Source: Patescibacteria group bacterium (GTDB lineage Bacteria > Patescibacteriota > Patescibacteriia > Patescibacteriales > GWC2-42-12). From it: DNA of 64,000 bases. Positions within the stretch are counted from its first letter, which is position 1; every line of letters begins with the position of its first letter. Made by a program: the position numbers and the translations under genes. The notes below the pieces were generated by a model that saw only the letters and a list, made by a program, of their open reading frames with translations, was not told where the DNA came from and did no database searches. This document shows, one piece after another, positions 1 through 64,000 of the stretch. The DNA lies in contig JBAZRI010000001.1 of assembly GCA_041662965.1 (NCBI GenBank), positions 163,680-227,679 of the forward strand. The letters run 5' to 3'.

Positions 1-2895
1 ACTCCGGAAAATATCCCTAATTCAGGGGGCTCTTCTAACTCCCTCCTTGATATTCTTGAAGATCAGAACAATCAAATAGATAAAACGGGCGTACCCGAGG
101 CATATCAATTAAAAGTAGATAATAAAAGCGATATTCTGGAAAGCAGAGAAGAAGATTGGATTGAAATTAAAGAAGACGGCTCCATTGAGAATAAAGGTCG
201 GATTATGAGCTACGATTATATTTCTGACAAAAAACTTGAAGGCAATTTTTTATTTAATGGCCGCCAATATACGAACGCGAAGATTGTAGAAGAAAAAGAA
301 AATACTAAAACTATAGTTTTTTATTCGGGGGATCATTTTTATCAAGGCGAAGATGGAATTTATGAAATTGTCCATGGGGCGACTACTACAATTGAAGCCT
401 TTTTAGGCCAAACTAAAGTCAGCTGGTTAGGAAAGATTTTTGGCCAGGAAGCTTTCGCGACTGATTATTATACTTCTTCTGATAAGTCAATTTATACTCA
501 AAGTTCTAATTTTTCTACGGCTCACGACGCCACTTCAGGAACTGTTTATAACCAATATGTTACTTGCCATTGGTCCAGCGACGGAAATTATCAGGTGCAG
601 AGATATTTTGCCAATATAGATACTTCCGCGATTGGTCCCGGCTATGCCGTAACCGCTGCTTCATTTACGGCTTATACCGGTAAACGAAGGAATGATAACG
701 CTGGCAACATGGCATATAATATATATAATTCTAGCCATACGGACCCCGCTGATCCTGATTCATTCAATGACGCCGGAACTACTGCGTGGTCAACGGATAA
801 ATCTTGGGGTTCGTTAACACCCGATGGATTTTTTACTTGGGATTTCAATACTGCCGGAAAGGCCGGAATTAATATGAGGGGAACTACTTTTCTATCCGCC
901 AGAGAATCATATTATGACGTTGGAGATGTGGCTCCAGTTGCTAATAATACTGAAGATGGTTATTCCTTATTTTTAACCAGTAACGCAGGTTCCAATGATC
1001 CTTATTTATCAGTAACTGTTACGGCATCCGGTAATCCGCCGCTATCGCCTACGGATCTTTTAGCAGAGGGCCAATCTAATCCGACAGGTGTAACAGATTT
1101 AACTCCTGAATTTTCAGCCATCTATACCGATTCTGATTCCGGTGATAGCGCGGTAAGCTACCAGCTTCAGGTTTCGGCTTCAAGCACTGACTGGACCAGT
1201 TTAATGTGGGACAGCGATAAATCTCCTCTGGCGACTACCACCGAAGGCAGCAGGTCTCCGGATATATCTTATAATAGCATCACCCCTTTAGAAATGGGCG
1301 GCCCTGCTTATTATTGGCGCATCAAATTTTGGGACGACGAAGATACCGAGGGCGCTTGGAGCACGAGCACGGCTTCGTTTATTATGGCCGGCTCAAACAA
1401 CATCCAAAATTTTAATTATACTTATGACGATATAGGCAATATTGCCAAAATTGAAGACTACTCCAATAATAACGGGGCTAAAATTATTGAATTTAATTAT
1501 GATGATTTATACAGATTAACTAGAGCTTCCAGTACCATGGCCTCTTCCACCAATTTTCTGGAAACCTACTCATATAACGCCATCGGTAATATTACAAATA
1601 AATTAGATGTGGGGAATTACCTCTATCAAGGCAATTCCGGCACCAGCCAAGCCAATCCTCATGCCGCCACCTCGATTGACGGCGCGACAAACGCCTATGA
1701 CCATAATGGCAATTTAACCAGCGACGGAATCTGGGATTATACCTGGGATTACCGCAATAGGCTCATAGAGGCTACTAACGGCACTTCTACCCTGCGATAT
1801 GGTTATGACCACGAGGATAATCGAATTTGGGCCTTTGACGGGGTGGCGACGACTACTTATATAAATAAGTATTATAATATTTCAAGCACGGGGACTAGTA
1901 CTATAAATATCTTCGCTAATAATCAATTAGTCGCTACCATAGAGGGTAATGGAATTGCGACCAGCACATATTATATCCATACCGATCACCTTGGCGGGTC
2001 AAATGTAATTACTGATGAAAACGGCGACGTTGTACAGCTATTGGATTATTATCCGTTTGGGGGAATACGCCTTAATGAAAAAGAAAGTGATTTTGATGAA
2101 GCACGTAAATTCACGGGGCATGAATATGACGCAGAAACTGGACTCAATTATATGATTGCCCGTTATCAAAATCCTGCTATAGGAAGGTTTGTTTCTCAAG
2201 ACAAATTAGTTAATGATATCGGGATAGATACAAGGCAGTTTAAACAGAAATATGGGAAAGAATTTAAAGAAGTGTTAAGCAATCCTCAAGAATTAAATAG
2301 TTATAGCTACGTTACGAATAACCCATTAAAATACAGAGATCCTAATGGAGACTCTGGTTTTAGTGTTGTTTTTGAAGCTCTCGGAAAAGGATTATCAAGA
2401 ATAGCAGGTCCATTTGCCGTTGCAAGTTATGCATATGATTTATTTAAACCAAGTCCTGCCGGTGGAGATCTCGACAAAGGCCAGAGTTATACAAACGGAA
2501 CAATTGCTCCAGACAAACAAAATAACAATTTTGGCACTGGTGCTGTAGTTGCAGGAACTGTTAAACAAAGCGGTATGCAAATAGGTTCTAAAGTGGAAGG
2601 GTTTGGAGAAGTCATTGGAAATACCCCCGGCAAAATTACTGGTTTTTTCAGAGAAGGCGCACCAAATCCTTATCATGGCCTGGATCAGGCGATTACAAGA
2701 GGGGTAAGCCCAAGCGAAATTATAGATACTGTAAAAAATCCGTTAATTACCTTTAGACAAGGGAATGGTAATATATATAGGTTGACAGAGAAAGCAGCTG
2801 TAGTCTTAAATCAAGCAGGTAAGGTTGTTACTATATATGGAAAATCTGATTTCTATCCTAAGGTAGTTCAACTATTAACAAAAATTATTAAATAA
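1..2895 (+). CDS. RHS repeat-associated core protein with variable C-terminal toxin tip (5' end runs off the window)
   Basis: Frame 1 is open from nt 1, with no stop before the first ATG at 205, so the 896-aa track ORF is partial. YD/RHS-core signatures are present (YTYDDIGNI, YDHNGNL, WDYRNRL, YYIHTDHLGGSNV, FTGHEYDAETGLNYMIARYQNPAIGRF). The core-end motif NNPLKYRDPNGD lies at about 2320-2352 and is followed by an unrelated ~180-aa tail. Confidence 0.85.
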   Translation, partial: TPENIPNSGGSSNSLLDILEDQNNQIDKTGVPEAYQLKVDNKSDILESREEDWIEIKEDGSIENKGRIMSYDYISDKKLEGNFLFNGRQYTNAKIVEEKENTKTIVFYSGDHFYQGEDGIYEIVHGATTTIEAFLGQTKVSWLGKIFGQEAFATDYYTSSDKSIYTQSSNFSTAHDATSGTVYNQYVTCHWSSDGNYQVQRYFANIDTSAIGPGYAVTAASFTAYTGKRRNDNAGNMAYNIYNSSHTDPADPDSFNDAGTTAWSTDKSWGSLTPDGFFTWDFNTAGKAGINMRGTTFLSARESYYDVGDVAPVANNTEDGYSLFLTSNAGSNDPYLSVTVTASGNPPLSPTDLLAEGQSNPTGVTDLTPEFSAIYTDSDSGDSAVSYQLQVSASSTDWTSLMWDSDKSPLATTTEGSRSPDISYNSITPLEMGGPAYYWRIKFWDDEDTEGAWSTSTASFIMAGSNNIQNFNYTYDDIGNIAKIEDYSNNNGAKIIEFNYDDLYRLTRASSTMASSTNFLETYSYNAIGNITNKLDVGNYLYQGNSGTSQANPHAATSIDGATNAYDHNGNLTSDGIWDYTWDYRNRLIEATNGTSTLRYGYDHEDNRIWAFDGVATTTYINKYYNISSTGTSTINIFANNQLVATIEGNGIATSTYYIHTDHLGGSNVITDENGDVVQLLDYYPFGGIRLNEKESDFDEARKFTGHEYDAETGLNYMIARYQNPAIGRFVSQDKLVNDIGIDTRQFKQKYGKEFKEVLSNPQELNSYSYVTNNPLKYRDPNGDSGFSVVFEALGKGLSRIAGPFAVASYAYDLFKPSPAGGDLDKGQSYTNGTIAPDKQNNNFGTGAVVAGTVKQSGMQIGSKVEGFGEVIGNTPGKITGFFREGAPNPYHGLDQAITRGVSPSEIIDTVKNPLITFRQGNGNIYRLTEKAAVVLNQAGKVVTIYGKSDFYPKVVQLLTKIIK
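1066..2056. repeat. Copy A of the ~1 kb duplicated RHS block (FN3-like domain plus RHS core)
   Basis: Aligns to 3363-4353 at a constant offset of 2297 nt. The stretch 1339-2056 appears base-identical to 3636-4353. Confidence 0.9.
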
Positions 2896-2900
2896 ATTAT

Positions 2901-3185
2901 ATGAAGAACTTAAGTACTTTAGAACAATATAATAAACTTTATACGGAAGTTGTCAAAATTGTTAATAAAATTGATCCGTGCTTTTATAGCGGTCCAGAAG
3001 ATGAATATGATTATAATGTTAATCAATTATTGAGTTTTATCAGAGATCATCAAATTAATCTGGAAAATTTTGATCCGAAGTTGAAAATAATATTTTTTGG
3101 TCAAAACGCGATTGAAAAAGAAGAATCAGAAAGATTGTTGCATCTGAGTCAGTTGTTAAAAAGCTTACTCAGCGATTGGTTATAA
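2901..3185 (+). CDS. Putative immunity protein for the RHS-1 C-terminal toxin
   Basis: A 94-aa acidic ORF starts 5 nt after the toxin stop on the same strand, in the usual toxin/immunity position. No recognisable domain. Confidence 0.5.
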   Translation: MKNLSTLEQYNKLYTEVVKIVNKIDPCFYSGPEDEYDYNVNQLLSFIRDHQINLENFDPKLKIIFFGQNAIEKEESERLLHLSQLLKSLLSDWL

Positions 3186-3272
3186 TAATGATTTCCCTTC
3201 CCTATATTGTATAGGCTGGGTAATATATAGATATATTATTTTTTCCTCTCTCATATATAATTAGCTCCTCAA
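3186..3272. repeat. Inter-cassette spacer, copy 1
   Basis: The sequences aatgatttcccttccctatattgtatagg and atattattttttcctctctcatatataattagctcctcaaATG recur at 5540-5631. Confidence 0.8.
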
Positions 3273-5228
3273 ATGAATAGACGATTTTCTTTGCAAATAT
3301 ATATTTTTTTATTTATTTTTTCTTGGCCATTATTGTCGTCGGCCGCTACTAATCTTCTAACAGAGGGCCAATCTAATCCGACGGATGTAACAGACTTAAC
3401 TCCTGAATTTTCAGCAATCTACAATGATTCTGATTCCGGTGATGACGCAGTAAGCTACCAGCTTCAGGTTTCGGCTTCAAGCACTGACTGGACCAGTTTA
3501 ATGTGGGACAGCGATAAATCTCCTCTGGCGACTACCACCGAAGGCAGCAGGTCTCCGGATATATCTTATGCCGGCGACTCTCTCTCGGAAATGGGCGGTT
3601 ATGCTTGTTATTGGCGCGTTAAATTTTGGGATGAAGAAGATACCGAGGGCGCTTGGAGCACGAGCACGGCTTCGTTTATTATGGCCGGCTCAAACAACAT
3701 CCAAAATTTTAATTATACTTATGACGATATAGGCAATATTGCCAAAATTGAAGACTACTCCAATAATAACGGGGCTAAAATTATTGAATTTAATTATGAT
3801 GATTTATACAGATTAACTAGAGCTTCCAGTACCATGGCCTCTTCCACCAATTTTCTGGAAACCTACTCATATAACGCCATCGGTAATATTACAAATAAAT
3901 TAGATGTGGGGAATTACCTCTATCAAGGCAATTCCGGCACCAGCCAAGCCAATCCTCATGCCGCCACCTCGATTGACGGCGCGACAAACGCCTATGACCA
4001 TAATGGCAATTTAACCAGCGACGGAATCTGGGATTATACCTGGGATTACCGCAATAGGCTCATAGAGGCTACTAACGGCACTTCTACCCTGCGATATGGT
4101 TATGACCACGAGGATAATCGAATTTGGGCCTTTGACGGGGTGGCGACGACTACTTATATAAATAAGTATTATAATATTTCAAGCACGGGGACTAGTACTA
4201 TAAATATCTTCGCTAATAATCAATTAGTCGCTACCATAGAGGGTAATGGAATTGCGACCAGCACATATTATATCCATACCGATCACCTTGGCGGGTCAAA
4301 TGTAATTACTGATGAAAACGGCGACGTTGTACAGCTATTGGATTATTATCCGTATGGCGGAATACGGCTCGATGAAAAGAACGGTTTATTTGATGAAAAG
4401 AAAAAGTTTACCGGTCATGAATATGACGCAGAAACTGGACTCAATTATATGAATGCGAGATATCAAGATGGAAACATCGGACAATTTTTATCTATTGATC
4501 CGATGTTTTTTGATGTTGGAAAAGATAAAGCGATATTTAAACAGCAATATGATAAAGATATGGCCGCATTATTATCTAATCCGCAAGAATTAAATAGTTA
4601 TAGTTATGTAGTAAATAATCCGATAAACAAAAAAGACTTAACAGGAAAAGCTTTTGTCGTAGATGATGCTATCGGTTTTTTGGGAGGAGGATTAGTTGGG
4701 GCAGTTGTTCAGGGTGTTAGCTCTATTATAAATGGGCAGACTCCCCAATTAGCTGAACTTTCAGGTTCGTTTGTAACTGGAGGAATTATAGGATGGGGAG
4801 CTATTAATTCTCCTGAAACACTTGGCGCATCAAATGCAATTTCTGCCGCTATTATAACAGGGCTTTTGGGAGGATTTTATGGAGATTTAACAAAACAAGG
4901 AATTAATATAGCAACAGGAAAACAGGAAGGTGGTATTAATAGTAACGAGCTTAGCTCCAATACTCTTATTACTGCGGGTGCAGGTGGTTTAACGCAAGGT
5001 GTATTACCGAATGCAAAAGTTCCAGGGCTATCTTCTGGCCGCGGAAATATGAACGCAATAGGTGAATCAATGAGAACAAAGACAGTAAATGGTACAATAA
5101 AAAGTATGTCAATAAATTCTGCTACAAAATCCGCTGTAGGATCTCAAGCAGCCAATCTCTATCGTACAATCGTAAATGGGGCCGTAGATATAGCTCGTTC
5201 AATTTATAATAAAATTAAAGAAAAATAA
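3273..5228 (+). CDS. Sec-signal RHS-core protein with glycine-zipper-rich C-terminal tip
   Basis: N-terminal signal peptide MNRRFSLQIYIFLFIFSWPLLSSAA. It has the same FN3-like domain and RHS core as the upstream gene. The core-end motif NNPINKKDLTGK ends near 4649, followed by a Gly/Ala/Ile-rich tail (GFLGGGLVGAVVQG, TGGIIGWGA, TGLLGGFYG). Confidence 0.85.
   Translation: MNRRFSLQIYIFLFIFSWPLLSSAATNLLTEGQSNPTDVTDLTPEFSAIYNDSDSGDDAVSYQLQVSASSTDWTSLMWDSDKSPLATTTEGSRSPDISYAGDSLSEMGGYACYWRVKFWDEEDTEGAWSTSTASFIMAGSNNIQNFNYTYDDIGNIAKIEDYSNNNGAKIIEFNYDDLYRLTRASSTMASSTNFLETYSYNAIGNITNKLDVGNYLYQGNSGTSQANPHAATSIDGATNAYDHNGNLTSDGIWDYTWDYRNRLIEATNGTSTLRYGYDHEDNRIWAFDGVATTTYINKYYNISSTGTSTINIFANNQLVATIEGNGIATSTYYIHTDHLGGSNVITDENGDVVQLLDYYPYGGIRLDEKNGLFDEKKKFTGHEYDAETGLNYMNARYQDGNIGQFLSIDPMFFDVGKDKAIFKQQYDKDMAALLSNPQELNSYSYVVNNPINKKDLTGKAFVVDDAIGFLGGGLVGAVVQGVSSIINGQTPQLAELSGSFVTGGIIGWGAINSPETLGASNAISAAIITGLLGGFYGDLTKQGINIATGKQEGGINSNELSSNTLITAGAGGLTQGVLPNAKVPGLSSGRGNMNAIGESMRTKTVNGTIKSMSINSATKSAVGSQAANLYRTIVNGAVDIARSIYNKIKEK
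3363..4353. repeat. Copy B of the ~1 kb duplicated RHS block
   Basis: See 1066-2056. The encoded protein is identical from TEGAWSTSTASF through LLDYYP. Confidence 0.9.
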
Positions 5229-5229
5229 T

Positions 5230-5517
5230 ATGAATGATTTAACAAAAAATAAAAGAATAGGATTGATAATTTTATGTTTTACGGTAATTGTTTTTTTTCT
5301 CTCAATTTTATTTTTTAATCAATCTGGTACATATATACAGTATAAAAACTTAAATTATATGGTTAAAATGCTAATACCGTATGGATTAGCGATTTTAGGT
5401 TTATATTTTGGTTTGTTTTTTGCTAGTGGTAAAAAAGTAGCTAATCAAGTTGGGATAGGGTTATTAACATTATTGATTATTGCATACATTTTAGGAATTT
5501 TAATTCATAAGAATTAA
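5230..5517 (+). CDS. Putative membrane immunity protein (3 TM) for the RHS-2 tip
   Basis: A 95-aa ORF starts 1 nt after the toxin stop. It has three hydrophobic segments (IGLIILCFTVIVFFLSILFF, LIPYGLAILGLYFGLFFA, IGLLTLLIIAYILGILI). Confidence 0.55.
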   Translation: MNDLTKNKRIGLIILCFTVIVFFLSILFFNQSGTYIQYKNLNYMVKMLIPYGLAILGLYFGLFFASGKKVANQVGIGLLTLLIIAYILGILIHKN

Positions 5518-5628
5518 AAATATAAAATAAATCATTAAGCAAATGATTTCCCTTTCCTATTGTATAGAATAAGACTAATAAAATGTTTATATTATTTTTT
5601 CCTCTCTCATATACAATTAGTTCCTCTA
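5518..5628. repeat. Inter-cassette spacer, copy 2
   Basis: Homologous to 3186-3272, sharing the tttccctttcctattgtatag motif and the ttttttcctctctcatatacaattag block. Confidence 0.8.
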
Positions 5629-5652
5629 ATGAATAGACGATTTTCTCTGTAA
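5629..5652 (+). pseudogene. Truncated start of a third RHS cassette (MNRRFSL-stop)
   Basis: atgaatagacgattttctctgtaa matches the first 7 codons of the gene at 3273. Codon 8 is TAA where that gene has CAA, and similarity ends afterwards. Confidence 0.7.
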
Positions 5653-5654
5653 AA

Positions 5655-5790
5655 ATATACGCAGAGTGGTCACGTCGGTGGAGTTTAGCCTCGGGCGGGC
5701 ATACTCGCTTTGTTTCTCACATTGAGGCAGAACCGCCGGGAATCGCACTCCGATATTTCGCGGCACGGGTTCCTTTCCCTCTAGTATAGG
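5655..5790. other. GC-rich non-coding island of unknown nature (possible structured RNA or cassette remnant)
   Basis: About 135 nt that is clearly more GC-rich than the flanking AT-rich spacers, with no ORF of 60 aa or more. It ends in gttcctttccctctagtatagg, a third copy of the cassette-end motif. Confidence 0.25.
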
Positions 5791-5844
5791 AGAGATGATA
5801 AAAATTTGTAATATTTTATACTAGCAGAAAAAGTAAATATTACA

Positions 5845-5876
5845 TAAAAAAAGACAGCGTTTCCGCTGTCTTTTTT
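5845..5876. terminator. Bidirectional intrinsic terminator downstream of rpmA
   Basis: Stem gacagcg / cgctgtc with loop tttc, flanked by an A-run and a T-run. Confidence 0.8.
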
Positions 5877-5888
5877 ATAACTTTAAGA

Positions 5889-6170
5889 TTATTTTTGCGC
5901 TACTACGTTGACGGTTTTCGCCATTACCAGGCGATTATCGTATCTCTTGATTTTTTTGGTGGAAAATTTTACCAAACCGGCGATGCCGGCGAATAAAGTA
6001 TCATCTTTGCCGATTCGGACGTTTTTGCCCGGCCGATATTTTGTCCCGCGCTGGCGGATAATAATTGATCCGGCTTTGGCGTATTCTCCGTCCTGAAGTT
6101 TTACGCCTAAGCGCTGACTTTGCGAATCGCGGCCTAAGGTTGTAGAACCGCCGGCTTTTTTATGTGCCAT
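5889..6170 (-). CDS. rpmA: 50S ribosomal protein L27
   Basis: Classic L27 sequence: [24 protein letters not shown]...[16 protein letters not shown]. Confidence 0.97.
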
Positions 6171-6224
6171 ATTATAAAAAATTAAAAATAAAATATCAAA
6201 AATAAAAATATTTTTGACTATTTA

Positions 6225-6253
6225 AATATAACAAAAGTTCATTTTAATGTCAA
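6225..6253 (-). promoter_or_regulatory. Sigma70-type promoter for rpmA
   Basis: On the minus strand, TTGACA-17 nt-TATATT. Confidence 0.6.
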
Positions 6254-6276
6254 GTTTGCAGGCCGGCCGGCAGGGC

Positions 6277-6304
6277 TTGACAGCTAATTATAGTATGTTA
6301 GTAT
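6277..6304 (+). promoter_or_regulatory. Sigma70-type promoter for the Rrf2 operon
   Basis: TTGACA (6277-6282), 16 nt spacer, TAGTAT (6299-6304). Confidence 0.55.
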
Positions 6305-6311
6305 ATTAATA

Positions 6312-6328
6312 CCAACTAATTTAGTAGG
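6312..6328. promoter_or_regulatory. 17-bp near-palindrome, candidate Rrf2/IscR-type operator
   Basis: CCAACTAATTTAGTAGG is palindromic apart from one symmetric mismatch pair. It lies immediately downstream of the -10 element. Confidence 0.35.
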
Positions 6329-6332
6329 AATT

Positions 6333-6392
6333 CACCCCGTTAAATAATTTTGTCTTCGGCAAAATTAGCGCGGGGCGCTATTTAACGGGGTA
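6333..6392. repeat. Nested palindromic element (CCCCGTTAAATA ... TATTTAACGGGG family)
   Basis: Outer 12-bp arms enclose two inner hairpins (aattttg/caaaatt and agcgc/gcgct). Related copies lie at 29517-29553, 40808-40831 and 49318-49372. Confidence 0.7.
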
Positions 6393-6395
6393 ATT

Positions 6396-6797
6396 ATGAT
6401 TTTTTCCACTCGTTCAACTTACGGCCTAAGGGCGATGATAAATTTAGCCAAGCGCCAAAAGCTGGGCAGCGTTTCTTTGGCCATAATCGCCGAAGAGGAG
6501 GATATTTCTTTAAAATATCTGGAAAGATTATTCGCCAGACTGAAAAAGGCCGGTTTGGTGAAATCTGAAATCGGAGCCGGCGGCGGCTATAAATTGGCCA
6601 GACCGGTTAAGCAAATTAATATTTATGATATAATTATAGCCTTAGAGGGTAAATTAAGCGCCTTCCATTGCACCGGCAACAAAGAAAAAATTTTTTGCAG
6701 TAATCAATGCAAATGCGAGGTAACTTTGGTTTTAACCAAAGTCGAGCAGGCGATTAACTCAACCCTGAAAGATATTAAGCTCGGACAATTATTATGA
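6396..6797 (+). CDS. Rrf2-family transcriptional regulator (IscR-like)
   Basis: N-terminal Rrf2 wHTH (STRSTYGLRAMINLAK...ISLKYLERLFARLKKAGLV) and a C-terminal Cys cluster (FHC..FCSNQCKC). Confidence 0.85.
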   Translation: MIFSTRSTYGLRAMINLAKRQKLGSVSLAIIAEEEDISLKYLERLFARLKKAGLVKSEIGAGGGYKLARPVKQINIYDIIIALEGKLSAFHCTGNKEKIFCSNQCKCEVTLVLTKVEQAINSTLKDIKLGQLL

Positions 6798-7534
6798 GGA
6801 TAATATTTATAATTTCAGTTTTATTTTTATTGGCGTTGCCGGCCTCGGCTCTGGCCGGCCCGGACAGCGATAAAGACGGCGTTCCAGACGAGGATGAAAT
6901 TAAAATATATCATACTGATCCGTTTAGGGCTGATACCGACGGCGACGGCCGTAGCGATTGGATAGAATTAAATAATGGTTATTCTCCGCATAATCCAGAA
7001 AAAGTAAAATTAGAAAATAATGATGCTGACGGCGATGGGTTATCGGATAAAATGGAGTTAAATTTTCATGCTGATTTAAGTAATCCCGATACTGACGGCG
7101 ATGGGTTTAAGGATGGTGAAGAGGTTAATGCTGAATACGATCCGACAAAGCCAGGGGAAGTAAAATTAACTAAAAAAATAGAAATAAACACGGGCCAAGA
7201 GCAAAAATTGTATTATTTTTTAAATGACGTCAGAATGGGAGAGTTTAAAATTTCTTCAGGCAGATCAAGTATGCGCACTCCTCTGGGAAATTTTAAAATA
7301 GACGGCAAAGCGCCGCGCGCCTGGTCAAAATACGGCCTGTGGATGCCTTACTGGATGAGCTTAAAAAACGGTTATTTCGGAATTCATGAATTGCCCGAGT
7401 GGCCGAACGGGGTTAAAGAAGGGGAAAATCATTTAGGCGCGCCGGTTTCGCATGGCTGCGTCAGGCTAGGAGTAGGGCCGGCGGAATTTTTATATAATTG
7501 GGCGCCGATCGGCACGCCAGTAAAGATATATTAA
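6794..7534 (+). CDS. Secreted L,D-transpeptidase (YkuD domain) with calcium-binding Asp-rich repeats
   Basis: Signal peptide, then four DxDxDG-type repeats (DSDKDGVPD, DTDGDGRSD, DADGDGLSD, DTDGDGFKD), then a C-terminal YkuD domain with HGCVRL. The start overlaps the Rrf2 stop (ATGA). Confidence 0.85.
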   Translation: MRIIFIISVLFLLALPASALAGPDSDKDGVPDEDEIKIYHTDPFRADTDGDGRSDWIELNNGYSPHNPEKVKLENNDADGDGLSDKMELNFHADLSNPDTDGDGFKDGEEVNAEYDPTKPGEVKLTKKIEINTGQEQKLYYFLNDVRMGEFKISSGRSSMRTPLGNFKIDGKAPRAWSKYGLWMPYWMSLKNGYFGIHELPEWPNGVKEGENHLGAPVSHGCVRLGVGPAEFLYNWAPIGTPVKIY

Positions 7535-7558
7535 AATTTAAATTTTTAACTAATTTTT

Positions 7559-7978
7559 ATGCAATATTCTAAAAAAGTCATTGAGCATTTTAAAAATCCC
7601 CATAACCAGGGCAGGATTAGCGGCGCCGACGCTATCGGCCAGGTAGGCAATCCGTCTTGCGGCGATGTCATGAAAATTTATTTGAAAATCGGAAAACCCG
7701 CCTCCGCTAAAGCTACGGCGAGGCAAGTAAAAAAAGGCGAAAAAATAATCAAAGACATTAAATTTGAGACCCTGGGCTGCGCGGCCGCGATTTCGGTTTC
7801 TTCGGCCTTAACCGATATGGTTAAAGGCAAAACGCTTAAAAAGGCTTTAGAGATAACCAAAGATCAGATAGTTAAGAATCTTGGCGGTTTGCCGCCGGTT
7901 AAAGTGCATTGCTCAATGCTCGGCGTTGAGGCGTTGCACCAGGCAATAGAGAAATATAACAAATCGCATAACTCATAA
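7559..7978 (+). CDS. nifU: IscU/NifU-type Fe-S cluster scaffold
   Basis: Three conserved Cys contexts are present: NPSCGD, ETLGCAAA and VHCSMLG. Confidence 0.9.
   Translation: MQYSKKVIEHFKNPHNQGRISGADAIGQVGNPSCGDVMKIYLKIGKPASAKATARQVKKGEKIIKDIKFETLGCAAAISVSSALTDMVKGKTLKKALEITKDQIVKNLGGLPPVKVHCSMLGVEALHQAIEKYNKSHNS
7697..7724. repeat. GC-rich palindromic element inserted in frame in nifU
   Basis: cccgcctccgctaaagctacggcgaggc encodes PASAKATARQ, which has no counterpart in canonical IscU. Same family as 25287-25315 and 51054-51077. Confidence 0.65.
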
Positions 7979-7987
7979 CGTAAAAAT

Positions 7988-8257
7988 ATGTCTAAAAAAA
8001 TAATCAAGAAAATTAAAGAAAGTAGCACGGAAGATGAAATTAAAAAAGTTTTAGAAACAATCCGGCCGTCTTTGCAGATGGACGGCGGCGATGTGCATTT
8101 CGTTGATTTTGACGTTAAATCAGGCGTTTTAAAAGTGGAATTAATGGGCCATTGCGCTCATTGTCCCATGTCCTCCATAACCTTAAAGCAGGGGATTGAG
8201 GCGGAAATCACGAAGGCGGTGAAAGAGGTAAAAGAGGTTAAAGCCGTTCAAATGTAA
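7988..8257 (+). CDS. NifU C-terminal (Nfu-like) domain protein
   Basis: LQMDGGDV..., GHCAHCPMS (CxxC) and TLKQGIE are typical of the Nfu/NifU C-terminal domain. Confidence 0.8.
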   Translation: MSKKIIKKIKESSTEDEIKKVLETIRPSLQMDGGDVHFVDFDVKSGVLKVELMGHCAHCPMSSITLKQGIEAEITKAVKEVKEVKAVQM

Positions 8258-8286
8258 AATTAAATTTAATTAATTTTTATGATTTT

Positions 8287-9498
8287 ATGAATAAAAGAGC
8301 AAAACCGATCTATCTCGATCATAGCGCCACAACGCCGGTGGATAAAGCGGTCTTAAAAGCCATGCTGCCGTATTTCAGCCAAACTTACGGCAACCCTTCT
8401 TCGCTCCATAGCTTCGGCCAGGCGGCTTTAGCCGCGGTTGATAAGGCCAGGGAACAAACGGCCGAAGTTTTAAATTGCGCGCCGAGAGAAATAATTTTCA
8501 CTTCCGGCGCGACCGAGGCGGACAATCTGGCTATTTTCGGCGTGGTCGGCGCTTTAAGCCGAAATAATCAAGGCAAAAAATTGCATGTTATCACCTCGGC
8601 CATAGAGCACCCGGCGGTTTTAGAGCCTTTCCATCAGCTTGAAGCCAAGGGCATTGAAGTTACTTATCTGCCGGTCGGGAAAAACGGCGTAATAAATTTG
8701 GAAATTTTTAAAAAAGCGGTGAAAGACAATACGGTTTTTGTTTCCATAATGTACGTTAATTCCGAAGTCGGCGCTATCCAGCCGATTAGGCAAATAGGAG
8801 AGATTATTAAAAAAATAAATAGCGCCAGAATAAAAGATAATAATAAGAATAAAATATATTTTCACACCGACGCGGTGCAGGCCTTAAATTTTTTAAATTG
8901 CGGTTTGAAATATTTGCGCGTTGATTTATTATCCCTGTCCGGCCATAAAATTTACGGCCCTAAAGGCATAGGCGCGCTTTTAGTTAAAGCCGGAACGCCG
9001 ATTAACGGCCGGCAACTGGGCGGGCACCATGAAAAAAATCTAAGAAGCGGCACGCTTAACGTGCCCGGCATAGTCGGCCTGGGCGAAGCGGTTAAAATCT
9101 GCGCCGAAAACCGCGAGAAAAATAACAAGAAAATTCTGAAATTAAGAAATAAATTTATCGCCGGAGTTAAGCGCCTGATCCCCGGAGTCATTATTAATAC
9201 TGATATAAAAAATTCTACTCCGTCCCACGCCAATATTTCATTTGCCCAAGCCGAGGGCGAAGCGATTTTAATCGCTTTGGATTTAGAAGGCTTGGCCGTT
9301 TCTACCGGCTCGGCCTGCGCTTCGGCCAGCCTAAAAGCTTCGCCCGTGCTTAAAGCCATGGGCGTAAAAGATGAAATCGCCCATAGCACTATTAGATTTA
9401 CTTTTGGGAAAAATAATACCGAGGCGGAAATAGCGGCGGCTTTGAAAATTCTGCCCCCGCTCATCGAGAAATTAAGGCGCATGGCGCCGGAATTATAA
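8287..9498 (+). CDS. nifS: Cysteine desulfurase (NifS/IscS, class V aminotransferase)
   Basis: Contains SGHKIYGPKGIGAL (PLP lysine), the active-site loop STGSACAS, and the NifS-like start YLDHSATTP. Confidence 0.92.
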   Translation: MNKRAKPIYLDHSATTPVDKAVLKAMLPYFSQTYGNPSSLHSFGQAALAAVDKAREQTAEVLNCAPREIIFTSGATEADNLAIFGVVGALSRNNQGKKLHVITSAIEHPAVLEPFHQLEAKGIEVTYLPVGKNGVINLEIFKKAVKDNTVFVSIMYVNSEVGAIQPIRQIGEIIKKINSARIKDNNKNKIYFHTDAVQALNFLNCGLKYLRVDLLSLSGHKIYGPKGIGALLVKAGTPINGRQLGGHHEKNLRSGTLNVPGIVGLGEAVKICAENREKNNKKILKLRNKFIAGVKRLIPGVIINTDIKNSTPSHANISFAQAEGEAILIALDLEGLAVSTGSACASASLKASPVLKAMGVKDEIAHSTIRFTFGKNNTEAEIAAALKILPPLIEKLRRMAPEL

Positions 9499-9506
9499 TA
9501 AAAAAT

Positions 9507-9541
9507 AGGCGCCGCGGATTGCCGAAGCGCCTGTTTTTTTA
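9507..9541. terminator. Intrinsic terminator between convergent nifS and the pilus operon
   Basis: Stem aggcgc ... gcgcct followed by TTTTTTT. Confidence 0.55.
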
Positions 9542-9552
9542 TAGGAAGTTAT

Positions 9553-9831
9553 CTAGCGGAAAGGGCTGACAATATTTTTTAATTCTTTGGGCGCGGTTTT
9601 TTCCGCTAATTTATTTATTATAATATTAAATTTGTCTATATTAACCGTATCTATGGCCACTTTCTCTTTAAGGATTAAAATTTCTTTAGTTTGCGTTATG
9701 GTTTGATAAAAATTTTTATATAAAAATAATGATATAAAAGTTAAAATTATTAAAGTTATAATGATAACCGCCGTTGCCGTTAGGCTGGATAATTTTTTAG
9801 GAGTTAATTTAATCGGTTTTATTATTATCAT
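9553..9831 (-). CDS. Small single-TM protein, last gene of the pilus cluster
   Basis: The likely start is the ATG at 9831 (MIIIKPIKL...), 1 nt after the pilO stop. The track ORF start at 9885 overlaps pilO. One TM segment (ATAVIIITLIILTFISLFLY). Confidence 0.5.
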   Translation of the reverse strand: MIIIKPIKLTPKKLSSLTATAVIIITLIILTFISLFLYKNFYQTITQTKEILILKEKVAIDTVNIDKFNIIINKLAEKTAPKELKNIVSPFR

Positions 9832-9832
9832 A

Positions 9833-10441
9833 TTATTTCCAGTAAGTGTCAGCGATGACGAATAGATTAATGTTATTGGGTTCATTCTCGGGAGCTGGAG
9901 TTTCTTGGCCGTTATTTTTAATATTTGGCGCTGTTTGTCTGCCGCCCGAAGATGACAACTCCAACGTTTTCATATTTATATAATAATTTAAAGATTCCAA
10001 ATCTATTAAATATTTTAGTTGTTTGGTGAATTTGCCTGTTGTGGAAAGCTGGAGGTCAATTTTTTGGAAATCTTGGCTTTTCGTTGCTTGAGGCGGGCTT
10101 AAATTTATTTTCTGGCTTATTTGGTTATTCTCGGCTTTATCCTCTAGGCTGGTAATAAATTCCAGCTCGCGATTTTTATTGATAAAAATTTGATCTAATA
10201 ATTCAAGCTTAGGCTCAATTTCATTTAAGTTTTTAGTTAATTGCTTTAAGCTTTGGCCTTTAATATATTTTTTTTCCAAATCTTCTCTTTGCGCTTCTAT
10301 CGACTGGCCCATGGCTTTAATTTCTCTGACGGTAGGGATGACAATAAAATAAATCAAAGATAAAATTACTATTAGAAAGCCGGCCAGGCTGGCGGTGATT
10401 TTATTTTTTAGATTAAATTTTAAATATTTACTGCTGTCCAT
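9833..10441 (-). CDS. pilO: PilO-like pilus assembly protein
   Basis: N-terminal TM followed by a coiled coil, positioned after pilM-pilN. About 200 aa. Confidence 0.6.
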   Translation of the reverse strand: MDSSKYLKFNLKNKITASLAGFLIVILSLIYFIVIPTVREIKAMGQSIEAQREDLEKKYIKGQSLKQLTKNLNEIEPKLELLDQIFINKNRELEFITSLEDKAENNQISQKINLSPPQATKSQDFQKIDLQLSTTGKFTKQLKYLIDLESLNYYINMKTLELSSSGGRQTAPNIKNNGQETPAPENEPNNINLFVIADTYWK

Positions 10442-10982
10442 ATGCGCTTAGTAAGTTTGCTAAATTTATTTTGGCGTTAATTTCAAAATTAATATTTTCT
10501 TTTTCTAAGATATTTTTGACGGGTAGGTCAATATTTTCAAAAATAGTTGTAGTTTCCATTTTTTGCTTAAAATTAAGCAAACTGTCGCGCAGGTCGGCTC
10601 GGCCGTTAATTTTTATTGTTTTTTCTTCAGAATTAATTTTAAGATAATATAAACTAACGTCTTCAGGCGTTATGTCGGCCACGGTTTTCAATAGATTTGA
10701 CCAGGGGATAAAGCCGTTTTGTATGGTTGCCACAAAATCTATTTTGCTGTTTATGCCTTTTATTTTATCATTATAGCCCTGGTTGTTTCGGGTCACTAAA
10801 GTTGTTTGGTCAACAACGTCATTGAATTTCAACTGGAGTATGGTTTTAGCGGCTAAAAGGATAATGGCAATAACAATGGTAATAATAATCAAAGTCAGAT
10901 TGATTTTTTTTATAAATAAGTAAAGATGCCGCAGCTTGATTTCTTTTTTTAATTCCTCTGAAATAAGGTTTAGAGTAAGCAT
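10428..10982 (-). CDS. pilN: PilN-like pilus assembly protein
   Basis: Short cytoplasmic N-terminus (MLTLNLISEE..), a single TM, and a position directly after pilM. Confidence 0.65.
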   Translation of the reverse strand: MLTLNLISEELKKEIKLRHLYLFIKKINLTLIIITIVIAIILLAAKTILQLKFNDVVDQTTLVTRNNQGYNDKIKGINSKIDFVATIQNGFIPWSNLLKTVADITPEDVSLYYLKINSEEKTIKINGRADLRDSLLNFKQKMETTTIFENIDLPVKNILEKENINFEINAKINLANLLSAYGQQ

Positions 10983-11003
10983 AGTAATTTTGTAATTGCC
11001 TGG

Positions 11004-12185
11004 CTATAATTCATCTATGAAAATTCCTCTTAGAGCCAGCCCGAAGGCGGTAGTAAAAGTAGAGCTGGAGTTTTGTTTGGCCGATAAACTTTTTTGTTTA
11101 TCGCCAGTATCAAATTTGGCCGACTTAAGGTCAAGGGTATGTTTTTCCGTAAAGATTTCATCTAATTTATTTTTTGCCTCGGATAAATTAATTAAGGCGT
11201 CGGCCAGCCTGACTTCAACGGGAAGCTCTTTACCGATAATTTTTTCCAGATTAGGTATATTGGCTCCGCCGCCGCACAGTAAGATTTTATTTAATGGCCC
11301 GCGCTGATGAAAATAATTTTCATAAAAGGAAATTGCTTCTTTTATTTTTTCAACTAAATTTTTTAAATTATCCGCTAGTATGTCTTTAATTACCCCGTTA
11401 GCTTTATTTTCGTCCAGGCCGCAAATAATTTTTGCTTTATCCGCTTGTTCCTTGGTTAGATTTAGAGAACGCGAAATTTTAGAAGTGATTTCTTCTCCGG
11501 TAATAGGCATGCTGACGGTAAAAAGTATGGCGTTGCCGGAATAAAAAATCATGCAGGTGTGATTGGCGCCGATATCAATCAGGCCATAATTCAGGCTAGC
11601 GTCTGTTTTAGCATTATTTCCAAAGGTTGTTATTTTTAAATTTGACGTTTCTTCTTTTAAAAGGCAGCGGCAGATGGCTAGGGGCTCGATTTCCAGCGCG
11701 ATGGGCGATAGTTTAGCTTCATCAAGCAAGTCAGTATATTGGTTGACTATGTTTTTAGGCGCGGCGCCGATTAGCACAAAATATTTATCGGCCAGTTCCT
11801 CAATAATCTGCCAGTCAAAGTAGATTTCGTTAAGCGCCAGAGGAACATGTTTTTCAATTTCCGAGCCGATAATATCAGCCAGGGGATTAGGCGATTTTTC
11901 CACCTCAATTAATTTAATAAAAGTTTTTGATTCAGGCAGGCAGGCGACAACTTCTTCGGAGATAGTTTTACCGTAGAGCGGATCGGATATTATTTTTTTA
12001 ATTGCTTTAATAAGCTCAAGCTTGTTTTTTATTTCGCCATTGACAATAATGCCTTGAGCCAGGTTTAATTTGCTTAAGGCTTGAATTTTTATTTTGCCCC
12101 GGCGGTTATTAAGCTGGACTAATTTTAATGATAAATCGGAAATATCTAAACCGATTGGGCGGGTTGAGTTGCTAGTCAATAGCAT
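11004..12185 (-). CDS. pilM: PilM, actin-like type IV pilus assembly ATPase
   Basis: PIGLDISDLSLKLVQL, GLIDIGANHT and LLCGGGANIPNL are actin-fold motifs. The track start at 12230 is a TTG, and ATG 12185 (MLLTSN) is more likely. Confidence 0.85.
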   Translation of the reverse strand: MLLTSNSTRPIGLDISDLSLKLVQLNNRRGKIKIQALSKLNLAQGIIVNGEIKNKLELIKAIKKIISDPLYGKTISEEVVACLPESKTFIKLIEVEKSPNPLADIIGSEIEKHVPLALNEIYFDWQIIEELADKYFVLIGAAPKNIVNQYTDLLDEAKLSPIALEIEPLAICRCLLKEETSNLKITTFGNNAKTDASLNYGLIDIGANHTCMIFYSGNAILFTVSMPITGEEITSKISRSLNLTKEQADKAKIICGLDENKANGVIKDILADNLKNLVEKIKEAISFYENYFHQRGPLNKILLCGGGANIPNLEKIIGKELPVEVRLADALINLSEAKNKLDEIFTEKHTLDLKSAKFDTGDKQKSLSAKQNSSSTFTTAFGLALRGIFIDEL

Positions 12186-12233
12186 AATCAATTGTTTAAT
12201 TCTAATATAAATTATAGCATAAATCAGCAAATT

Positions 12234-13490
12234 CTAATATTCTTCTTCCCAGTGCTCAACAGTAATAATCGGAGAAAATTCAGTTACGCCTAAAACTTCG
12301 CTTAAATATTGGTTATTAATGGTTATATTTATCGGCTGCCAGATGCTGGTCATGGTTAATTTGCGGCCGATTAAGCCGCCAATAATATTGAATTCCTGCG
12401 GCAGGCTTAAAGTTTTAAATTCGTCGCTGGCATAAACTACTCCGTTGACGTTTACTTCGCCCGTGCAAGGGTCAAAATTTATTTTTCTTTTAGCCAGCAA
12501 GCCGGAAGCTACTCCTGACGCATGGTTGACCGTAATGTCGCTTTGGCCGCACTGGAATAGGCAGCCCCATGAGAATTTGCCAATATTTATATCTCGGCTT
12601 GATACTAAGAGGCCATTGACCGTTATTTCGCGATCACATTTTAATTCAATGTCTCCGTCCACATAGGTGATCGGTCCGTTTAAGATTAAATTTGGGTTAG
12701 CCGCGATTAAATTATCAAATTGCGCTTTAGTGTAAACTACTGTAGCCCTGTTTTTTAGCGAATTCGGGCTGGTTGAATCAAAATCAACCGCCGGCATGGC
12801 GATGGACGCCGCTTCCGGAGGATATTCCTTGGAATGTATGGTTCCGCCGACGTTAACGGTTGAAAAATCGCTTTTATTATAATTATTCACGACATCCAAG
12901 TTATCATCTATATTTACCGTGCTGATTAATTTAACCAGCACATTTATATTTGAATGCAAGCCGCCTTCTAGAATATTTATTTGGCTGGCCGTAATATCGG
13001 TGTTGCCATCGGCGTAGCCGGCATTATTTTGCACGCCGGTCTGCCCCATGGCTCGGTAAACATAAGTTTTCACTATGCGCTGGCTGGTTTTGCCGCTGCC
13101 GATATTTATCGTTCCGGTAGAAGTAATTACGCCATGCGCCAAGCCGCTGTTGGCTATGCTTACAGTGTAAGAACCGTTATCGGAGCCAAAAGGGTTGGTT
13201 CGGGTAAAGCTGGCTGTCCAGCTGGGGTTGGTTTCAAAATTTTGCTTATAGGCGGAATTATTTTTTAATTGCCAGACCATTTCTTGAATGCCGGCTTCGG
13301 CCAAATAATAGGTTTTAGCCCCCCACGACTGGCTTTTGGCAATGCGGTTTTCAGTTAAGGTGAAGCTTAGAAGATATAAAGATAAAAATAAAATCAAAGA
13401 CATTAAAAGAATGGTTAAAATAAGAGCCATGCCTCGGCTTTGTTTTACGGTAAAATATTTATTTATATTATTGGATATTCTGGCCCTCAT
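12234..13490 (-). CDS. PilX-N-like large minor pilin / pilus tip protein
   Basis: The N-terminus QSRGMALILTILLMSLILFLSLYLL resembles the PilX N-terminal domain, followed by a ~380-aa extracellular region. Confidence 0.55.
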   Translation of the reverse strand: MRARISNNINKYFTVKQSRGMALILTILLMSLILFLSLYLLSFTLTENRIAKSQSWGAKTYYLAEAGIQEMVWQLKNNSAYKQNFETNPSWTASFTRTNPFGSDNGSYTVSIANSGLAHGVITSTGTINIGSGKTSQRIVKTYVYRAMGQTGVQNNAGYADGNTDITASQINILEGGLHSNINVLVKLISTVNIDDNLDVVNNYNKSDFSTVNVGGTIHSKEYPPEAASIAMPAVDFDSTSPNSLKNRATVVYTKAQFDNLIAANPNLILNGPITYVDGDIELKCDREITVNGLLVSSRDINIGKFSWGCLFQCGQSDITVNHASGVASGLLAKRKINFDPCTGEVNVNGVVYASDEFKTLSLPQEFNIIGGLIGRKLTMTSIWQPINITINNQYLSEVLGVTEFSPIITVEHWEEEY

Positions 13491-13493
13491 ATT

Positions 13494-14078
13494 TTATTGG
13501 TTTCTTGAAAAAATTGAAGTTTCTATGGTAAATATATTTTGATTTTTTGCCAAATTTAAAGAAATGTTAATTAAGCCGTTAGCCCCCCAAAATTCTAGCT
13601 CGGTAAAATATTCTCCAACCACCCGATCATCAATTATGGTTTCCAAAGGCGCCGCGCCGCCTTGGTCGACGCTGTTATAAGCAACGTAGACCGATGGTTC
13701 TTGAATAAAATAATAAGCCTTATTTTCACGCATTAAATCAGCGCCGCTAAGATAATATCTAAGGTAGGTTATTTGGTTTATATTATGGCCGTCTTGGAAG
13801 AAAATTTGATTAACCGGCGGATTGCCAGGATCGTCGTCGGTTGCCGGCAGAGCGGTAATAATATTAGCTGATTGCCTTAATTCGCGGGAGATTCTGTCAA
13901 AAGAAACTCGGGCGTTTTGCGTTAATTCGGCGATGTCGGAATTTTTATTGTAGGCGCGCTGAGTTACTAAAAAAATATCGCTTACCAGAATAATAATAAT
14001 AGTAAACAAAGAAATGCTGACAATAATTTCCAAAAGAGTAAAGCCGGCGGTCGAGATTTTTTTTATTGGCTTATGCAT
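13494..14078 (-). CDS. Prepilin-type pseudopilin (PilW-like)
   Basis: Class III signal: STAG/FTLLEIIVSISLF, with Glu at +5. Confidence 0.8.
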   Translation of the reverse strand: MHKPIKKISTAGFTLLEIIVSISLFTIIIILVSDIFLVTQRAYNKNSDIAELTQNARVSFDRISRELRQSANIITALPATDDDPGNPPVNQIFFQDGHNINQITYLRYYLSGADLMRENKAYYFIQEPSVYVAYNSVDQGGAAPLETIIDDRVVGEYFTELEFWGANGLINISLNLAKNQNIFTIETSIFSRNQ

Positions 14079-14758
14079 TATTTAGTGAACTTAAATGTTG
14101 TTAAAGCTTTATTAACTTGAGCGGTAAATTCCGACGACTCCTCGCTGTATTGGATAATATAATTTAAATTTGATTTTTTTAATAAAATATTAATACTTTT
14201 GGTTTTAGCCATAAGGTTATTTAAGATGATTTTTTCACCATTGATTCCGGCCAAAGTAATCGGTTCCTCGGTTATTGATATTATTCCCGGATACTTTTTA
14301 GCTTCTGCTTTAGCTTGTTCAAGCTCATTGCTTCCGCCTTGCGACACTTCAATGGTTATGGCGCCCTGGCCGTTTTTCGGCGGCACTGTGCCGAGAGAAA
14401 CGTTATTTTCCGCCCGGACTCTTATGGGCCAGTTTTCGGGAAAACTGATTTGATAAAAATAAGTATTATTTTCATAATAGCCTTTTTTCGCCGCCGGCGC
14501 GGTTTCTCCCGCTTCGGGAGTTTGAATTTTCGGCGGCGCGGTTTTCGCGGGAATCGCTGGAGTTTTAATGGGCGAACCGGTTGATGTCGCTGATTCCGCA
14601 TCCGTTAAAGCTACATGTTTGGGCGGGTAATCAGGATTATTTAAAATTTGTTTAATTTTATTATCCAAATATCGCGTGTAGCTTAAATAGGCCAGAGATA
14701 TCAAGCCGATGATGATTATTATATTTATAACCGATAAGCCCCGTTTCATATTATACAT
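14078..14758 (-). CDS. Membrane-anchored protein with Pro/Ala-rich linker (pilus cluster)
   Basis: N-terminal anchor KRGLSVINIIIIIGLISLAYL with no Glu at +5, then a PAIPAKTAPPKIQTPEAGETAPAA linker and a globular domain. Confidence 0.5.
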   Translation of the reverse strand: MYNMKRGLSVINIIIIIGLISLAYLSYTRYLDNKIKQILNNPDYPPKHVALTDAESATSTGSPIKTPAIPAKTAPPKIQTPEAGETAPAAKKGYYENNTYFYQISFPENWPIRVRAENNVSLGTVPPKNGQGAITIEVSQGGSNELEQAKAEAKKYPGIISITEEPITLAGINGEKIILNNLMAKTKSINILLKKSNLNYIIQYSEESSEFTAQVNKALTTFKFTK

Positions 14759-14768
14759 AATTTTATTT

Positions 14769-15245
14769 TTACCACTGGCTTATTAAGGTGACCGTTGAAT
14801 AACTTTTTTCAGTTTTTGATAAGGCGTTGGTATAATAAATTGTTACGGAAATTCTTTTCAAGCCGGCGTCCGAAAGGCTTTTTTGCAAATTGCTGTCAAC
14901 ATAATCAACTATAGTTTGTCTTTGGAAATAGTATAAATAATCAGTTTGGCTATCGGAGAGGCGATGTTTGGCTTCAATCGTGCCGACGGCGATGCCGCTA
15001 TAGCCTAGCGAATTCAGCTCCTCAAGTTTTTCTTGAGCTAAATATGAGGCTTTTGTGGAATTTTCCGAGGTTTTATTAATAGTTAGAGCCATGGGAAATG
15101 ATTGCATTAGAGCAATAAAGGTGACGACTAAAATAGATAATGACACCATTATTTCTAAAAGGCTCATGCCGGCTTGGTTAATGAATATTTTTTTCAGTTT
15201 AAAATTTTTCCGGCTGGATATTTTAATAAAATTAAAGTTTTCCAT
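14769..15245 (-). CDS. Prepilin-type pseudopilin (PilV-like)
   Basis: Class III signal: NQAG/MSLLEIMVSLSILVV. Confidence 0.75.
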   Translation of the reverse strand: MENFNFIKISSRKNFKLKKIFINQAGMSLLEIMVSLSILVVTFIALMQSFPMALTINKTSENSTKASYLAQEKLEELNSLGYSGIAVGTIEAKHRLSDSQTDYLYYFQRQTIVDYVDSNLQKSLSDAGLKRISVTIYYTNALSKTEKSYSTVTLISQW

Positions 15246-15316
15246 GTGTATTTTTTATTATTATATTTATATCCGGGCAGAAAAAATAAGCGGAAAATTT
15301 ACCAGGGTGAATATCT

Positions 15317-15790
15317 TTATTGCCCAAGCTGGATATAGCCTGACGGTTTTATATTAATGGTGGCATCGACGCCATTGGTATTGGTTAAGACTATCTGCCC
15401 GGACTGGCTGACGCCGCCGTAAAAATTAAAAACAACTTGGTTGTTGGTTAAATCAGTGATTTGTTTAAAACTCACTTCAGGATCAAGAATGACGGTTTTA
15501 ACCGTGGTGGTAGCAGAGTCTATTTTTAATATTTCATACTTATCATTCATTATATTAAAAGCCACAAGGTGGATTTTTTGCTCGGTTACGGTTAACTGCT
15601 GGGCGTATCTTAAGTCTGTGGTTAAATCGCGGGCGGTGGCGCTAAGTTTTAAATTAGGCTGGTATTTCCTTAAATAAGGCATGGCTATGGTTGATAGCAG
15701 GGCGATAATGCCAATAACAACCAATAAATCCATGAGCATCGTGCCTTTATTGTCTCGGCGTAGTTGCATAATATATTTTGGCTTAGCCAT
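15317..15790 (-). CDS. FimT/GspH-like pseudopilin with atypical prepilin motif
   Basis: NKG/TMLMDLLVVIGIIALLSTIAMP has Thr at +1 and Asp at +5. LTTDLRYAQQLTVTEQ resembles the GspH/FimT family. Confidence 0.6.
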   Translation of the reverse strand: MAKPKYIMQLRRDNKGTMLMDLLVVIGIIALLSTIAMPYLRKYQPNLKLSATARDLTTDLRYAQQLTVTEQKIHLVAFNIMNDKYEILKIDSATTTVKTVILDPEVSFKQITDLTNNQVVFNFYGGVSQSGQIVLTNTNGVDATINIKPSGYIQLGQ

Positions 15791-16975
15791 TTAGATGGCT
15801 GACGTTAAAGAGTACATGGGCATAATTACGGCTATGGCCATGCCGCCGACGACGATGCCGAGGGTTAATATTAAAATCGGCTCAATTATCGCCGGCAGAT
15901 TGTCCATGGTTTGGTCGATTTCGCCTTCGTAGAATTCGGCCAATTCTTCAAGAATATAATCAAGCTCGCCGGTTTCTTCGCCCACGGCGATCATTTGCAC
16001 GACTACGGGCGGAAATAATTTTTGATAATTGCCGATAACTTCATTGATGGTGCCGCCTTTTTTGATTTTGTCGCTCATATCATTTAAGGCGTCGCGGTAA
16101 TAGACATTGCCTAAAACATTGGCCGTAATCTGGAAGCTTTTAATGATCATAATGTCGGTTCTTAAAAGCGAGCTGATAGTCCGGGCGAAACGGGCCAGGT
16201 TTACCTTTTTAATGATCGGAGAGATAATCGGCAATTTTAAAAGTAGGCCGTGGAAAAAATATTTGCCTTTTTTTGTTTTTATCGACTGGACTAAAATTAA
16301 TATGAAAACAACCAGGCCGATAAAGTAAAGCGGGCCGTTGGCGACTAAGCTGTCGGATAATTTAATCAATAATTTCGTGGCTAACGGCAGTTCGGCGTTA
16401 AAATCTTTAAACATGGCGGTGATTTTGGGGATTACGAAAATCATCATAAAAACGCCGATGCCGCACATGGCGAATAAAATCACCGCCGGATAAGTAAGCG
16501 CTCCTTTAACCTTGGAAACCAGCTCGTGATTTTTTTTAAATTGGATATATAATCTTTTTAAAACCTCTTCCAGCTTTCCGGAAATTTCTCCGGATTCAAT
16601 CATGCTGATGAACAGCTGGCCGAAGACTTTTTCGTGCGGCCTTAAGCTCTCGGTAAAGCTTACGCCCTTTTCCACGTTTTTTGAAACGTCGCTTATTATT
16701 CTGGCGAATCTTTTATTGCTGGTTTGCTTGGTTAAAGTTTTTAGCGCCACCGACAAAGAAATTCCGGCTTTAAGCATTATGCCTAAGTGCTGGACAAAAA
16801 ATAATTTTTCAGAGATTGGTATGGAAGAAAATTTTTCTAAAAAATGATTAATTGCTCCCATGATATTTTTTTTCTGGCCGATCGGCTTTTCCTCCCGGCT
16901 GGTCGGCGGCGCGGTTTCGGCGGTTTTTTCCGGCTGATCGGCCGGTTCGTTTTGCTCGGGTAAAATTACGGTCAT
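15791..16975 (-). CDS. pilC: PilC / GspF-family pilus platform protein
   Basis: Two T2SSF repeats and three TM regions, ending in GEETGELD...PILILTLGIVVG. Confidence 0.9.
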   Translation of the reverse strand: MTVILPEQNEPADQPEKTAETAPPTSREEKPIGQKKNIMGAINHFLEKFSSIPISEKLFFVQHLGIMLKAGISLSVALKTLTKQTSNKRFARIISDVSKNVEKGVSFTESLRPHEKVFGQLFISMIESGEISGKLEEVLKRLYIQFKKNHELVSKVKGALTYPAVILFAMCGIGVFMMIFVIPKITAMFKDFNAELPLATKLLIKLSDSLVANGPLYFIGLVVFILILVQSIKTKKGKYFFHGLLLKLPIISPIIKKVNLARFARTISSLLRTDIMIIKSFQITANVLGNVYYRDALNDMSDKIKKGGTINEVIGNYQKLFPPVVVQMIAVGEETGELDYILEELAEFYEGEIDQTMDNLPAIIEPILILTLGIVVGGMAIAVIMPMYSLTSAI

Positions 16976-16983
16976 AAATTATA

Positions 16984-17059
16984 ATCGAATAAAAATTTTA
17001 TGGCCGTAGAGCCCTGCCTACCGGCAGGCAGGTTTGCTCGCTATAAAATTTTATTCGAT
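16984..17059. repeat. Palindromic intergenic element between pilB and pilC
   Basis: Arms atcgaataaaaattttat / ataaaattttattcgat enclose a GC core, cctgcctaccggcaggcagg, which is shared with 23651-23672. Confidence 0.75.
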
Positions 17060-17132
17060 ACATTATATTTTTTGAAAATATTATTTATCCCCGGAGGGGG
17101 AAAACCTTTTTCTAAAAAAGGTTTTAAAGTCT

Positions 17133-18854
17133 TTATTCTTTAGTTACTCTCATAATTTCTTCAATCGTGGTAATGCCGTTTTTGGCTTTAATAAATCCGT
17201 CCTCAATGATAGTAAGCATATTTTGCTTTTCCGCTTGTTTTTTAAGCTCGGACGGCGAAGCTTTTCTTAAAATCAATTCCGACATTTCCTTGGTGACTTC
17301 TAAAACTTCGTAGATGCCAAGCCGGCCCTTATAGCCGGAGTTGGAGCATTGTTTGCAGCCTTTGCCCCGATAAAACAGCAAAGCTTCTATGCCTTGCTTG
17401 GCGTTAACAATAATTTTCTTTTCTTCAAGCGTCCGCATGATATTTTCCAGATCAAGCTGCTGCTTTAATTCAATTACGGTTTGCTTATCTAATTTAAAGC
17501 TTTGGATGCAATTGGGACAGATTTTTCTGACTAATCTTTGGGCGATTATGATGTTAGTGGTTGAAGCCACTAAAAAGGCCGGTATGCCCATGTCGGAGAG
17601 GCGGGGCAGGGTGGTTACGGCGTCGTTAGTATGCAAAGTTGACAGCACTAAATGGCCGGTCATGGCGGCATGGATGGCGATTTCGGCGGTTTCCTGGTCG
17701 CGGATTTCTCCGACCATAATAATATTCGGGTCTTGCCTTAAAAAAGCTCTTAAACCGGCGGCGAAAGTATAGCCGATTTTCGGGTTGACTTGGGATTGGT
17801 TGACGCGCGGCATGCGGTATTCAATCGGATCTTCAATAGTCATAATATTGACTTCCGGCGTGTTTAAAATATTCATGACCGTGTAAAGCGTTGTGGTTTT
17901 TCCCGAACCGGTAGGCCCGGTTACTAAAATCATGCCATGCGGCTTGGCAATATTCCTTTTGACAGATTCTAAAGCTGAAGGCTGAAGCCCTAATTGCTCT
18001 AAAGTTAAAACTTGGGCTTTTTCGCTTAAGAGGCGCATGACGATTTTTTCTCCGTCAAAAGTCGGAATAATAGAAACTCTGAAAGAAACTTTATATTCTT
18101 TGGCGCTTATTTTAAAGCGACCGTCTTGCGGCAAGCGATGTTCGTCAACTTTTAAGTTAGCCAATATTTTTATGCGGGCGATAATTCCCGGCTGGACGTT
18201 TTTCGGCAAGGTCATGACCGTTCTTAAAATGCCATCAACGCGGTAGCGCGCTATGATATCTTTTTCTTCCGGCTCAATATGAATATCCGACGCGCCTTCG
18301 AAAATCGCGTATTCCAAGAGCGTATCAACGATTCTGACAATCGGCAGATTTTCCGCTAATTTTTTAAGATTTTCATCGCTGTCGTTTATTTTGGTATCGG
18401 CCAATTCTTTGAATTCGGCCTTTAAGCTTTTATGGTATTGCTTTACGGTTTCCTTAAGGCTTTCCGGGGTGGTTAAATAAATAACCGGCTTTAAATTGGT
18501 TTTTTTTCTGATAAATTCAAAAATTTCAATATTTTCCGGGTCTAAAGTGGCAATTTTTATTTCTTTATCATCAGAGGCGAAAGCGATTATTTGATGAGTC
18601 GCAGCGATAGGCTCCGGGATGCTGAATAAAACATCTTTTCTGATAATCTGGTCTTTTAAATTGATAAAAGGCACTTTAAAGTAGTTGGCCGCGTCTTCAT
18701 ATAAAGAGCTGGCGGTTGTTATCTTTTTTTCAATTAAATAATTTTCCAGAGTTTTGCCGTATTTTTCCGCTTCCGCGGAAAATTTTTCAAATTCTTCCGG
18801 CGGCATGATATCGGATTTTTCCAGTATTTTTTTTAGTTGTTGGTTTGACAGCAT
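17133..18854 (-). CDS. pilB: PilB / GspE-family pilus extension ATPase
   Basis: Walker A GPTGSGKTT, Asp box, Walker B IIMVGEIRD, His box, and a tetracysteine CPNC...CKQC. The track start at 18884 is a TTG, and ATG 18854 (MLSNQQ) is more likely. Confidence 0.93.
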   Translation of the reverse strand: MLSNQQLKKILEKSDIMPPEEFEKFSAEAEKYGKTLENYLIEKKITTASSLYEDAANYFKVPFINLKDQIIRKDVLFSIPEPIAATHQIIAFASDDKEIKIATLDPENIEIFEFIRKKTNLKPVIYLTTPESLKETVKQYHKSLKAEFKELADTKINDSDENLKKLAENLPIVRIVDTLLEYAIFEGASDIHIEPEEKDIIARYRVDGILRTVMTLPKNVQPGIIARIKILANLKVDEHRLPQDGRFKISAKEYKVSFRVSIIPTFDGEKIVMRLLSEKAQVLTLEQLGLQPSALESVKRNIAKPHGMILVTGPTGSGKTTTLYTVMNILNTPEVNIMTIEDPIEYRMPRVNQSQVNPKIGYTFAAGLRAFLRQDPNIIMVGEIRDQETAEIAIHAAMTGHLVLSTLHTNDAVTTLPRLSDMGIPAFLVASTTNIIIAQRLVRKICPNCIQSFKLDKQTVIELKQQLDLENIMRTLEEKKIIVNAKQGIEALLFYRGKGCKQCSNSGYKGRLGIYEVLEVTKEMSELILRKASPSELKKQAEKQNMLTIIEDGFIKAKNGITTIEEIMRVTKE

Positions 18855-18993
18855 GTAATTATTTAAAAAGGTTAAGTAGCGCAATCAAAGAAGATTTAGT
18901 CTAATCATATTATAACATAAAATTATAAATTAAGTAAACAATAGTCCGGGATAAGGGATTTATTTTTAAGCAAAAGTATGTTAAGTTAAATAT

Positions 18994-19407
18994 ATGGCGA
19001 TTGACGGCCAGAAAATACTGAATTATATATATTTTAGCCGCGAAAAATTGGCCCAAGCAGTTTTTGGCCTGGTTAGTTTTATGTTTGTCAAAATATATCT
19101 GCTGTTTCTGCTGGCTTTAAATATTATTAACTGGCTGCTGGCTTTTTATGTTAATAATAATGTAAGCCAAAATTTAGTGGTTTTACATTATAATGTGAAT
19201 TTGGGCGTAAATTTAATCGGCGACGCTAAAGATATTTATATTATTCCGACTTTAGGGCTGGCTTTTATCATTATTAATTTTATATTGCTTTTAAATATTT
19301 TTAGAAAAAATAATTTTTTAATTCATTTATTGCTGGGGTTTTCTCTGCTGATTAACTTATTTTTAATCGCCGGCACTTTGGCTATTTATTCAGTTAATTT
19401 CAGATAA
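18994..19407 (+). CDS. Hypothetical polytopic membrane protein
   Basis: 137 aa with 3-4 hydrophobic helices, located upstream of mraY. Confidence 0.5.
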   Translation: MAIDGQKILNYIYFSREKLAQAVFGLVSFMFVKIYLLFLLALNIINWLLAFYVNNNVSQNLVVLHYNVNLGVNLIGDAKDIYIIPTLGLAFIIINFILLLNIFRKNNFLIHLLLGFSLLINLFLIAGTLAIYSVNFR

Positions 19408-19420
19408 AACAATAAAAATT

Positions 19421-20470
19421 ATGTTTGACTTTTATATTATCAAAGTTTTGCTTTTAACCGCCTTGGCTTTTGTGGTTGCTATTTTTTGGACGCCTTTACT
19501 GACTCATTATTTGTATAAATATAATCTGGGCAAGAAAATTAGAGCCAACGGCTCGACGCCGATTTATTCTAAAATGCATGCCCATAAAGACGGCACGCCG
19601 ACCATGGGCGGCATTTTAATTTGGCTGACGGTTTTAATTCTGGCGCTGATGTTTTATTATCTGCCGAAAATTTTTTCCGCGGATATTTTCAGCTATCTTA
19701 ATTTTCTGTCCCGCAAGGAGACGCTCTTGCCTTTAGGCGCTTTGGTAGCGACGGCCTTAATCGGCTTGGTTGATGATTGGCTGGACGTTAGGGGTAAAGG
19801 CATTCTGGGCGGCGGCGGTTTGAAAGTAAGGCATCGCTTATTGATTTACACCATTATCGCTTGCTTTGGCGCTTTATGGTTTTATTTTAAATTGGGCTGG
19901 GACGTTTTTCATGTGCCGTTTCTCGGCGATTATCAAATGGGCTGGCCGTATATGCTGATTTTTATTTTTGTTTTAGTGGCTACGGCTTTTTCGGTTAATG
20001 AAACCGACGGCCTTGATGGTTTGGCCGGCGGCGTTTTGCTTTTTTGTTTCGCCGCTTTCGGCGTGATTGCTTTTTCTACCGGTAAATATGATTTAGCCGC
20101 TTTTTGCGGCGTGATCGTCGGCGCTTTATTGGCTTTTTTATGGTTTAACATCAACCCGGCCAGATTTTATATGGGCGATACCGGCGCCATGAGTTTAGGC
20201 ATTACTTTAGGCGTCATCGCCATGCTGACTAATTCGGCCTTGATTTTGCCGGTTATCGGCTTGGTTTTCGTTATAGAATCTTTTTCCGTCATCATCCAGC
20301 AATTATCCAAGAAAATCAGAGGAAAAAAAATCTTTATTTCTTCGCCGATTCATCATCATCTGGAAGCCATCGGCTGGAGCGAGCCTAAAATCGTTATGCG
20401 CTTCTGGGTGATCGCCGGCGTCAGCGCGGCCATGGGGCTGGTGGTATTTTTATTGGACAAGACAATGTAA
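19421..20470 (+). CDS. mraY: Phospho-N-acetylmuramoyl-pentapeptide transferase
   Basis: MraY motifs: GLVDDWLDV, NETDGLDGLA, GDTGAMSLG, PIHHHLE. Confidence 0.95.
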   Translation: MFDFYIIKVLLLTALAFVVAIFWTPLLTHYLYKYNLGKKIRANGSTPIYSKMHAHKDGTPTMGGILIWLTVLILALMFYYLPKIFSADIFSYLNFLSRKETLLPLGALVATALIGLVDDWLDVRGKGILGGGGLKVRHRLLIYTIIACFGALWFYFKLGWDVFHVPFLGDYQMGWPYMLIFIFVLVATAFSVNETDGLDGLAGGVLLFCFAAFGVIAFSTGKYDLAAFCGVIVGALLAFLWFNINPARFYMGDTGAMSLGITLGVIAMLTNSALILPVIGLVFVIESFSVIIQQLSKKIRGKKIFISSPIHHHLEAIGWSEPKIVMRFWVIAGVSAAMGLVVFLLDKTM

Positions 20471-20526
20471 AAATATACAACATGATGGTTGAGCTAAATT
20501 TATAAAATTTAGCTCAACCAATTATT

Positions 20527-21660
20527 ATGAATTCATTAATAAGCCTATTAAATAAATTAATTAATTACAAAGGCGAGCATGAATCAGACAGGCCGCTTGT
20601 TTTTATAGTCGGCGCCATAGTTATTTTCGGCCTGATTATGCTTTCCAGCGCTTCATCGGTTATGGCTTACAGCGCCCATCAGGACAGCTATTATTTTTTT
20701 AAGCATCAGCTCTTCGGCCTGGTTTTGGGCTTGGCGGCCGCTTGGTTTTTTTCGCGCGTTGATTATCAGCTTTGGCGCAAATACGCTTTATGGATGTTAA
20801 TCGCTTCTATCGGCCTTTTGCTTTTGGTTTTTATTCCCGGCCTGGCCGGCACCTGGGGTACGTCTCGGAGCTGGATTAATGTTTTCGGTTTTTCCTTGCA
20901 GCCCGCTGAATTCGTTAAAATAACTTTTCTTTTATATTTGGCGGCCTGGCTGGAGGGCCGGAAAAAACAGTTGGCCGAGGTGTCGCGCGGCATCGGGCCG
21001 TTTGTGGTTATTTTGGGGGTTATCGCAATGCTCATGATATTACAGCCGGATATGGGCACTTTAACTATTATCGCTTTAGCCTCGCTGGCGGTTTATTTTA
21101 TCGGCGGCGGCAGTATCAAACATTTGATAGTTTTAATTTTGCTGGGGCTCTTAGCTTTAATTATCATGGTAAACGTTTATCCTTATCAGGCCAATCGGTT
21201 TAAGTGCCTTTTAGATCCGTCTTTTTCCAAAGAGGAAATTTGTTATCAGGTCAATCAATCTTTAATCGCCGTTGGTTCCGGTGGTTTTTGGGGGCGGGGA
21301 TTAGGCGCTTCCAGACAGAAATTTTTTTATTTGCCGCAGGCGCAAAACGACGCTATTTTTCCGATTATCAGCGAAGAAATCGGTTTTGTTTTTTCCGTAG
21401 GCTTGATTTTATTATATTTGGCTTTATTTTTTAGGGGTGTGGTTATCGCTAAAAAAGCGCCGGATGATTTCGGTAAGATTTTAGCCATCGGCATAGTCAG
21501 CTGGATTGTTATGCAGGCCTTGATAAATATTGGCGGCATGGTTAATATTATGCCCATGACCGGTGTGCCTTTGCCTATGGTAAGCTACGGCGGTTCGGCC
21601 ATGCTTGTGGCCCTGGCTTCGGTCGGCATATTGATTAATATCAGCAAGCAGACGAGGTAG
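20527..21660 (+). CDS. ftsW: SEDS-family peptidoglycan polymerase (FtsW/RodA)
   Basis: Multi-TM protein with QPAEFVKI, LQPDMGT, FYLPQAQNDAIF and SYGGSAML. Confidence 0.9.
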   Translation: MNSLISLLNKLINYKGEHESDRPLVFIVGAIVIFGLIMLSSASSVMAYSAHQDSYYFFKHQLFGLVLGLAAAWFFSRVDYQLWRKYALWMLIASIGLLLLVFIPGLAGTWGTSRSWINVFGFSLQPAEFVKITFLLYLAAWLEGRKKQLAEVSRGIGPFVVILGVIAMLMILQPDMGTLTIIALASLAVYFIGGGSIKHLIVLILLGLLALIIMVNVYPYQANRFKCLLDPSFSKEEICYQVNQSLIAVGSGGFWGRGLGASRQKFFYLPQAQNDAIFPIISEEIGFVFSVGLILLYLALFFRGVVIAKKAPDDFGKILAIGIVSWIVMQALINIGGMVNIMPMTGVPLPMVSYGGSAMLVALASVGILINISKQTR

Positions 21661-21681
21661 GTGTTTGTCAAAGGGTTGATG

Positions 21682-21784
21682 CTCAGTTTGAGAAAAATTA
21701 TTTTTTCAGCTTAGACGAAATTTGGGCTTCCTGCGGTCGCTACAATTTCGTATGCGCGATAAAAATAATTTTTCTCAAACTGAG
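21682..21784. repeat. MITE-like palindromic element, family with 31520-31618
   Basis: Terminal inverted repeats ctcagtttgagaaaaattatttt / aaaataatttttctcaaactgag. The core ttagacgaaattt...ggtcgctacaatttcgtatgcgcgataaaaataattttt is about 90% identical to the second copy. Confidence 0.8.
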
Positions 21785-21803
21785 CGAGGCAATCTCGTTA
21801 TTT

Positions 21804-21828
21804 GTCATTCCCGCGTAGGCGGGAATCC
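21804..21828. repeat. Short GC palindrome (gtcattcccgcgtaggcgggaatcc)
   Basis: Hairpin attcccgc/gcgggaat. An analogous unit lies at 31630-31655. Confidence 0.7.
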
Positions 21829-21866
21829 AGGGGTTAGACGCAATAATGCTGATTTATTAATTTTAT

Positions 21867-22433
21867 ATGACAAAATATATTTTGCATGGCGGGGCCGCTA
21901 AGAAAGATACCATAGCTAATAAAAATTTTTTCTTTGAAATAGCTAATAATTTGCCGGATTCTAATAATATTCTTATCGTTTGTTATGCCAAAGAAAAAGA
22001 CAGTTGGCAGGAAGAGTTAGGAAAAGACAGACATAGGTTTTTCTCCGCCGCGCCGCAAAAGGCTTTTGATTTAATTTTAGCCGATGAAAATGCGAGCGTT
22101 TTTATTGAACAAATAAAACAGGCTGACGCAATTTATATGTGCGGCGGTAACACAAGTATTTTAAAAAAATATTTAGAGAAAATATCAAATTTAGAAAATT
22201 TATGGAAAGATAAAATTGTAGCCGGTTCATCGGCCGGCGCGTTGGTTTTGGCAAAATATTATTATGAAAACGACGATGACGCTTATGATAAAGGTCTAGG
22301 CATTCTGCCGCTAAAAATTATTTGCCATTACACGGAAGAACTAGCGGATAAACTTGAGCGATTAAAAAGGTATGGCGGAAAATTTGAAGTGCGGGTTATT
22401 CCCGAAGAAAAGTTTTTGATTATTGAGAGATAA
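21867..22433 (+). CDS. Peptidase S51 (dipeptidase E-like) family protein
   Basis: IYMCGGNT and the nucleophile elbow VAGSSAGALV are typical of S51 / class I amidotransferase-like folds. Confidence 0.65.
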   Translation: MTKYILHGGAAKKDTIANKNFFFEIANNLPDSNNILIVCYAKEKDSWQEELGKDRHRFFSAAPQKAFDLILADENASVFIEQIKQADAIYMCGGNTSILKKYLEKISNLENLWKDKIVAGSSAGALVLAKYYYENDDDAYDKGLGILPLKIICHYTEELADKLERLKRYGGKFEVRVIPEEKFLIIER

Positions 22434-22451
22434 ATACTCGGTTTATATTTT

Positions 22452-23573
22452 ATGAATAATATAAATAAAAAAATTTATAAAATTTTATTAACCGGCGGTG
22501 GGACCGGCGGGTCGGTGGCGCCGCTTTTGGCCGTGGTGGAGGAGTTGAAAAATCAAGACGTCGGACGTCTTGAAAGACGTCCGACGTCTGGGGATTTTGA
22601 ATTTTTCTGGCTGGGTACGAAATTCGGTCCGGAACGTGAGATGGTGGAAAAGGCTGGTATTAAGTTTAAGGCGATAAGCGGCGGAAAATGGCGCAGATAT
22701 TTTTCTTTGAAAAATTTAGTTGATATTATTAAAATTAAACTGGGTTTTTTTCAGGCGTTATTCATCATGCTGAAATCACGGCCGGATTTGGTAATGAGCG
22801 CCGGCAGTTTTATTAGTGTGCCCGTGATCTGGGCGGCTTGGCTCCTCGGCGTGCCGGTTTTAATCCATCAGCAAGACATAATTCCCGGCTTGGCCAATAA
22901 GCTGATGGCGCCGTTTGCTAAAGCTATAACCGTAACTTTTGAAAAATCTTTAGCCGATTACGGGAAAAAAGCGGTGTGGATCGGCAATCCGACTAGAAAA
23001 AATTTTCAATTTTCCCTGCACAAGGCAGGACAAGCAATTTTCAATTTTCAATTAAATGCTAATTTGCCTGTTGTATTAATTGTGGGTGGCGGAACTGGAG
23101 CGGAAGCAATTAATAATCTAGCGTTCGAAAGCCTAGATGAATTTACGAAGTTTTGCCAGATTATTCACATAACAGGCAAAGACAAGGGGGTATTGAATGA
23201 TAATATTGCGAATTACAAAAAATACGAATTTCTTGACGCCGAAAAAATGGCGGGCGTACTGAATGCGGCGGATTTGGTGGTGACGCGCGCCGGGCTGGGG
23301 TTTTTATCCGAGTTGTCTTATTTAGGCAAGCCGTCTATAATTATTCCCATGCCGGATTCGCATCAGGAAGCCAACGCCGAGTTTTTTAAAAGTAAAAAAG
23401 CCGCGATTGTGGTTGATCAGAAATATTTAACCGCCGAAAGCTTTACCCACATGATAAAAGATCTGCTGTCTGATGAAAAATTGCGCGGCCGGCTGGCGGT
23501 AAACATGAAAAACGCCATGAAACAAGGGGCGAGCGAGGAAATGGTAAAAATTATTAAAAGTTTGTTTAAATAA
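22452..23573 (+). CDS. murG: UDP-GlcNAc:lipid I GlcNAc transferase
   Basis: LTGGGTGGSVAPLLAV, IGNPTR, VGGGTGA and VVTRAGLGFLSEL. Confidence 0.92.
   Translation: MNNINKKIYKILLTGGGTGGSVAPLLAVVEELKNQDVGRLERRPTSGDFEFFWLGTKFGPEREMVEKAGIKFKAISGGKWRRYFSLKNLVDIIKIKLGFFQALFIMLKSRPDLVMSAGSFISVPVIWAAWLLGVPVLIHQQDIIPGLANKLMAPFAKAITVTFEKSLADYGKKAVWIGNPTRKNFQFSLHKAGQAIFNFQLNANLPVVLIVGGGTGAEAINNLAFESLDEFTKFCQIIHITGKDKGVLNDNIANYKKYEFLDAEKMAGVLNAADLVVTRAGLGFLSELSYLGKPSIIIPMPDSHQEANAEFFKSKKAAIVVDQKYLTAESFTHMIKDLLSDEKLRGRLAVNMKNAMKQGASEEMVKIIKSLFK
22556..22589. repeat. Perfect 15-bp-arm hairpin inside the murG coding sequence
   Basis: agacgtcggacgtct-tgaa-agacgtccgacgtct. The same arms recur in an intergenic position at 31691-31723. 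Confidence 0.9.
23001..23053. repeat. aattttc-repeat / GC-hairpin element inside murG
   Basis: aattttcaattttc + cctgcacaaggcagg + aattttcaattttcaatt. The same heptamer repeats occur at 59913-59950. Confidence 0.6.
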
Positions 23574-23580
23574 AAATTAA

Positions 23581-23703
23581 TTGTCATTGCGAGGAGTCTC
23601 GTACTCGAGACGACGCGGCAATCTTTGGTTAAGTTCCGAGTACGTGAGATTGCCTGCCTACCGGTAGGCAGGCTTCGCTCCCTCCGGTCGCTCGCAATGA
23701 CAA
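23581..23703. repeat. MITE-like element with gtcattgcgag / ctcgcaatgac termini
   Basis: 13-bp terminal inverted repeats, an inner ggcaatct/agattgcc pair, and a perfect 22-bp palindrome gcctgcctaccggtaggcaggc. Same family as 33891-33995. Confidence 0.85.
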
Positions 23704-23716
23704 ACTGTAGTAGTTT

Positions 23717-25000
23717 ATGAAAAATTGCGATTTAATTATCAAAGGAAAATATATTCTGCCCATGGATGATAAATTATCCGTCATAAAAGACGGTTTTGTT
23801 GCCGTGTCAAAAAATAAAATATCGGCCGTGGGCGCGGTTGCGGAAATGAAAGATTTTAAGACCAAAGAAATAATTGACGCCGGCAATTCCATTATCATGC
23901 CCGGCTTGATAAATACCCATACGCACGCGGCCATGACTTATTTTCGCGGGCTGGCCGACGATTTGCCTTTGGATATTTGGTTGAATAAGCATATTTGGCC
24001 GGCCGAGGCTAAATATGTTAACGCTGAATTCGTCAAACAGGCCGGCGAGCTGGCTTGCTTGGAAATGCTGAAAGCCGGCGTGACAAGCTATAATGATATG
24101 TATTTTTTCGGCCAAGCCATGGCCGAGCCGGCCGAGAAGTCTAACCTAAGAGCTTTAATCGGTATTACAGGAATAGATTTTAAAGATCCTGATAGCGCCC
24201 TGGAAGAAGCGGTCAAGCTATCAAAGCAATATAAAAATAACGAATTTATAAAAATTGTTTTGGCGCCGCACGCCATTTATACTTGCTCAAAAGATAATTT
24301 ATTAAAAATTAAAGCCGCGGCCGAAGCGGAAAATCTGCGCGTTCATATTCATGTCAGCGAAACTAAAAAAGAAGTTGACGATTGCCTGAAAAATAACGGT
24401 AAATCGCCGGTTGAATATTTAGACGAGCTGGGCCTGCTGTCGGAAAAATTAATCGCCGCGCACAGCGTTTGGCTTTCGGGCAGTGATTTGGAAATTTATA
24501 AAAACCGGGGAGTAAAAGTCGCGCATTGCCCGATCAGCAATATGAAATTAGCCTCGGGCGCGGCTCCGCTTAAGCGGATGCTGGAAATGGGAATAACCGT
24601 CGGTCTGGGCACGGACGGCGCGGCCAGCAACAACACTTTAGATTTATTTTCCGATATGCGCGCTTGCGCCTTACTGCATAAAGTAAATAATTACGACCCG
24701 ACGGCGGTCAGCGCTAAAGAAGTGATTAAAATGGCGACTATTGATGGAGCTAAAGTATTAGGCAGGGAAAAAGAAATCGGTTCGCTGGAAATCGGAAAAA
24801 AAGCCGATATAATCACGATAAATTTAAATAAGCCGCATCTAACGCCGATTTATGATCCATATTCGCATTTGGTTTATTGCGTTAATGGCGAGGATGTGGA
24901 GAATGTGGTTGTAAATGGAAAAGTTATTATGGAAAATAGGGAAGTTAAGACGTTGGATGAAGAAAAAATATTAAAGCAGGCGGGGGAGTTTAAAATATAA
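23717..25000 (+). CDS. mtaD: Amidohydrolase, MTA/SAH deaminase-like
   Basis: PGLINTHTHAAMTYFRGLADDLPL, HVSET and GTDGAASNN are typical of the MtaD / cytosine-guanine deaminase-like subgroup. Confidence 0.8.
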   Translation: MKNCDLIIKGKYILPMDDKLSVIKDGFVAVSKNKISAVGAVAEMKDFKTKEIIDAGNSIIMPGLINTHTHAAMTYFRGLADDLPLDIWLNKHIWPAEAKYVNAEFVKQAGELACLEMLKAGVTSYNDMYFFGQAMAEPAEKSNLRALIGITGIDFKDPDSALEEAVKLSKQYKNNEFIKIVLAPHAIYTCSKDNLLKIKAAAEAENLRVHIHVSETKKEVDDCLKNNGKSPVEYLDELGLLSEKLIAAHSVWLSGSDLEIYKNRGVKVAHCPISNMKLASGAAPLKRMLEMGITVGLGTDGAASNNTLDLFSDMRACALLHKVNNYDPTAVSAKEVIKMATIDGAKVLGREKEIGSLEIGKKADIITINLNKPHLTPIYDPYSHLVYCVNGEDVENVVVNGKVIMENREVKTLDEEKILKQAGEFKI

Positions 25001-25004
25001 GAGT

Positions 25005-26480
25005 ATGGATTTTTCTAAAATCAAAAAAATTTATATGATCGGGGTTAAGGGCGTGGGCATGACTATGCTCGGGCAGTTTTTGGCCGCTTCGGCGCGCCAT
25101 AGCCTTGGCGAAGGCGGTCGCATAAAAATCAGCGGTTCGGACGGGCCGGAAAAATATATGACTGACGCGGTTTTAGCCAAAGCCGGCATAAAAGTCATTG
25201 AGCATTTTGACGCCTTGAATATTCCTCGCGCTGCCGACCTGATAATTTATTCAACCGCCTATAACGCGGAAACCAACGTTGAGGTGGCCGCCGCCTTCGC
25301 TAAAGCTTCGGCGGCCAAGGCGGCAGTGAAGGTGTTAACTTATGCTCAAGCCTTGGGTGAAATATTCAACCAGAAATACGGCATCGCCGTGGTGGGTTCG
25401 CACGGTAAAACCACGACCACGGCCTGGCTGGGCTATGTTATGAAAATGGCCGAGCTTCTACCAAACGTCATGGTGGGCGCGCGAGTGCCGCAGTTTGACG
25501 GCTGTTCTTTAATCGGCGGCTCTGATTATTTGGTTATAGAAGCCGATGAATATCAAAACAAGCTGGCCAATTATCAGCCTAAAGCCGTAATTTTAAATAA
25601 TATTGACTACGATCATCCGGATTTTTTTCCCACGCCCGAAGATTATGAAAACGTTTTCATTGAATTCATAAAAAAAATTCCGGGCAAAGGATTTTTAGTG
25701 GCGAATTTTGACGACCCGATAATCAGAAAAACCGCTCAAGTGAATTGCAAAGGCAAGGTTATAACCTACGCGATCAACGAAGCGGCCGATTACGTGGCCT
25801 ATGACATTAAAAATAACAACGGCCAACAGTATTTTAAAGTAAAATTGGGTGTTGAAGCTATTGATGACGACGGCGATGAAATAAGCGCCGAGGAGCTAGG
25901 CGATTTTTCTATCCAGCTCGCCGGCCGGCATAATATTTTAAACGCTTTGGCCGTAATCGCTACCTGCGTGGAATTAAATGTGGAGCTATTCAAAATCAGA
26001 AAATATCTGGAAGAATTTACCGGCACGGCCAGGCGAATGCAGGTCTTAGGCGAATTTAAGGGCGCAGTCGTAGTGGACGACTACGCTCATCATCCGACGG
26101 AAATAAAAGCCACCGTAGAGGCGGTGCGGCAGAAATACGGCGATAGAAATTTAATCGTGGTTTTTCACCCGCATACTTTTAGCCGCACCAAGGCTCTATT
26201 CAATGATTTTGCTGAAAGTTTCAGCGGCGTTGATGAATTGATTATTATAGATATCTATGGTTCGGCGCGCGAGCGGCAAGGCGGGGCGCACAGCCGGGAT
26301 TTAGTGGAAAAAATAAAAAGCAATAATCAGCTAGCCGGCGTTAAGCAGGCGGTAAAATATATTTCAACATTGGCGGAATGCGAAAAATATTTGCGCGGCC
26401 GGATTGAGAGAGGTGATGTCGTAGCGCTAATGGGCGCCGGCGATATATTCAGGATAGGGGAAAATTTAGTGAAAGAATAA
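25005..26480 (+). CDS. murC: UDP-N-acetylmuramate--L-alanine ligase
   Basis: IGVKGVGM, GSHGKTTTT, EADEYQ and DDYAHHPTE. Confidence 0.92.
   Translation: MDFSKIKKIYMIGVKGVGMTMLGQFLAASARHSLGEGGRIKISGSDGPEKYMTDAVLAKAGIKVIEHFDALNIPRAADLIIYSTAYNAETNVEVAAAFAKASAAKAAVKVLTYAQALGEIFNQKYGIAVVGSHGKTTTTAWLGYVMKMAELLPNVMVGARVPQFDGCSLIGGSDYLVIEADEYQNKLANYQPKAVILNNIDYDHPDFFPTPEDYENVFIEFIKKIPGKGFLVANFDDPIIRKTAQVNCKGKVITYAINEAADYVAYDIKNNNGQQYFKVKLGVEAIDDDGDEISAEELGDFSIQLAGRHNILNALAVIATCVELNVELFKIRKYLEEFTGTARRMQVLGEFKGAVVVDDYAHHPTEIKATVEAVRQKYGDRNLIVVFHPHTFSRTKALFNDFAESFSGVDELIIIDIYGSARERQGGAHSRDLVEKIKSNNQLAGVKQAVKYISTLAECEKYLRGRIERGDVVALMGAGDIFRIGENLVKE
25084..25117. repeat. GC-rich palindromic element in frame in murC (site 1)
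   Basis: ccgcttcggcgcgccatagccttggcgaaggcgg encodes the extra SARHSLGEGG between the Rossmann loop and the conserved ISGSD. Confidence 0.65.
25287..25315. repeat. GC-rich palindromic element in frame in murC (site 2)
   Basis: gccgccgccttcgctaaagcttcggcggc (stem gccgcc/ggcggc) encodes AAAFAKASAA. Confidence 0.65.
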
Positions 26481-26562
26481 AACTCAATCTGTCTGTAATA
26501 TTTTTTCTAATTTTACGTATTATTTATAAAGAGGTATATTATATTCCTGTTTTTTTATATTT

Positions 26563-28356
26563 ATGACCGATGCGGAATTAAAGCTAAAATTAAATAAAAA
26601 GTCGATTAATATGCGCCAATTCTGGTTAAGATTATGGCAATTAATCGCGGCTTCGCATAAGCAAATTATTAATTTGTTTGTTTTGATAATATTTTTTGAG
26701 CTGTCAAAATTCATCGGGCCGTATTTCTTAAAGCGGATTATAGATCTAATTACCGATTTTAAGCCCGAGCATATAAAAGATATTCTGATTTTTATCGGCT
26801 TGATTTTAGTTTCCGATTTTGTCGTTTATACGATTGATTATTTCGCCGACAAAAAAATATTCAGAATTATCGTTGATGTGGAAAAATATTTATCGGTTAA
26901 CGCCCAGAAAAAAATGGTGGCTTTGGGCTTAAGCTACCATGAAAAAGAGAATACCGGCAATAAAATTTTTAAAATCCAAAGAGGCATAGATAAAATAACC
27001 GATCTTTTAGGCAACTTTTTTTGGGACGTCGGGCCGACGATAATCCAGACCATATTCACGGCCGCGATATTATTTATTATGGATTGGCGCTTCGGCTTGG
27101 TGTTTATTTTTTTTACCCCGATTTTTATCTTGCTGACTTCCAGCCTGAACAAAAAAATATCTCCTTGGCGCCGCTTGCGCCATGACATGTATGAAGACGC
27201 CGCCGGGAAAATGGCTCAGACGATCATTAATATCAATACGGTAAAATCTTTCGTCCAGGAAAACCGCGAGGTCAGGGAATTCAAGGAAATAAAAGAAGAA
27301 ACCAAGAAAGTCGCTTTATTGGAATTTTTTAAATTGTTGAAATATAATTATTTCAGAAGCTCGGTTATAACCGGCGGCCGGATTTTTATTCTGCTCCTGG
27401 GCGTTTATTTGGTTTGGACCGGCGGCCTTACTATCGGCAGCCTGGTTTTTATAATTACGATTTCGGAAAAAGCTTTGATTTCTTTGTTCAGAATCTCCCG
27501 GCTGTATGACCGGATTATGGATTCAAGCGAAGCTATTAATCGCCTGTATAAACTGGAAAATCAGGGCCTGGATATTATTAATCCGGCTGCGGGCTTAAAA
27601 GTGAAAAGCTTAAGCGGCCAGATTGAGTTTAAAAATGTGAGGTTTGTTTATAAAGATAGCAGCGTTAAGGCGCTTAATAAAGTGAATTTTCAGATAAATT
27701 CCGGCTGCACTACGGCTTTAGTCGGCCCGTCCGGCGGCGGGAAAACCACGGTGGCGCGCCTGATTTACCGCCATTATGATCCGACGGAAGGAAAAATTTT
27801 GCTTGATGGCAAGGATTTGAAAGATTATGATTTGTATAGTTTTAGGAGATTCCTAGCCATCGTGCCCCAGGAAGTGGAAATTTTCAATACCAGCATTAAA
27901 GATAATATTTCTTACGCTAATAAGGGCGTAAGCTTCGCGGAAATTAAAGCGGCGGCTAAAATCGCCAACGCCGAGGAATATATCAATAAATTAAAGCAAG
28001 GCTATGATACTATAGTCGGCGAGCGCGGCGTTAAGCTTTCCGGCGGGCAAAGGCAGAGGCTCGGCATCGCCCGGGCGATTTTAGCCAATCCGAAAATTTT
28101 GATTTTTGATGAAGCCACTTCTAATCTTGATTCATCAAGCGAAAAATTAATTCAAGAAGCCTTGGGAAAAATCAGTAAAGACCGGACGGTGGTTATAATC
28201 GCCCATCGCCTAAGCACGATTAAGCGGGCTGACAAAATTATTGTCCTGGAAGACGGAAAAGTGGCCGAGCAGGGCAGCCATTATGAATTATCTAAAATGC
28301 AAAGCGGCTTATATAATAAATTATTAAATCTTCAGCGCGTCGGCGATATAAAATAG
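26563..28356 (+). CDS. ABC exporter, fused permease/ATPase (MsbA-like type)
   Basis: Six-TM domain, Walker A GPSGGGKTT, signature LSGGQRQR, Walker B ILIFDEATS. Confidence 0.9.
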   Translation: MTDAELKLKLNKKSINMRQFWLRLWQLIAASHKQIINLFVLIIFFELSKFIGPYFLKRIIDLITDFKPEHIKDILIFIGLILVSDFVVYTIDYFADKKIFRIIVDVEKYLSVNAQKKMVALGLSYHEKENTGNKIFKIQRGIDKITDLLGNFFWDVGPTIIQTIFTAAILFIMDWRFGLVFIFFTPIFILLTSSLNKKISPWRRLRHDMYEDAAGKMAQTIININTVKSFVQENREVREFKEIKEETKKVALLEFFKLLKYNYFRSSVITGGRIFILLLGVYLVWTGGLTIGSLVFIITISEKALISLFRISRLYDRIMDSSEAINRLYKLENQGLDIINPAAGLKVKSLSGQIEFKNVRFVYKDSSVKALNKVNFQINSGCTTALVGPSGGGKTTVARLIYRHYDPTEGKILLDGKDLKDYDLYSFRRFLAIVPQEVEIFNTSIKDNISYANKGVSFAEIKAAAKIANAEEYINKLKQGYDTIVGERGVKLSGGQRQRLGIARAILANPKILIFDEATSNLDSSSEKLIQEALGKISKDRTVVIIAHRLSTIKRADKIIVLEDGKVAEQGSHYELSKMQSGLYNKLLNLQRVGDIK

Positions 28357-28362
28357 CGGCGC

Positions 28363-28391
28363 TTGACAAATTTAATAAATTAAGGTATATT
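28363..28391 (+). promoter_or_regulatory. Consensus-like sigma70 promoter for the 87-aa orphan gene
   Basis: TTGACA-17 nt-TATATT. Confidence 0.65.
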
Positions 28392-28508
28392 AGAATGTTT
28401 TAAGTAGAGAGTGTTTTTTCAATCTTTGAAAGGGGGTGGTCTTTAAAAATAGATGTGTGGTGATAGCAGAATTAAACAAAACAATTAAAAAACAAAAAGG
28501 GGTGAAAA

Positions 28509-28772
28509 ATGAACGAAAGCGAAGTCGATGTAAGATTCGGGAGAAGTCCCGACGGTAGAGGCGTAGTTATATTTTTAGACGAAAAAACTCCGCCTGAAAA
28601 AATGAAAGAATTTATTAAAACCTGTGAAGGGATAATTAATGTCGAAACAGTTAATACTCCTCTCGGGATAGGAGTCGCAGGGAAAAATCCACAGATATTA
28701 TATTATGAAATCGGCGAGTTTATGGCCGATGGTTGCGTTGAAAGAATCAGCAAGCCTGTGGAAATTCTCTAG
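28509..28772 (+). CDS. Hypothetical 87-aa protein
   Basis: ATG preceded by aaaaggggtga. It has its own promoter and terminator and no recognisable domain. Confidence 0.55.
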   Translation: MNESEVDVRFGRSPDGRGVVIFLDEKTPPEKMKEFIKTCEGIINVETVNTPLGIGVAGKNPQILYYEIGEFMADGCVERISKPVEIL

Positions 28773-28778
28773 TACGCA

Positions 28779-28843
28779 CTATGGCAATTAGATAAAAGCG
28801 CCTTAAAAAATAGGCCAGTAAAAATTTTATCTAAATGCCATAG
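28779..28843. repeat. Long 3'-UTR hairpin (19-bp arms)
   Basis: ctatggcaattagataaaa ... ttttatctaaatgccatag, with one mismatch and a 27-nt loop. Confidence 0.8.
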
Positions 28844-28884
28844 AACAACGGCCAAACTTTTTTCGGAGTTTTACCCGCTAAGGG

Positions 28885-28917
28885 TGAGGCCAAGAGGACA
28901 AGCAAACATCGCTTGTC
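28885..28917 (+). terminator. Intrinsic terminator
   Basis: Stem ggacaagc / gcttgtcc followed by a T-run. Confidence 0.75.
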
Positions 28918-28985
28918 CTTCTTTTTTTACGCGCATGGCTTTTTTATGGTTTTTTTGTTAAGATATATTAAAATATCTTATCAAT

Positions 28986-29516
28986 ATGGCGATAAAAATA
29001 ATTACCAATATTATATTAATAATCAGCCTGGGAATCGTGCAGATTTCTTTGATTAGCGGTTTGCCCGGCCTGGCCGGCAGTTTAAATCTGGCCCTGGTGG
29101 TTTTAATTTTCATTTTAGGTTTTTCCGGTTTTAATTTTACTGCCTGGTGGGCGGTCGGCCTGGGATTTTTATTTGAAGTTTTTTCCTTCTTGCCCTTTGG
29201 CGCTTATCTTATTAGCTTAAGCCTGACGGTCGTTATTGCCAATTGGCTGTTAAATTATTCTCTGACTAACCGTTCGCTCTATTCATTTTTGGCTCTAGCC
29301 GCTTTGGCAACCGTTATCTATGAATTGGCAATTAATTCTTTCGTTTTAATTTTCGCGGAGGCAAGCTCGTCCGCTTTGGTGACGCAAAGCAATTTTTGGC
29401 TTTCGCTCCTGGAAAAAATCGGCCTGAATCTTTTATTCACTTTTATTATTTATTATATAATTTATTTTTTAGGCAGAAGTTTAAGCCCGGTGTTTTTAGT
29501 TCGTCCTGTTAAATAG
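28986..29516 (+). CDS. mreD: Polytopic membrane protein, MreD-like by size and position
   Basis: 176 aa with about 5 TM helices, immediately upstream of PBP2. No diagnostic motif, so the call is positional. Confidence 0.35.
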   Translation: MAIKIITNIILIISLGIVQISLISGLPGLAGSLNLALVVLIFILGFSGFNFTAWWAVGLGFLFEVFSFLPFGAYLISLSLTVVIANWLLNYSLTNRSLYSFLALAALATVIYELAINSFVLIFAEASSSALVTQSNFWLSLLEKIGLNLLFTFIIYYIIYFLGRSLSPVFLVRPVK

Positions 29517-29562
29517 CTTCGCTCCGGCAAGGCCGGATTTAACGGGGTAAAAAAATATTAAC

Positions 29563-31512
29563 ATGGCTTCCATATTTAGAAGACAATATAAAAAAAGCCA
29601 CCCTTTTACCATAAAAGAAGGAGATGTTAAGCTTGGTAAATTAAACAGAGGTTCGGCCGAGGACTGGCTGGAGCAGACTTCAAGCACCGAAGAAACTATC
29701 GGCAAAAATTTTAACATCAATAAAATTTTTAAAATAAATTTGGCTTTGCTTTTTTTCATCGGCGTTATTTTAAGCCGCGCCGCCTGGCTGCAGGTAGTTA
29801 AGGGAAGCTACTATTATGAATTGGCCGAAGGCAACCGCATCAGGGTTGAAAGGCTGGAAGCTAAAAGGGGCGTGATTTATGACCGCGCTTATCGGCCGCT
29901 GGTTAGGAATTCGGCTAATTTTTTATTGTATTTCGTGCCGGCTGATTTGCCTAAAGACGGTTTGGCGCGCCAAGCCATTATTCAAAGAGTCAGCGAAAAT
30001 TTAGCCGATTTACAGCCCGAGGATATTTTAAATTTGCTGTCCGGAATTAAACCGGGTTCGCTTGAATCATATCAGCCGCTGTTTATCGCCGATAACATTG
30101 ATTATGATAAAGCCATGGCGCTTTATCTGGAGTCCGATAAGATGCCCGGAGTGGTTATAACCAATAAAACCAGGCGGGAATATAATTTATACAGCTTGTC
30201 GCTATCCCATATTTTAGGCTATACGGGGAAAATTAATGATAAAGAGTTGGCAAAATTCGGCTCGGAATATCTGCCGATTGATTATATCGGAAAATCAGGC
30301 ATAGAAAATTTTTGGGAAAATGAAATGAAAGGCGCTAACGGCAAAAAACAAATTGAAGTTGACGCCTTAGGCAAAGAAAAAAAGATTATTAATCAGGAAG
30401 CCGGAGAAGACGGGCATAATTTGGTTTTATCGATTGATATAACTTTGCAGAAAAAATTAGAAGAAGCGGTTATAGCCGCTCTGCAAAAAGTTCATCTTAA
30501 TAAGGCTTGCGCCATCGCTTTGGATCCGAATAACGGCGAAATTTTAGCCATGGTGAGCTTTCCTTCATACAATAATAATGACTTTGCCCGCGGCCTGACA
30601 CAGGCGGAATATGACAAAATCGCCAATCATCCGGACAAGCCTTTTATTAATCGCTGTATTTCCGGAGAATATCCGTCCGGCTCGGTTATTAAGCCGGTCA
30701 TCGCGGCCGCGGCGCTTGAAGAAAATATTATCAATGAAAATACCAGCTTTTTAAGTACGGGCGGCATAAGAATCGGCCAGTGGTTTTTTCCTGACTGGAA
30801 AGCCGGCGGGCACGGCACCACCAATGTTAAACGGGCGTTAGCCGAATCAATTAATACTTTTTTTTATTATATCGGCGGCGGTTATCAGGATTTTAAAGGC
30901 CTTGGCTTAGAACGCATGGTAAAATACGAAAAATTATTCGGGCTGGACGCGCAAACCGGAGTTGATCTGCCGGGTGAAGCCGGCGGATTTTTACCGACCG
31001 CGGAATGGAAAAAAGAAACCAAAGGCGAAGTTTGGTATATCGGCGATACTTATCATCTCTCAATCGGCCAGGGAGATACTTTAGTCACGCCCTTGCAGGT
31101 CGCGGATTATACGGCCGTGTTCGCCAACGGCGGCTCTTTGTATCGGCCGCATTTAATCAAGCAGGTATTAAACAGCCAAGATCAATTAATCGGTGAAGTT
31201 GATAATAAGCCGATTAAAGCCAATATTGTAAGCTCTAAAAATATAAATATTATTAGGGAAGGCATGAGGCAGACGGTTACGGCCGGCAGCGCGCGCAGTT
31301 TGCAATCAGTGCCGGTAGCCGTAGCCGGAAAAACCGGCACGGCGCAGTGGTCAAGCACCAAGCCGACCCATGCCTGGTTTACCGGCTTCGCGCCTTACGA
31401 TAAGCCGGAAATAGTCATAACTATTTTAATTGAGCAGGGGGGCGAAGGTTCAAGCGTAGCCGTGCCCATCGCTAATGAAGTTTTAACTTGGTATTTTAAT
31501 CAAAAGAAATAG
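29563..31512 (+). CDS. mrdA: Penicillin-binding protein 2 (class B transpeptidase)
   Basis: N-terminal TM and a pedestal domain, with SGSVIKP (SxxK), ESIN (SxN) and GKTGTAQ (KTG). Confidence 0.9.
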   Translation: MASIFRRQYKKSHPFTIKEGDVKLGKLNRGSAEDWLEQTSSTEETIGKNFNINKIFKINLALLFFIGVILSRAAWLQVVKGSYYYELAEGNRIRVERLEAKRGVIYDRAYRPLVRNSANFLLYFVPADLPKDGLARQAIIQRVSENLADLQPEDILNLLSGIKPGSLESYQPLFIADNIDYDKAMALYLESDKMPGVVITNKTRREYNLYSLSLSHILGYTGKINDKELAKFGSEYLPIDYIGKSGIENFWENEMKGANGKKQIEVDALGKEKKIINQEAGEDGHNLVLSIDITLQKKLEEAVIAALQKVHLNKACAIALDPNNGEILAMVSFPSYNNNDFARGLTQAEYDKIANHPDKPFINRCISGEYPSGSVIKPVIAAAALEENIINENTSFLSTGGIRIGQWFFPDWKAGGHGTTNVKRALAESINTFFYYIGGGYQDFKGLGLERMVKYEKLFGLDAQTGVDLPGEAGGFLPTAEWKKETKGEVWYIGDTYHLSIGQGDTLVTPLQVADYTAVFANGGSLYRPHLIKQVLNSQDQLIGEVDNKPIKANIVSSKNINIIREGMRQTVTAGSARSLQSVPVAVAGKTGTAQWSSTKPTHAWFTGFAPYDKPEIVITILIEQGGEGSSVAVPIANEVLTWYFNQKK

Positions 31513-31519
31513 CTACGTT

Positions 31520-31618
31520 AAGGCTGGAAAAAATTATTTTTTCTGCTTAGACGAAATTTGTGCTCCCTACGGTCGCTACAATTTCGTATGCGCGATAAAA
31601 ATAATTTTTTCCAGCCTT
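31520..31618. repeat. MITE-like palindromic element, second copy of the 21682-21784 family
   Basis: Terminal inverted repeats aaggctggaaaaaattatttt / aaaataattttttccagcctt around the shared core. Confidence 0.8.
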
Positions 31619-31629
31619 GTTAAATTTTC

Positions 31630-31655
31630 GTCATCCCGGGCTTGACCCGGGATCC
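31630..31655. repeat. Short GC palindrome (gtcatcccgggcttgacccgggatcc)
   Basis: Hairpin atcccggg/cccgggat. Confidence 0.7.
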
Positions 31656-31690
31656 AGAAGTAAGCGGCAGGAGCATGAAAAATAACCCTA

Positions 31691-31723
31691 AGACGTCCGA
31701 CGTCTCCGAGACGTCGGACGTCT
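31691..31723. repeat. 15-bp-arm hairpin, intergenic copy of the murG element
   Basis: agacgtccgacgtct-ccg-agacgtcggacgtct, flanked by gcggcag/ctgccgc. Confidence 0.9.
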
Positions 31724-31810
31724 GCCGCTCATATTTTAGCACTCTCTCTTGACCCCGTACGCTCGCCAGGCTCGCTACGGGGCAGGCACGAGTGTTTTTT
31801 GATATCAAAA

Positions 31811-31837
31811 TTAGCACTCTTGACATAGGAGTGCTAA
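31811..31837. promoter_or_regulatory. CIRCE operator (HrcA binding site)
   Basis: A perfect TTAGCACTC-N9-GAGTGCTAA. Confidence 0.95.
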
Positions 31838-31849
31838 GTGGTGTAAAAT
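31820..31849 (+). promoter_or_regulatory. Promoter overlapping CIRCE
   Basis: TTGACA (31820-31825) sits inside the CIRCE spacer, followed by 18 nt and TAAAAT (31844-31849). Confidence 0.6.
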
Positions 31850-31880
31850 GTAAAATATAGTGAAATTTTGTGTAAAAAAT

Positions 31881-32567
31881 ATGGACGAAAGAAAGGCTTT
31901 AATTTTAAAGACCATCGTTATAGAGCATATAAAAACCGGCGCTCCCGTAGGGTCGGAAGTTTTGGTTGATAAATATAAATTGGATATTTCTTCGGCCACG
32001 GTCAGAAACGAAATGGCTGAATTGGAACAGTCCGGCTTTATCGCCCAGCCGCATACTTCGGCCGGCCGCATCCCGACCGAAAAGGCTTATAATTTATATA
32101 TTGAAAATTTGGCTGAAAAAAAATTAGGCGCCGCGGAAATTAAAAGTTTTTCCAGGCTGTTAAAAGATAAAGACGAAATAAGTTTTAAACAGGCGGCCAA
32201 AGAGCTGGCTAAGGTTTCCGGCAACGCGGTTTTCTGGGCTTTCCACCGGAATAATTTATATTATACCGGCATTTCTAATTTATTGTCCCAGCCGGAGTTT
32301 AATGAGACTAAATTAATTTATGACATTTCGCAAATTATTGATCGGGTGGATGAAATAATAGATAATATTTACAATAAGCTGGAAGCCGGCCCGCAGATAT
32401 TTTTAGGCGCCGATAATCCTTTCGGAGATTTTTGCGGCACGATTTTGTCTAAGTATAAATTTAAGGACGATATCGGCTTGTTTGGAATTTTAGGGCCCAT
32501 GCGGATGGATTATGAAAAAAATCTGGCTTTGATAAAGTTTCTAAATAATATATTAATGGAGAAGTAA
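31881..32567 (+). CDS. hrcA: Heat-inducible transcription repressor HrcA (short form)
   Basis: MDERKALILKTIVIEHIKTGAPVGSEVL...SSATVRNEMAELEQSGFIAQPHTSAGRIPT and a C-terminal GILGPMRMDY. The likely start is ATG 31881, since the track start at 31860 adds 7 aa. Confidence 0.9.
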   Translation: MDERKALILKTIVIEHIKTGAPVGSEVLVDKYKLDISSATVRNEMAELEQSGFIAQPHTSAGRIPTEKAYNLYIENLAEKKLGAAEIKSFSRLLKDKDEISFKQAAKELAKVSGNAVFWAFHRNNLYYTGISNLLSQPEFNETKLIYDISQIIDRVDEIIDNIYNKLEAGPQIFLGADNPFGDFCGTILSKYKFKDDIGLFGILGPMRMDYEKNLALIKFLNNILMEK

Positions 32568-32571
32568 TATT

Positions 32572-33012
32572 ATGAGTGAAGAGAAAAAATATCCTAAAGT
32601 AGTCGTTGGCGTGTTTATTTTTAATGATAAGTCGGAACTTTTTTTAATGGCTCATAGGTATTGGCAGAATAAATTTACCATACCGGGCGGTCATGTTGAA
32701 ATCGGAGAAAAATTTGAAGAAACGGTTAAGCGGGAAGTTAAAGAAGAAACTAACTTAGACATAAAAGACATAGAATTTTTGGATTTTGAAAATATGAATA
32801 ATTTAAAGACTAAATTTACCGGTCCGGTAAATCATTTAGTATCTTTCCTCTATAAGGTAAGAGCCAAAGGAGACCAAAAAGTTATATTAAATAAAGAAGG
32901 TAGTAGTTTCAAGTGGCAGACTGTCGAAGAATGGCTAAAGCAAAAAGAAGAAGTTACCGATTCGTCCGTTGAGCCGATGATTAAGTATTTTATAAATAAT
33001 AATCAGATATAA
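32572..33012 (+). CDS. Nudix hydrolase
   Basis: Nudix box GGHVEIGEKFEETVKREVKEETNL. Confidence 0.85.
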   Translation: MSEEKKYPKVVVGVFIFNDKSELFLMAHRYWQNKFTIPGGHVEIGEKFEETVKREVKEETNLDIKDIEFLDFENMNNLKTKFTGPVNHLVSFLYKVRAKGDQKVILNKEGSSFKWQTVEEWLKQKEEVTDSSVEPMIKYFINNNQI

Positions 33013-33016
33013 TGTT

Positions 33017-33880
33017 ATGAGTGAAGAAAAAGAGATTGATAATTTCGGATGTAAATATGCTATTACCGGAGTCAGCGCGTTTATTTTTAATAAAGATGGC
33101 AAATTACTTTTAACTAGGTCGCCGAAATGGGGTAATTTATGGGTAGTACCGGGAGGTAAAGTAGATTTCGGTGAAAGTATGGAACAAACTCTTAAACGTG
33201 AAATGAAGGAGGAATTAAATTTAGATATAAGCAATATAGAATATTTAACAACCATAGAACTTAATAGAACTGAAGAAAGGCCTAATTTACATATGGTGGT
33301 TAATGAATTTATTGCAACGGCCGACGACGATGACGTTAAATTGAATGATGAACATAGCGAATTTGACTGGCGCAAGCCCGAAGAATGGTTTAAAGAAAAA
33401 GATGTCTATCCAGCAACAAGAGAAATAATCGGATATTATTTAAATGAATTTTTGCCAAAGAAGGATTGTGAAAATCTTTATAAGCGCGCTCTAGCCGATT
33501 ACCAGAATTTGCTTAAGCAGACGGCCAAAGAAAAAATGGAATTCGCGGTTTATGCCAACGAGCAGATGCTAAGAGAAATTTTACCGGTGTATGATCATTT
33601 AAAAATGGCCATTGAGCATCACAGTGAAGAGTCAAAAGATGAATGGCTGACCGGAGTGAAGTTCGTCGTCAAGCAGTTTAAAGATGTTTTAGAAAAAATC
33701 GGTGTGGAAGAAATTACGGCTGAAAAAAAGTTTGACCATAATTTAATGGAAGCCTTAAGCAACGAAGAGACTGAAGATGAAAGCTTGGACGGGAAAGTGG
33801 CCAAGCAGGTAAAAGCCGGCTACAAGCTGAACGGGAAAGTGATTGAGCCGGCAAAAGTAATAGTTTATAAATTAAAATAA
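33017..33880 (+). CDS. grpE: Nudix-GrpE fusion protein (nucleotide exchange factor with N-terminal Nudix domain)
   Basis: The N-terminal ~140 aa carry the Nudix box GGKVDFGESMEQTLKREMKEELNL. The C-terminal half is GrpE (YKRALADYQNLLKQTAKE, LPVYDHLKMAIEH, FDHNLMEAL, GYKLNGKVIEPAKVIV). Confidence 0.85.
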   Translation: MSEEKEIDNFGCKYAITGVSAFIFNKDGKLLLTRSPKWGNLWVVPGGKVDFGESMEQTLKREMKEELNLDISNIEYLTTIELNRTEERPNLHMVVNEFIATADDDDVKLNDEHSEFDWRKPEEWFKEKDVYPATREIIGYYLNEFLPKKDCENLYKRALADYQNLLKQTAKEKMEFAVYANEQMLREILPVYDHLKMAIEHHSEESKDEWLTGVKFVVKQFKDVLEKIGVEEITAEKKFDHNLMEALSNEETEDESLDGKVAKQVKAGYKLNGKVIEPAKVIVYKLK

Positions 33881-33890
33881 TTTTTAATTT

Positions 33891-33995
33891 GTCATTGCGA
33901 GGAGCATCAGCGACGAAGCAATCTCCGGTTAAACGGCACGTACGTGGATTTTTACCAGAGATTGCTTCGCCCCCAAACGCTGGGCTCGCAATGAC
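33891..33995. repeat. MITE-like element with gtcattgcgag / ctcgcaatgac termini (copy 2)
   Basis: Same termini and inner gaagcaatct/agattgcttc inverted repeat as the 23581-23703 family. Confidence 0.85.
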
Positions 33996-34015
33996 AGAAA
34001 AAGGAGAATAAATAT

Positions 34016-34447
34016 ATGTCACCAATCATAAAATGGATGCCATCCCTTGAATCTTTCGAGGATATGGATAAAATGTTTGAAGATTACATGCCGACTCGCG
34101 CCGGTTTCGCCGGCTATGTTCCGGCCATAGACGTTTATCAGGATAAGGATAAAGTCTATATTGAAACGCAATTGGCAGGGATTGATCCGGAAAAAGTTGA
34201 TATTTCCATCAATAATAATGTTTTAACCATTAAGGGCGAAAGCGAAAAGAAAAGTGAAGTTGAAGACAAAAATTATTACCGGAAGGAAATCAGGCGCGGC
34301 AGTTTCTATAGGAGCGTGCCTTTACCGTCGCAGGTTTTAGGCGAAAAGGCCTCGGCCGAAGCGATTAACGGAATTTTAAAAATTGTCGTTCCGAAAGCGC
34401 TGGGCACCAAGCCGAAAACGATTAAGATAAAAACTAGCAAAAAATAA
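34016..34447 (+). CDS. Hsp20 / alpha-crystallin small heat-shock protein
   Basis: Alpha-crystallin domain: PAIDVYQDKDKVYIETQLAGIDPEKVDISINNNVLTIKGE...GSFYRSVPLP...GILKIVVPK. Confidence 0.9.
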   Translation: MSPIIKWMPSLESFEDMDKMFEDYMPTRAGFAGYVPAIDVYQDKDKVYIETQLAGIDPEKVDISINNNVLTIKGESEKKSEVEDKNYYRKEIRRGSFYRSVPLPSQVLGEKASAEAINGILKIVVPKALGTKPKTIKIKTSKK

Positions 34448-34480
34448 ATTAATAAATAATTTAAATTAATATAAAATATT

Positions 34481-36409
34481 ATGTCAAAAATACTAGGTAT
34501 TGATTTGGGAACTACTAATTCGGCTATGGCCATTATTGAAGGCGGGCAGCCGAAAATTTTAGAAAATGCCGAAGGCAACCGGACTACGCCTTCTATCGTG
34601 GCGATTTCTAAAAACGGCGAAAGATTAGTCGGCTTAACCGCTAAACGGCAGGCCGTGACCAATCCGGAAAATACGGTCTACGCGGTCAAGCGCTTAATCG
34701 GACGCAGTTTTGAGTCGGACGAAGTTCAGCGCGACATTAAAATTTCGCCTTATAAAATAGTTAAGGCTAACGGCGGCGTTAAAATAAAAATGGGAGATAA
34801 AGAATTTACGCCCCAAGAAGTTTCGGCTATGATTTTAGCTAAACTTAAAGCCGATGCCGAAGCTAAGTTGGGCGAAAAAATTACTGAAGCCATTATTACC
34901 GTGCCGGCTTATTTTGACGATTCGCAAAGGCAGGCGACTAAAGACGCTGGGCGTATCGCTGGCTTAGATGTAAAAAGAATAATCAACGAACCAACGGCCG
35001 CGGCACTCGCCTACGGCTTTGAAAAAAAGAAAGGCGAGCAGATCGCGGTCTACGATTTAGGCGGCGGTACTTTTGATATTTCCATCTTAGACGTATCGGC
35101 CGATACGGTTGAAGTAAAATCAACCAACGGCGATACTCATCTGGGCGGCGAAGATTTTGACCAAAGAATTATTAATTGGATCATTGAAGAATTCAGAAAA
35201 GACCAAGGCATTGATTTATCTAAAGACACTTTGTCTCTGCAAAGGATAAAAGAAGCCGCGGAAAAGGCTAAAATTGAGCTTTCCACTACCATGGAAACGG
35301 AAATCAATCAGCCGTTTATCACGACCGACGCTAACGGGCCGAAACATTTAGTCATGAAAATGACGCGCGCCAAACTTGAGGAACTGGTCGGGGATTTGGT
35401 TGAAAAAACCATCGCGCCCTGCCAGTCGGCTCTAAAAGACGCGGGCTTTACCATTAAAGATATTCAGGAAATAATTTTAGTCGGCGGCATGACGCGCATG
35501 CCCTTAGTCCAGAAAAAAGTTAAAGAGTTTTTCGGCGGCAAAGAGCCGAATTTAACCGTTAACCCGGATGAAGTCGTGGCTCTAGGCGCGGCCGTGCAAG
35601 CCGGAGTTTTGCAAGGCGACGTTAAAGATGTTTTGCTTTTAGACGTTACGCCTTTGACTTTAGGCATAGAAACTCTGGGCGGTGTGGCTACGGCTTTAAT
35701 TGAACGCAATACCACTATCCCGACCTCAAAGTCGCAGATTTTTTCCACCGCGGCCGAAGGCCAAACCAGCGTGGAAATTCATGTTCTGCAAGGCGAGCGC
35801 CCGATGGCGGCCGACAATAAAACTTTGGGCCGCTTCATCTTAGACGGCATTCCGCCGGCGCCGCGCGGCGTGCCGCAGGTTGAAGTAAGCTTTGACATAG
35901 ACGCCAACGGCATTCTTAATGTTAAGGCCAAAGACAAAGCGACGAGTAAAGAGCAAAAAATCACCATAACGGCCTCTTCCGGCTTATCTAAAGAAGAAGT
36001 GGAAAAAATGAAAAAAGAAGCCGAACTCCACGCCGAGGAAGATAAAAAGAAAAAAGAGCAGGTGGAAACTAAAAATCAGGCCGAGGCGGTAATTTTTCAG
36101 ACCGAAAAATTAATTAAAGACGCGGGCGATAAAATTAAACCCGAAGAATTAAAAGAGTTGCAGAATAAAATTGAAGATTTGAAGAAAATAAAAGATACTG
36201 ACAATCTTGACGGCATTAAGAAAAAGCTTGAAGAAGTTAACGCCATAGCGCAAAAGATCGGCGCGGCTATGTATCAGGCCGCCTCCGCTGAAGCTTCGGC
36301 GAGCCAAGCAAATCAAGCTGGCGCACAGTCTGGCGCCGAACAACCTGGAGCCGGCGAGCCGAAAAAAGAAGAACCGCCGATTGAAGGCGAATTTACGGAA
36401 AAGAAATAA
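34481..36409 (+). CDS. dnaK: Chaperone DnaK (Hsp70)
   Basis: [17 protein letters not shown] and VGGMTRMP, at full length. Confidence 0.98.
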
Positions 36410-36424
36410 AGTAAATGACATTTT

Positions 36425-36445
36425 CCCCTCCTTGCTAAGGAGGGG
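36425..36445. repeat. Hairpin cccctcc-ttgctaa-ggagggg flanking the DUF559 gene
   Basis: 7-bp GC stem. Its partner hairpin lies at 36864-36886. Confidence 0.75.
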
Positions 36446-36459
36446 CTAGGGGAGGTGGC

Positions 36460-36891
36460 ATGGAAAAGGCAAAAAACAATTTAGTTTATAATCAGCCTTG
36501 TCTAAAAAGCATAAGAAAAAAATTAAGGCAGCAAGATATTCCCGCTGAAAAAGTGTTGTGGAATAAAATTAGAAATAAACAACTAAAATATAAATTTAGA
36601 AGACAATACAGCGTCGGCAGATATGTGCTTGATTTCTATTGTCCGAAAGTTAAATTAGGCATTGAAGTTGATGGAGCAACTCATGGCAATAAAATTGAAA
36701 TAAAAAAAGATATTGGAAAAGAAAATTTTATTAATCGGTTTGGCGTTAAAATAATTAGGTTTATCAATTTTGACATTTATTATGAGATTGATGGTGTTTT
36801 AACTGAAATAAATAGTCAATGTGAAAAAAGAGAAAGTGAATTAAAAACCAGACCTCACCCCAACCCTCTCCTTATCAAGGAGAGGGAGTAA
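36460..36891 (+). CDS. DUF559 (Vsr-like endonuclease fold) domain protein
   Basis: [43 protein letters not shown]......D..FGVKIIRF matches the DUF559 pattern. The C-terminal tail [13 protein letters not shown] is encoded by the palindromic repeat. Confidence 0.75.
36864..36886. repeat. Hairpin ccctctcc-ttatcaa-ggagaggg at the 3' end of the DUF559 gene
   Basis: 8-bp stem located inside the last codons of the ORF. Confidence 0.75.
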
Positions 36892-36895
36892 TATT

Positions 36896-37978
36896 ATGAA
36901 TAAGGATTATTATAAAGTTTTAGGCGTGGATAAGAATGCTTCGGCCGAGGAAATCAAAAAGTCTTTTCGGCAAAAGGCGCATCAATGCCATCCGGATAAG
37001 CAGGGCGGAGACGAAAGAAAATTCAAGGAGCTTAACGAAGCTTATCAGGTTTTAAGCGACTCTAAAAAACGATCCCAATACGATCAATTCGGTTCGGCTT
37101 TTGAGCATGGCCAGGCCGGCGGCGCGCAAGGCTTTGGCGGCTTCGGTGATTTTTCCGGCGGGTTTAACGTCAATATGGATGATTTGGGCGATATTTTTAG
37201 CGGGCTGGGCGATGTTTTCGGCTTCGGCGGAGGCCAGGGTCAGCGGTCGCGAAGCGCCAGGCGGGGCAGTGATATCCAGGTGCTTTTAGCCATTAATTTT
37301 AACGAAGCGGTTTTTGGCGTGGAAAAAGAAATCAGCCTGAAAAAAACCGTTAAATGCTCTAAATGCCAGGGCGAGGGCCGGGAGCCGGGCTCGGAAGTTA
37401 TAACGTGCAAAACTTGCGGCGGCAAAGGGCGCGTTATTAGGGTTCAGCGGACGATTCTCGGCAATATGCAGGTGCAGATGGCTTGCGAGGATTGCGGCGG
37501 CGAAGGCAAAAGCTTTAAAGAAAAATGCTCGGCCTGCCGCGGCGCCGGCTTAGTCCAGGAAATAGTCAATTTAAAAGTTAAAATTCCGGCCGGCATTGAT
37601 AATAATGAAACCATAAGATTATCCGGCCAGGGCGAAGCCGCGGCCAAAGGCGGCCAGGCCGGCGATCTGTATTTAAAAATAAGGGTTAACCCGGACAGGC
37701 GCTTCCAGCGCGACGGCGCTAATATAAAATCCCGCGCGGAAATCGGCTTTTCCCAGGCCGCTCTAGGCGATAAAATTGAAATCGTTACGGTTGACGGGCC
37801 GGTTGATTTAAAAATTCCCGAGGGCACGCAGTCAGGCAAAATTTTTATCTTGCGCGATAAAGGCGTGCCTTATTTAAACGGCCGCGGCCGCGGCAATCAT
37901 TTAGTTGAGGTGATTGTTAAAACTCCGGCCGGGTTAAGCCGCAAGCAGAAAGAATTATTAAAAGAATTGGGGGCTTAA
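36896..37978 (+). CDS. dnaJ: Co-chaperone DnaJ (type I)
   Basis: J domain with HPD, a G/F-rich region, and four CxxCxGxG zinc-finger repeats. Confidence 0.97.
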
Positions 37979-37986
37979 AATTTATC

Positions 37987-39237
37987 ATGAAAACTTACCA
38001 TATTATCACCATCGGCTGCCAAATGAACAAGTCTGACAGTGAACGGTTAGCCGGTGTGCTGGAAAAACAAGGCTATAAAAAAACCGATAATAAATATCGG
38101 GCCGACTTAGCGGTGGTTAACACTTGCGGCGTCAGGCAAATGGCCGAGGATAGGATTTACGGCTTGATCCCGGATATAAAAAAAGCCAATAAAAAAGTAA
38201 AAATAATTTTAACCGGCTGTCTGGCAAACAGAAAAGACGTAAGAAATAGATTAAAAAATTACGTGGATGTCTGGCTGCCGATTAGTGAAATTACGAATTT
38301 TCAAACAAAGGCGAAACGCGGAAATGACTATTTAAAAATAAAGCCGAAATACGAGTCTAAATTTTCCGCTTATGTGCCGATTGGCAACGGCTGCGATAAT
38401 TTCTGCTCTTATTGCGTCGTGCCGTATGCCAGGGGGCGGGAAGTTTATCGGCCGGTTAAAGACATTTTAGGCGAAGTTAAAAGTCTGGCTGAAAAAAATT
38501 ATAAAGAGATTGTTCTAATCGCGCAAAACGTTAACAGCTATAAATCAGGCAAAACTGATTTCGCCGGCTTGCTTAAGCTAGTAAATAATATCAAGGGAGA
38601 TTTTTGGCTTAGGTTTATAACCAGCCATCCTAAAGATATGTCGGATAAATTGATAAAAGCCATAGCCGGCTCTAAAAAAGTCTGCCGCCATATCCATCTG
38701 CCGGCCCAGGTCGGCGACGATAAAATTTTAAAAATGATGAATCGGAAATATTCAATCAAGCATTACGCGAATTTAATAAAAAAAATCAGGCGCGCCATGC
38801 CTGACGTCAGCATAACTACGGATATTATCGTCGGCTTTCCCGGGGAAACCGAGAAACAATTTAAAAATTCGGCCGAATTAATGAAAAAAATTAAATTTGA
38901 TTTAGCTTATATCGTTCGCTACAGCCCGCGTCCGGGCACGGCGGCGTTTAAATTGGCCGATAATGTGCCGCAAGCGGAGAAAAAAAGGCGCGAAGAAAAG
39001 TTGACGAAGATACTGAAAAAGACGGCGTTTGATAATAATAAAAAATATATCGACAGGATTTTAAAAGTGTTGGTTGAAGGCGGGAATAAGGCGGGGGAGC
39101 TGTTCGGCAAGACGGCCACGGAAAAAAATGTTAAATTTTCTATGGCAAATAAAAAAGACGGGCTAATTGGAAAATTTGTAAATGTTAAAATTACTAAAGC
39201 GCGGGATTTCGGCTTAATTGGAGCCGCGGCTGAATAA
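37987..39237 (+). CDS. miaB: tRNA-i6A37 methylthiotransferase
   Basis: MTTase N-domain, the radical SAM motif CDNFCSYC, and a C-terminal TRAM domain. Confidence 0.9.
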   Translation: MKTYHIITIGCQMNKSDSERLAGVLEKQGYKKTDNKYRADLAVVNTCGVRQMAEDRIYGLIPDIKKANKKVKIILTGCLANRKDVRNRLKNYVDVWLPISEITNFQTKAKRGNDYLKIKPKYESKFSAYVPIGNGCDNFCSYCVVPYARGREVYRPVKDILGEVKSLAEKNYKEIVLIAQNVNSYKSGKTDFAGLLKLVNNIKGDFWLRFITSHPKDMSDKLIKAIAGSKKVCRHIHLPAQVGDDKILKMMNRKYSIKHYANLIKKIRRAMPDVSITTDIIVGFPGETEKQFKNSAELMKKIKFDLAYIVRYSPRPGTAAFKLADNVPQAEKKRREEKLTKILKKTAFDNNKKYIDRILKVLVEGGNKAGELFGKTATEKNVKFSMANKKDGLIGKFVNVKITKARDFGLIGAAAE

Positions 39238-39250
39238 TCAATAAGCAATT

Positions 39251-40174
39251 ATGCGCCAGGGCAATAAAAAAATCATCGTAATTCTCGGGCCGACCTCCAG
39301 CGGAAAAACCAAATTGGCGGTTGAGCTCGCGAATAAATTTAACGGCGAAATCATCAGCGCGGATTCAAGGCAGGTTTATCGCGGCATGGATATCGGCACA
39401 GGCAAAGATTTGGCCGAATATAAAGCCGGCAAAAAAATCATACCGTATCATTTGATAGACATAGCCAACCCTAAGGCTAGGTTTAATGTGGCTAAATATC
39501 AAAAATTAGCCTTTAAAGCCATTGACGGTATTTTACGGCGCGGCAAACTGCCGATTCTGGCCGGCGGCAGCGGTTTATACCTACAGGCCGTGGTTGATAA
39601 TTTTCAGCTGTCAAACAGTAAGCCGGATTTAGATTTAAGAAAAAAATTGGAAAAATTAGGCGTTAGCCGGCTTGGCGCTGAAATAAAAAAATTGTCGCCT
39701 AAAATGGCGGCGAAAATAAATGATAGCGACAGTAAAAACAAGCGCCGCTTAATCCGCTATCTGGAAATTTTATTATCGGATAAAAATTTTAAAAGCGGGA
39801 AAGCCGAAGAAAAATATGAATTTTTAATCATTGGTCCGGCCTGCTCCCGCGAGGCGCTGAAAAAGAGAATTTATAAGAGATTGATATATAGATTGGAAAA
39901 AGAAAAAATGGTGGACGAGGTTAAGCGCTTGCGCGGCCGGGGCTTAAGCTTTAAGAAGCTTGAAGCTTTCGGTTTAGAGTATAAATTCATCGCTTTGTAT
40001 TTGCAGGGCGAACTGCGATATGATGAGACGGCGGAAAAATTGAATATAGCCATTAATCAGTTCGCCGGCCGCCAGCTGTCCTGGTTTAGGCGCTGGCAAA
40101 GGCAGGGCAGGAAGATTAATTGGGTAAAAAATACAGGACAAGCAGTAAAAGTTGTTAGCGGATTTTTAGAATAA
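39251..40174 (+). CDS. miaA: tRNA dimethylallyltransferase
   Basis: P-loop GPTSSGKT, ISADSRQVYRGMDIGT and AGGSGLY. Confidence 0.93.
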   Translation: MRQGNKKIIVILGPTSSGKTKLAVELANKFNGEIISADSRQVYRGMDIGTGKDLAEYKAGKKIIPYHLIDIANPKARFNVAKYQKLAFKAIDGILRRGKLPILAGGSGLYLQAVVDNFQLSNSKPDLDLRKKLEKLGVSRLGAEIKKLSPKMAAKINDSDSKNKRRLIRYLEILLSDKNFKSGKAEEKYEFLIIGPACSREALKKRIYKRLIYRLEKEKMVDEVKRLRGRGLSFKKLEAFGLEYKFIALYLQGELRYDETAEKLNIAINQFAGRQLSWFRRWQRQGRKINWVKNTGQAVKVVSGFLE

Positions 40175-40212
40175 AAAAAGGCCGGATGTTAAATTCATCC
40201 GGCTTTGTTGTT
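40174..40212. terminator. Bidirectional intrinsic terminator (miaA / Cys-rich operon)
   Basis: Stem gccggatg / catccggc, flanked by an A-run and T-rich sequence. Confidence 0.8.
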
Positions 40213-40227
40213 AGCCACATATAAAGG

Positions 40228-40551
40228 TTATGCGCTAATTTGGGTTTTTTGTTGAATGACACAACACCTGCTTAGTTCTGGCATAGGACGATTCTGCAAT
40301 ATAAATTCGATAAAACATTTAATGCAGGCATCATATGATCCATTAACTGCATAAACTGGGGCAACTCCTACCGAGCATATTTTGCAAATTCCTATTTTGG
40401 GTATGGGTAGCAGTTCATTCAGTATATCAATTGCATGTGTTACTGGGATTCCTCTGATGGGGCCTCCGCAATCTACTAGCCTCCTTTCGTTGGTACACGA
40501 TAGGCCGAATAGTCCGCAACCAAGAGCTTGGTAACAAATAGAATTTTGCAT
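40228..40551 (-). CDS. Cys-rich 107-aa hypothetical protein (10 Cys; CxxC-17-CxxC)
   Basis: SD gaggagag lies upstream. The Cys pattern is C6, C12, C19, C28, CKIC, CIKC and CC. No recognisable family. Confidence 0.55.
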   Translation of the reverse strand: MQNSICYQALGCGLFGLSCTNERRLVDCGGPIRGIPVTHAIDILNELLPIPKIGICKICSVGVAPVYAVNGSYDACIKCFIEFILQNRPMPELSRCCVIQQKTQISA

Positions 40552-40578
40552 ATTTTTTCTCTCCTCAAAAGAACATCG

Positions 40579-40740
40579 TTATTTGTTTTTATTATTATTT
40601 TTTGAATACTCCATTGATTCTTGTTCTCTGGTTTGGCCCTCTTGATTTCTCCATCTATTGCAAAATCTGCCTGCCGATGGCGCATCCTTAAAGAGTTCTT
40701 TACAGTTTTTTTTAACTGAACAGTTATCGCATCCGTTCAT
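40579..40740 (-). CDS. Cys-rich 53-aa hypothetical protein (below the ORF-track cutoff)
   Basis: My own translation of the minus strand is MNGCDNCSVKKNCKELFKDAPSAGRFCNRWRNQEGQTREQESMEYSKNNNKNK. AGGAGG (40745-40750) lies 4 nt before the ATG, and the ORF ends 27 nt upstream of the 107-aa gene. Confidence 0.5.
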   Translation of the reverse strand: MNGCDNCSVKKNCKELFKDAPSAGRFCNRWRNQEGQTREQESMEYSKNNNKNK

Positions 40741-40800
40741 ATTTCCTCCTTTTTTAAAAGATCAGTTAATAAATATGTATTTTGTTTTATTTTACCTCCT

Positions 40801-40838
40801 AAAAAAATTCCCCGTTATTTGGAACGGGGAATTTTTTT
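40801..40838. terminator. Terminator-like hairpin in the leader of the Cys-rich operon
   Basis: 9-bp stem ttccccgtt / aacggggaa flanked by A7 and T7. It lies between the predicted promoter (40925-40952) and the first SD. Confidence 0.6.
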
Positions 40839-40924
40839 AGAAAATAATTTTCTGCCTCGGGCATGAGCCCAAGTTCATATATGAAAATTCTTTTTTCAGG
40901 CGATTATTTTTTTGCATTGTCATT

Positions 40925-40952
40925 ATTCTAGCATATTATAAATATTTGTCAA
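40925..40952 (-). promoter_or_regulatory. Promoter for the Cys-rich operon
   Basis: On the minus strand, TTGACA-16 nt-TAGAAT with an upstream TG (extended -10). Confidence 0.55.
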
Positions 40953-41089
40953 ATAAGCTAATATTAGTGATAAATTGATAATATAAAAATATTTTGTATT
41001 TTTTTTCTTGACAAATTATAATAAAGAAGTTAAGGTTTATAGTTGATTGATTTAATAATTTAAATACGGGTGGGTGGGAGGGAAAAGCG

Positions 41090-41425
41090 ATGGAAAATAT
41101 TAATAGAATGTTGACTGCGATGGTCAGAGAAGGTTTAATCAGTCACGAAGTACAATTGTTCTTACAAAAATTTTTTATGTCGCGCATGTGCTTAAAAAGT
41201 GATATAAAAGAACAAGATGTCGCACACATTATTAAGGAAATGGCGATCACCAAATTTGGTTCAGAGCTTAGTTTAAACGCCGATTTTCTTACCGGCGATT
41301 TTAAGAAAATGTACCCAAAGTTAATCGCCGAAGCAGCTTTGGGCGAAAGTATTTCATCATTAGATTTGGAAAAGATATTTTTTGTCTTTTGCCAAGTCCA
41401 CGATGACACGACAGCCAAAAATTAA
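41090..41425 (+). CDS. Hypothetical 111-aa protein
   Basis: A G-rich SD (gggtgggaggg) lies upstream, with its own terminator. No recognisable domain. Confidence 0.5.
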   Translation: MENINRMLTAMVREGLISHEVQLFLQKFFMSRMCLKSDIKEQDVAHIIKEMAITKFGSELSLNADFLTGDFKKMYPKLIAEAALGESISSLDLEKIFFVFCQVHDDTTAKN

Positions 41426-41464
41426 AAGGGAGCCATTTATAAAGGGCTCCCATTTTTTATTTTT
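41424..41464. terminator. Bidirectional intrinsic terminator
   Basis: Stem gggagcc / ggctccc followed by a T-run. Confidence 0.75.
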
Positions 41465-41474
41465 AAAATATATA

Positions 41475-41789
41475 TTAAATAATCAGGCTAATGCCGCGTT
41501 TTTTTAGTTCATCTTTGACCCCCATGAGGGCGAATTGTTCTGCCATTTCTTTTTCCGTATCATCCACCTTTTCTGGTTCGATTTTAGCTAAAATTTTTCC
41601 CCATTCGTTGATTTGTTTTGCGTCAGGAAAACTTTGATCGTTAAAAATTTCTTCAACTGTTTTTAATGCTTCTTCTTTAACTTTTTCATTTATTCCGGCT
41701 GATTTAATTTTTTCTATAACTTTTTCTTTGGCCATATTTGGTATTCTTTTGTCCCAGGGAAGCATCTCTGTAATTTTTTCTTGTTGCAT
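41475..41789 (-). CDS. Hypothetical 104-aa acidic protein downstream of gatB
   Basis: On the same strand as gatB with a 42-nt gap. Predicted helical and Lys/Glu-rich, with no recognisable domain. Confidence 0.5.
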   Translation of the reverse strand: MQQEKITEMLPWDKRIPNMAKEKVIEKIKSAGINEKVKEEALKTVEEIFNDQSFPDAKQINEWGKILAKIEPEKVDDTEKEMAEQFALMGVKDELKKRGISLII

Positions 41790-41831
41790 ATTTTTTTATT
41801 AATTTATTAAAGCAAAATTATATGAATTTAT

Positions 41832-43340
41832 TTATTTTTTTAATATCTCCTTCAATATCTCAATTAATAGTTTGGGGTTGGCTTTACCGCGCGTGGCGGC
41901 CATAACCTGGCCGACCAGAAACTGTAAGACATTGGTTTTTCCGGCCTTGTACTCGCCGGCTTGCTTCTGGTTTTTAAATAACACTTCGGCGATGATTTTT
42001 TCCAAAGCTTCCCGGTCGTCAAGTTGCTCCAGGCCTAAATCCGCCATTATCTCTGACGGGTCGCCGCCGTTTTTATACATTTTAGCTAAAATGGTTTGGG
42101 CGGCCGAAGAATTGATTTTATCCTGATAGACCAGGCAAATGAATTCGGCGAAATTTTCCGGCGTGATTTTATTGTCTTTAATGCTTAGATTATCATTTTT
42201 TAAATGTTTAAACAGCTCGTTAATCAGCCAGTTGGCCGCGGCTTTGGCTAATTTATGCTTTTGCCTTTCCCAGTCATCGCCCGAAGATTTAATCCAGGCG
42301 CGCAGTTCGGAAATTACTTTTTCGGCGTAGCCGGCCAAAGCTTTGTCCGAAGCCAGGATTTCCGCTTCATAATCGGAAAAACAATATTCCTCTTTAAACC
42401 TTTTTATTTTTTGCGCCGGCAATTCGGCCATCTCGGCTTTTATTTTATCAATCCATTTTTGGCTGATTTTTAAAGGCGGAATATCCGGCTCGGGAAAATA
42501 GCGGTAATCAGCCGAGGTTTCTTTTATCCGCTGGCTGAAAGTTATGCCTTTGTCATTATTCCAGCCGCGCGTTTCCTGAATCAGCTTGCCGCCGTCCGTT
42601 AAAGCTTTAATTTGCCGCTTGATTTCGTAATCAACGGCTTTTTCCATGTACTTAAAAGAATTTATATTTTTCAGCTCAACCTTGGGATTTAATTTATAAT
42701 CGCCGATGGGCATGATTTGCCCGTTGGTATATTTCCATTTGCCTTTTGCCTGCAGGCTGATATTGGCCTCGCATCTCATCTCGCCTTTTTCCATATCGGC
42801 GTTAGAGATATTCAGGAATCTTAAAATTTGCTGATAGCTTTGGGCGAATTTTTTAGCCGTGGCCGCGTCTTTTATAACCGGCTCGGTAACTAATTCAATC
42901 AAAGGCGTGCCGGCGCGGTTGTAATCCACTAAAGAATATTTTTTTCCGGCCGGATGGATTAATTTGCCCGTGTCTTCTTCAAGATGGATTCTGGTCACTA
43001 AAACCGGCTTATCGTCAACTTCCAAAAAGCCGTCGTAAGCGATCGGCAAATCATATTGGGAGATTTGGTAGCCTTTGGGCAGGTCGGGATAAAAATAGTT
43101 TTTGCGGTCAAACTTGGAAAGTTTATTGATTTTGCAATTTAAAGCCAGGCCGATTAAAATAGTCCATTCAATGGCTTGCTTATTAGGCAGAGGCAGAGTG
43201 CCGGGATGCGCTAGGCAGATCGGGCAGACGGTCGTATTGGGCTTTTTGTTCTGCGCGTCGTTATCGCACGAGCAGAACATTTTTGATTTGGTTTTTAGCT
43301 CGGCGTGTATTTCCAGGCCGATAATGACGTCGTATTCCAT
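41832..43340 (-). CDS. gatB: Asp/Glu-tRNA amidotransferase subunit B
   Basis: IGLEIHAEL, the zinc site CPICLAHPGTLP, and a C-terminal YqeY-like tail. Confidence 0.95.
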   Translation of the reverse strand: MEYDVIIGLEIHAELKTKSKMFCSCDNDAQNKKPNTTVCPICLAHPGTLPLPNKQAIEWTILIGLALNCKINKLSKFDRKNYFYPDLPKGYQISQYDLPIAYDGFLEVDDKPVLVTRIHLEEDTGKLIHPAGKKYSLVDYNRAGTPLIELVTEPVIKDAATAKKFAQSYQQILRFLNISNADMEKGEMRCEANISLQAKGKWKYTNGQIMPIGDYKLNPKVELKNINSFKYMEKAVDYEIKRQIKALTDGGKLIQETRGWNNDKGITFSQRIKETSADYRYFPEPDIPPLKISQKWIDKIKAEMAELPAQKIKRFKEEYCFSDYEAEILASDKALAGYAEKVISELRAWIKSSGDDWERQKHKLAKAAANWLINELFKHLKNDNLSIKDNKITPENFAEFICLVYQDKINSSAAQTILAKMYKNGGDPSEIMADLGLEQLDDREALEKIIAEVLFKNQKQAGEYKAGKTNVLQFLVGQVMAATRGKANPKLLIEILKEILKK

Positions 43341-43346
43341 ATTTAA

Positions 43347-43982
43347 TTATTTCCATTCTTTAATAAATTGTTTGATAAATAATTTAGTAAATAAATATTT
43401 ATCTTTAGCAATTTTTTTGGCGACTTTAGTGTTTAAATGTTTATAAGCCGACAATTCAAAATTTAAAGTATGTAAAACGCTGAAATTTCCCCCGAAAATA
43501 ATATGGGGGCTGAATTTAATATTTTTATTCCACATCGTTTTGTTATATTTTCCAGCCCAGATAAAATTTCTGCCAACGCCGATTGCTCCAAGAGATTCTA
43601 TCCTATCGGCATCTTGGAAAATTTTTATTTCTAATTCTTTTGGCTTATGTTTACAATGATTCTTAACCCAGCAGTAATTATCATGTTCTTTAATAATTTT
43701 TAAAACTATAGGTATATTATTTTTCGGAAATTTTATTTTAGTTAAAATTTTAAAGGCTAATTTAACCGATTCATGGCTGTGCTCATTATGAGTTTTATTT
43801 ATATAGCCGATATCATGGAGCAGGGCAGCGGCATATAAAATATCAAGATTAGCCTTTTTATAACTTTTAGAGATTATTTTGCAGATTTCATAAATCCTTA
43901 AGCCATGGTCTGCTCGATGAGCTACGTCCAAGTTATCTAATTCAGTTTTTGCTATAGTTAATAATTTTTTTCTCCAATCCAT
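43347..43982 (-). CDS. HD-domain phosphohydrolase
   Basis: H...HD pattern (AHRADHGLRI ... AALLHDIGY ... DADRIESLG). Confidence 0.75.
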   Translation of the reverse strand: MDWRKKLLTIAKTELDNLDVAHRADHGLRIYEICKIISKSYKKANLDILYAAALLHDIGYINKTHNEHSHESVKLAFKILTKIKFPKNNIPIVLKIIKEHDNYCWVKNHCKHKPKELEIKIFQDADRIESLGAIGVGRNFIWAGKYNKTMWNKNIKFSPHIIFGGNFSVLHTLNFELSAYKHLNTKVAKKIAKDKYLFTKLFIKQFIKEWK

Positions 43983-44043
43983 ACATATTGAATTTATATA
44001 GTAATTTTACCTAAATTATTAACAAAAGTAAAATGAAGAAAAA

Positions 44044-45219
44044 TTAAAACAGCCCCGAACTGCCAAAGCAGCCGTCTTTTCTGTCGGTTTCATCCGCGAC
44101 GCGCCCTTCAACTATTTCCGGCAATTCAATCTTTTGAATTAATAATTGGGCGATTTTCTGTCCGGGCGCGATGTGGAAAATATCTTGGCCTAAATTTATG
44201 AGCTCTACGGTAACTTCGCCTCTGAAGCCGGCGTCAATCACTCCGGCTAAAGAGTGGATGCCGTTTTTCGCCAATCCGCCTTTATCCCAGACTAAACCAA
44301 CAAACCCTTTAGGCAGGGCGATTTTTATTCCGGTTTTTATTATGGCGTATTTTCCCGGAGTTAAAGAATGATAGTCGGCCGAATATAAATCCAGCCCGGC
44401 GTCGTATTCGTAAGCGCGGGTCGGCAATTTAGCCCAGGAAGATATTTTTTCAACTTTAAGTTTTAAAATGTTTTCTTCGGCGCCGGTCGGCGATATGCTA
44501 TTGTGTAATTCTTTAAAGTTGGCCGAATAGGGCGCGGGTTTAAAAAGCCTGATAATTTTTTCCCAGATTAAATTGCTGATATCTTCGCGGCTTAGCATTC
44601 GCCCGTCGGCAACGCATTCAATCAAGGTAAAATTCGGGAAATTTTGCGCTATTTGCGAATAAGTTTGTTCGGCTTTTTTCAAGTGGTTAAGGTCGTTTTG
44701 GTGGATGTCGTTGGTTTTGCCGTTCCAGTCTTGCTTTAGCCTGCTTTGGGCCAGTTGCTGGGAAATCTCCGCGTCCACATGGAGGATGATATTTAAATCC
44801 GGCTTAGGGATATCAAAAATTTCATATTCAAGCTGATAGAGCCAATCAAAATAATGTTTTCTTTCCAGATCGTTAGAAATTTTACCCCCTTGGTGCCCCA
44901 TATTGGCCGTAACGTAGCGGTTGGAAATGACTATTTTGCCTTCGGCCAACCAGGTTTTTATTTTAAAGCTGGCGTCATAGCGGTCGCAAGCGTAAAAAAT
45001 AGAAGCCCGGTACGGCCCGACTTCTTCCGGACTGCCGTATTTTCCGGAAAGATATTCCTCAACCATGCCGGCAGATTTAGTGTTATATTGGGGAAAATCG
45101 GCGATAGCCACGTTAAAACCGGCCCGCCAGAGTTTTTCAGCTAAAAGCTGGGTTTGCGTGGCTTTGCCCGAGCCGTCGGTGCCGTCTATAACGATAAATT
45201 TTCCGCGTTGTTTTTCCAT
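44044..45219 (-). CDS. tmk: Thymidylate kinase - dUTPase fusion protein
   Basis: The N-terminal half has the Tmk P-loop IDGTDGSGKAT and the DRY motif (ACDRYD). The C-terminal ~140 aa is a trimeric dUTPase (YDAGLDLY, GVIDAGFRGEV, DGCFGSSG). Confidence 0.85.
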   Translation of the reverse strand: MEKQRGKFIVIDGTDGSGKATQTQLLAEKLWRAGFNVAIADFPQYNTKSAGMVEEYLSGKYGSPEEVGPYRASIFYACDRYDASFKIKTWLAEGKIVISNRYVTANMGHQGGKISNDLERKHYFDWLYQLEYEIFDIPKPDLNIILHVDAEISQQLAQSRLKQDWNGKTNDIHQNDLNHLKKAEQTYSQIAQNFPNFTLIECVADGRMLSREDISNLIWEKIIRLFKPAPYSANFKELHNSISPTGAEENILKLKVEKISSWAKLPTRAYEYDAGLDLYSADYHSLTPGKYAIIKTGIKIALPKGFVGLVWDKGGLAKNGIHSLAGVIDAGFRGEVTVELINLGQDIFHIAPGQKIAQLLIQKIELPEIVEGRVADETDRKDGCFGSSGLF

Positions 45220-45283
45220 GTTTTTAGATAAGAAAAGAGCGCTTTTTAAGCACTCCTCCTTTATTAAATATCCTGATTATAAT

Positions 45284-45838
45284 CTAGCTGTTTAAAATGA
45301 TTTGGTCAATCTGCTTGTATAAATCCTCCAGGCTGCCATTATTATTTATTTCCAGGTCGGCCTTAGCCATTACCATCGGAATTTCGGCGTCGGCTTCTTT
45401 ATTATGGTCTTCTAAAAATTGTTCAAAAGTTTTATCAGCGTCGTCGGGATTTTCTTTGCGTAAAACAATTCTTTGATATCTTATTTTCGGATCGGCCGCG
45501 ATGCGGACTAATTTAAAATTTCCCATTTCAGCTAAATATTTTATGTCCACCAGCCTTCTTACTCCGTCAACCGCGACAATTTTATTTTTATCATTGGCTA
45601 CGTCGCTGGCCATAACTTTAGCGATAATATCTTCGCCGAAATATTGCCTTAGAGCCGTAGAAATAAATTGCATATTTTCCCTGGCGTCCGGGATATAAAG
45701 CCGTTTCAGCACGTCTCTGAGCATGGTAGAAAACCGGTAGGGGCTGGCGCCATGTTTTTCTTTTAAATATTTAACTGTTGTTCCTTTGCCCGCGGCCAAT
45801 AGCCCGACGAAGCCGAGAATAATTTTTTTATTTTCCAT
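45284..45838 (-). CDS. P-loop nucleoside/deoxynucleoside monophosphate kinase-like protein
   Basis: Walker A GLLAAGKGT in a ~180-aa small-kinase architecture. Substrate unknown. Confidence 0.5.
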   Translation of the reverse strand: MENKKIILGFVGLLAAGKGTTVKYLKEKHGASPYRFSTMLRDVLKRLYIPDARENMQFISTALRQYFGEDIIAKVMASDVANDKNKIVAVDGVRRLVDIKYLAEMGNFKLVRIAADPKIRYQRIVLRKENPDDADKTFEQFLEDHNKEADAEIPMVMAKADLEINNNGSLEDLYKQIDQIILNS

Positions 45839-45840
45839 AA

Positions 45841-46350
45841 TTATTTATTTTTTAAAGCGTTTTTTATTAATTTGCCGCTGCCGCGGTTGCCTAGGAGATT
45901 ATAAAATTTTATCCGGTTAAGCTTTTTTATATCAATCCATTCGGCCATATCGGTATATTTTTTTTCATATTCATCAAAATTATCTTTTGATAATTTGCCG
46001 CCGGTTTTTTTAACTAAAAAATAAAATAATTGGCAATTCCAATATTTTTTTCTCATGGTTGAATGAAAAAGAGAGCTGCCGACGTAGATAATTTTACCCC
46101 GTTTAACTTTAAATCCGGTTTCTTCCCAAAATTCTCTTTTTAAAGTATCTTCAATGGTTTCATGAAGTTCGGCGCCACCACCGGGAAAGTCATAGCCGTC
46201 CCATTGTTTTGAAAGCAATATTTTATTTTTTTCTATTAAAATTCCGTAAATTGATGGGCGAAAAGTTAATTTTTTAGCATCTACTTTATATAGCTTGCCG
46301 TTTATGTCGCGGCAGACAACTATTTTTGTTTTATTTTTTGATTTTTTCAT
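45841..46350 (-). CDS. Nudix hydrolase
   Basis: Nudix box GGGAELHETIEDTLKREFWEETGF. Confidence 0.85.
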   Translation of the reverse strand: MKKSKNKTKIVVCRDINGKLYKVDAKKLTFRPSIYGILIEKNKILLSKQWDGYDFPGGGAELHETIEDTLKREFWEETGFKVKRGKIIYVGSSLFHSTMRKKYWNCQLFYFLVKKTGGKLSKDNFDEYEKKYTDMAEWIDIKKLNRIKFYNLLGNRGSGKLIKNALKNK

Positions 46351-46854
46351 TTAATATAATATTTTGTATTTTAGCATTATAGCGTTATCGTTTATTTTTT
46401 TTATTTCTTTTAGCTCTAAATTAATATTAAAATCTCCATTGAATAATCCCAGGCCGGCGCCGAAGATTTTCGGCTCAACCGTTAAAATTATTTCGCTGAT
46501 TAATTTTTTTTCTAGAAACAGGGTATTTAAAAAAGCGCCGCCGCCGAGCAAGGCCGAAGCATAGCCCATTTTTTCCAGTTCAGCTAAAACCGGCTCAATC
46601 TCGCCCGACACCCATTTTACTCCGGCCCGTTCCGGCGGATTTTTTTCTAAAGTAAAAACAACATTCAGCCGATCTTTAAGAGGCGAGGGGAAAGTGGCGA
46701 AGGTTTTTTCGCCCATCATAACCGCGCCGTGCTGTTTAGAAATTTCGGCGAACAGTTTTTTGTCTTCTTTGGACGTCCAATCGGGGAAGTGGCCGCTGGT
46801 TTTGGCGATTTTACCGTCGGCCGTTATGGCCATCATTAAGGTTACGGAAATCAT
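46351..46854 (-). CDS. Dihydrofolate reductase-family protein (RibD C-terminal-like)
   Basis: MAITADGKIA..., GEKTF and LLGGGAFLN are typical of the RibD_C/DHFR-like reductase fold. Confidence 0.6.
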   Translation of the reverse strand: MISVTLMMAITADGKIAKTSGHFPDWTSKEDKKLFAEISKQHGAVMMGEKTFATFPSPLKDRLNVVFTLEKNPPERAGVKWVSGEIEPVLAELEKMGYASALLGGGAFLNTLFLEKKLISEIILTVEPKIFGAGLGLFNGDFNINLELKEIKKINDNAIMLKYKILY

Positions 46855-47736
46855 TTATTTATTATAATTTTTTAAGAATAAATCCAATTGTTTAAGCAGG
46901 TCGTTTTCATCTTTGGCCTCGATTTGTTTTACGGCAGCCGGGTTACCACGCGCCATACGGCTGACTTTTTCTCCCTGATACCACCATAAGATAATATCAG
47001 AAGCTGTAATTCTGGCGATTTCTAATTCAGCGCCAACACCCAGGCTGGGTAAGCCGACATAAGCGATTATTAAATCCGCGCTGGCGACTTCATGATGATC
47101 TTTTTTCCAGACCGCCAGAGGCGAGACCCGGGGGTTTTTTATCGGATCAGTTCCACCAAGATGAGGCACATAAACATTAGAGCAAATTTTAGAGCAAATT
47201 GCGGCGATTTTTTGGTAAGTTTCCCTATGGGCCGAATTTGTTTCGTTGGTGAGCGCGCCGCTAATGTATATTTTTCCCACGGATGAGGAAAAATTAAATT
47301 TATTATAAGAATTTTTAACCAAATAAACATTTTTTATACGCGCTTTAATTATCGTGTCCCAGCAATTTTTACAGCACCACCAGTGACCGTATAAATATAA
47401 ATCTGCATCTTTACTATCTTGTCCGTTAGCTTTAGCGTTATTGGTTGAAGTTACTTCGCTGTGTCCAGTTTGTAAGCATACCTCTTTGCAATAATGATAG
47501 TCCTCTCCGGTTTTACTGCCATTTAAAACTCGCGGGCAAACTTCTATTTTTTTACCGGCATTACAGCCACGGCCGATAATTATTCCATTTTTTACTATAA
47601 CAGCGCCGGTAGGCTGTTTAGAACAGCCGGTAGTCTCGGCCATTTTTTTCGCTTCAATCATAAACTGATTATCTTCGGCGACGAATTGGATGACTTTACC
47701 TTCGGGGAGATAAGGATATTTTATTGGTTCGGTCAT
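46855..47736 (-). CDS. dCMP deaminase fused to a DNPH1/Rcl-like nucleoside 2-deoxyribosyltransferase-family domain
   Basis: The N-terminal half has the deaminase zinc motifs GHSE and WWCCKNC. The C-terminal half has IYISGAL and ADLIIAYVGLPSLGVGAELEIA, compared with human DNPH1 YFCGSI and ADVVVAEVTQPSLGVGYELGRA. Confidence 0.75.
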   Translation of the reverse strand: MTEPIKYPYLPEGKVIQFVAEDNQFMIEAKKMAETTGCSKQPTGAVIVKNGIIIGRGCNAGKKIEVCPRVLNGSKTGEDYHYCKEVCLQTGHSEVTSTNNAKANGQDSKDADLYLYGHWWCCKNCWDTIIKARIKNVYLVKNSYNKFNFSSSVGKIYISGALTNETNSAHRETYQKIAAICSKICSNVYVPHLGGTDPIKNPRVSPLAVWKKDHHEVASADLIIAYVGLPSLGVGAELEIARITASDIILWWYQGEKVSRMARGNPAAVKQIEAKDENDLLKQLDLFLKNYNK

Positions 47737-47740
47737 ATTT

Positions 47741-48403
47741 TTAAATTTTATATTTTTCTTTAAGCTGGTCTAACTGGCCTTGTTTGATTAAATCCATTTC
47801 TTCTTCGCTGTCGGAGCGGCTTTCTAAGCCGTAAGGTGTAGATTCAAAATATTTAGCGTCTTTTAAGCCGTGTTTTTTGGCGTCTTCATCGGAAATCGGA
47901 GATGATAGAGTCTGGAAAGTCAGATGAGAAATTCTTTCGCCCGGATATAATTTAATAATTTGCGTATCGGTATTGTTGACGATAGGGAAGGTAAGCGTGC
48001 CCTGGTATTTTACGTCAATCGTGCCATTAGCGATAAACAGGCCTCTCCTTAAAAGAGAGCTGCGGGCATTAAGCTGGGCCATGATTTGATCGTCTTTCAA
48101 AGTTATTTTTTCCAATGATGAAGCAATTATAAATTCTTTAGGCAACAGTTCAAAATATTGCCCGGGTTTTAATTTAACCAAGTCAAAATTATCTTGGGCC
48201 GATTCTTTAGCGTTAAAATAATCAAAGTTAATGGCAATCCGGCCGTTTTCGGAAAGTTTCCATTTTTTTGGTATATAAAAACTGTAGCCTAGGCGCAAGT
48301 CAACGGCATGAGGCTGGATTTGGTATTGGTCAAGCCGGGGGTCAAAAATGATTTTATTATTTTTTAAATAATCCAAAATTTCCTGTTTGCTAAGTAGCGA
48401 CAT
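47741..48403 (-). CDS. dcd: dCTP deaminase/dUTPase-superfamily protein lacking the deaminase Glu
   Basis: AVDLRLG, ARSSLLRRG and GTIDVKYQG follow the Dcd-family layout. The strand equivalent to E. coli IVLEF reads LTFPI. Confidence 0.75.
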   Translation of the reverse strand: MSLLSKQEILDYLKNNKIIFDPRLDQYQIQPHAVDLRLGYSFYIPKKWKLSENGRIAINFDYFNAKESAQDNFDLVKLKPGQYFELLPKEFIIASSLEKITLKDDQIMAQLNARSSLLRRGLFIANGTIDVKYQGTLTFPIVNNTDTQIIKLYPGERISHLTFQTLSSPISDEDAKKHGLKDAKYFESTPYGLESRSDSEEEMDLIKQGQLDQLKEKYKI

Positions 48404-48419
48404 ATTTTTAAATTAAGAT

Positions 48420-49250
48420 TTAAAGCACGATTTTTAAACCCTGAATCGGCGGCAACGGTTGGTATTGAGCGGTTAATTTACCGACAATTTCTTCAACTAA
48501 AGAATCATCGGCTTTTTCCGCCCGCTCAAACCAATTTTCTTGAGGCTCAAGCGAAATTTTCGGATGCTGGTTATCCCGTTCCAATATTTCCCAGGCGGCT
48601 TTATAATGAATATCATATATGTGGGCGTTGCTGATGGAGTGGGTTAGCCGGCCCGGCTTAACGCCAAGTTTAGCCGCCAGAATGTATTGCAGTAAAGCAA
48701 AACCGGCTACGTCATGCGGACAACCTAATATCATGTCGTTGGAGCGGACGATGGAATGAATATGCAATCGGTTGCCTATAATATTGACGGTAAACGTGTA
48801 AGGACAGGGGACATTTTTCTTTTTGTTGCCCGAGCCTAGGCCGTCGTCGGACGGATCCCAAGTGATAATTACGGCATGGCGGGAACCAGGCTGCTCTTGC
48901 AAATGCTTAATTAAGGAATCAATTTGGTCGCGGCCGAAATGTTTACGCCATCTATAGCCGTAAGCCGCGGCCACCGTGCCGTCTTCTTCGGTAAAATCAT
49001 CCCAAATTTTAGTATATTTTTTTAAAAATTCATCCGGACGATTGGAACCTGTTAAAAACCAAATTTGTTCGGCTACAAAAATTTTTATGGGTATTTTTCT
49101 TAAGGTTAAGAGGGGAAAACCATCATCTAAATGCAAAGTAATGCCCGGGACGATTTTTGTTTTATGGCCGGTTCTTTCGTTATATTCTTCATAGCCGTTA
49201 TTCATTATTTCCCAAATAGCTTCCTTATATTTTTGGTCAAATTGAGTCAT
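48420..49250 (-). CDS. thyA: Thymidylate synthase (ThyA) family enzyme with Asp at the Asn177-equivalent position
   Basis: NERTGHKT, DGFPLLTLRK, EQIWFL, YGYRWR, catalytic Cys in VPCPY, VRSNDMILGCPHDVAGFALL, and SNAHIY. Confidence 0.8.
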   Translation of the reverse strand: MTQFDQKYKEAIWEIMNNGYEEYNERTGHKTKIVPGITLHLDDGFPLLTLRKIPIKIFVAEQIWFLTGSNRPDEFLKKYTKIWDDFTEEDGTVAAAYGYRWRKHFGRDQIDSLIKHLQEQPGSRHAVIITWDPSDDGLGSGNKKKNVPCPYTFTVNIIGNRLHIHSIVRSNDMILGCPHDVAGFALLQYILAAKLGVKPGRLTHSISNAHIYDIHYKAAWEILERDNQHPKISLEPQENWFERAEKADDSLVEEIVGKLTAQYQPLPPIQGLKIVL

Positions 49251-49373
49251 GGTTTTGTCTGTGAATAAGTATTAAGCGTTATTACATTTTACCAAATCAT
49301 TCAGAATAGGGCAAATTCACCCAGTTAAATAATTTTTTTAAGAAAATCAGCGCAAAGCGTTATTTAATGTAGT

Positions 49374-49405
49374 AAAAAAATACCCACCGTTTTTTGGTGG
49401 GTTTT
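49374..49405 (-). terminator. Intrinsic terminator of the 223-aa gene
   Basis: Stem cccacc / ggtggg, with a T-run on the minus strand. Confidence 0.75.
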
Positions 49406-49431
49406 GAAATTTAATAGTTTTTTAGAAAGGG

Positions 49432-50103
49432 CTAGCGGACAGCCGCGAGCCAAACTGCGCTGCCACCTTTATATTCGGGATCTGCTGGGCGGTAAGCTTT
49501 AATTTTTTTACCATCATGATATTCCCCGAACGAAATAAAACACAAACGACCATTGGCATCTTTCCAGAGAACATCAATGATGCGCGCTTTCTGAAAAATA
49601 GAAGGATTTTTTTTAAGTATGTCGACCACTTCGTAAGGATTGGCCCACCGTTTATAGCCACGGCTTTTAAGCTCAACTTCAGCTACGTTATAACGCAGGC
49701 TGACACCCTTATGGAAAAATTCAACAGGAATCTTGATTTTTTTATTTTTCGGCATAGTCGAAATCACATCATCATCGAATTCAATCTCCCAACCATTTTT
49801 CCTGAAAAAAGAGAACATTTTCTGCGCCGTTTGATTATAATTTGGTTTAGATAACCTTCTAAATACATTTTTAGCATCTTCTCGTAAGTCTTCAGCAACA
49901 TCTCTTAGCGGGAAATAAAGTAAGCTGTTTAGTAAGTACTTAGCACGCACCTCGTTATTGAGAATTAGCCGCGCGTCTTTATTGCTTAATCCTAAACATT
50001 TAGGGTTATTACGCAAAATACCGAAAATCATGTTTATTAATTTTGAAACTAGAGCCTGCTTGTCTGAAATTTTTAAATTTTTTCTTGCTCTTACTTCTGT
50101 CAT
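49432..50103 (-). CDS. Hypothetical 223-aa protein (standalone transcription unit)
   Basis: SD caggagga lies upstream, with its own promoter and terminator. No recognisable domain. Confidence 0.55.
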   Translation of the reverse strand: MTEVRARKNLKISDKQALVSKLINMIFGILRNNPKCLGLSNKDARLILNNEVRAKYLLNSLLYFPLRDVAEDLREDAKNVFRRLSKPNYNQTAQKMFSFFRKNGWEIEFDDDVISTMPKNKKIKIPVEFFHKGVSLRYNVAEVELKSRGYKRWANPYEVVDILKKNPSIFQKARIIDVLWKDANGRLCFISFGEYHDGKKIKAYRPADPEYKGGSAVWLAAVR

Positions 50104-50189
50104 GATATCCTCCTGTTAGTCAAATTTTTTTATAAAGAACAATTTTTCTGCGAAATGCAGATTAAGGTAATATTTACCAATAACATATT

Positions 50190-50218
50190 AGATTATCACG
50201 CGAAAGACCGCTTGTCAA
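50190..50218 (-). promoter_or_regulatory. Promoter of the 223-aa gene
   Basis: On the minus strand, TTGACA-17 nt-TAATCT with an upstream TG. Confidence 0.55.
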
Positions 50219-50222
50219 ACAT

Positions 50223-50254
50223 TAAAAAACACCCTGCAAAGGCAGGGTGTTTTT
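50223..50254 (-). terminator. Intrinsic terminator of the SPFH gene
   Basis: Stem caccctgc / gcagggtg, with a T-run on the minus strand. Confidence 0.75.
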
Positions 50255-50266
50255 GCTATGTAAGTG

Positions 50267-51037
50267 TTAATTTTTCGTCGCTTGCTCTTTGACGATGAAT
50301 TTTTTTATGTCTTCAACCGTGTTCATTAGCTGCGCCGGGAAAATGATGGTGGAATTTTTTTCAATGCTGATTTCGGCCAGAGTCTGTAAGTTCCTTAATT
50401 GCAGGGCGATCGGGTGCTCGGCCATAATGTCGGCGGCTTGGCCTAATTTTTCCGAGGCTAAGAGTTCGCCTTCGGCCGCGATGATTTTAGAGCGCTTTTC
50501 TCTTTCGGCTTCGGCCTGTTTAGCCATGGCGCGCTGCATGTTTTCCGGCAGTTCAATATCTTTTATTTCTACGAGTTCTACGACTACGCCCCAAGGTTCG
50601 GTATGGGCGTCTAAAACTATGCGGATTTCTTTATTGATGGCGTCTCGCTCGGATAAAACTTCGTCCAATTGAAAGCGTCCGACAATATTTCTGACCGTGG
50701 TTTGCGCGATTTGGTCAATGGCCTGGCGCACGTTTTCTATGGCCACGATGCTTTTTATGGCGTCAATAACTTTAAAATAAGCCACAGCCGAGATATCCAC
50801 CGAGACGTTGTCTTTAGTAATGATTTTTTGCGGCGGGATCGGCATGGTCATGGTCCTGAAATCAACTTTGCGCATCCATTGAAAATACGGGATGATCCAG
50901 TTTAAGCCCGGCTCTCTGACCGAGATAATTTTTCCCAGGAAAAATACCACGCCTTTTTCATACTGCTGGACCACTTTAAAACCTGGCAAAACAATGAAGA
51001 CGATGATAAAAAACAGGACATACAATAATGATGGCAT
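50267..51037 (-). CDS. SPFH/band 7 (stomatin-prohibitin-like) membrane protein
   Basis: N-terminal TM, an SPFH core ([21 protein letters not shown]...[18 protein letters not shown]), and an Ala/Glu-rich coiled coil ([13 protein letters not shown]). Confidence 0.9.
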
Positions 51038-51053
51038 AAATTTTAAATTTAAT

Positions 51054-51077
51054 CCTCCTTCGCTAGAACTTCGGAGG
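51054..51077. repeat. Intergenic copy of the ccNcc-ttcgcta(a/g)a(g/a)cttcgg-gg palindromic family
   Basis: cctccttcgctagaacttcggagg. Compare 7697-7724 and 25287-25315. Confidence 0.6.
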
Positions 51078-51223
51078 ACAAGTAAATTAATAATAGCTTA
51101 ATATTAGCAGAAGATAATTAAAAAAGCAATTCTTGCGATATGGCGGATAGCCGCCTTGTTTAAAGATTAAGCCGCTTGCCAATAAGCGGTTAATTGGTTA
51201 AAATAAAGGCTCTTAAGCGGCCG

Positions 51224-51249
51224 TGAAGAAAGTTTGTTTTTCTGCGTAT
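51224..51249 (+). promoter_or_regulatory. ECF-type promoter motif upstream of the sigma gene
   Basis: TGAAGAAA-N12-GCGTAT. The same motif with the same spacing occurs at 52705-52730. Confidence 0.55.
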
Positions 51250-51279
51250 TACTAAGTAAGAGCTTAGACGAGACAGCTT

Positions 51280-51864
51280 ATGATTAATAATGAGCAAGCG
51301 CAAAAATTAAGCGACGAAGAAATCGCGCGGTTAAGCCTGGAAAATCGGGATTATTTTTTATTGATTATCAACCGCTATAAAGAAAAATTGTTAAGATATG
51401 TCCGGCGGCTGTCTAATATAAGTTCTGAAGACGCGGACGATTTATTGCAGGAAATTTTTTTGAAAGTTTATTTGAATCTTAATGATTTTGACGAAGATTT
51501 AAAATTTTCCTCCTGGATTTACGCGATCGCCCGCAACCAAACGATCAGCCATTATCGCAAGCTTAAAGTCAGGGCCGAGGGGCACGCGGTGGCGATTGAT
51601 GATAAAAATTTTAAAGAAATCATGTCTGATTTTGACATTAAAAAAGACATGGACACGGGCTATTTAAGAGAGAATATTTTAAAGATTTTAGATAAGCTGG
51701 ACGGAAAATACCGCGAAATCTTAATATTGAAATTTTTTGAAGAAAAAGATTATCGGGAAATTTCCGATATTATCAAGCGGCCGGTCGGCACGGTCGGCTC
51801 GCTGATGAATAGAGCTAAAGCGGAGTTTAGGAAAAAATTAATCGGGCAGAATATTAAATTATAA
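51280..51864 (+). CDS. ECF-type sigma-70 family RNA polymerase sigma factor
   Basis: Region 2 (DLLQEIFLKVYLNL..FSSWIYAIARNQTISHYRK) and region 4 (REILILKFFEEKDYREISDII..PVGTVGSLMNRAK). Confidence 0.88.
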   Translation: MINNEQAQKLSDEEIARLSLENRDYFLLIINRYKEKLLRYVRRLSNISSEDADDLLQEIFLKVYLNLNDFDEDLKFSSWIYAIARNQTISHYRKLKVRAEGHAVAIDDKNFKEIMSDFDIKKDMDTGYLRENILKILDKLDGKYREILILKFFEEKDYREISDIIKRPVGTVGSLMNRAKAEFRKKLIGQNIKL

Positions 51865-51868
51865 ATAT

Positions 51869-52696
51869 ATGGCCTTGGACAAAAATTTTGAGGAAGAATT
51901 CCTCCATAAAATTGAAGCTGAAAAAATTCAGCCTAAGCCGAGATGGCGGTTTTTATTAAAAAATTATGCTGTCTGGGGCGCGGGTATTTTAGCGCTTTTC
52001 TTCGGGGCGATTTCCGTGTCGCTGATATTTTATATGAGCCGCTATAATGATTTGGAAGTTTACGGCCGGTCCGGCGGCCGGCTTTGGGAGAAATTATTAT
52101 TGTTAATCCCGATTTTTTGGCTTGCCTGTCTGGCTATTTTCGCGCTGGCGGTTATTTATAATGTTAAACATACTAAAAAAGGCTATCGCTATCCGCTGTT
52201 TTTAATTATTTTGGGAATAATAGCGGCCAGCGTAATTTTCGGAGGAATTTTTTACGCCGTTGGTTTTGGCGAAAAAATAGACGATAGTTTTAGCCGGCAC
52301 GCGCCATTTTACGACCGCCTGATTAATCCGCGGATTGATTTCTGGTCGCAGCCGGAAGAGGGCAGGCTGATGGGCATGATAATTTCGCGAGTTGATGATG
52401 ACATTTATATTTTAGCCAATAGGGAAAGGCAGGAATGGAAAGTGCTGACTAAGGGCGCGAAGCCGGTGCCGGGCGCCGAGGCGGTTGAATTAAAAGTCGG
52501 CCGGCCGGCGCGCTTTATCGGCAAGATTCAGGCCGAACGCGAATTTAGCGCTACTGAAATTTTACCCATGATGCCGGGCAAGGGCTTTTTTGAAAAAGCC
52601 GGATTGATGAAGCGGAGATTTCCCTGCCCGGCGGCTGAAAACGCCGACCGTTTTGGCGATTGCCAAAAATACAATGGAATGCCGGAGAAATTTTAA
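51869..52696 (+). CDS. Polytopic membrane protein, candidate anti-sigma factor
   Basis: Starts 4 nt after the sigma gene stop and has three TM helices. No zinc-finger anti-sigma motif is visible, so the call is positional. Confidence 0.4.
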   Translation: MALDKNFEEEFLHKIEAEKIQPKPRWRFLLKNYAVWGAGILALFFGAISVSLIFYMSRYNDLEVYGRSGGRLWEKLLLLIPIFWLACLAIFALAVIYNVKHTKKGYRYPLFLIILGIIAASVIFGGIFYAVGFGEKIDDSFSRHAPFYDRLINPRIDFWSQPEEGRLMGMIISRVDDDIYILANRERQEWKVLTKGAKPVPGAEAVELKVGRPARFIGKIQAEREFSATEILPMMPGKGFFEKAGLMKRRFPCPAAENADRFGDCQKYNGMPEKF

Positions 52697-52704
52697 TGAT
52701 TTTT

Positions 52705-52730
52705 TGAAGAAATTTTTTTCTCTTGCGTAA
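52705..52730 (+). promoter_or_regulatory. Second copy of the ECF-type promoter motif
   Basis: TGAAGAAA-N12-GCGTAA, located upstream of the secreted-protein gene. Confidence 0.55.
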
Positions 52731-52848
52731 TAGTCAATAGGGGATGGCCAAGCCCGGAGATTTCTAATAAATCAATAATTTCTATCCGCTATATGCCGCC
52801 TTGGGTAATGGGGAAGCCAAACGGCTTATAGCTTTAGACAATAAAATC

Positions 52849-53277
52849 ATGAAAAAATCTTATATTATTTCCGGAGTAGCCGCTTTAATCATCTTCGCCG
52901 CGGCCGCCAGCGCGGTTTCAATCGCTTCGGCGGCCGGCAACGCTAATGGGAATTTCGGCGGATTTTGGAAAAACAGGGGGCAAAACGCCAATTTAACCGC
53001 TGAACAGAAAACGGCTAAGCAAGCCGAGGCTCAAACTAAAGTTGACGCGGTCAGAGCGGCTTTAAACGCCGGCGACTATAATGCCTGGGTTAAGGCGGTA
53101 GGCGAAAACGCGCCGATCTTAAAACAGATTAACGTCGCTAATTTCAATCGTTTCGTAGAAGCTTATAAGCTGGAGCAGCAAGCGGATGCCATCAGGCAAG
53201 AATTAGGCGTTAACAGAGGCGCCGGCTGTTTAGGCGGAGGCGGGGGAATGTCCGGCTTCGGGCGATTACGGCAATAA
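52849..53277 (+). CDS. Small secreted protein, helical with a Gly-rich tail
   Basis: The likely start is the ATG at 52849 (MKKSYIISGVAALIIFAAAASA signal peptide). The track ORF begins upstream at a non-ATG codon. Confidence 0.55.
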   Translation: MKKSYIISGVAALIIFAAAASAVSIASAAGNANGNFGGFWKNRGQNANLTAEQKTAKQAEAQTKVDAVRAALNAGDYNAWVKAVGENAPILKQINVANFNRFVEAYKLEQQADAIRQELGVNRGAGCLGGGGGMSGFGRLRQ

Positions 53278-53372
53278 ATTAAAATAATGGGCATATATCA
53301 TAAAAATATATATGGCATGATAAAGGATGGCTCAATTTAATATTGGCCATTCTTTATTATATAAATAAAAAT

Positions 53373-55244
53373 ATGACACAAAGAATTTTTAGCGCTATTA
53401 AGAATCATAAAATAATCGCTTTTTTTATGATTTTAATAATTAGCGGCGGCGGTTATTACGGCTATAATAAATATAAGGCTGGCAATATCCAGCCAAGCTA
53501 TATTACTTCAGCCGTTGAGCAAGGCACTTTAATCACCTCGGTTTCTTCCAGCGGCCAGATTTCCGCTTCCAACCAAGTTGATGTTAAAGCCAAAGTTTCC
53601 GGCGATATTGCTAAAATTGCCGTCGTCAGCGGACAGGAAGTTAAGAGCGGAGGGCTAATCGCGCAGATTGACGCTAGAGACGCTTATAAAACGGTTAGAG
53701 ACGCTCAATCCAGTTTGCAAAGCGCTCAATTGGCCATGGATAAATTAAAGCAGGCGGCTAGCGCTAATTCCCTTTCGCAAGCCGAGAATTCGGTTGCCAG
53801 CGCCCAAACCAGCTTGGATAAACTTAAATTGTCCCAGCCGATTGATTATCAAAACGGCAAAGATTCTTTGCAAAATGCCCAAACTAATTTAGGTAAAGCC
53901 TATAGCGACGCTTTTAATGATATTTCTAATACTTTTTTAAGTTTGCCCGACATGGTTGTTTCGCTGGATGATATTCTTCATAGCGAGGAAATAAGCGCCA
54001 GCGAGGCTTCTTTAGACATCGGGCAAATAAATACCGCCGTGCTTTTAAATTCAACTTTTGAATATGGAATCGATCGGTCAAAAATTATATCATATCAGGC
54101 AGGCGCGGAAAATGATTACGCGGCGGCTCTTAAGGTTTACGATCTGGCTTATCAAGATTTTAAAAATGCCAGTATTTATTCAGCGCCTCAAGCCGTGGAA
54201 AATCTGCTGGATAAAACATTCACGGCCGCTAAAGCGATTGCCCAAGCGGTCAAGAGCGAAAACAATTATTTAACCACTTGGTCCGACTTTCGCGTTCTAA
54301 GGGACCAGTCTGTTTTTACTCAAGTTACTGCCTATAAAACTGATTTGGCGGCCTACGCCGGCCAGACTAATACATTTTTATCAAATTTGTTGTCGGCGCA
54401 GGCGGCTATTAAAACTTATAAAGACGCCATCGCCGCGGCTAACAATAATTTAAAAACATTAACCCAAAATCAGCCTTTGGATTTAGCCGCCTCTGAAAAT
54501 AGCTTAAGAGAAAAACAAGCCGCGCTGGCTGAATTGAAAGGCGGCGCCGATCCGTTGGATATCAAATCGCAGGAATTGTCGCTCCAGCAAAAACGCAACG
54601 CGCTTTATGACGCGCAAATTGCTTTAGCCGATTATGCCGTTAAAGCTCCGTTTGACGGCATAATCGCCGCGGTTAATTTAAAAGCGGGCGATTCGGCGTC
54701 AGGCGCCATCGCTACGATTATGACTAAGCAGCGCATCGCGGAAATTTCTTTAAATGAAGTTGACGCGGCTAAGATAAAAATAGGCGATAAGGCGACGCTT
54801 ACTTTTGACGCGCTTGACGGACTTAGCATCAGCGGCCAAGCCGCGGAAATTGATTCGCTGGGCACGGTAACCCAGGGCGTGGTTACCTATAATGTAAAAA
54901 TTGTTTTTGACACGCAAGACGACCGCGTTAAGTCAGGCATGAGCGTTAACGCGACTATTATTACAGGCGTTAAAACCGACGTTTTGATGGCGCCTAACTC
55001 GGCGGTTAAAACCGATGCTAACGGTGGCAGTTATGTTCAGACGCTTGATTCAGCCGGCCAGCCGCAGAACATTACGGTTCAGATCGGCCTGGCCAATGAT
55101 GCTAATACGGAAATAATCAGCGGCTTGAATGAAGGCGATAAAGTTATCACCCAGACAATAACTTCCGGCGCGGCTAAAACCACGACAGCACAAACCGGCA
55201 ATGGCGGAGGCATAAGAATACCGGGCATCGGCGGCGGCCGTTAA
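53373..55244 (+). CDS. Efflux periplasmic adaptor (HlyD/MacA family) with long coiled-coil hairpin
   Basis: N-terminal TM, a biotinyl-lipoyl-like half (VSGDIAKIAVVSGQEVKSGGLIAQID ... APFDGIIAAVNLKAGD), and a long Ala/Gln-rich coiled coil. ATG 53373 is preferred over TTG 53343. Confidence 0.8.
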   Translation: MTQRIFSAIKNHKIIAFFMILIISGGGYYGYNKYKAGNIQPSYITSAVEQGTLITSVSSSGQISASNQVDVKAKVSGDIAKIAVVSGQEVKSGGLIAQIDARDAYKTVRDAQSSLQSAQLAMDKLKQAASANSLSQAENSVASAQTSLDKLKLSQPIDYQNGKDSLQNAQTNLGKAYSDAFNDISNTFLSLPDMVVSLDDILHSEEISASEASLDIGQINTAVLLNSTFEYGIDRSKIISYQAGAENDYAAALKVYDLAYQDFKNASIYSAPQAVENLLDKTFTAAKAIAQAVKSENNYLTTWSDFRVLRDQSVFTQVTAYKTDLAAYAGQTNTFLSNLLSAQAAIKTYKDAIAAANNNLKTLTQNQPLDLAASENSLREKQAALAELKGGADPLDIKSQELSLQQKRNALYDAQIALADYAVKAPFDGIIAAVNLKAGDSASGAIATIMTKQRIAEISLNEVDAAKIKIGDKATLTFDALDGLSISGQAAEIDSLGTVTQGVVTYNVKIVFDTQDDRVKSGMSVNATIITGVKTDVLMAPNSAVKTDANGGSYVQTLDSAGQPQNITVQIGLANDANTEIISGLNEGDKVITQTITSGAAKTTTAQTGNGGGIRIPGIGGGR

Positions 55245-55291
55245 GGCAAAGCGGCTTTAGGTTCGCGATTAATTTATTCAAATTAAAGCCA

Positions 55292-55996
55292 ATGATTAAA
55301 TGTGAAAATATATACAAATCATATAGCACCGGCGGCGTTGAAACCGAAGTTCTTAAAGATGTTTCTTTTTCTATTAATGACGGCGAATTTATCGCCATTA
55401 TCGGTCCGTCCGGTTCAGGCAAGTCAACTTTAATGCATATTCTAGGCGCGCTGGATATTCCGACCAGCGGCAAATATTATTTAGGCGGCAAAGACGTTTC
55501 GGCTTTATCCGAAGATGAGTTGGCGCGGATAAGAAAAGAAAAAATCGGCTTTGTTTTTCAAGCCTTTAATTTATTATCCCGCGCGACGGTGTTGCGCAAT
55601 GTCATGCTGCCTTTGGTTTACGCCGAGATACCGGCCGAACAGCGCGAAAAAAAGGCTAGAGAAGCTTTAACGCAAGCCGGTTTGGCTGAATCGCATTTCA
55701 GCCATCTTTCCAACCAGCTGTCCGGCGGGCAAATGCAAAGAGTGGCTATTGCCCGGGCTTTAGTCAATAATCCGGCTATAATTTTAGCCGACGAGCCGAC
55801 CGGCAATTTGGATTCAAAAACCGGCGATGTGGTTTTGGAAACTTTTCGCAGTTTAAACGCGCAAGGCCGGACGATTATATTAATTACCCATGAACAATAC
55901 GTGGCCGAGCACGCGGATAGGATAATTATGATTAAGGACGGGATGATTGTGAGCGACAGAAAGAATGATCACAGGAGAATAAATGGCATAAAATAA
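55292..55996 (+). CDS. ABC transporter ATP-binding protein (MacB/LolD type)
   Basis: Walker [10 protein letters not shown], signature LSGGQMQR, Walker [12 protein letters not shown]. Confidence 0.93.
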
Positions 55997-56003
55997 AAAA
56001 TAT

Positions 56004-57230
56004 ATGTTGATTTACGATTTATTCCAAGAAAGTTTTCTGGCTTTATCAAGCAATAAAATTAGGTCAAGCCTGACTATTTTAGGCATAGTTATCGGCGTGG
56101 CTTCGGTTATCGCCATGGTTTCCATCGGCCAGGGTTCTCAAGCCTCAATTGAGTCCAGCATCCAATCCATCGGTTCAAATTTGATTATGGTTATGCCGGG
56201 CGCCCAGCGCGGTTTCGGCGGCGGCGCCAGCTCGGCTCGAGGCAGCGCCCAATCTTTAAAGCAGGCTGACGCTGACGCTATTAAAAAAGAAGTTGTTTCA
56301 GTTAAAGCGGTTGCTCCGGATTTATCCCAAAGATATCAGATCACGGCTAAAGGCACTAATAGCAATACTTCGGTTGACGGCGTGACTGCCGCTTACGCGG
56401 AAGTCAGAAGCGTAAAGATAGAGCAAGGCTCATTTATAACCGATCAAAATAATTCCGGTTTATCTAAGGTCGCGGTTTTAGGCCCGACTACGCGCGATGA
56501 TCTGTTCGGCGCCAATGCCGCCAATGTAATCGGTCAGGCGATTAAAATTAATAAAATTGAATTTAAGGTTATCGGCATTACGCAAGCTAAGGGCGGCAGC
56601 GGTTTCTCCAACCAAGATGATATAATTTATATACCTTTATCCACTATGCAGAGATATTTAGCCGGCGCCGATTATGTTTCCACTATCAGCATTGAGGCTG
56701 AAAATTCCGATGACATGGCTACGGTTCAAGAGCAGGTTAACAGTTTGCTTATGGCCAGGCATAAAATTTCCGATGCGTCGTCGGTTGATTTTAATATTTT
56801 AAACCAATCGGATATCGTGGCCACGGCTTCAAGCGTTACCGGCACTCTTACTATGCTGCTCGCCGCTATCGCCGGGATTTCTTTGATCGTCGGCGGTATC
56901 GGCATTATGAATATGATGCTGACGACCGTTACCGAGCGGACCAAAGAAATCGGCTTGCGCAAAGCCATCGGCGCGTCCAGGCAGGATATTAGCAGCCAAT
57001 TTTTAGTTGAAGCCATTATGCTGACGTTATTGGGCGGCATTATTGGCATTTCTCTGGGTTGGCTGATTTCTTTGGCCGTATCCAGTTTTGCCGGTTTAGC
57101 TACTGTGGTTTCGACGATGTCGATTATTTTAGCTTTTGGCGTGTCGGCGGCTATCGGTTTGATTTTCGGCTATTATCCGGCCCGCCGGGCGTCAAAATTA
57201 AATCCGATTGAAGCTTTAAGGTTTGAATAA
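56004..57230 (+). CDS. ABC transporter permease (MacB periplasmic core + FtsX domain)
   Basis: TM1, a ~230-aa extracytoplasmic domain, and a C-terminal FtsX 3-TM bundle with TERTKEIGLRKAIGA. Confidence 0.9.
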   Translation: MLIYDLFQESFLALSSNKIRSSLTILGIVIGVASVIAMVSIGQGSQASIESSIQSIGSNLIMVMPGAQRGFGGGASSARGSAQSLKQADADAIKKEVVSVKAVAPDLSQRYQITAKGTNSNTSVDGVTAAYAEVRSVKIEQGSFITDQNNSGLSKVAVLGPTTRDDLFGANAANVIGQAIKINKIEFKVIGITQAKGGSGFSNQDDIIYIPLSTMQRYLAGADYVSTISIEAENSDDMATVQEQVNSLLMARHKISDASSVDFNILNQSDIVATASSVTGTLTMLLAAIAGISLIVGGIGIMNMMLTTVTERTKEIGLRKAIGASRQDISSQFLVEAIMLTLLGGIIGISLGWLISLAVSSFAGLATVVSTMSIILAFGVSAAIGLIFGYYPARRASKLNPIEALRFE

Positions 57231-57247
57231 TAATTTACAATATTTTT

Positions 57248-57697
57248 ATGCAGAATAAAATGTTAATTGGTTTTATCATCGCAGTAGTCGTAGTTGGAGC
57301 CGGCTCTTTTTATGGCGGCATGCAGTATGGCAAAAATCAAACTAGCGCCCAGAATAATGCTGCGCGCCAACAAAGATTTGGGCAAGGCGCCGGGCCGGCT
57401 CAAGGCGGGCAATTTAATCGTCAAGGCAGAGTAGCCGGCGGCGGGTTTGTTAATGGCGATATTATCGCCAAAGATGATAAAAGCGTAACGGTTAAATCGG
57501 CTGATGGCGGATCAAAAATAGTTTTTTTATCAGGCGCGACGCAAATAATGAAATCGGTTGATGGTTCTTTGGTTGACTTGGAGATGGGGGAAAATGTTAT
57601 GATAACCGGCAGCGCTAATTCGGACGGCAGTCTAACCGCGCAGTCCATTCAATTGCGTCCGGCCGCGCCCTTAACCGCGACTTCAACGCCAAAATAA
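57248..57697 (+). CDS. Membrane-anchored Gly/Gln-rich small protein
   Basis: N-terminal TM, a low-complexity QGAGPAQGGQFNRQG region, and a beta-rich C-terminal domain. Confidence 0.55.
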   Translation: MQNKMLIGFIIAVVVVGAGSFYGGMQYGKNQTSAQNNAARQQRFGQGAGPAQGGQFNRQGRVAGGGFVNGDIIAKDDKSVTVKSADGGSKIVFLSGATQIMKSVDGSLVDLEMGENVMITGSANSDGSLTAQSIQLRPAAPLTATSTPK

Positions 57698-57714
57698 TAA
57701 TTAGCAGATTATTA

Positions 57715-57752
57715 AAATAAAAAACGCTCCGCGAATCGCGGAGCGTTTTTTT
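57715..57752. terminator. Bidirectional intrinsic terminator
   Basis: Stem cgctccgcg / cgcggagcg flanked by A- and T-runs, between convergent genes. Confidence 0.85.
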
Positions 57753-57763
57753 ATGTGAGATTT

Positions 57764-58435
57764 TTATAAAGCGATTTTTATCCCCGGACCCATAGTTGAG
57801 CTGATGTAAGCTTTTTTGATATAGATGCCCTTGGAAGTCGCCGGTTTGGCTTTTCTGATCGCTTCTAAAAGCGTTTCAAAATTTTGCGTTAATTTGCCGG
57901 TCTCAAAAGAAATTTTGCCGATAGCCACGTGCACATTGCCGGTATCGTCATTTTTTAAGCTTATTTTGCCTTTTTTCAGTTCCAGAACGGCTTTAGCCGG
58001 GTTAGGCGTAACAGTTTCGTTTTTAGGCGAAGGCATCAGGCCGCGGGTGCCTAAAATTTTAGCGATTGATGATAAATTTTTCATCATGGCCGGTTCAGCT
58101 ACGGCTACCTGGAAATCGGTTTTCTCGGTTTTTTTAATTTCGTTAATCAATTCTTCGCCGCCGACATAATCAGCGCCGGCCTTACGGGTTTCTTCTTCTT
58201 TGGCCGGGGTGACAAAAGCCGCCACTTTAATGGTTTTGCCCGTGCCGTTAGGCAGGGAAACGGCCAGTCTGACTTGCTGTTCGCCTTTTTTAGTGTCAAT
58301 GCCCAAGCGGAAATGGATTTCCAGCGAAGCGTCAAATTTTGTTTTAGATAATTTTTTGGTCAATTCAACGGCTTCCGCGATCGGATAAGCTTTATTGACG
58401 TCATATTCAACCGTGGCTTTAGTTTTTTTTGTCAT
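57764..58435 (-). CDS. rplA: 50S ribosomal protein L1
   Basis: YPIAEAVELTKK..FDASLEIHFRLGIDTKKGEQQVR..LPNGTGK is L1. ATG 58435 (MTKKTKA) is preferred over the GTG at 58480. Confidence 0.95.
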   Translation of the reverse strand: MTKKTKATVEYDVNKAYPIAEAVELTKKLSKTKFDASLEIHFRLGIDTKKGEQQVRLAVSLPNGTGKTIKVAAFVTPAKEEETRKAGADYVGGEELINEIKKTEKTDFQVAVAEPAMMKNLSSIAKILGTRGLMPSPKNETVTPNPAKAVLELKKGKISLKNDDTGNVHVAIGKISFETGKLTQNFETLLEAIRKAKPATSKGIYIKKAYISSTMGPGIKIAL

Positions 58436-58456
58436 AATTTTTTTCGTGGTATTAGC

Positions 58457-58474
58457 GCCCCGCGTTTGCGGGGC
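58457..58474 (-). promoter_or_regulatory. GC hairpin in the rplK-rplA spacer
   Basis: On the mRNA strand, GCCCCGC-AAAC-GCGGGGC preceded by GGGA. Possibly a translational-control site, but its function is unknown. Confidence 0.25.
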
Positions 58475-58502
58475 TCCCACAAATTAGTGATTAAATTTTC
58501 AA

Positions 58503-58925
58503 TTATTTTATTTCTACGCCCATCTGCCTGGCCGTGCCGGCGATAATTTTCATGGCCGCTTCAATATCATTGGCGTTAAGGTCGGGCATTTTAATCTCGG
58601 CGATTTCTTTAAGCTGGGCCTTGGTGATTGAACCGACTTTTTCCGTTAAAGGCTTGCCCGAGCCTTTGGGGATTTTTGCCAATTTTTTGATTAATTCCGA
58701 AGCTGGAGGAGTTTTTAGGATAAAAGTATAAGTTCTATCTTCAAAAACAGTAATTTCCACCGGCGTGATATCGCCCATTTTATCTTTGGTTTTTTCGTTG
58801 AAAGCTTGGCAGAATTGCGCGATATTTAAGCCGTGCTGGCCTAAAGCCGGACCTACCGGAGGCGCGGGATTAGCCTGGCCGGCCGGAATTTGCAATTTTA
58901 TTTTGGTTAATATTTTCTTGGCCAT
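58503..58925 (-). CDS. rplK: 50S ribosomal protein L11
   Basis: [31 protein letters not shown] is the classic L11 N-terminus. Confidence 0.97.
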
Positions 58926-58959
58926 ACTGGTTAGTTTTTATTATTTAATAATCTTCCAA

Positions 58960-59048
58960 CCCCGACGAATCTACAAATTAACTACAAATACTACAAATAT
59001 TAAGAAGCTTGATTTGTAGATTCGTAGCAGATTCGTTGATTTGTGGGA
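58960..59048. repeat. ctacaaat repeat / 13-bp-arm palindrome in the nusG-rplK spacer
   Basis: cgaatctacaaat ... atttgtagattcg, with three direct ctacaaat units and a trailing attcgttgatttgt. Confidence 0.75.
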
Positions 59049-59049
59049 T

Positions 59050-59595
59050 TTATATTTTCTTAATTTGTAAGAAATCAAGCTCCACCGGAGTTTCTCGGCC
59101 GAACATGGAAACCACGACTTTGATTTTGCCTTTAGCCTCGTCAATGTCGGCCACTTTGCCTTCTAAATTTTTAAACGGCCCGTCAATGATCCGCACCGGC
59201 GAATTGATTGAAACGTCAATTTTAAATTTAGGCTCTTCAACGCCCATGCGTTTTTGCAGATCTTTTATTTCATGTTCCGAGATCGGGGTCGGAATAGTGC
59301 CGGTGCCGATAAAGCCGGTGACGTTAGGCGTATTCCTGACTACGTACCAGGAATCGTCGTTAACGATCATTTCCACTAAAACGTAGCCGGGAAAGATTTT
59401 TTCTTCAATGATTTTCCGTTTGCCGTTTTTAATTTTAATCTTTTTTTCCGTAGGGATTAAAATATTATAAATCTTATTTTCCATGTCCATGGATTCGATT
59501 CTTTGTTTTAAATTCTGCGAGACGTTTTCTTCATAACCGGAATAAGTGTGTAAAACGTACCAGCGCCGGCCTTGATTTAATGTTTGTTTAGCCAT
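59050..59595 (-). CDS. nusG: Transcription termination/antitermination factor NusG
   Basis: WYVLHTYSGYEN, FPGYVLVEM and a C-terminal KOW domain (GPFKNLEGKV). Confidence 0.95.
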   Translation of the reverse strand: MAKQTLNQGRRWYVLHTYSGYEENVSQNLKQRIESMDMENKIYNILIPTEKKIKIKNGKRKIIEEKIFPGYVLVEMIVNDDSWYVVRNTPNVTGFIGTGTIPTPISEHEIKDLQKRMGVEEPKFKIDVSINSPVRIIDGPFKNLEGKVADIDEAKGKIKVVVSMFGRETPVELDFLQIKKI

Positions 59596-59605
59596 ATGGA
59601 GACGA

Positions 59606-59794
59606 TTATTTATTGATAATTAAATATTCCAGGCCTTTGGTAAAAATGAGGTCTAGAAGGCCCAAAAACAAAGCCACTCCCACGCTGATAAAAATCACCA
59701 GCAAAGTATAATTATAGGTTTCTTTTTTAGTCGGCCAAGCGACTTTTTTCATTTCTTCAATTGAGGCTTTGATGTAATTGATTATTTTATCCAT
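59606..59794 (-). CDS. secE: Preprotein translocase subunit SecE
   Basis: 62 aa with EEMKKVAWPTKKET and a single TM, positioned upstream of nusG. Confidence 0.9.
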   Translation of the reverse strand: MDKIINYIKASIEEMKKVAWPTKKETYNYTLLVIFISVGVALFLGLLDLIFTKGLEYLIINK

Positions 59795-59912
59795 ATTGTT
59801 CTATTAAAAAACAGCCCTGGCGGGCGGCGTTTATTTATGTTTATATCTTACACAATACTTAAAAGGCTGTCAAGCGCTTGGTTTAATTGGCTGAAATATG
59901 GTATAATATTAT

Positions 59913-60040
59913 TAAGAAATTTTCAATTTTCAATTTTCAATTTTCAAACAATTTTCAAAGCTATAATTATTAATGAATTAATTTAATTAGAAATTAAAAC
60001 ATTAATTCATTGTTTAGAAATTAGAAATTAGAAATTGAAA
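59913..60040. repeat. Heptamer tandem repeats forming a ~125-bp imperfect palindrome
   Basis: (aattttc)x4 on the left and (gaaatta/gaaattg)x4 on the right, around the central inverted repeat aatgaattaat/attaattcatt. Confidence 0.8.
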
Positions 60041-60044
60041 ATTT

Positions 60045-60407
60045 ATGTCAAATAGCTTTATCTTTTACGGCCTGCAGATATTAATTGAATTGATTCAGGA
60101 TATTTTATATTTTCCCGCCTGGTGGTATTCGCGCGGGCTGTTAAATATAATCATGGGCGTGATGAATTTTTTAATAAACAAGCAAAAATCTTTGGCGCTT
60201 TTCGTCTGGGTAAAAAATATTTTCCGCCCGATGTACGCTCAATATGATTGGCAGGGTATGCTGATCAGTTTTTTTATGCGCCTGGTGCAGATTATTTTCA
60301 GAAGCATTGTTATGCTGTTATGGCTTATTTTTTCTCTGGCCGTTATTATTTTTTGGATTTTATTTCCGGTTTTTGTTATTTATGAAATTATTTTTCAGTT
60401 TTTATAA
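60045..60407 (+). CDS. Hypothetical membrane protein
   Basis: 120 aa with 3 TM helices, upstream of the Clp-type ATPase. Confidence 0.5.
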   Translation: MSNSFIFYGLQILIELIQDILYFPAWWYSRGLLNIIMGVMNFLINKQKSLALFVWVKNIFRPMYAQYDWQGMLISFFMRLVQIIFRSIVMLLWLIFSLAVIIFWILFPVFVIYEIIFQFL

Positions 60408-60436
60408 ATTGTATTTGCGCATTAAGCTAAATTTTC

Positions 60437-63190
60437 ATGCCCGAAGAAAATAAAAAATCAAAAATTCAATTTATAGTTTGCGACTTCTGCGCCGGCGCCG
60501 GCAAGTCGGGCTCCGGTTCGGCTTGCAAAAATTGCTCCGGCGCGGGCGTGATAGCTTTTTACGCCGGCAGATTTTTTTATTGGAATCTGCTTATAAGCGT
60601 CCCGGCCATAAAATTGCGGCATTTAAAAAATGGCTTAAATTTAGTTGTGAATTCATTGGCCTATATTTTAGGCTTAGCCGGCTTAATGGCTTTAGCTTAT
60701 TGGGTTTGGCGAGCGAGCGAACATACGCAGACCCTGGAAGCTTTTTCTTTTTGGCGCGTGAAAAGCCCGCTGATTTTAACTTTTTGGATCAGCTTATTGG
60801 CTGATATGTTTGTAATTTACCGCTTAAGCCAAGCGGAAGCGGCGCGGCGGAAGATAACCAAGCCTAAGTATGATCAAACGGCAAAATATAATTCTCCGAA
60901 TAATTGGTCTGAATTTAATAAAGTAAAGGGCAAATATAAAGTTGAAGTTTCCAGCGGTTTCAGCCTGTCCGCGCTTAAGGCGATTGAGCAAGCTTTTAAT
61001 TTGGCCGATTACGCTAAGCATGGCCGGGTCAGGCCGATCCATTTATTTTTTAGTTTACTTAAAGACAGGGGGGTGGCGGCGATTTTTTCCCGACTGAATA
61101 TTGATTCGGCTAAGCTAATCGCTAAATTAAAAAACCAATTATTGGCTTTAGAGGCGGGAAACGAACAAACCGTGATAGCGGCGGAAGTTAAAGAGATTTT
61201 TTTTGAAAGCTATATCAGCGCTTTGAATTCCGGGCAAAAAAGGGTAGAGCCGGCTCATTTTATTTTGCCGATTTTAGCCCGGGATAAAAATTTAAGCGAG
61301 TTGCTTTACGATCTGGATATTGACCATGATAAAATAAATAATGTTATCCAATGGTTTATTATCGGCGAGCGTTTGATGGATAATTACCGCCTGTACCGCA
61401 AAGCTTCGCGTTTTAAGCCGGCGACTTCTATGGACCGCGCTTATACGGCCGTGGCCACGCCGATCTTAAACCATTTCGCTTATGATTTGACTTTGGCCGC
61501 TAAATGGGGCCGGCTGGAATTATGCGTTGGCAGGGAAGATGAAGTTAAAGAAATTTTTCAAATTTTAGAAAGCGGTAAAAATGGAGTTTTGCTTTCCGGC
61601 CCGGCGGGCGTTGGTAAAAAAATGATTATCGGGCAAATCGCCAAAGCCATGGTGGAGGAAGACGTGCCGAAAATGCTAAGAGACAAACGGCTTTTGGAAT
61701 TAGACATAACGCGCCTCTTAAGCGGAGCCTCGGCGGCCAAAGCCGAAGAAAGGCTTTTGGTAATAATTGATGAAGTGGCCCGCGCCGGCAATATTATTTT
61801 ATATATTAATGATATTGAAAATTTAATGGGCATTACGGCCGGCGGCGAAGAGAGTTTTGAGCTGTCGGAAGTTTTAGTTAGCGCCGTTGGCCGGCATAAT
61901 CTTATTTGTCTGGCTAGCGCCAGCCAGGATAATTATGCCAAATATATTGAGAATAAACCCTTAGGCAATATCATGGCTAAAGTGGAAGTCGAAGAACCGG
62001 ATAATAATTTAGCCATTCAGATGCTGGAAAGCAAGATCGGATTTTACGAAGCCAAATATAAAGTTTATTTTACCTATTCAAGCATCGCTAAGGCCGTGGA
62101 ATTATCGGCTAAATATATTTATGATAAATATTTGCCGGCTAAAGCGGTTGATATTTTAGAAGCCATCGCGGTTAAAGTTTCTAAAACCAAAGGCCTAAAC
62201 AGCCTGGTTGATGTTGAAGACGTGGCGGAAATTATCAGCCAAAAAACGAAAATCCCTTTGACGAAAATTACCGAGAAAGAAAGCGAAGTTCTGCTTAATT
62301 TGGAAGAAAAAATACATAACCGCATGATTGGGCAGGCCGAAGCCGTTAATATGGTGGCGGCGAGTTTAAGGCGGGCGCGCACCGAGTTAAGAGAGCAAAA
62401 GCGGCCGATCGCCAATTTTCTATTTTTAGGACCGACCGGAGTCGGTAAAACCGAATTGGCTAAAACCGTGGCCGAAGTTTATTTCGGCGACGAGGATTAT
62501 ATGGTTAGGCTGGACATGAGCGAATACCAGCGGCCGGAGTCAATAGAAAAAATGATCGGTTCGCCGGACGGAATTTTAGGCTATTTAACCGAGGCCGTGC
62601 GTAAAGCGCCGTTTTCTTTGATATTGTTGGATGAGCTGGAAAAAGCGCATCCGGAAATTTTAAATTTATTTTTGCAAGTTATGGACGACGGCCGCTTAAC
62701 CGACGGATCGGGCCGGACGATTGATTTTACTAATAGCATTATTATCGCCACTTCCAATATCGGCGCGGTTTATATCCAGGACCAAATTAAGGCCGGCGCC
62801 GCTTTAGAGCAAATAAAGCAATCGCTCATAAACGATCAGCTTAACAAATATTTAAAGCCGGAATTAATAAATCGTTTTGACGGCGTAATCGTCTTTAAGC
62901 CGCTGGAGATTTTGGAAGTTGAAAGCATTGCTAAACTGATGCTAAATAAAGTTAGAAAAATGCTGGAAGCCAAAGGCATCGGCTTGGAGTGCGATGAAGC
63001 CGGTATAAAAAAAATCGCCGCTTTAGGCTTTGACCCTAAATTCGGCGCTCGGCCTTTAAGGCGTTTGATTCAGGAAAAAATTGAAAACGAAATCGCCAAT
63101 AAAGTTTTGGCCGACGGGCTTAAAAGAAGGGATACGGTAGTGATTGACGGCGAAGTTAAAATCAGCGTGAAAAAGGGGAGAGAGTTATAA
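60437..63190 (+). CDS. Membrane-anchored Clp/Hsp100-family AAA+ ATPase with N-terminal CxxCxGxG zinc finger and degenerate first AAA module
   Basis: CDFCAGAG and CKNCSGAG, then two TM helices and two Clp_N-like repeats. D1 carries GPAGVGKKM and ILYINDIEN. D2 carries the canonical GPTGVGKTE and LILLDELEKA, the sensor-2 region GARPLRR, and no M-domain. Confidence 0.85.
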   Translation: MPEENKKSKIQFIVCDFCAGAGKSGSGSACKNCSGAGVIAFYAGRFFYWNLLISVPAIKLRHLKNGLNLVVNSLAYILGLAGLMALAYWVWRASEHTQTLEAFSFWRVKSPLILTFWISLLADMFVIYRLSQAEAARRKITKPKYDQTAKYNSPNNWSEFNKVKGKYKVEVSSGFSLSALKAIEQAFNLADYAKHGRVRPIHLFFSLLKDRGVAAIFSRLNIDSAKLIAKLKNQLLALEAGNEQTVIAAEVKEIFFESYISALNSGQKRVEPAHFILPILARDKNLSELLYDLDIDHDKINNVIQWFIIGERLMDNYRLYRKASRFKPATSMDRAYTAVATPILNHFAYDLTLAAKWGRLELCVGREDEVKEIFQILESGKNGVLLSGPAGVGKKMIIGQIAKAMVEEDVPKMLRDKRLLELDITRLLSGASAAKAEERLLVIIDEVARAGNIILYINDIENLMGITAGGEESFELSEVLVSAVGRHNLICLASASQDNYAKYIENKPLGNIMAKVEVEEPDNNLAIQMLESKIGFYEAKYKVYFTYSSIAKAVELSAKYIYDKYLPAKAVDILEAIAVKVSKTKGLNSLVDVEDVAEIISQKTKIPLTKITEKESEVLLNLEEKIHNRMIGQAEAVNMVAASLRRARTELREQKRPIANFLFLGPTGVGKTELAKTVAEVYFGDEDYMVRLDMSEYQRPESIEKMIGSPDGILGYLTEAVRKAPFSLILLDELEKAHPEILNLFLQVMDDGRLTDGSGRTIDFTNSIIIATSNIGAVYIQDQIKAGAALEQIKQSLINDQLNKYLKPELINRFDGVIVFKPLEILEVESIAKLMLNKVRKMLEAKGIGLECDEAGIKKIAALGFDPKFGARPLRRLIQEKIENEIANKVLADGLKRRDTVVIDGEVKISVKKGREL

Positions 63191-63236
63191 ATAATTTTAC
63201 CAACTGCATAATAGAAAAAACAAGGGAAAAAGAAAA

Positions 63237-63289
63237 GGACGACTTGGCATAAATTTTCCACGTAAGAAAATTTATATGCCATGTCGTCC
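63237..63289. terminator. Long imperfect hairpin between convergent genes
   Basis: ggacgac-ttggcataaattttc ... gaaaatttatatgccat-gtcgtcc, with T-rich sequence on the minus-strand side. Confidence 0.55.
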
Positions 63290-63309
63290 CGGAAATTTTG
63301 GAAGAAATA

Positions 63310-63576
63310 TTAACTGATGGATATTTCGTTAATATTTCCTCCATCTGTTACTTCGAGGAATTTCTGACCGGTCGGGGGGGTGCCATTAAGCTTTCTTAAT
63401 TTACATAAGGCCTTGTCTGGGTCTATCATTACAGCTTTTGTGCCTTTGTTTTCTCTTGCGATTTTTCCCATCGCTTCCATAACCAAACCAAAATTGCCGC
63501 CAACTTTGCTACCTGTAGCAGCTGCTACAAATGCCACTTTTGCTCCGCCCAGGTCAGTATTAGCCGAGATCCTCAT
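63310..63576 (-). CDS. Hypothetical 88-aa protein
   Basis: SD caggagggg lies upstream, with its own promoter and hairpin terminator. No confident family assignment. Confidence 0.55.
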   Translation of the reverse strand: MRISANTDLGGAKVAFVAAATGSKVGGNFGLVMEAMGKIARENKGTKAVMIDPDKALCKLRKLNGTPPTGQKFLEVTDGGNINEISIS

Positions 63577-63708
63577 TATTACCCCTCCTGTTTTGCAATA
63601 AAAGTAAGTGTTTTCAAGTTTTCAACAACGTTTTTCTTAATTAATCTAATTTTCACCTCCTTTTTTATGTGCGATTAGGATAATTAATTAAATTATCCAT
63701 AAAAATAT

Positions 63709-63737
63709 ATTATAGCTTAATTTCAGAAAAAAAGCAA
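63709..63737 (-). promoter_or_regulatory. Promoter of the 88-aa gene
   Basis: On the minus strand, TTGCTT-17 nt-TATAAT. Confidence 0.55.
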
Positions 63738-63762
63738 ATTTATATTGTGGAAAACTAAATAT

Positions 63763-64000
63763 ATGCTGTTTTATCTTCAAATTTTCATAACAACTTTGCT
63801 TCTAACCGTTGGGCTGACTTTTTTAGTTATGAAACTGGCAAAGAAACTGAAAATCGTTGACAAGCCTGATCGGGAGAGAAAAATTCATGATCGGGCAACG
63901 CCGCTACTCGGCGGCTTGGCTATCTTCGCGGCTTTTTTTATTATTTTATATTTTACCCATGACAAGCTTCTGACCGGCGATCTTCTGCCGCGGCACTGGC
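63763..64000 (+). CDS. Glycosyltransferase family 4 (WecA/MraY-like polyprenyl-phosphate sugar-1-P transferase), 3' end runs off the window
   Basis: ATG at 63763. MLFYLQIFITTLLLTVGLTFLVMKLAKKLKIVDKPDRERKIHDRATPLLGGLAIF is the typical WecA/TagO-like N-terminus. Confidence 0.75.
   Translation, partial: MLFYLQIFITTLLLTVGLTFLVMKLAKKLKIVDKPDRERKIHDRATPLLGGLAIFAAFFIILYFTHDKLLTGDLLPRHW

Follow-up and report, generated by a model that had tools for sequence, protein, structure and literature searches.

An Asp-type ThyA homologue in a conserved nucleotide operon of Patescibacteria and a possible route to thymidylate through 5-methyl-dCMP

A ThyA-family gene heads a nucleotide-metabolism operon

We analysed a 64,000-nt stretch of DNA (the window) from a Patescibacteria group bacterium, a member of the ultra-small CPR/Patescibacteria. 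A gene of the ThyA family in this window heads an operon that continues, in order, with genes for a Dcd-like protein, a zinc deaminase, a DHFR-like reductase, a Nudix hydrolase, a deoxynucleoside-monophosphate (dNMP) kinase and a dTMP kinase–dUTPase (Tmk–Dut) fusion, with gaps of 0–64 bp (Table 1). An HD-domain gene follows directly downstream after a gap of 61 bp and may be part of the nucleotide cluster. The genes around the operon encode DnaK, GatB, PBP, Mur ligase and ClpB, and the context is that of a cellular chromosome, in a housekeeping neighbourhood.

Table 1 Features of the ThyA operon, in window positions
Feature	Position	Strand	Evidence
ThyA-family enzyme, Asp-type, 276 aa; predicted dCMP (or dUMP) C5-methyltransferase with methylene-THF	48420..49250	-	PF00303, TIGR03284, AF2 model
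TS-like C-terminal tail ...QYQPLPPIQGLKIVL (E. coli ...DPHPGIKAPVAI)	48420..48485	-	alignment columns 258-264
Asp180, codon GAC; equivalent to E. coli Asn177, L. casei Asn229, T4 gp42 Asp179	48711..48713	-	phmmer, MAFFT; Asp in 120/120 homologues
N146-V-P-C149-P150: catalytic Cys149 (TGT 48804-48806, VPCPY); Pro150 for E. coli His147; Asn146 for Leu143	48801..48815	-	differential-position analysis, codons
Phe86 for E. coli Trp83, class-defining	48993..48995	-	differential-position analysis, codon
Dcd-like protein, 220 aa; predicted (d)NTP pyrophosphatase rather than deaminase	47741..48403	-	PF22769 94.7 bits
Zinc deaminase, dCMP/cytidine deaminase family (H92-S-E; G117-HWWCCKNC), with C-terminal domain	46855..47736	-	PF00383 49.9 bits
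DHFR-like reductase (RibD_C/DHFR_1), 167 aa	46351..46854	-	PF01872 70.7 bits, PF00186 38.5 bits
Nudix hydrolase, 169 aa	45841..46350	-	PF00293 52.8 bits
P-loop kinase, like phage deoxynucleoside-monophosphate kinases	45284..45838	-	phrog_139 88.8 bits; AAA_17/18; weak DNMK match
dTMP kinase–dUTPase fusion, 391 aa	44044..45219	-	PF02223 77.9 bits and PF00692 100.1 bits; NF005923, TIGR00576
HD-domain protein	43347..43982	-	PF01966 49.3 bits

The ThyA-family gene encodes a full-length member of the thymidylate synthase (TS) superfamily, which the PF00303 profile matches over its full domain (residues 6–245) at 184.5 bits. The protein scores 122.6 bits against TIGR03284, above the cut-off of 108.35, and below all of the NF0024xx equivalog cut-offs; NCBI and JGI annotate it as thymidylate synthase. 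An AF2 model (pLDDT 86, pTM 0.88) predicts the TS fold, with Foldseek TM values of 0.7–0.8 against solved TS structures. The Foldseek matches in the PDB were canonical TS only, with no solved dCMP methyltransferase among them, so the structure is silent on the substrate.

Members of the TS superfamily share a Cys nucleophile, a general-base Glu, phosphate-binding Arg, and deoxyribose-binding His and Tyr. Alignment pairs C149, E61, R26, R124, R169, S170, H210 and Y212 of the query with C146, E58, R21, R126, R166, S167, H207 and Y209 of E. coli ThyA, and W80, Y94, P145 and D169 (E. coli numbering) are also kept. An earlier note, made from the sequence alone, had named the catalytic Cys149 (VPCPY), the Glu in EQIWFL and the R-S-x-D motif as conserved, and the alignment with E. 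coli ThyA bears this out. The tail of the protein, ...PLPPIQGLKIVL, pairs with E. coli residues 258–264, and its residues Y263, P265 and V275 are invariant in the alignment. In TS, the C-terminal tail closes off the folate site so that hydride can be transferred; it is missing from T4 dCMP hydroxymethylase (PMC6400193).

The active site carries the Asp-type residues

The earlier note had also placed an Asp opposite Asn177 of E. coli ThyA, and this assignment held. In canonical ThyA (EC 2.1.1.45), Asn177 hydrogen-bonds O4 and N3-H of uracil, and the water network of His147 reaches O4. The corresponding motif of the query, VRSNDMILGCPHDVAGFALL, begins at residue 168. In phmmer comparisons with PDB thymidylate synthases, 'rsndmilgcpHDvagfall' paired gap-free with the query, flanked by the conserved R166, S167, D169, G173 and P175, and MAFFT alignments with E. 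coli ThyA gave an identical register. T4 gp42 reads MRSNDVVFGFRNDYAW, with Asp179 at the specificity position as claimed; the reference sequences of E. coli ThyA and gp42 were 100% identical to the PDB chains. Asp is present in 120/120 closest homologues, all from Patescibacteria with 65–95% identity, and the column is invariant in both alignments, which excludes chance or sequencing error. The note had named as a refutation that the Asp variant might prove the sole, universal TS of this lineage with unmodified DNA, and of this we found one part, the Asp being universal among the closest Patescibacteria homologues. That universality does not refute cytosine specificity, and it may recast the case, either as methylation followed by deamination or as an enzyme that naturally departs from the Asn/Asp rule.

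A differential-position analysis compared 18 Asn-type canonical representatives (His147/Asn177) with 109 Asp-type representatives. Four positions split the two sets (E. coli numbering): 83 (W to F), 143 (L to N), 147 (H to P) and 177 (N to D). The query, 10/10 Patescibacteria sequences and the enzymes of PaMx74 and Mallos have the Asp-type state at all four (signature REWFYRHCPRSDHDNHY in the query and REWFYRRCPRSDYDHHY in PaMx74), whereas Asn177 is found in 18/18 canonical representatives, with His147 and Trp83 conserved in 15–17 of the 18. Where a canonical dUMP TS has Asn177, His147, Trp83 and Leu143, the query thus has Asp180, Pro150, Phe86 and Asn146; two further canonical features, the C-terminal tail and coupling to DHFR, are present, the tail being aligned and DHFR lying in the operon. 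The Patescibacteria and phage active sites are not identical: position 176 is His (CPHD) in the former and, in most of the latter, Tyr (PYD).

In published work, contigs that modify cytosine are told apart best by positions 147 and 177 (PMC8670742), and across TS, dUH, CH, MilA and BcmA, Asp marks cytosine users and Asn uracil users (PMC5175136). TS in which Asn is replaced by Asp comes to prefer dCMP, and D179N cuts the kcat of T4 dCH by approximately 3600-fold (PMC8670742, PMC6400193). These experiments speak against the main alternative, which we consider less likely, that the query is an ordinary dUMP thymidylate synthase despite its Asp. Asp180 would then perhaps be protonated, with His179 and Asn146 tuning it, and the zinc dCMP deaminase and the dUTPase(s) would supply dUMP; the Asp would be a lineage-specific variant, either neutral or compensated. 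The catalytic and folate-site residues and the tail, all of them kept, fit such an enzyme, as do the His specific to Patescibacteria at position 176 and the TIGR03284 cut-off, which the query passes and the PaMx74 enzyme does not. However, the query also lacks His147 and Trp83, and the Asp-type members with a substrate reported in the literature examined all use a cytosine nucleotide (bioRxiv 10.1101/2024.12.05.627091; PMC5175136).

The protein groups with phage enzymes of the dCMP methyltransferase type

Searches with blastp aligned the query with the enzymes of Mallos (39% identity, 172 bits) and PaMx74 (35%, 161 bits), with E. coli ThyA (27%, 108 bits) and with T4 gp42 (22%, 47 bits). ThyA homologues of PaMx74 and related phages are its best-scoring annotated phage relatives, at 34–39% identity, and the best 150 representatives are mostly Asp-type. 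In a neighbour-joining tree calculated without bootstrap, the Patescibacteria clade nests within the Asp-type clade, apart from canonical ThyA. For the closest relatives outside Patescibacteria, the contigs are phage-like, and one of them has Vsr as well. The archaeal methanogen-type ThyA family (TIGR03283) was considered as the home of the Asp clade and rejected, the query and nine Asp-type representatives scoring 50–102 bits against a cut-off of 174.55.

In the phages Xp12 and PaMx74, C is replaced by 5mC, entirely so in PaMx74. The Xp12 enzyme and 5/7 tested Asp177 homologues made 5-methyl-dC in vivo, and 2/7 phage homologues gave none; an in-cis enzyme of the dCMP-deaminase family turns 5mdCTP into dTTP, and label from cytosine was recovered in both 5mC and T of Xp12 (bioRxiv 10.1101/2024.12.05.627091). 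With the Xp12/PaMx74 dCMP methyltransferases the query shares Asp177, Pro147, Asn143, Phe83, the full catalytic set and linkage to a dCMP-deaminase-family gene and DHFR, which implies a methyl transfer that releases DHF. Unlike these phage-borne enzymes, it is cellular, chromosomal and lineage-wide, has His rather than Tyr at position 176, is accompanied by a deaminase of another subfamily and is linked to Tmk. Its operon has a Dcd-like protein without the catalytic Glu where the phages have a MazG-like pyrophosphohydrolase, no MazG being present in the query context, and its expected purpose is the supply of thymidylate rather than the replacement of C in DNA. Canonical ThyA (E. coli, L. casei and human) has the same fold, catalytic Cys, E58, Y94, R21, R126, R166, S167, D169, H207, Y209, tail and coupling to DHFR, and differs from the query by Arg127 (His in the query) in addition to Asn177 (Asp), His147 (Pro), Trp83 (Phe) and Leu143 (Asn).

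T4 dCMP hydroxymethylase, to which the earlier note had compared the protein, proved a poor comparator, as the bit scores above indicate. Although gp42 also has an Asp in its RSND...G..xD motif, as well as the catalytic Cys and Glu, it carries Thr, Asp and Val at positions 147, 143 and 83, where the query has Pro, Asn and Phe; it is tailless, its folate product is THF and it does not require DHFR (PMC6400193). MilA and BcmA have the specificity Asp too, but they belong to an antibiotic gene cluster and the query to a nucleotide-metabolism operon. Furthermore, the ribose determinants of MilA, Ala for TS Ser167 and Lys for TS Arg126 (PMC5175136), are Ser170 and Arg124 in the query, the deoxy type. 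A hydroxymethylase of the dCMP type (gp42) or the CMP type (MilA), with the deaminase and a nucleoside-deoxyribosyltransferase-like domain acting on its product, recommends itself by the shared Asp and by this domain (Nuc_deoxyrib_tr-like, fused or adjacent in Patescibacteria), which recalls the deoxyribosyltransferase-like hydrolase MilB that accompanies MilA and hydrolyses hmCMP. Such an enzyme would give THF as its folate product and have no use for DHFR, whereas a DHFR gene accompanies ThyA at most of the loci examined below; taken with the low identity to gp42, the retained tail and the deoxy-type residues, this makes hydroxymethylation highly improbable. The tail and the DHFR neighbour point instead to methyl transfer. 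What stands of the note's proposal is a cytosine nucleotide as substrate, predicted by homology, by the full set of class-defining Asp-type substitutions and by the clade shared with PaMx74; hydroxymethylation and MilA-type use of CMP are disfavoured.

The operon core is conserved and parallels a phage cassette

We counted neighbours up to 4 kb either way of ThyA at 48 well-flanked GTDB loci. A Dcd-like gene was present at 40, DHFR at 37, the deaminase at 37, Tmk at 22, a dNMP-type kinase at 19, a separate Dut at 7 and Nudix at 1; the Nudix gene is thus an operon member in the window that is rarely syntenic elsewhere. The operon core is conserved across Patescibacteria. A GTDB scan for Asp-type ThyA, using a peptide pattern that itself includes the Asp, returned 126 loci.

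The Dcd-like protein passes TIGR02274 (103.5 versus 92.8 bits) despite missing the catalytic Glu that defines Dcd. Its Pro140 (CCT, 47984–47986) pairs with Glu138 of E. coli Dcd and Glu129 of M. tuberculosis Dcd, as determined by phmmer against both. The syntenic Patescibacteria copies have Pro (70/73) or Ser (3/73) at this position, with R110, S111, R115, D128, G133 and N142 conserved. From the change of Glu to Pro, we would expect no supply of dUTP by deamination. The protein carries the dUTPase-like motifs IDxxYxG and PGERI, and one possibility is that it is simply the dUTPase of the cell; loci with a separate Dut are few, as counted above.

The C-terminal domain of the zinc deaminase weakly resembles nucleoside 2-deoxyribosyltransferase (PF05014, E=0.0067, below the cut-off). 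The deaminase itself is of a subfamily (GHWWCCxxC) that also accompanies the Asp-type ThyAs nearest to the query outside Patescibacteria, and it is not similar to the deaminases of PaMx74 or Mallos. For the reductase, CPR folA genes are known to complement E. coli ΔfolA (PMC11974145). PADLOC gave only a weak match for the kinase (32 bits), to the P-loop segment of a model for an anti-phage dCTP deaminase.

PaMx74 and Mallos carry a hydrolase, ThyA, a deaminase and DHFR together. Within 6 kb of Asp-type ThyA in IMG/VR, we found a deaminase at 45/50 loci, DHFR at 35/50 and a MazG-like gene at 41/50, whereas each of the three was found at 0/29 Asn-type loci. Tight linkage of ThyA and deaminase is therefore characteristic of Asp-type and not Asn-type enzymes, which again argues against an ordinary dUMP enzyme, and the Patescibacteria operon resembles the phage cassette in which a pyrophosphatase, ThyA(Asp), a deaminase and DHFR lie together. 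In the phage route through a 5mC-selective deaminase (mSCD-B5; Xp12), a dCMP-deaminase-family gene likewise lies within approximately 1–3 kb of an Asp-type ThyA, and dC is proposed to pass through 5mdC to dT. The Patescibacteria deaminase belongs to a distinct subfamily, with GHWWCCxxC and an extra Cys-rich insert, and is sometimes fused to an NDT-like domain.

The same gene set is that of the 5mC phages and could serve DNA modification as in Xp12/PaMx74, 5-methyl-dCMP being phosphorylated by the co-operonic kinase, which is of a phage type (phrog_139), and incorporated, with bulk 5mC in place of C in Patescibacteria DNA. The phage-like contigs that carry the nearest relatives beyond the lineage, one of them with Vsr, are in keeping with this. 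We nevertheless consider such a role improbable: the operon is chromosomal, lies among housekeeping genes, is conserved lineage-wide and is linked to Tmk, and exclusion of dCTP would need a dedicated dCTPase. In addition, our literature search found no report of global 5mC in Patescibacteria, which have been sequenced very often.

A proposed route from dCMP to thymidylate

We suggest that the query is the housekeeping dCMP methyltransferase of Patescibacteria and that its product is deaminated to thymidylate, a reading that we judge to have about an even chance of being right. More tentatively, the Patescibacteria radiation as a whole may convert dCMP to 5-methyl-dCMP by an Asp-type ThyA and then to dTMP/dTTP by the zinc deaminase, with a Glu-less Dcd-like pyrophosphatase feeding dCMP and dUMP bypassed, a route undescribed for cells. 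What we observed directly are the residues, the clade, the conservation of the operon and its resemblance to the phage cassette; we infer from these which substrate is used, whether methylation or deamination comes first, and what the Dcd-like protein and the kinase do, as follows.

Cys149 would attack C6 of a deoxypyrimidine monophosphate. Methylene-THF would then give the one-carbon unit and a hydride, in keeping with the retained TS C-terminal tail, and the DHF released would be recycled by the co-operonic DHFR. Asp180, with Pro150, Asn146 and Phe86, would make dCMP preferred over dUMP, and the product would be 5-methyl-dCMP. The co-operonic zinc deaminase would convert the 5-methyl-dC nucleotide to thymidylate at the mono- or triphosphate level, and Tmk and the dNMP kinase would phosphorylate the thymidylate. 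The Glu-less Dcd-like protein would probably act as a pyrophosphatase that yields dCMP from dCTP, or that sanitises dUTP or 5-methyl-dCTP, taking the role of the phage MazG-like enzyme.

The earlier note suggested that the protein could act on a cytosine nucleotide 'rather than make dTMP', and for the pathway as a whole this is probably incorrect. ThyA heads a conserved chromosomal operon with DHFR, the deaminase, the dNMP kinase and Tmk, which makes thymidylate the most likely final product even so. The DHFR-like gene that the note called adjacent exists, and its linkage fits a reductive methyl transfer, but it is the third gene downstream and not an immediate neighbour.

Several observations count against methylation of dCMP. 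The operon also has the full set for the canonical order, with a deaminase that could give dUMP, a real dUTPase and Tmk, and together with DHFR these make up the canonical series from dCMP and dUTP through dUMP and dTMP to dTDP, as an ordinary dUMP enzyme would predict. A cell, unlike a 5mC phage, must exclude 5-methyl-dCTP from its DNA. We also count against dCMP the His-versus-Tyr difference at position 176, the two phage homologues that made no 5mdC and the dissimilarity of the PaMx74 and Mallos deaminases. Patescibacteria DNA contains T, with 60% A+T in the window, and no second TS was found nearby: tblastn with T. maritima ThyX and E. coli ThyA over the window and 1.45 Mb of loci, approximately 20 kb per genome, gave no ThyX and one ThyA per locus. 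In the complete gene table of the Saccharibacteria member Southlakia epibionticum, which does not give the TS type, a single thymidylate synthase stands beside DHFR, a 'dCTP deaminase' and dTMP kinase, and all four are non-essential in co-culture. Literature searches on Patescibacteria with thyA, thyX, dCMP methylase or 5-methyl-dCMP found no description of the Asp-type ThyA of the lineage, which is taken as ordinary or goes unmentioned (PMC12455944, PMC9931769, PMC11974145).

Implications

Should the enzyme prove to methylate dCMP, thymine nucleotides would be made throughout a superphylum by methylation followed by deamination, an order documented to date only for phages in which 5mC takes the place of C. 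Cells would then have three routes to thymidylate, the other two being ThyA and ThyX. Thousands of genes annotated as 'thymidylate synthase' or 'dCTP deaminase' would carry a functionally wrong name. The finding would also be relevant to how tiny genomes avoid uracil, to sensitivity to antifolates and 5-FU, and to evolutionary traffic between Patescibacteria and their phages. If the enzyme methylates dUMP instead, it would be an ancient, naturally occurring departure from the Asn/Asp specificity rule. Predictions of modified cytosines in viromes now use this rule (PMC8670742; bioRxiv 10.1101/2024.12.05.627091), and the predictor would need to be recalibrated.

An Asp-type ThyA in a cellular operon

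The ThyA-family protein of the window (the query; Table) carries Asp180 at the position of E. coli ThyA Asn177 and retains the catalytic Cys149. A Pfam profile search matched PF00303 (Thymidylat_synt) to residues 6-245 with 184.5 bits, and the NCBI model TIGR03284 scored 122.6 bits, above its 108.35-bit cut-off. For numbering we used E. coli ThyA and T4 gp42 sequences, each identical to PDB chains; residue 168 of the query begins the motif VRSNDMILGCPHDVAGFALL. phmmer aligned the segment around C-P-H-D gap-free with solved thymidylate synthases (TSs), between the conserved R166-S167-x-D169 and G173/P175, and MAFFT alignments gave the same register. An AlphaFold model of the query (pLDDT 86, pTM 0.88) showed a TS fold, with TM of 0.7-0.8 to solved TS structures. 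The C-terminal tail is also TS-like (...PLPPIQGLKIVL; Y263, P265 and V275 invariant). These results confirm the sequence observation of the earlier note in all details save one: the DHFR-like gene that it described as adjacent is present, but lies three genes downstream of ThyA.

The window is cellular DNA, encoding DnaK, GatB, a PBP, a Mur ligase, ClpB and a type IV pilus ATPase. The minus-strand cluster that begins with ThyA has intergenic gaps of 16, 4, 0, 0, 2, 64 and 61 bp, in order. Its HD-domain protein could be a dNTP/dNMP phosphohydrolase of the nucleotide cluster. ARAGORN found no tRNA or tmRNA genes in the whole 64-kb window. Two neighbouring large proteins elsewhere in it match Pfam only through an Ig_Rha78A_N domain and may be paralogous proteins of the cell surface.

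Table. Features of the ThyA cluster and other genes of the window
Feature	Coordinates	Strand	Remarks
ThyA(Asp), query	48420-49250	minus	276 aa
Asp180 codon	48711-48713	minus	GAC
Cys149 codon	48804-48806	minus	TGT
Dcd-like protein	47741-48403	minus	gene 2 of cluster, after ThyA
Zinc deaminase with extra C-terminal domain	46855-47736	minus	gene 3
DHFR-like reductase	46351-46854	minus	gene 4
Nudix hydrolase	45841-46350	minus	gene 5
P-loop kinase	45284-45838	minus	gene 6; best match phage dNMP kinases (phrog_139, 88.8 bits)
Tmk-dUTPase fusion	44044-45219	minus	gene 7; dTMP kinase and canonical trimeric dUTPase in a single ORF
HD-domain protein	43347-43982	minus	gene 8, followed by gatB
ORF immediately upstream of ThyA	49432-50103	minus	223 aa; no Pfam match
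Large protein	205-2895	plus	896 aa
Large protein	3273-5228	plus	651 aa

The query belongs to the Asp-type class

An exhaustive HMMER search covered 1.84 billion cluster representatives and yielded 146 proteins at E<=1e-30. Among those of full length, Asp177 went with a residue other than His at 147 in about 115 (Pro in most of them), and about 20 had the canonical His147/Asn177. We then set 18 Asn-type representatives against 109 Asp-type ones from outside Patescibacteria, flagging positions at which conservation was 80% or higher in the Asn group and the Asp group differed. These were E. coli positions 83 (Trp in Asn-type, Phe in Asp-type), 143 (Leu, Asn), 147 (His; Pro or Val/Ile/Leu), 177 (Asn, Asp) and 42 (Phe, mostly Leu), the last of which remains Phe in Patescibacteria. 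The query, 10/10 Patescibacteria sequences and phages PaMx74 and Mallos share the Asp-type state at 83, 143, 147 and 177. Arg127 is frequently replaced by Gln or His in Asp-type proteins, and both types have in common the catalytic set R21, E58, W80, Y94, R126, P145, C146, R166, S167, D169, G173, H207 and Y209. A neighbour-joining tree (no bootstrap) set a canonical clade with E. coli ThyA apart from one large Asp-type clade, which holds the Patescibacteria as well as the PaMx74/Mallos group.

Two other ThyA-family arrangements were observed. One is a separate group of viral proteins on IMG/VR contigs (L144, L153, L157 and L159; 306-427 aa), in which Asn follows the catalytic Cys, one residue is inserted (G-A-Y-G-A-N) and the specificity position is also Asn; deaminase, DHFR and MazG neighbours are all absent. 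These proteins could be dUMP hydroxymethylases, or they could form a different TS subclass. The other is the 466-aa protein P0123, on a 47-kb contig with a Mur-ligase gene alongside (L088, 8001-9401), whose Asp-type ThyA domain shares 50% identity with the query and is fused to an N-terminal extension of about 190 residues.

Positions 177 and 147 are the two best discriminators between TS homologues on cytosine-modified and unmodified viral contigs, and Asn-to-Asp exchange turns TS into a dCMP methylase, as restated in the same study (PMC8670742). Cytosine users (CH, MilA, BcmA) all have Asp, whereas uracil users (TS, dUMP hydroxymethylase) have Asn, and preference for CMP maps to Ala in the place of TS Ser167 and Lys in that of Arg126 (PMC5175136). 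At these two sites the query differs from MilA-type enzymes, having Ser170 and Arg124, the deoxy type. T4 dCMP hydroxymethylase (dCH), the comparator chosen in the earlier note, proved to be the most distant of the relevant relatives by blastp against the query (22% identity, 47 bits, versus 39% and 172 bits for the Xanthomonas phage Mallos homologue, 35% and 161 bits for that of Pseudomonas phage PaMx74, and 27% and 108 bits for E. coli ThyA). TS closes its active site for hydride transfer with a C-terminal tail; T4 dCH has no such tail, and its product is THF, not DHF (PMC6400193). Given the TS-like tail of the query and its linkage to DHFR, methyl transfer is much more likely than hydroxymethylation, which we consider very improbable.

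Asp-type ThyA is a lineage trait in Patescibacteria

A word-indexed protein search with the query gave 2465 proteins at E<=1e-10. The top 120 of these came from Patescibacteria/CPR (Falkowbacteria, Uhrbacteria, Kuenenbacteria, Doudnabacteria, Parcubacteria and others) at 65-95% identity, and 120/120 had Asp at the specificity position, mostly in the motif C-P-H-D; where source names were given they read 'thymidylate synthase', except for one 'hypothetical protein'. A GTDB scan (one genome per species) found the same motif encoded at 126 loci, a measure of breadth and not of the absence of Asn forms, as the pattern itself contained Asp. The 80 retained loci include Parcubacteria-type, Microgenomates-type (Daviesbacteria, Woesebacteria, Shapirobacteria) and Saccharimonadales records, and the nearest genome record to the window is a Patescibacteria MAG (L006, 92% identity). 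Asp in ThyA is thus a lineage trait, not a one-off.

Patescibacteria-type ThyA operons (60-83% identity) also occur on a further set of GTDB records (L007, L009, L010, L012, L014 and others). Many of these are binchicken TPA assemblies under the title 'uncultured Gammaproteobacteria bacterium' or 'uncultured Candidatus Saccharibacteria bacterium', and a few are titled Ktedonobacterales or Chloroflexota. These titles look like placeholders or mis-binned contigs.

The operon core recurs in other Patescibacteria amid ribosomal-protein, gatB and glycolysis genes. In 48 GTDB loci where ThyA is flanked by 4 kb or more on each side, we found within 4 kb of it DHFR (37/48), Dcd-like (40/48), deaminase (37/48), kinase (19/48), Tmk (22/48), separate Dut (7/48) and Nudix (1/48) genes. 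Tmk in other loci is standalone or fused to thymidine kinase (L004, PF00265). The P-loop kinase of the window weakly resembles the P-loop domain of an anti-phage dCTP deaminase model (PADLOC dCTPase, 32 bits; NCBIfam NF041025). Deaminase and kinase genes adjoin in most related loci, mimicking the two-domain architecture of anti-phage dCTP deaminases; DHFR and Nudix separate them in the window.

Unusual neighbours and phage parallels

The Dcd-like protein passes the NCBI dCTP-deaminase model TIGR02274 (103.5 bits, cut-off 92.8), but has Pro140 where Dcd of E. coli and M. tuberculosis carries its catalytic Glu. This site is Pro in 70/73 and Ser in 3/73 syntenic Patescibacteria copies, while R110, S111, S112, R115, D128, G133 and N142 are kept and the motifs IDxxYxG and PGERI resemble dUTPase. 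Judged from these residues, the protein is under selection and cannot be a Glu-dependent deaminase; on the simplest reading it is probably a (d)NTP pyrophosphatase, and it may be mis-annotated across the lineage as dCTP deaminase.

The deaminase belongs to the dCMP/cytidine-deaminase family (H92-S-E), with an unusual zinc motif (GHWWCCKNC, G-H-W-W-C-C-x-x-C) and a Cys-rich insert. It resembles the deaminases beside the closest non-Patescibacteria Asp-type ThyAs, but not those of PaMx74 or Mallos. Its C-terminal domain, with a sub-threshold Nuc_deoxyrib_tr match (PF05014, E=0.0067), is weakly like nucleoside 2-deoxyribosyltransferases or DNPH1-like hydrolases. The fusion occurs in about 10/48 related loci; on contigs L089 and L092 each part has a gene of its own, next to the other. 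In two related contigs a free-standing gene of the Nuc_deoxyrib_tr family comes after the deaminase or ThyA.

The PaMx74 and Mallos cassette comprises a hydrolase (PRA-PH/MazG-like), ThyA, deoxycytidylate deaminase and DHFR; where it has the MazG-like gene, the Patescibacteria operon has the Dcd-like gene. In a context sample of 80 IMG/VR loci, with partner-gene queries drawn from Asp-type contexts, Asp-type ThyA had deaminase (45/50), DHFR (35/50) and MazG-like (41/50) genes within 6 kb, whereas each was found at 0/29 Asn-type loci. The nearest non-Patescibacteria relatives of the query (37-49% identity) lie on phage-like contigs, most with a deaminase nearby and some with a DHFR, Vsr or deoxyribosyltransferase-like gene. 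On the phage-like contig L091 (8001-11628), genes for ThyA(Val147/Asp177), DHFR, a Vsr very-short-patch endonuclease and DNA polymerase A follow one another, and a dCMP-deaminase gene lies upstream; the presence of Vsr alongside a predicted dCMP methylase is consistent with a phage genome that contains 5mC.

In Xp12 and PaMx74, C is replaced by 5mC (bioRxiv 10.1101/2024.12.05.627091). The same study reports that the Xp12 enzyme and 5/7 tested Asp177 homologues made 5-methyl-dC in vivo, that 70% of the dCMP-deaminase genes on modified contigs and 6% of those on unmodified contigs lie within 3 kb of a ThyA homologue, that one ThyA-linked deaminase (mSCD-B5) converts 5mdCTP to dTTP and is inactive on dCMP, and that label from cytosine was recovered in 5mC and T in Xp12. 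For the Patescibacteria, bulk 5mC DNA seems improbable to us.

A candidate route to thymidylate

The end product of the operon is almost certainly thymidylate, because the operon has DHFR and Tmk and the DNA of the organism is 60% A+T. Our preferred reading, predicted for Patescibacteria from class membership, linkage and phage precedent and given about even chances, is methylation of dCMP followed by deamination. The Dcd-like pyrophosphatase would convert dCTP to dCMP; ThyA-Asp, by class membership, would convert dCMP to 5-methyl-dCMP and DHF; and the deaminase, by linkage and phage precedent, would turn the 5-methyl-dC nucleotide into a dT nucleotide. Tmk would make dTDP and DHFR would recycle DHF. 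Ordinary methylation of dUMP despite Asp, with the deaminase and dUTPase(s) supplying dUMP, is the less probable course: every Asp-type member with a substrate reported in the literature consulted uses cytosine, the query has lost His147 and Trp83, and linkage of ThyA to a deaminase is specific to the Asp class. Two points weigh against dCMP methylation: the cell would have to exclude 5mdCTP from DNA, and Patescibacteria enzymes have a lineage-specific His at position 176, where phage Asp-type enzymes have Tyr. For a single TS per genome the evidence is limited to the window and 1.45 Mb of related loci, in which we found no second ThyA or ThyX, and to the complete gene table of Southlakia epibionticum, where a single thymidylate synthase of either type is listed next to DHFR, 'dCTP deaminase' and dTMP kinase.

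For phages, Asp-type ThyA homologues are already known, as is the dC -> 5mdC -> dT route. In the literature we found no description of an Asp-type ThyA that is chromosomal, occurs lineage-wide within an operon and apparently serves a bacterial superphylum as its housekeeping enzyme; papers mentioning Patescibacteria thyA take it as an ordinary thymidylate synthase, and one of them showed complementation of E. coli delta-folA by CPR folA genes. Either outcome would be informative, as a new cellular thymidylate route or as a natural exception to the Asn/Asp rule.
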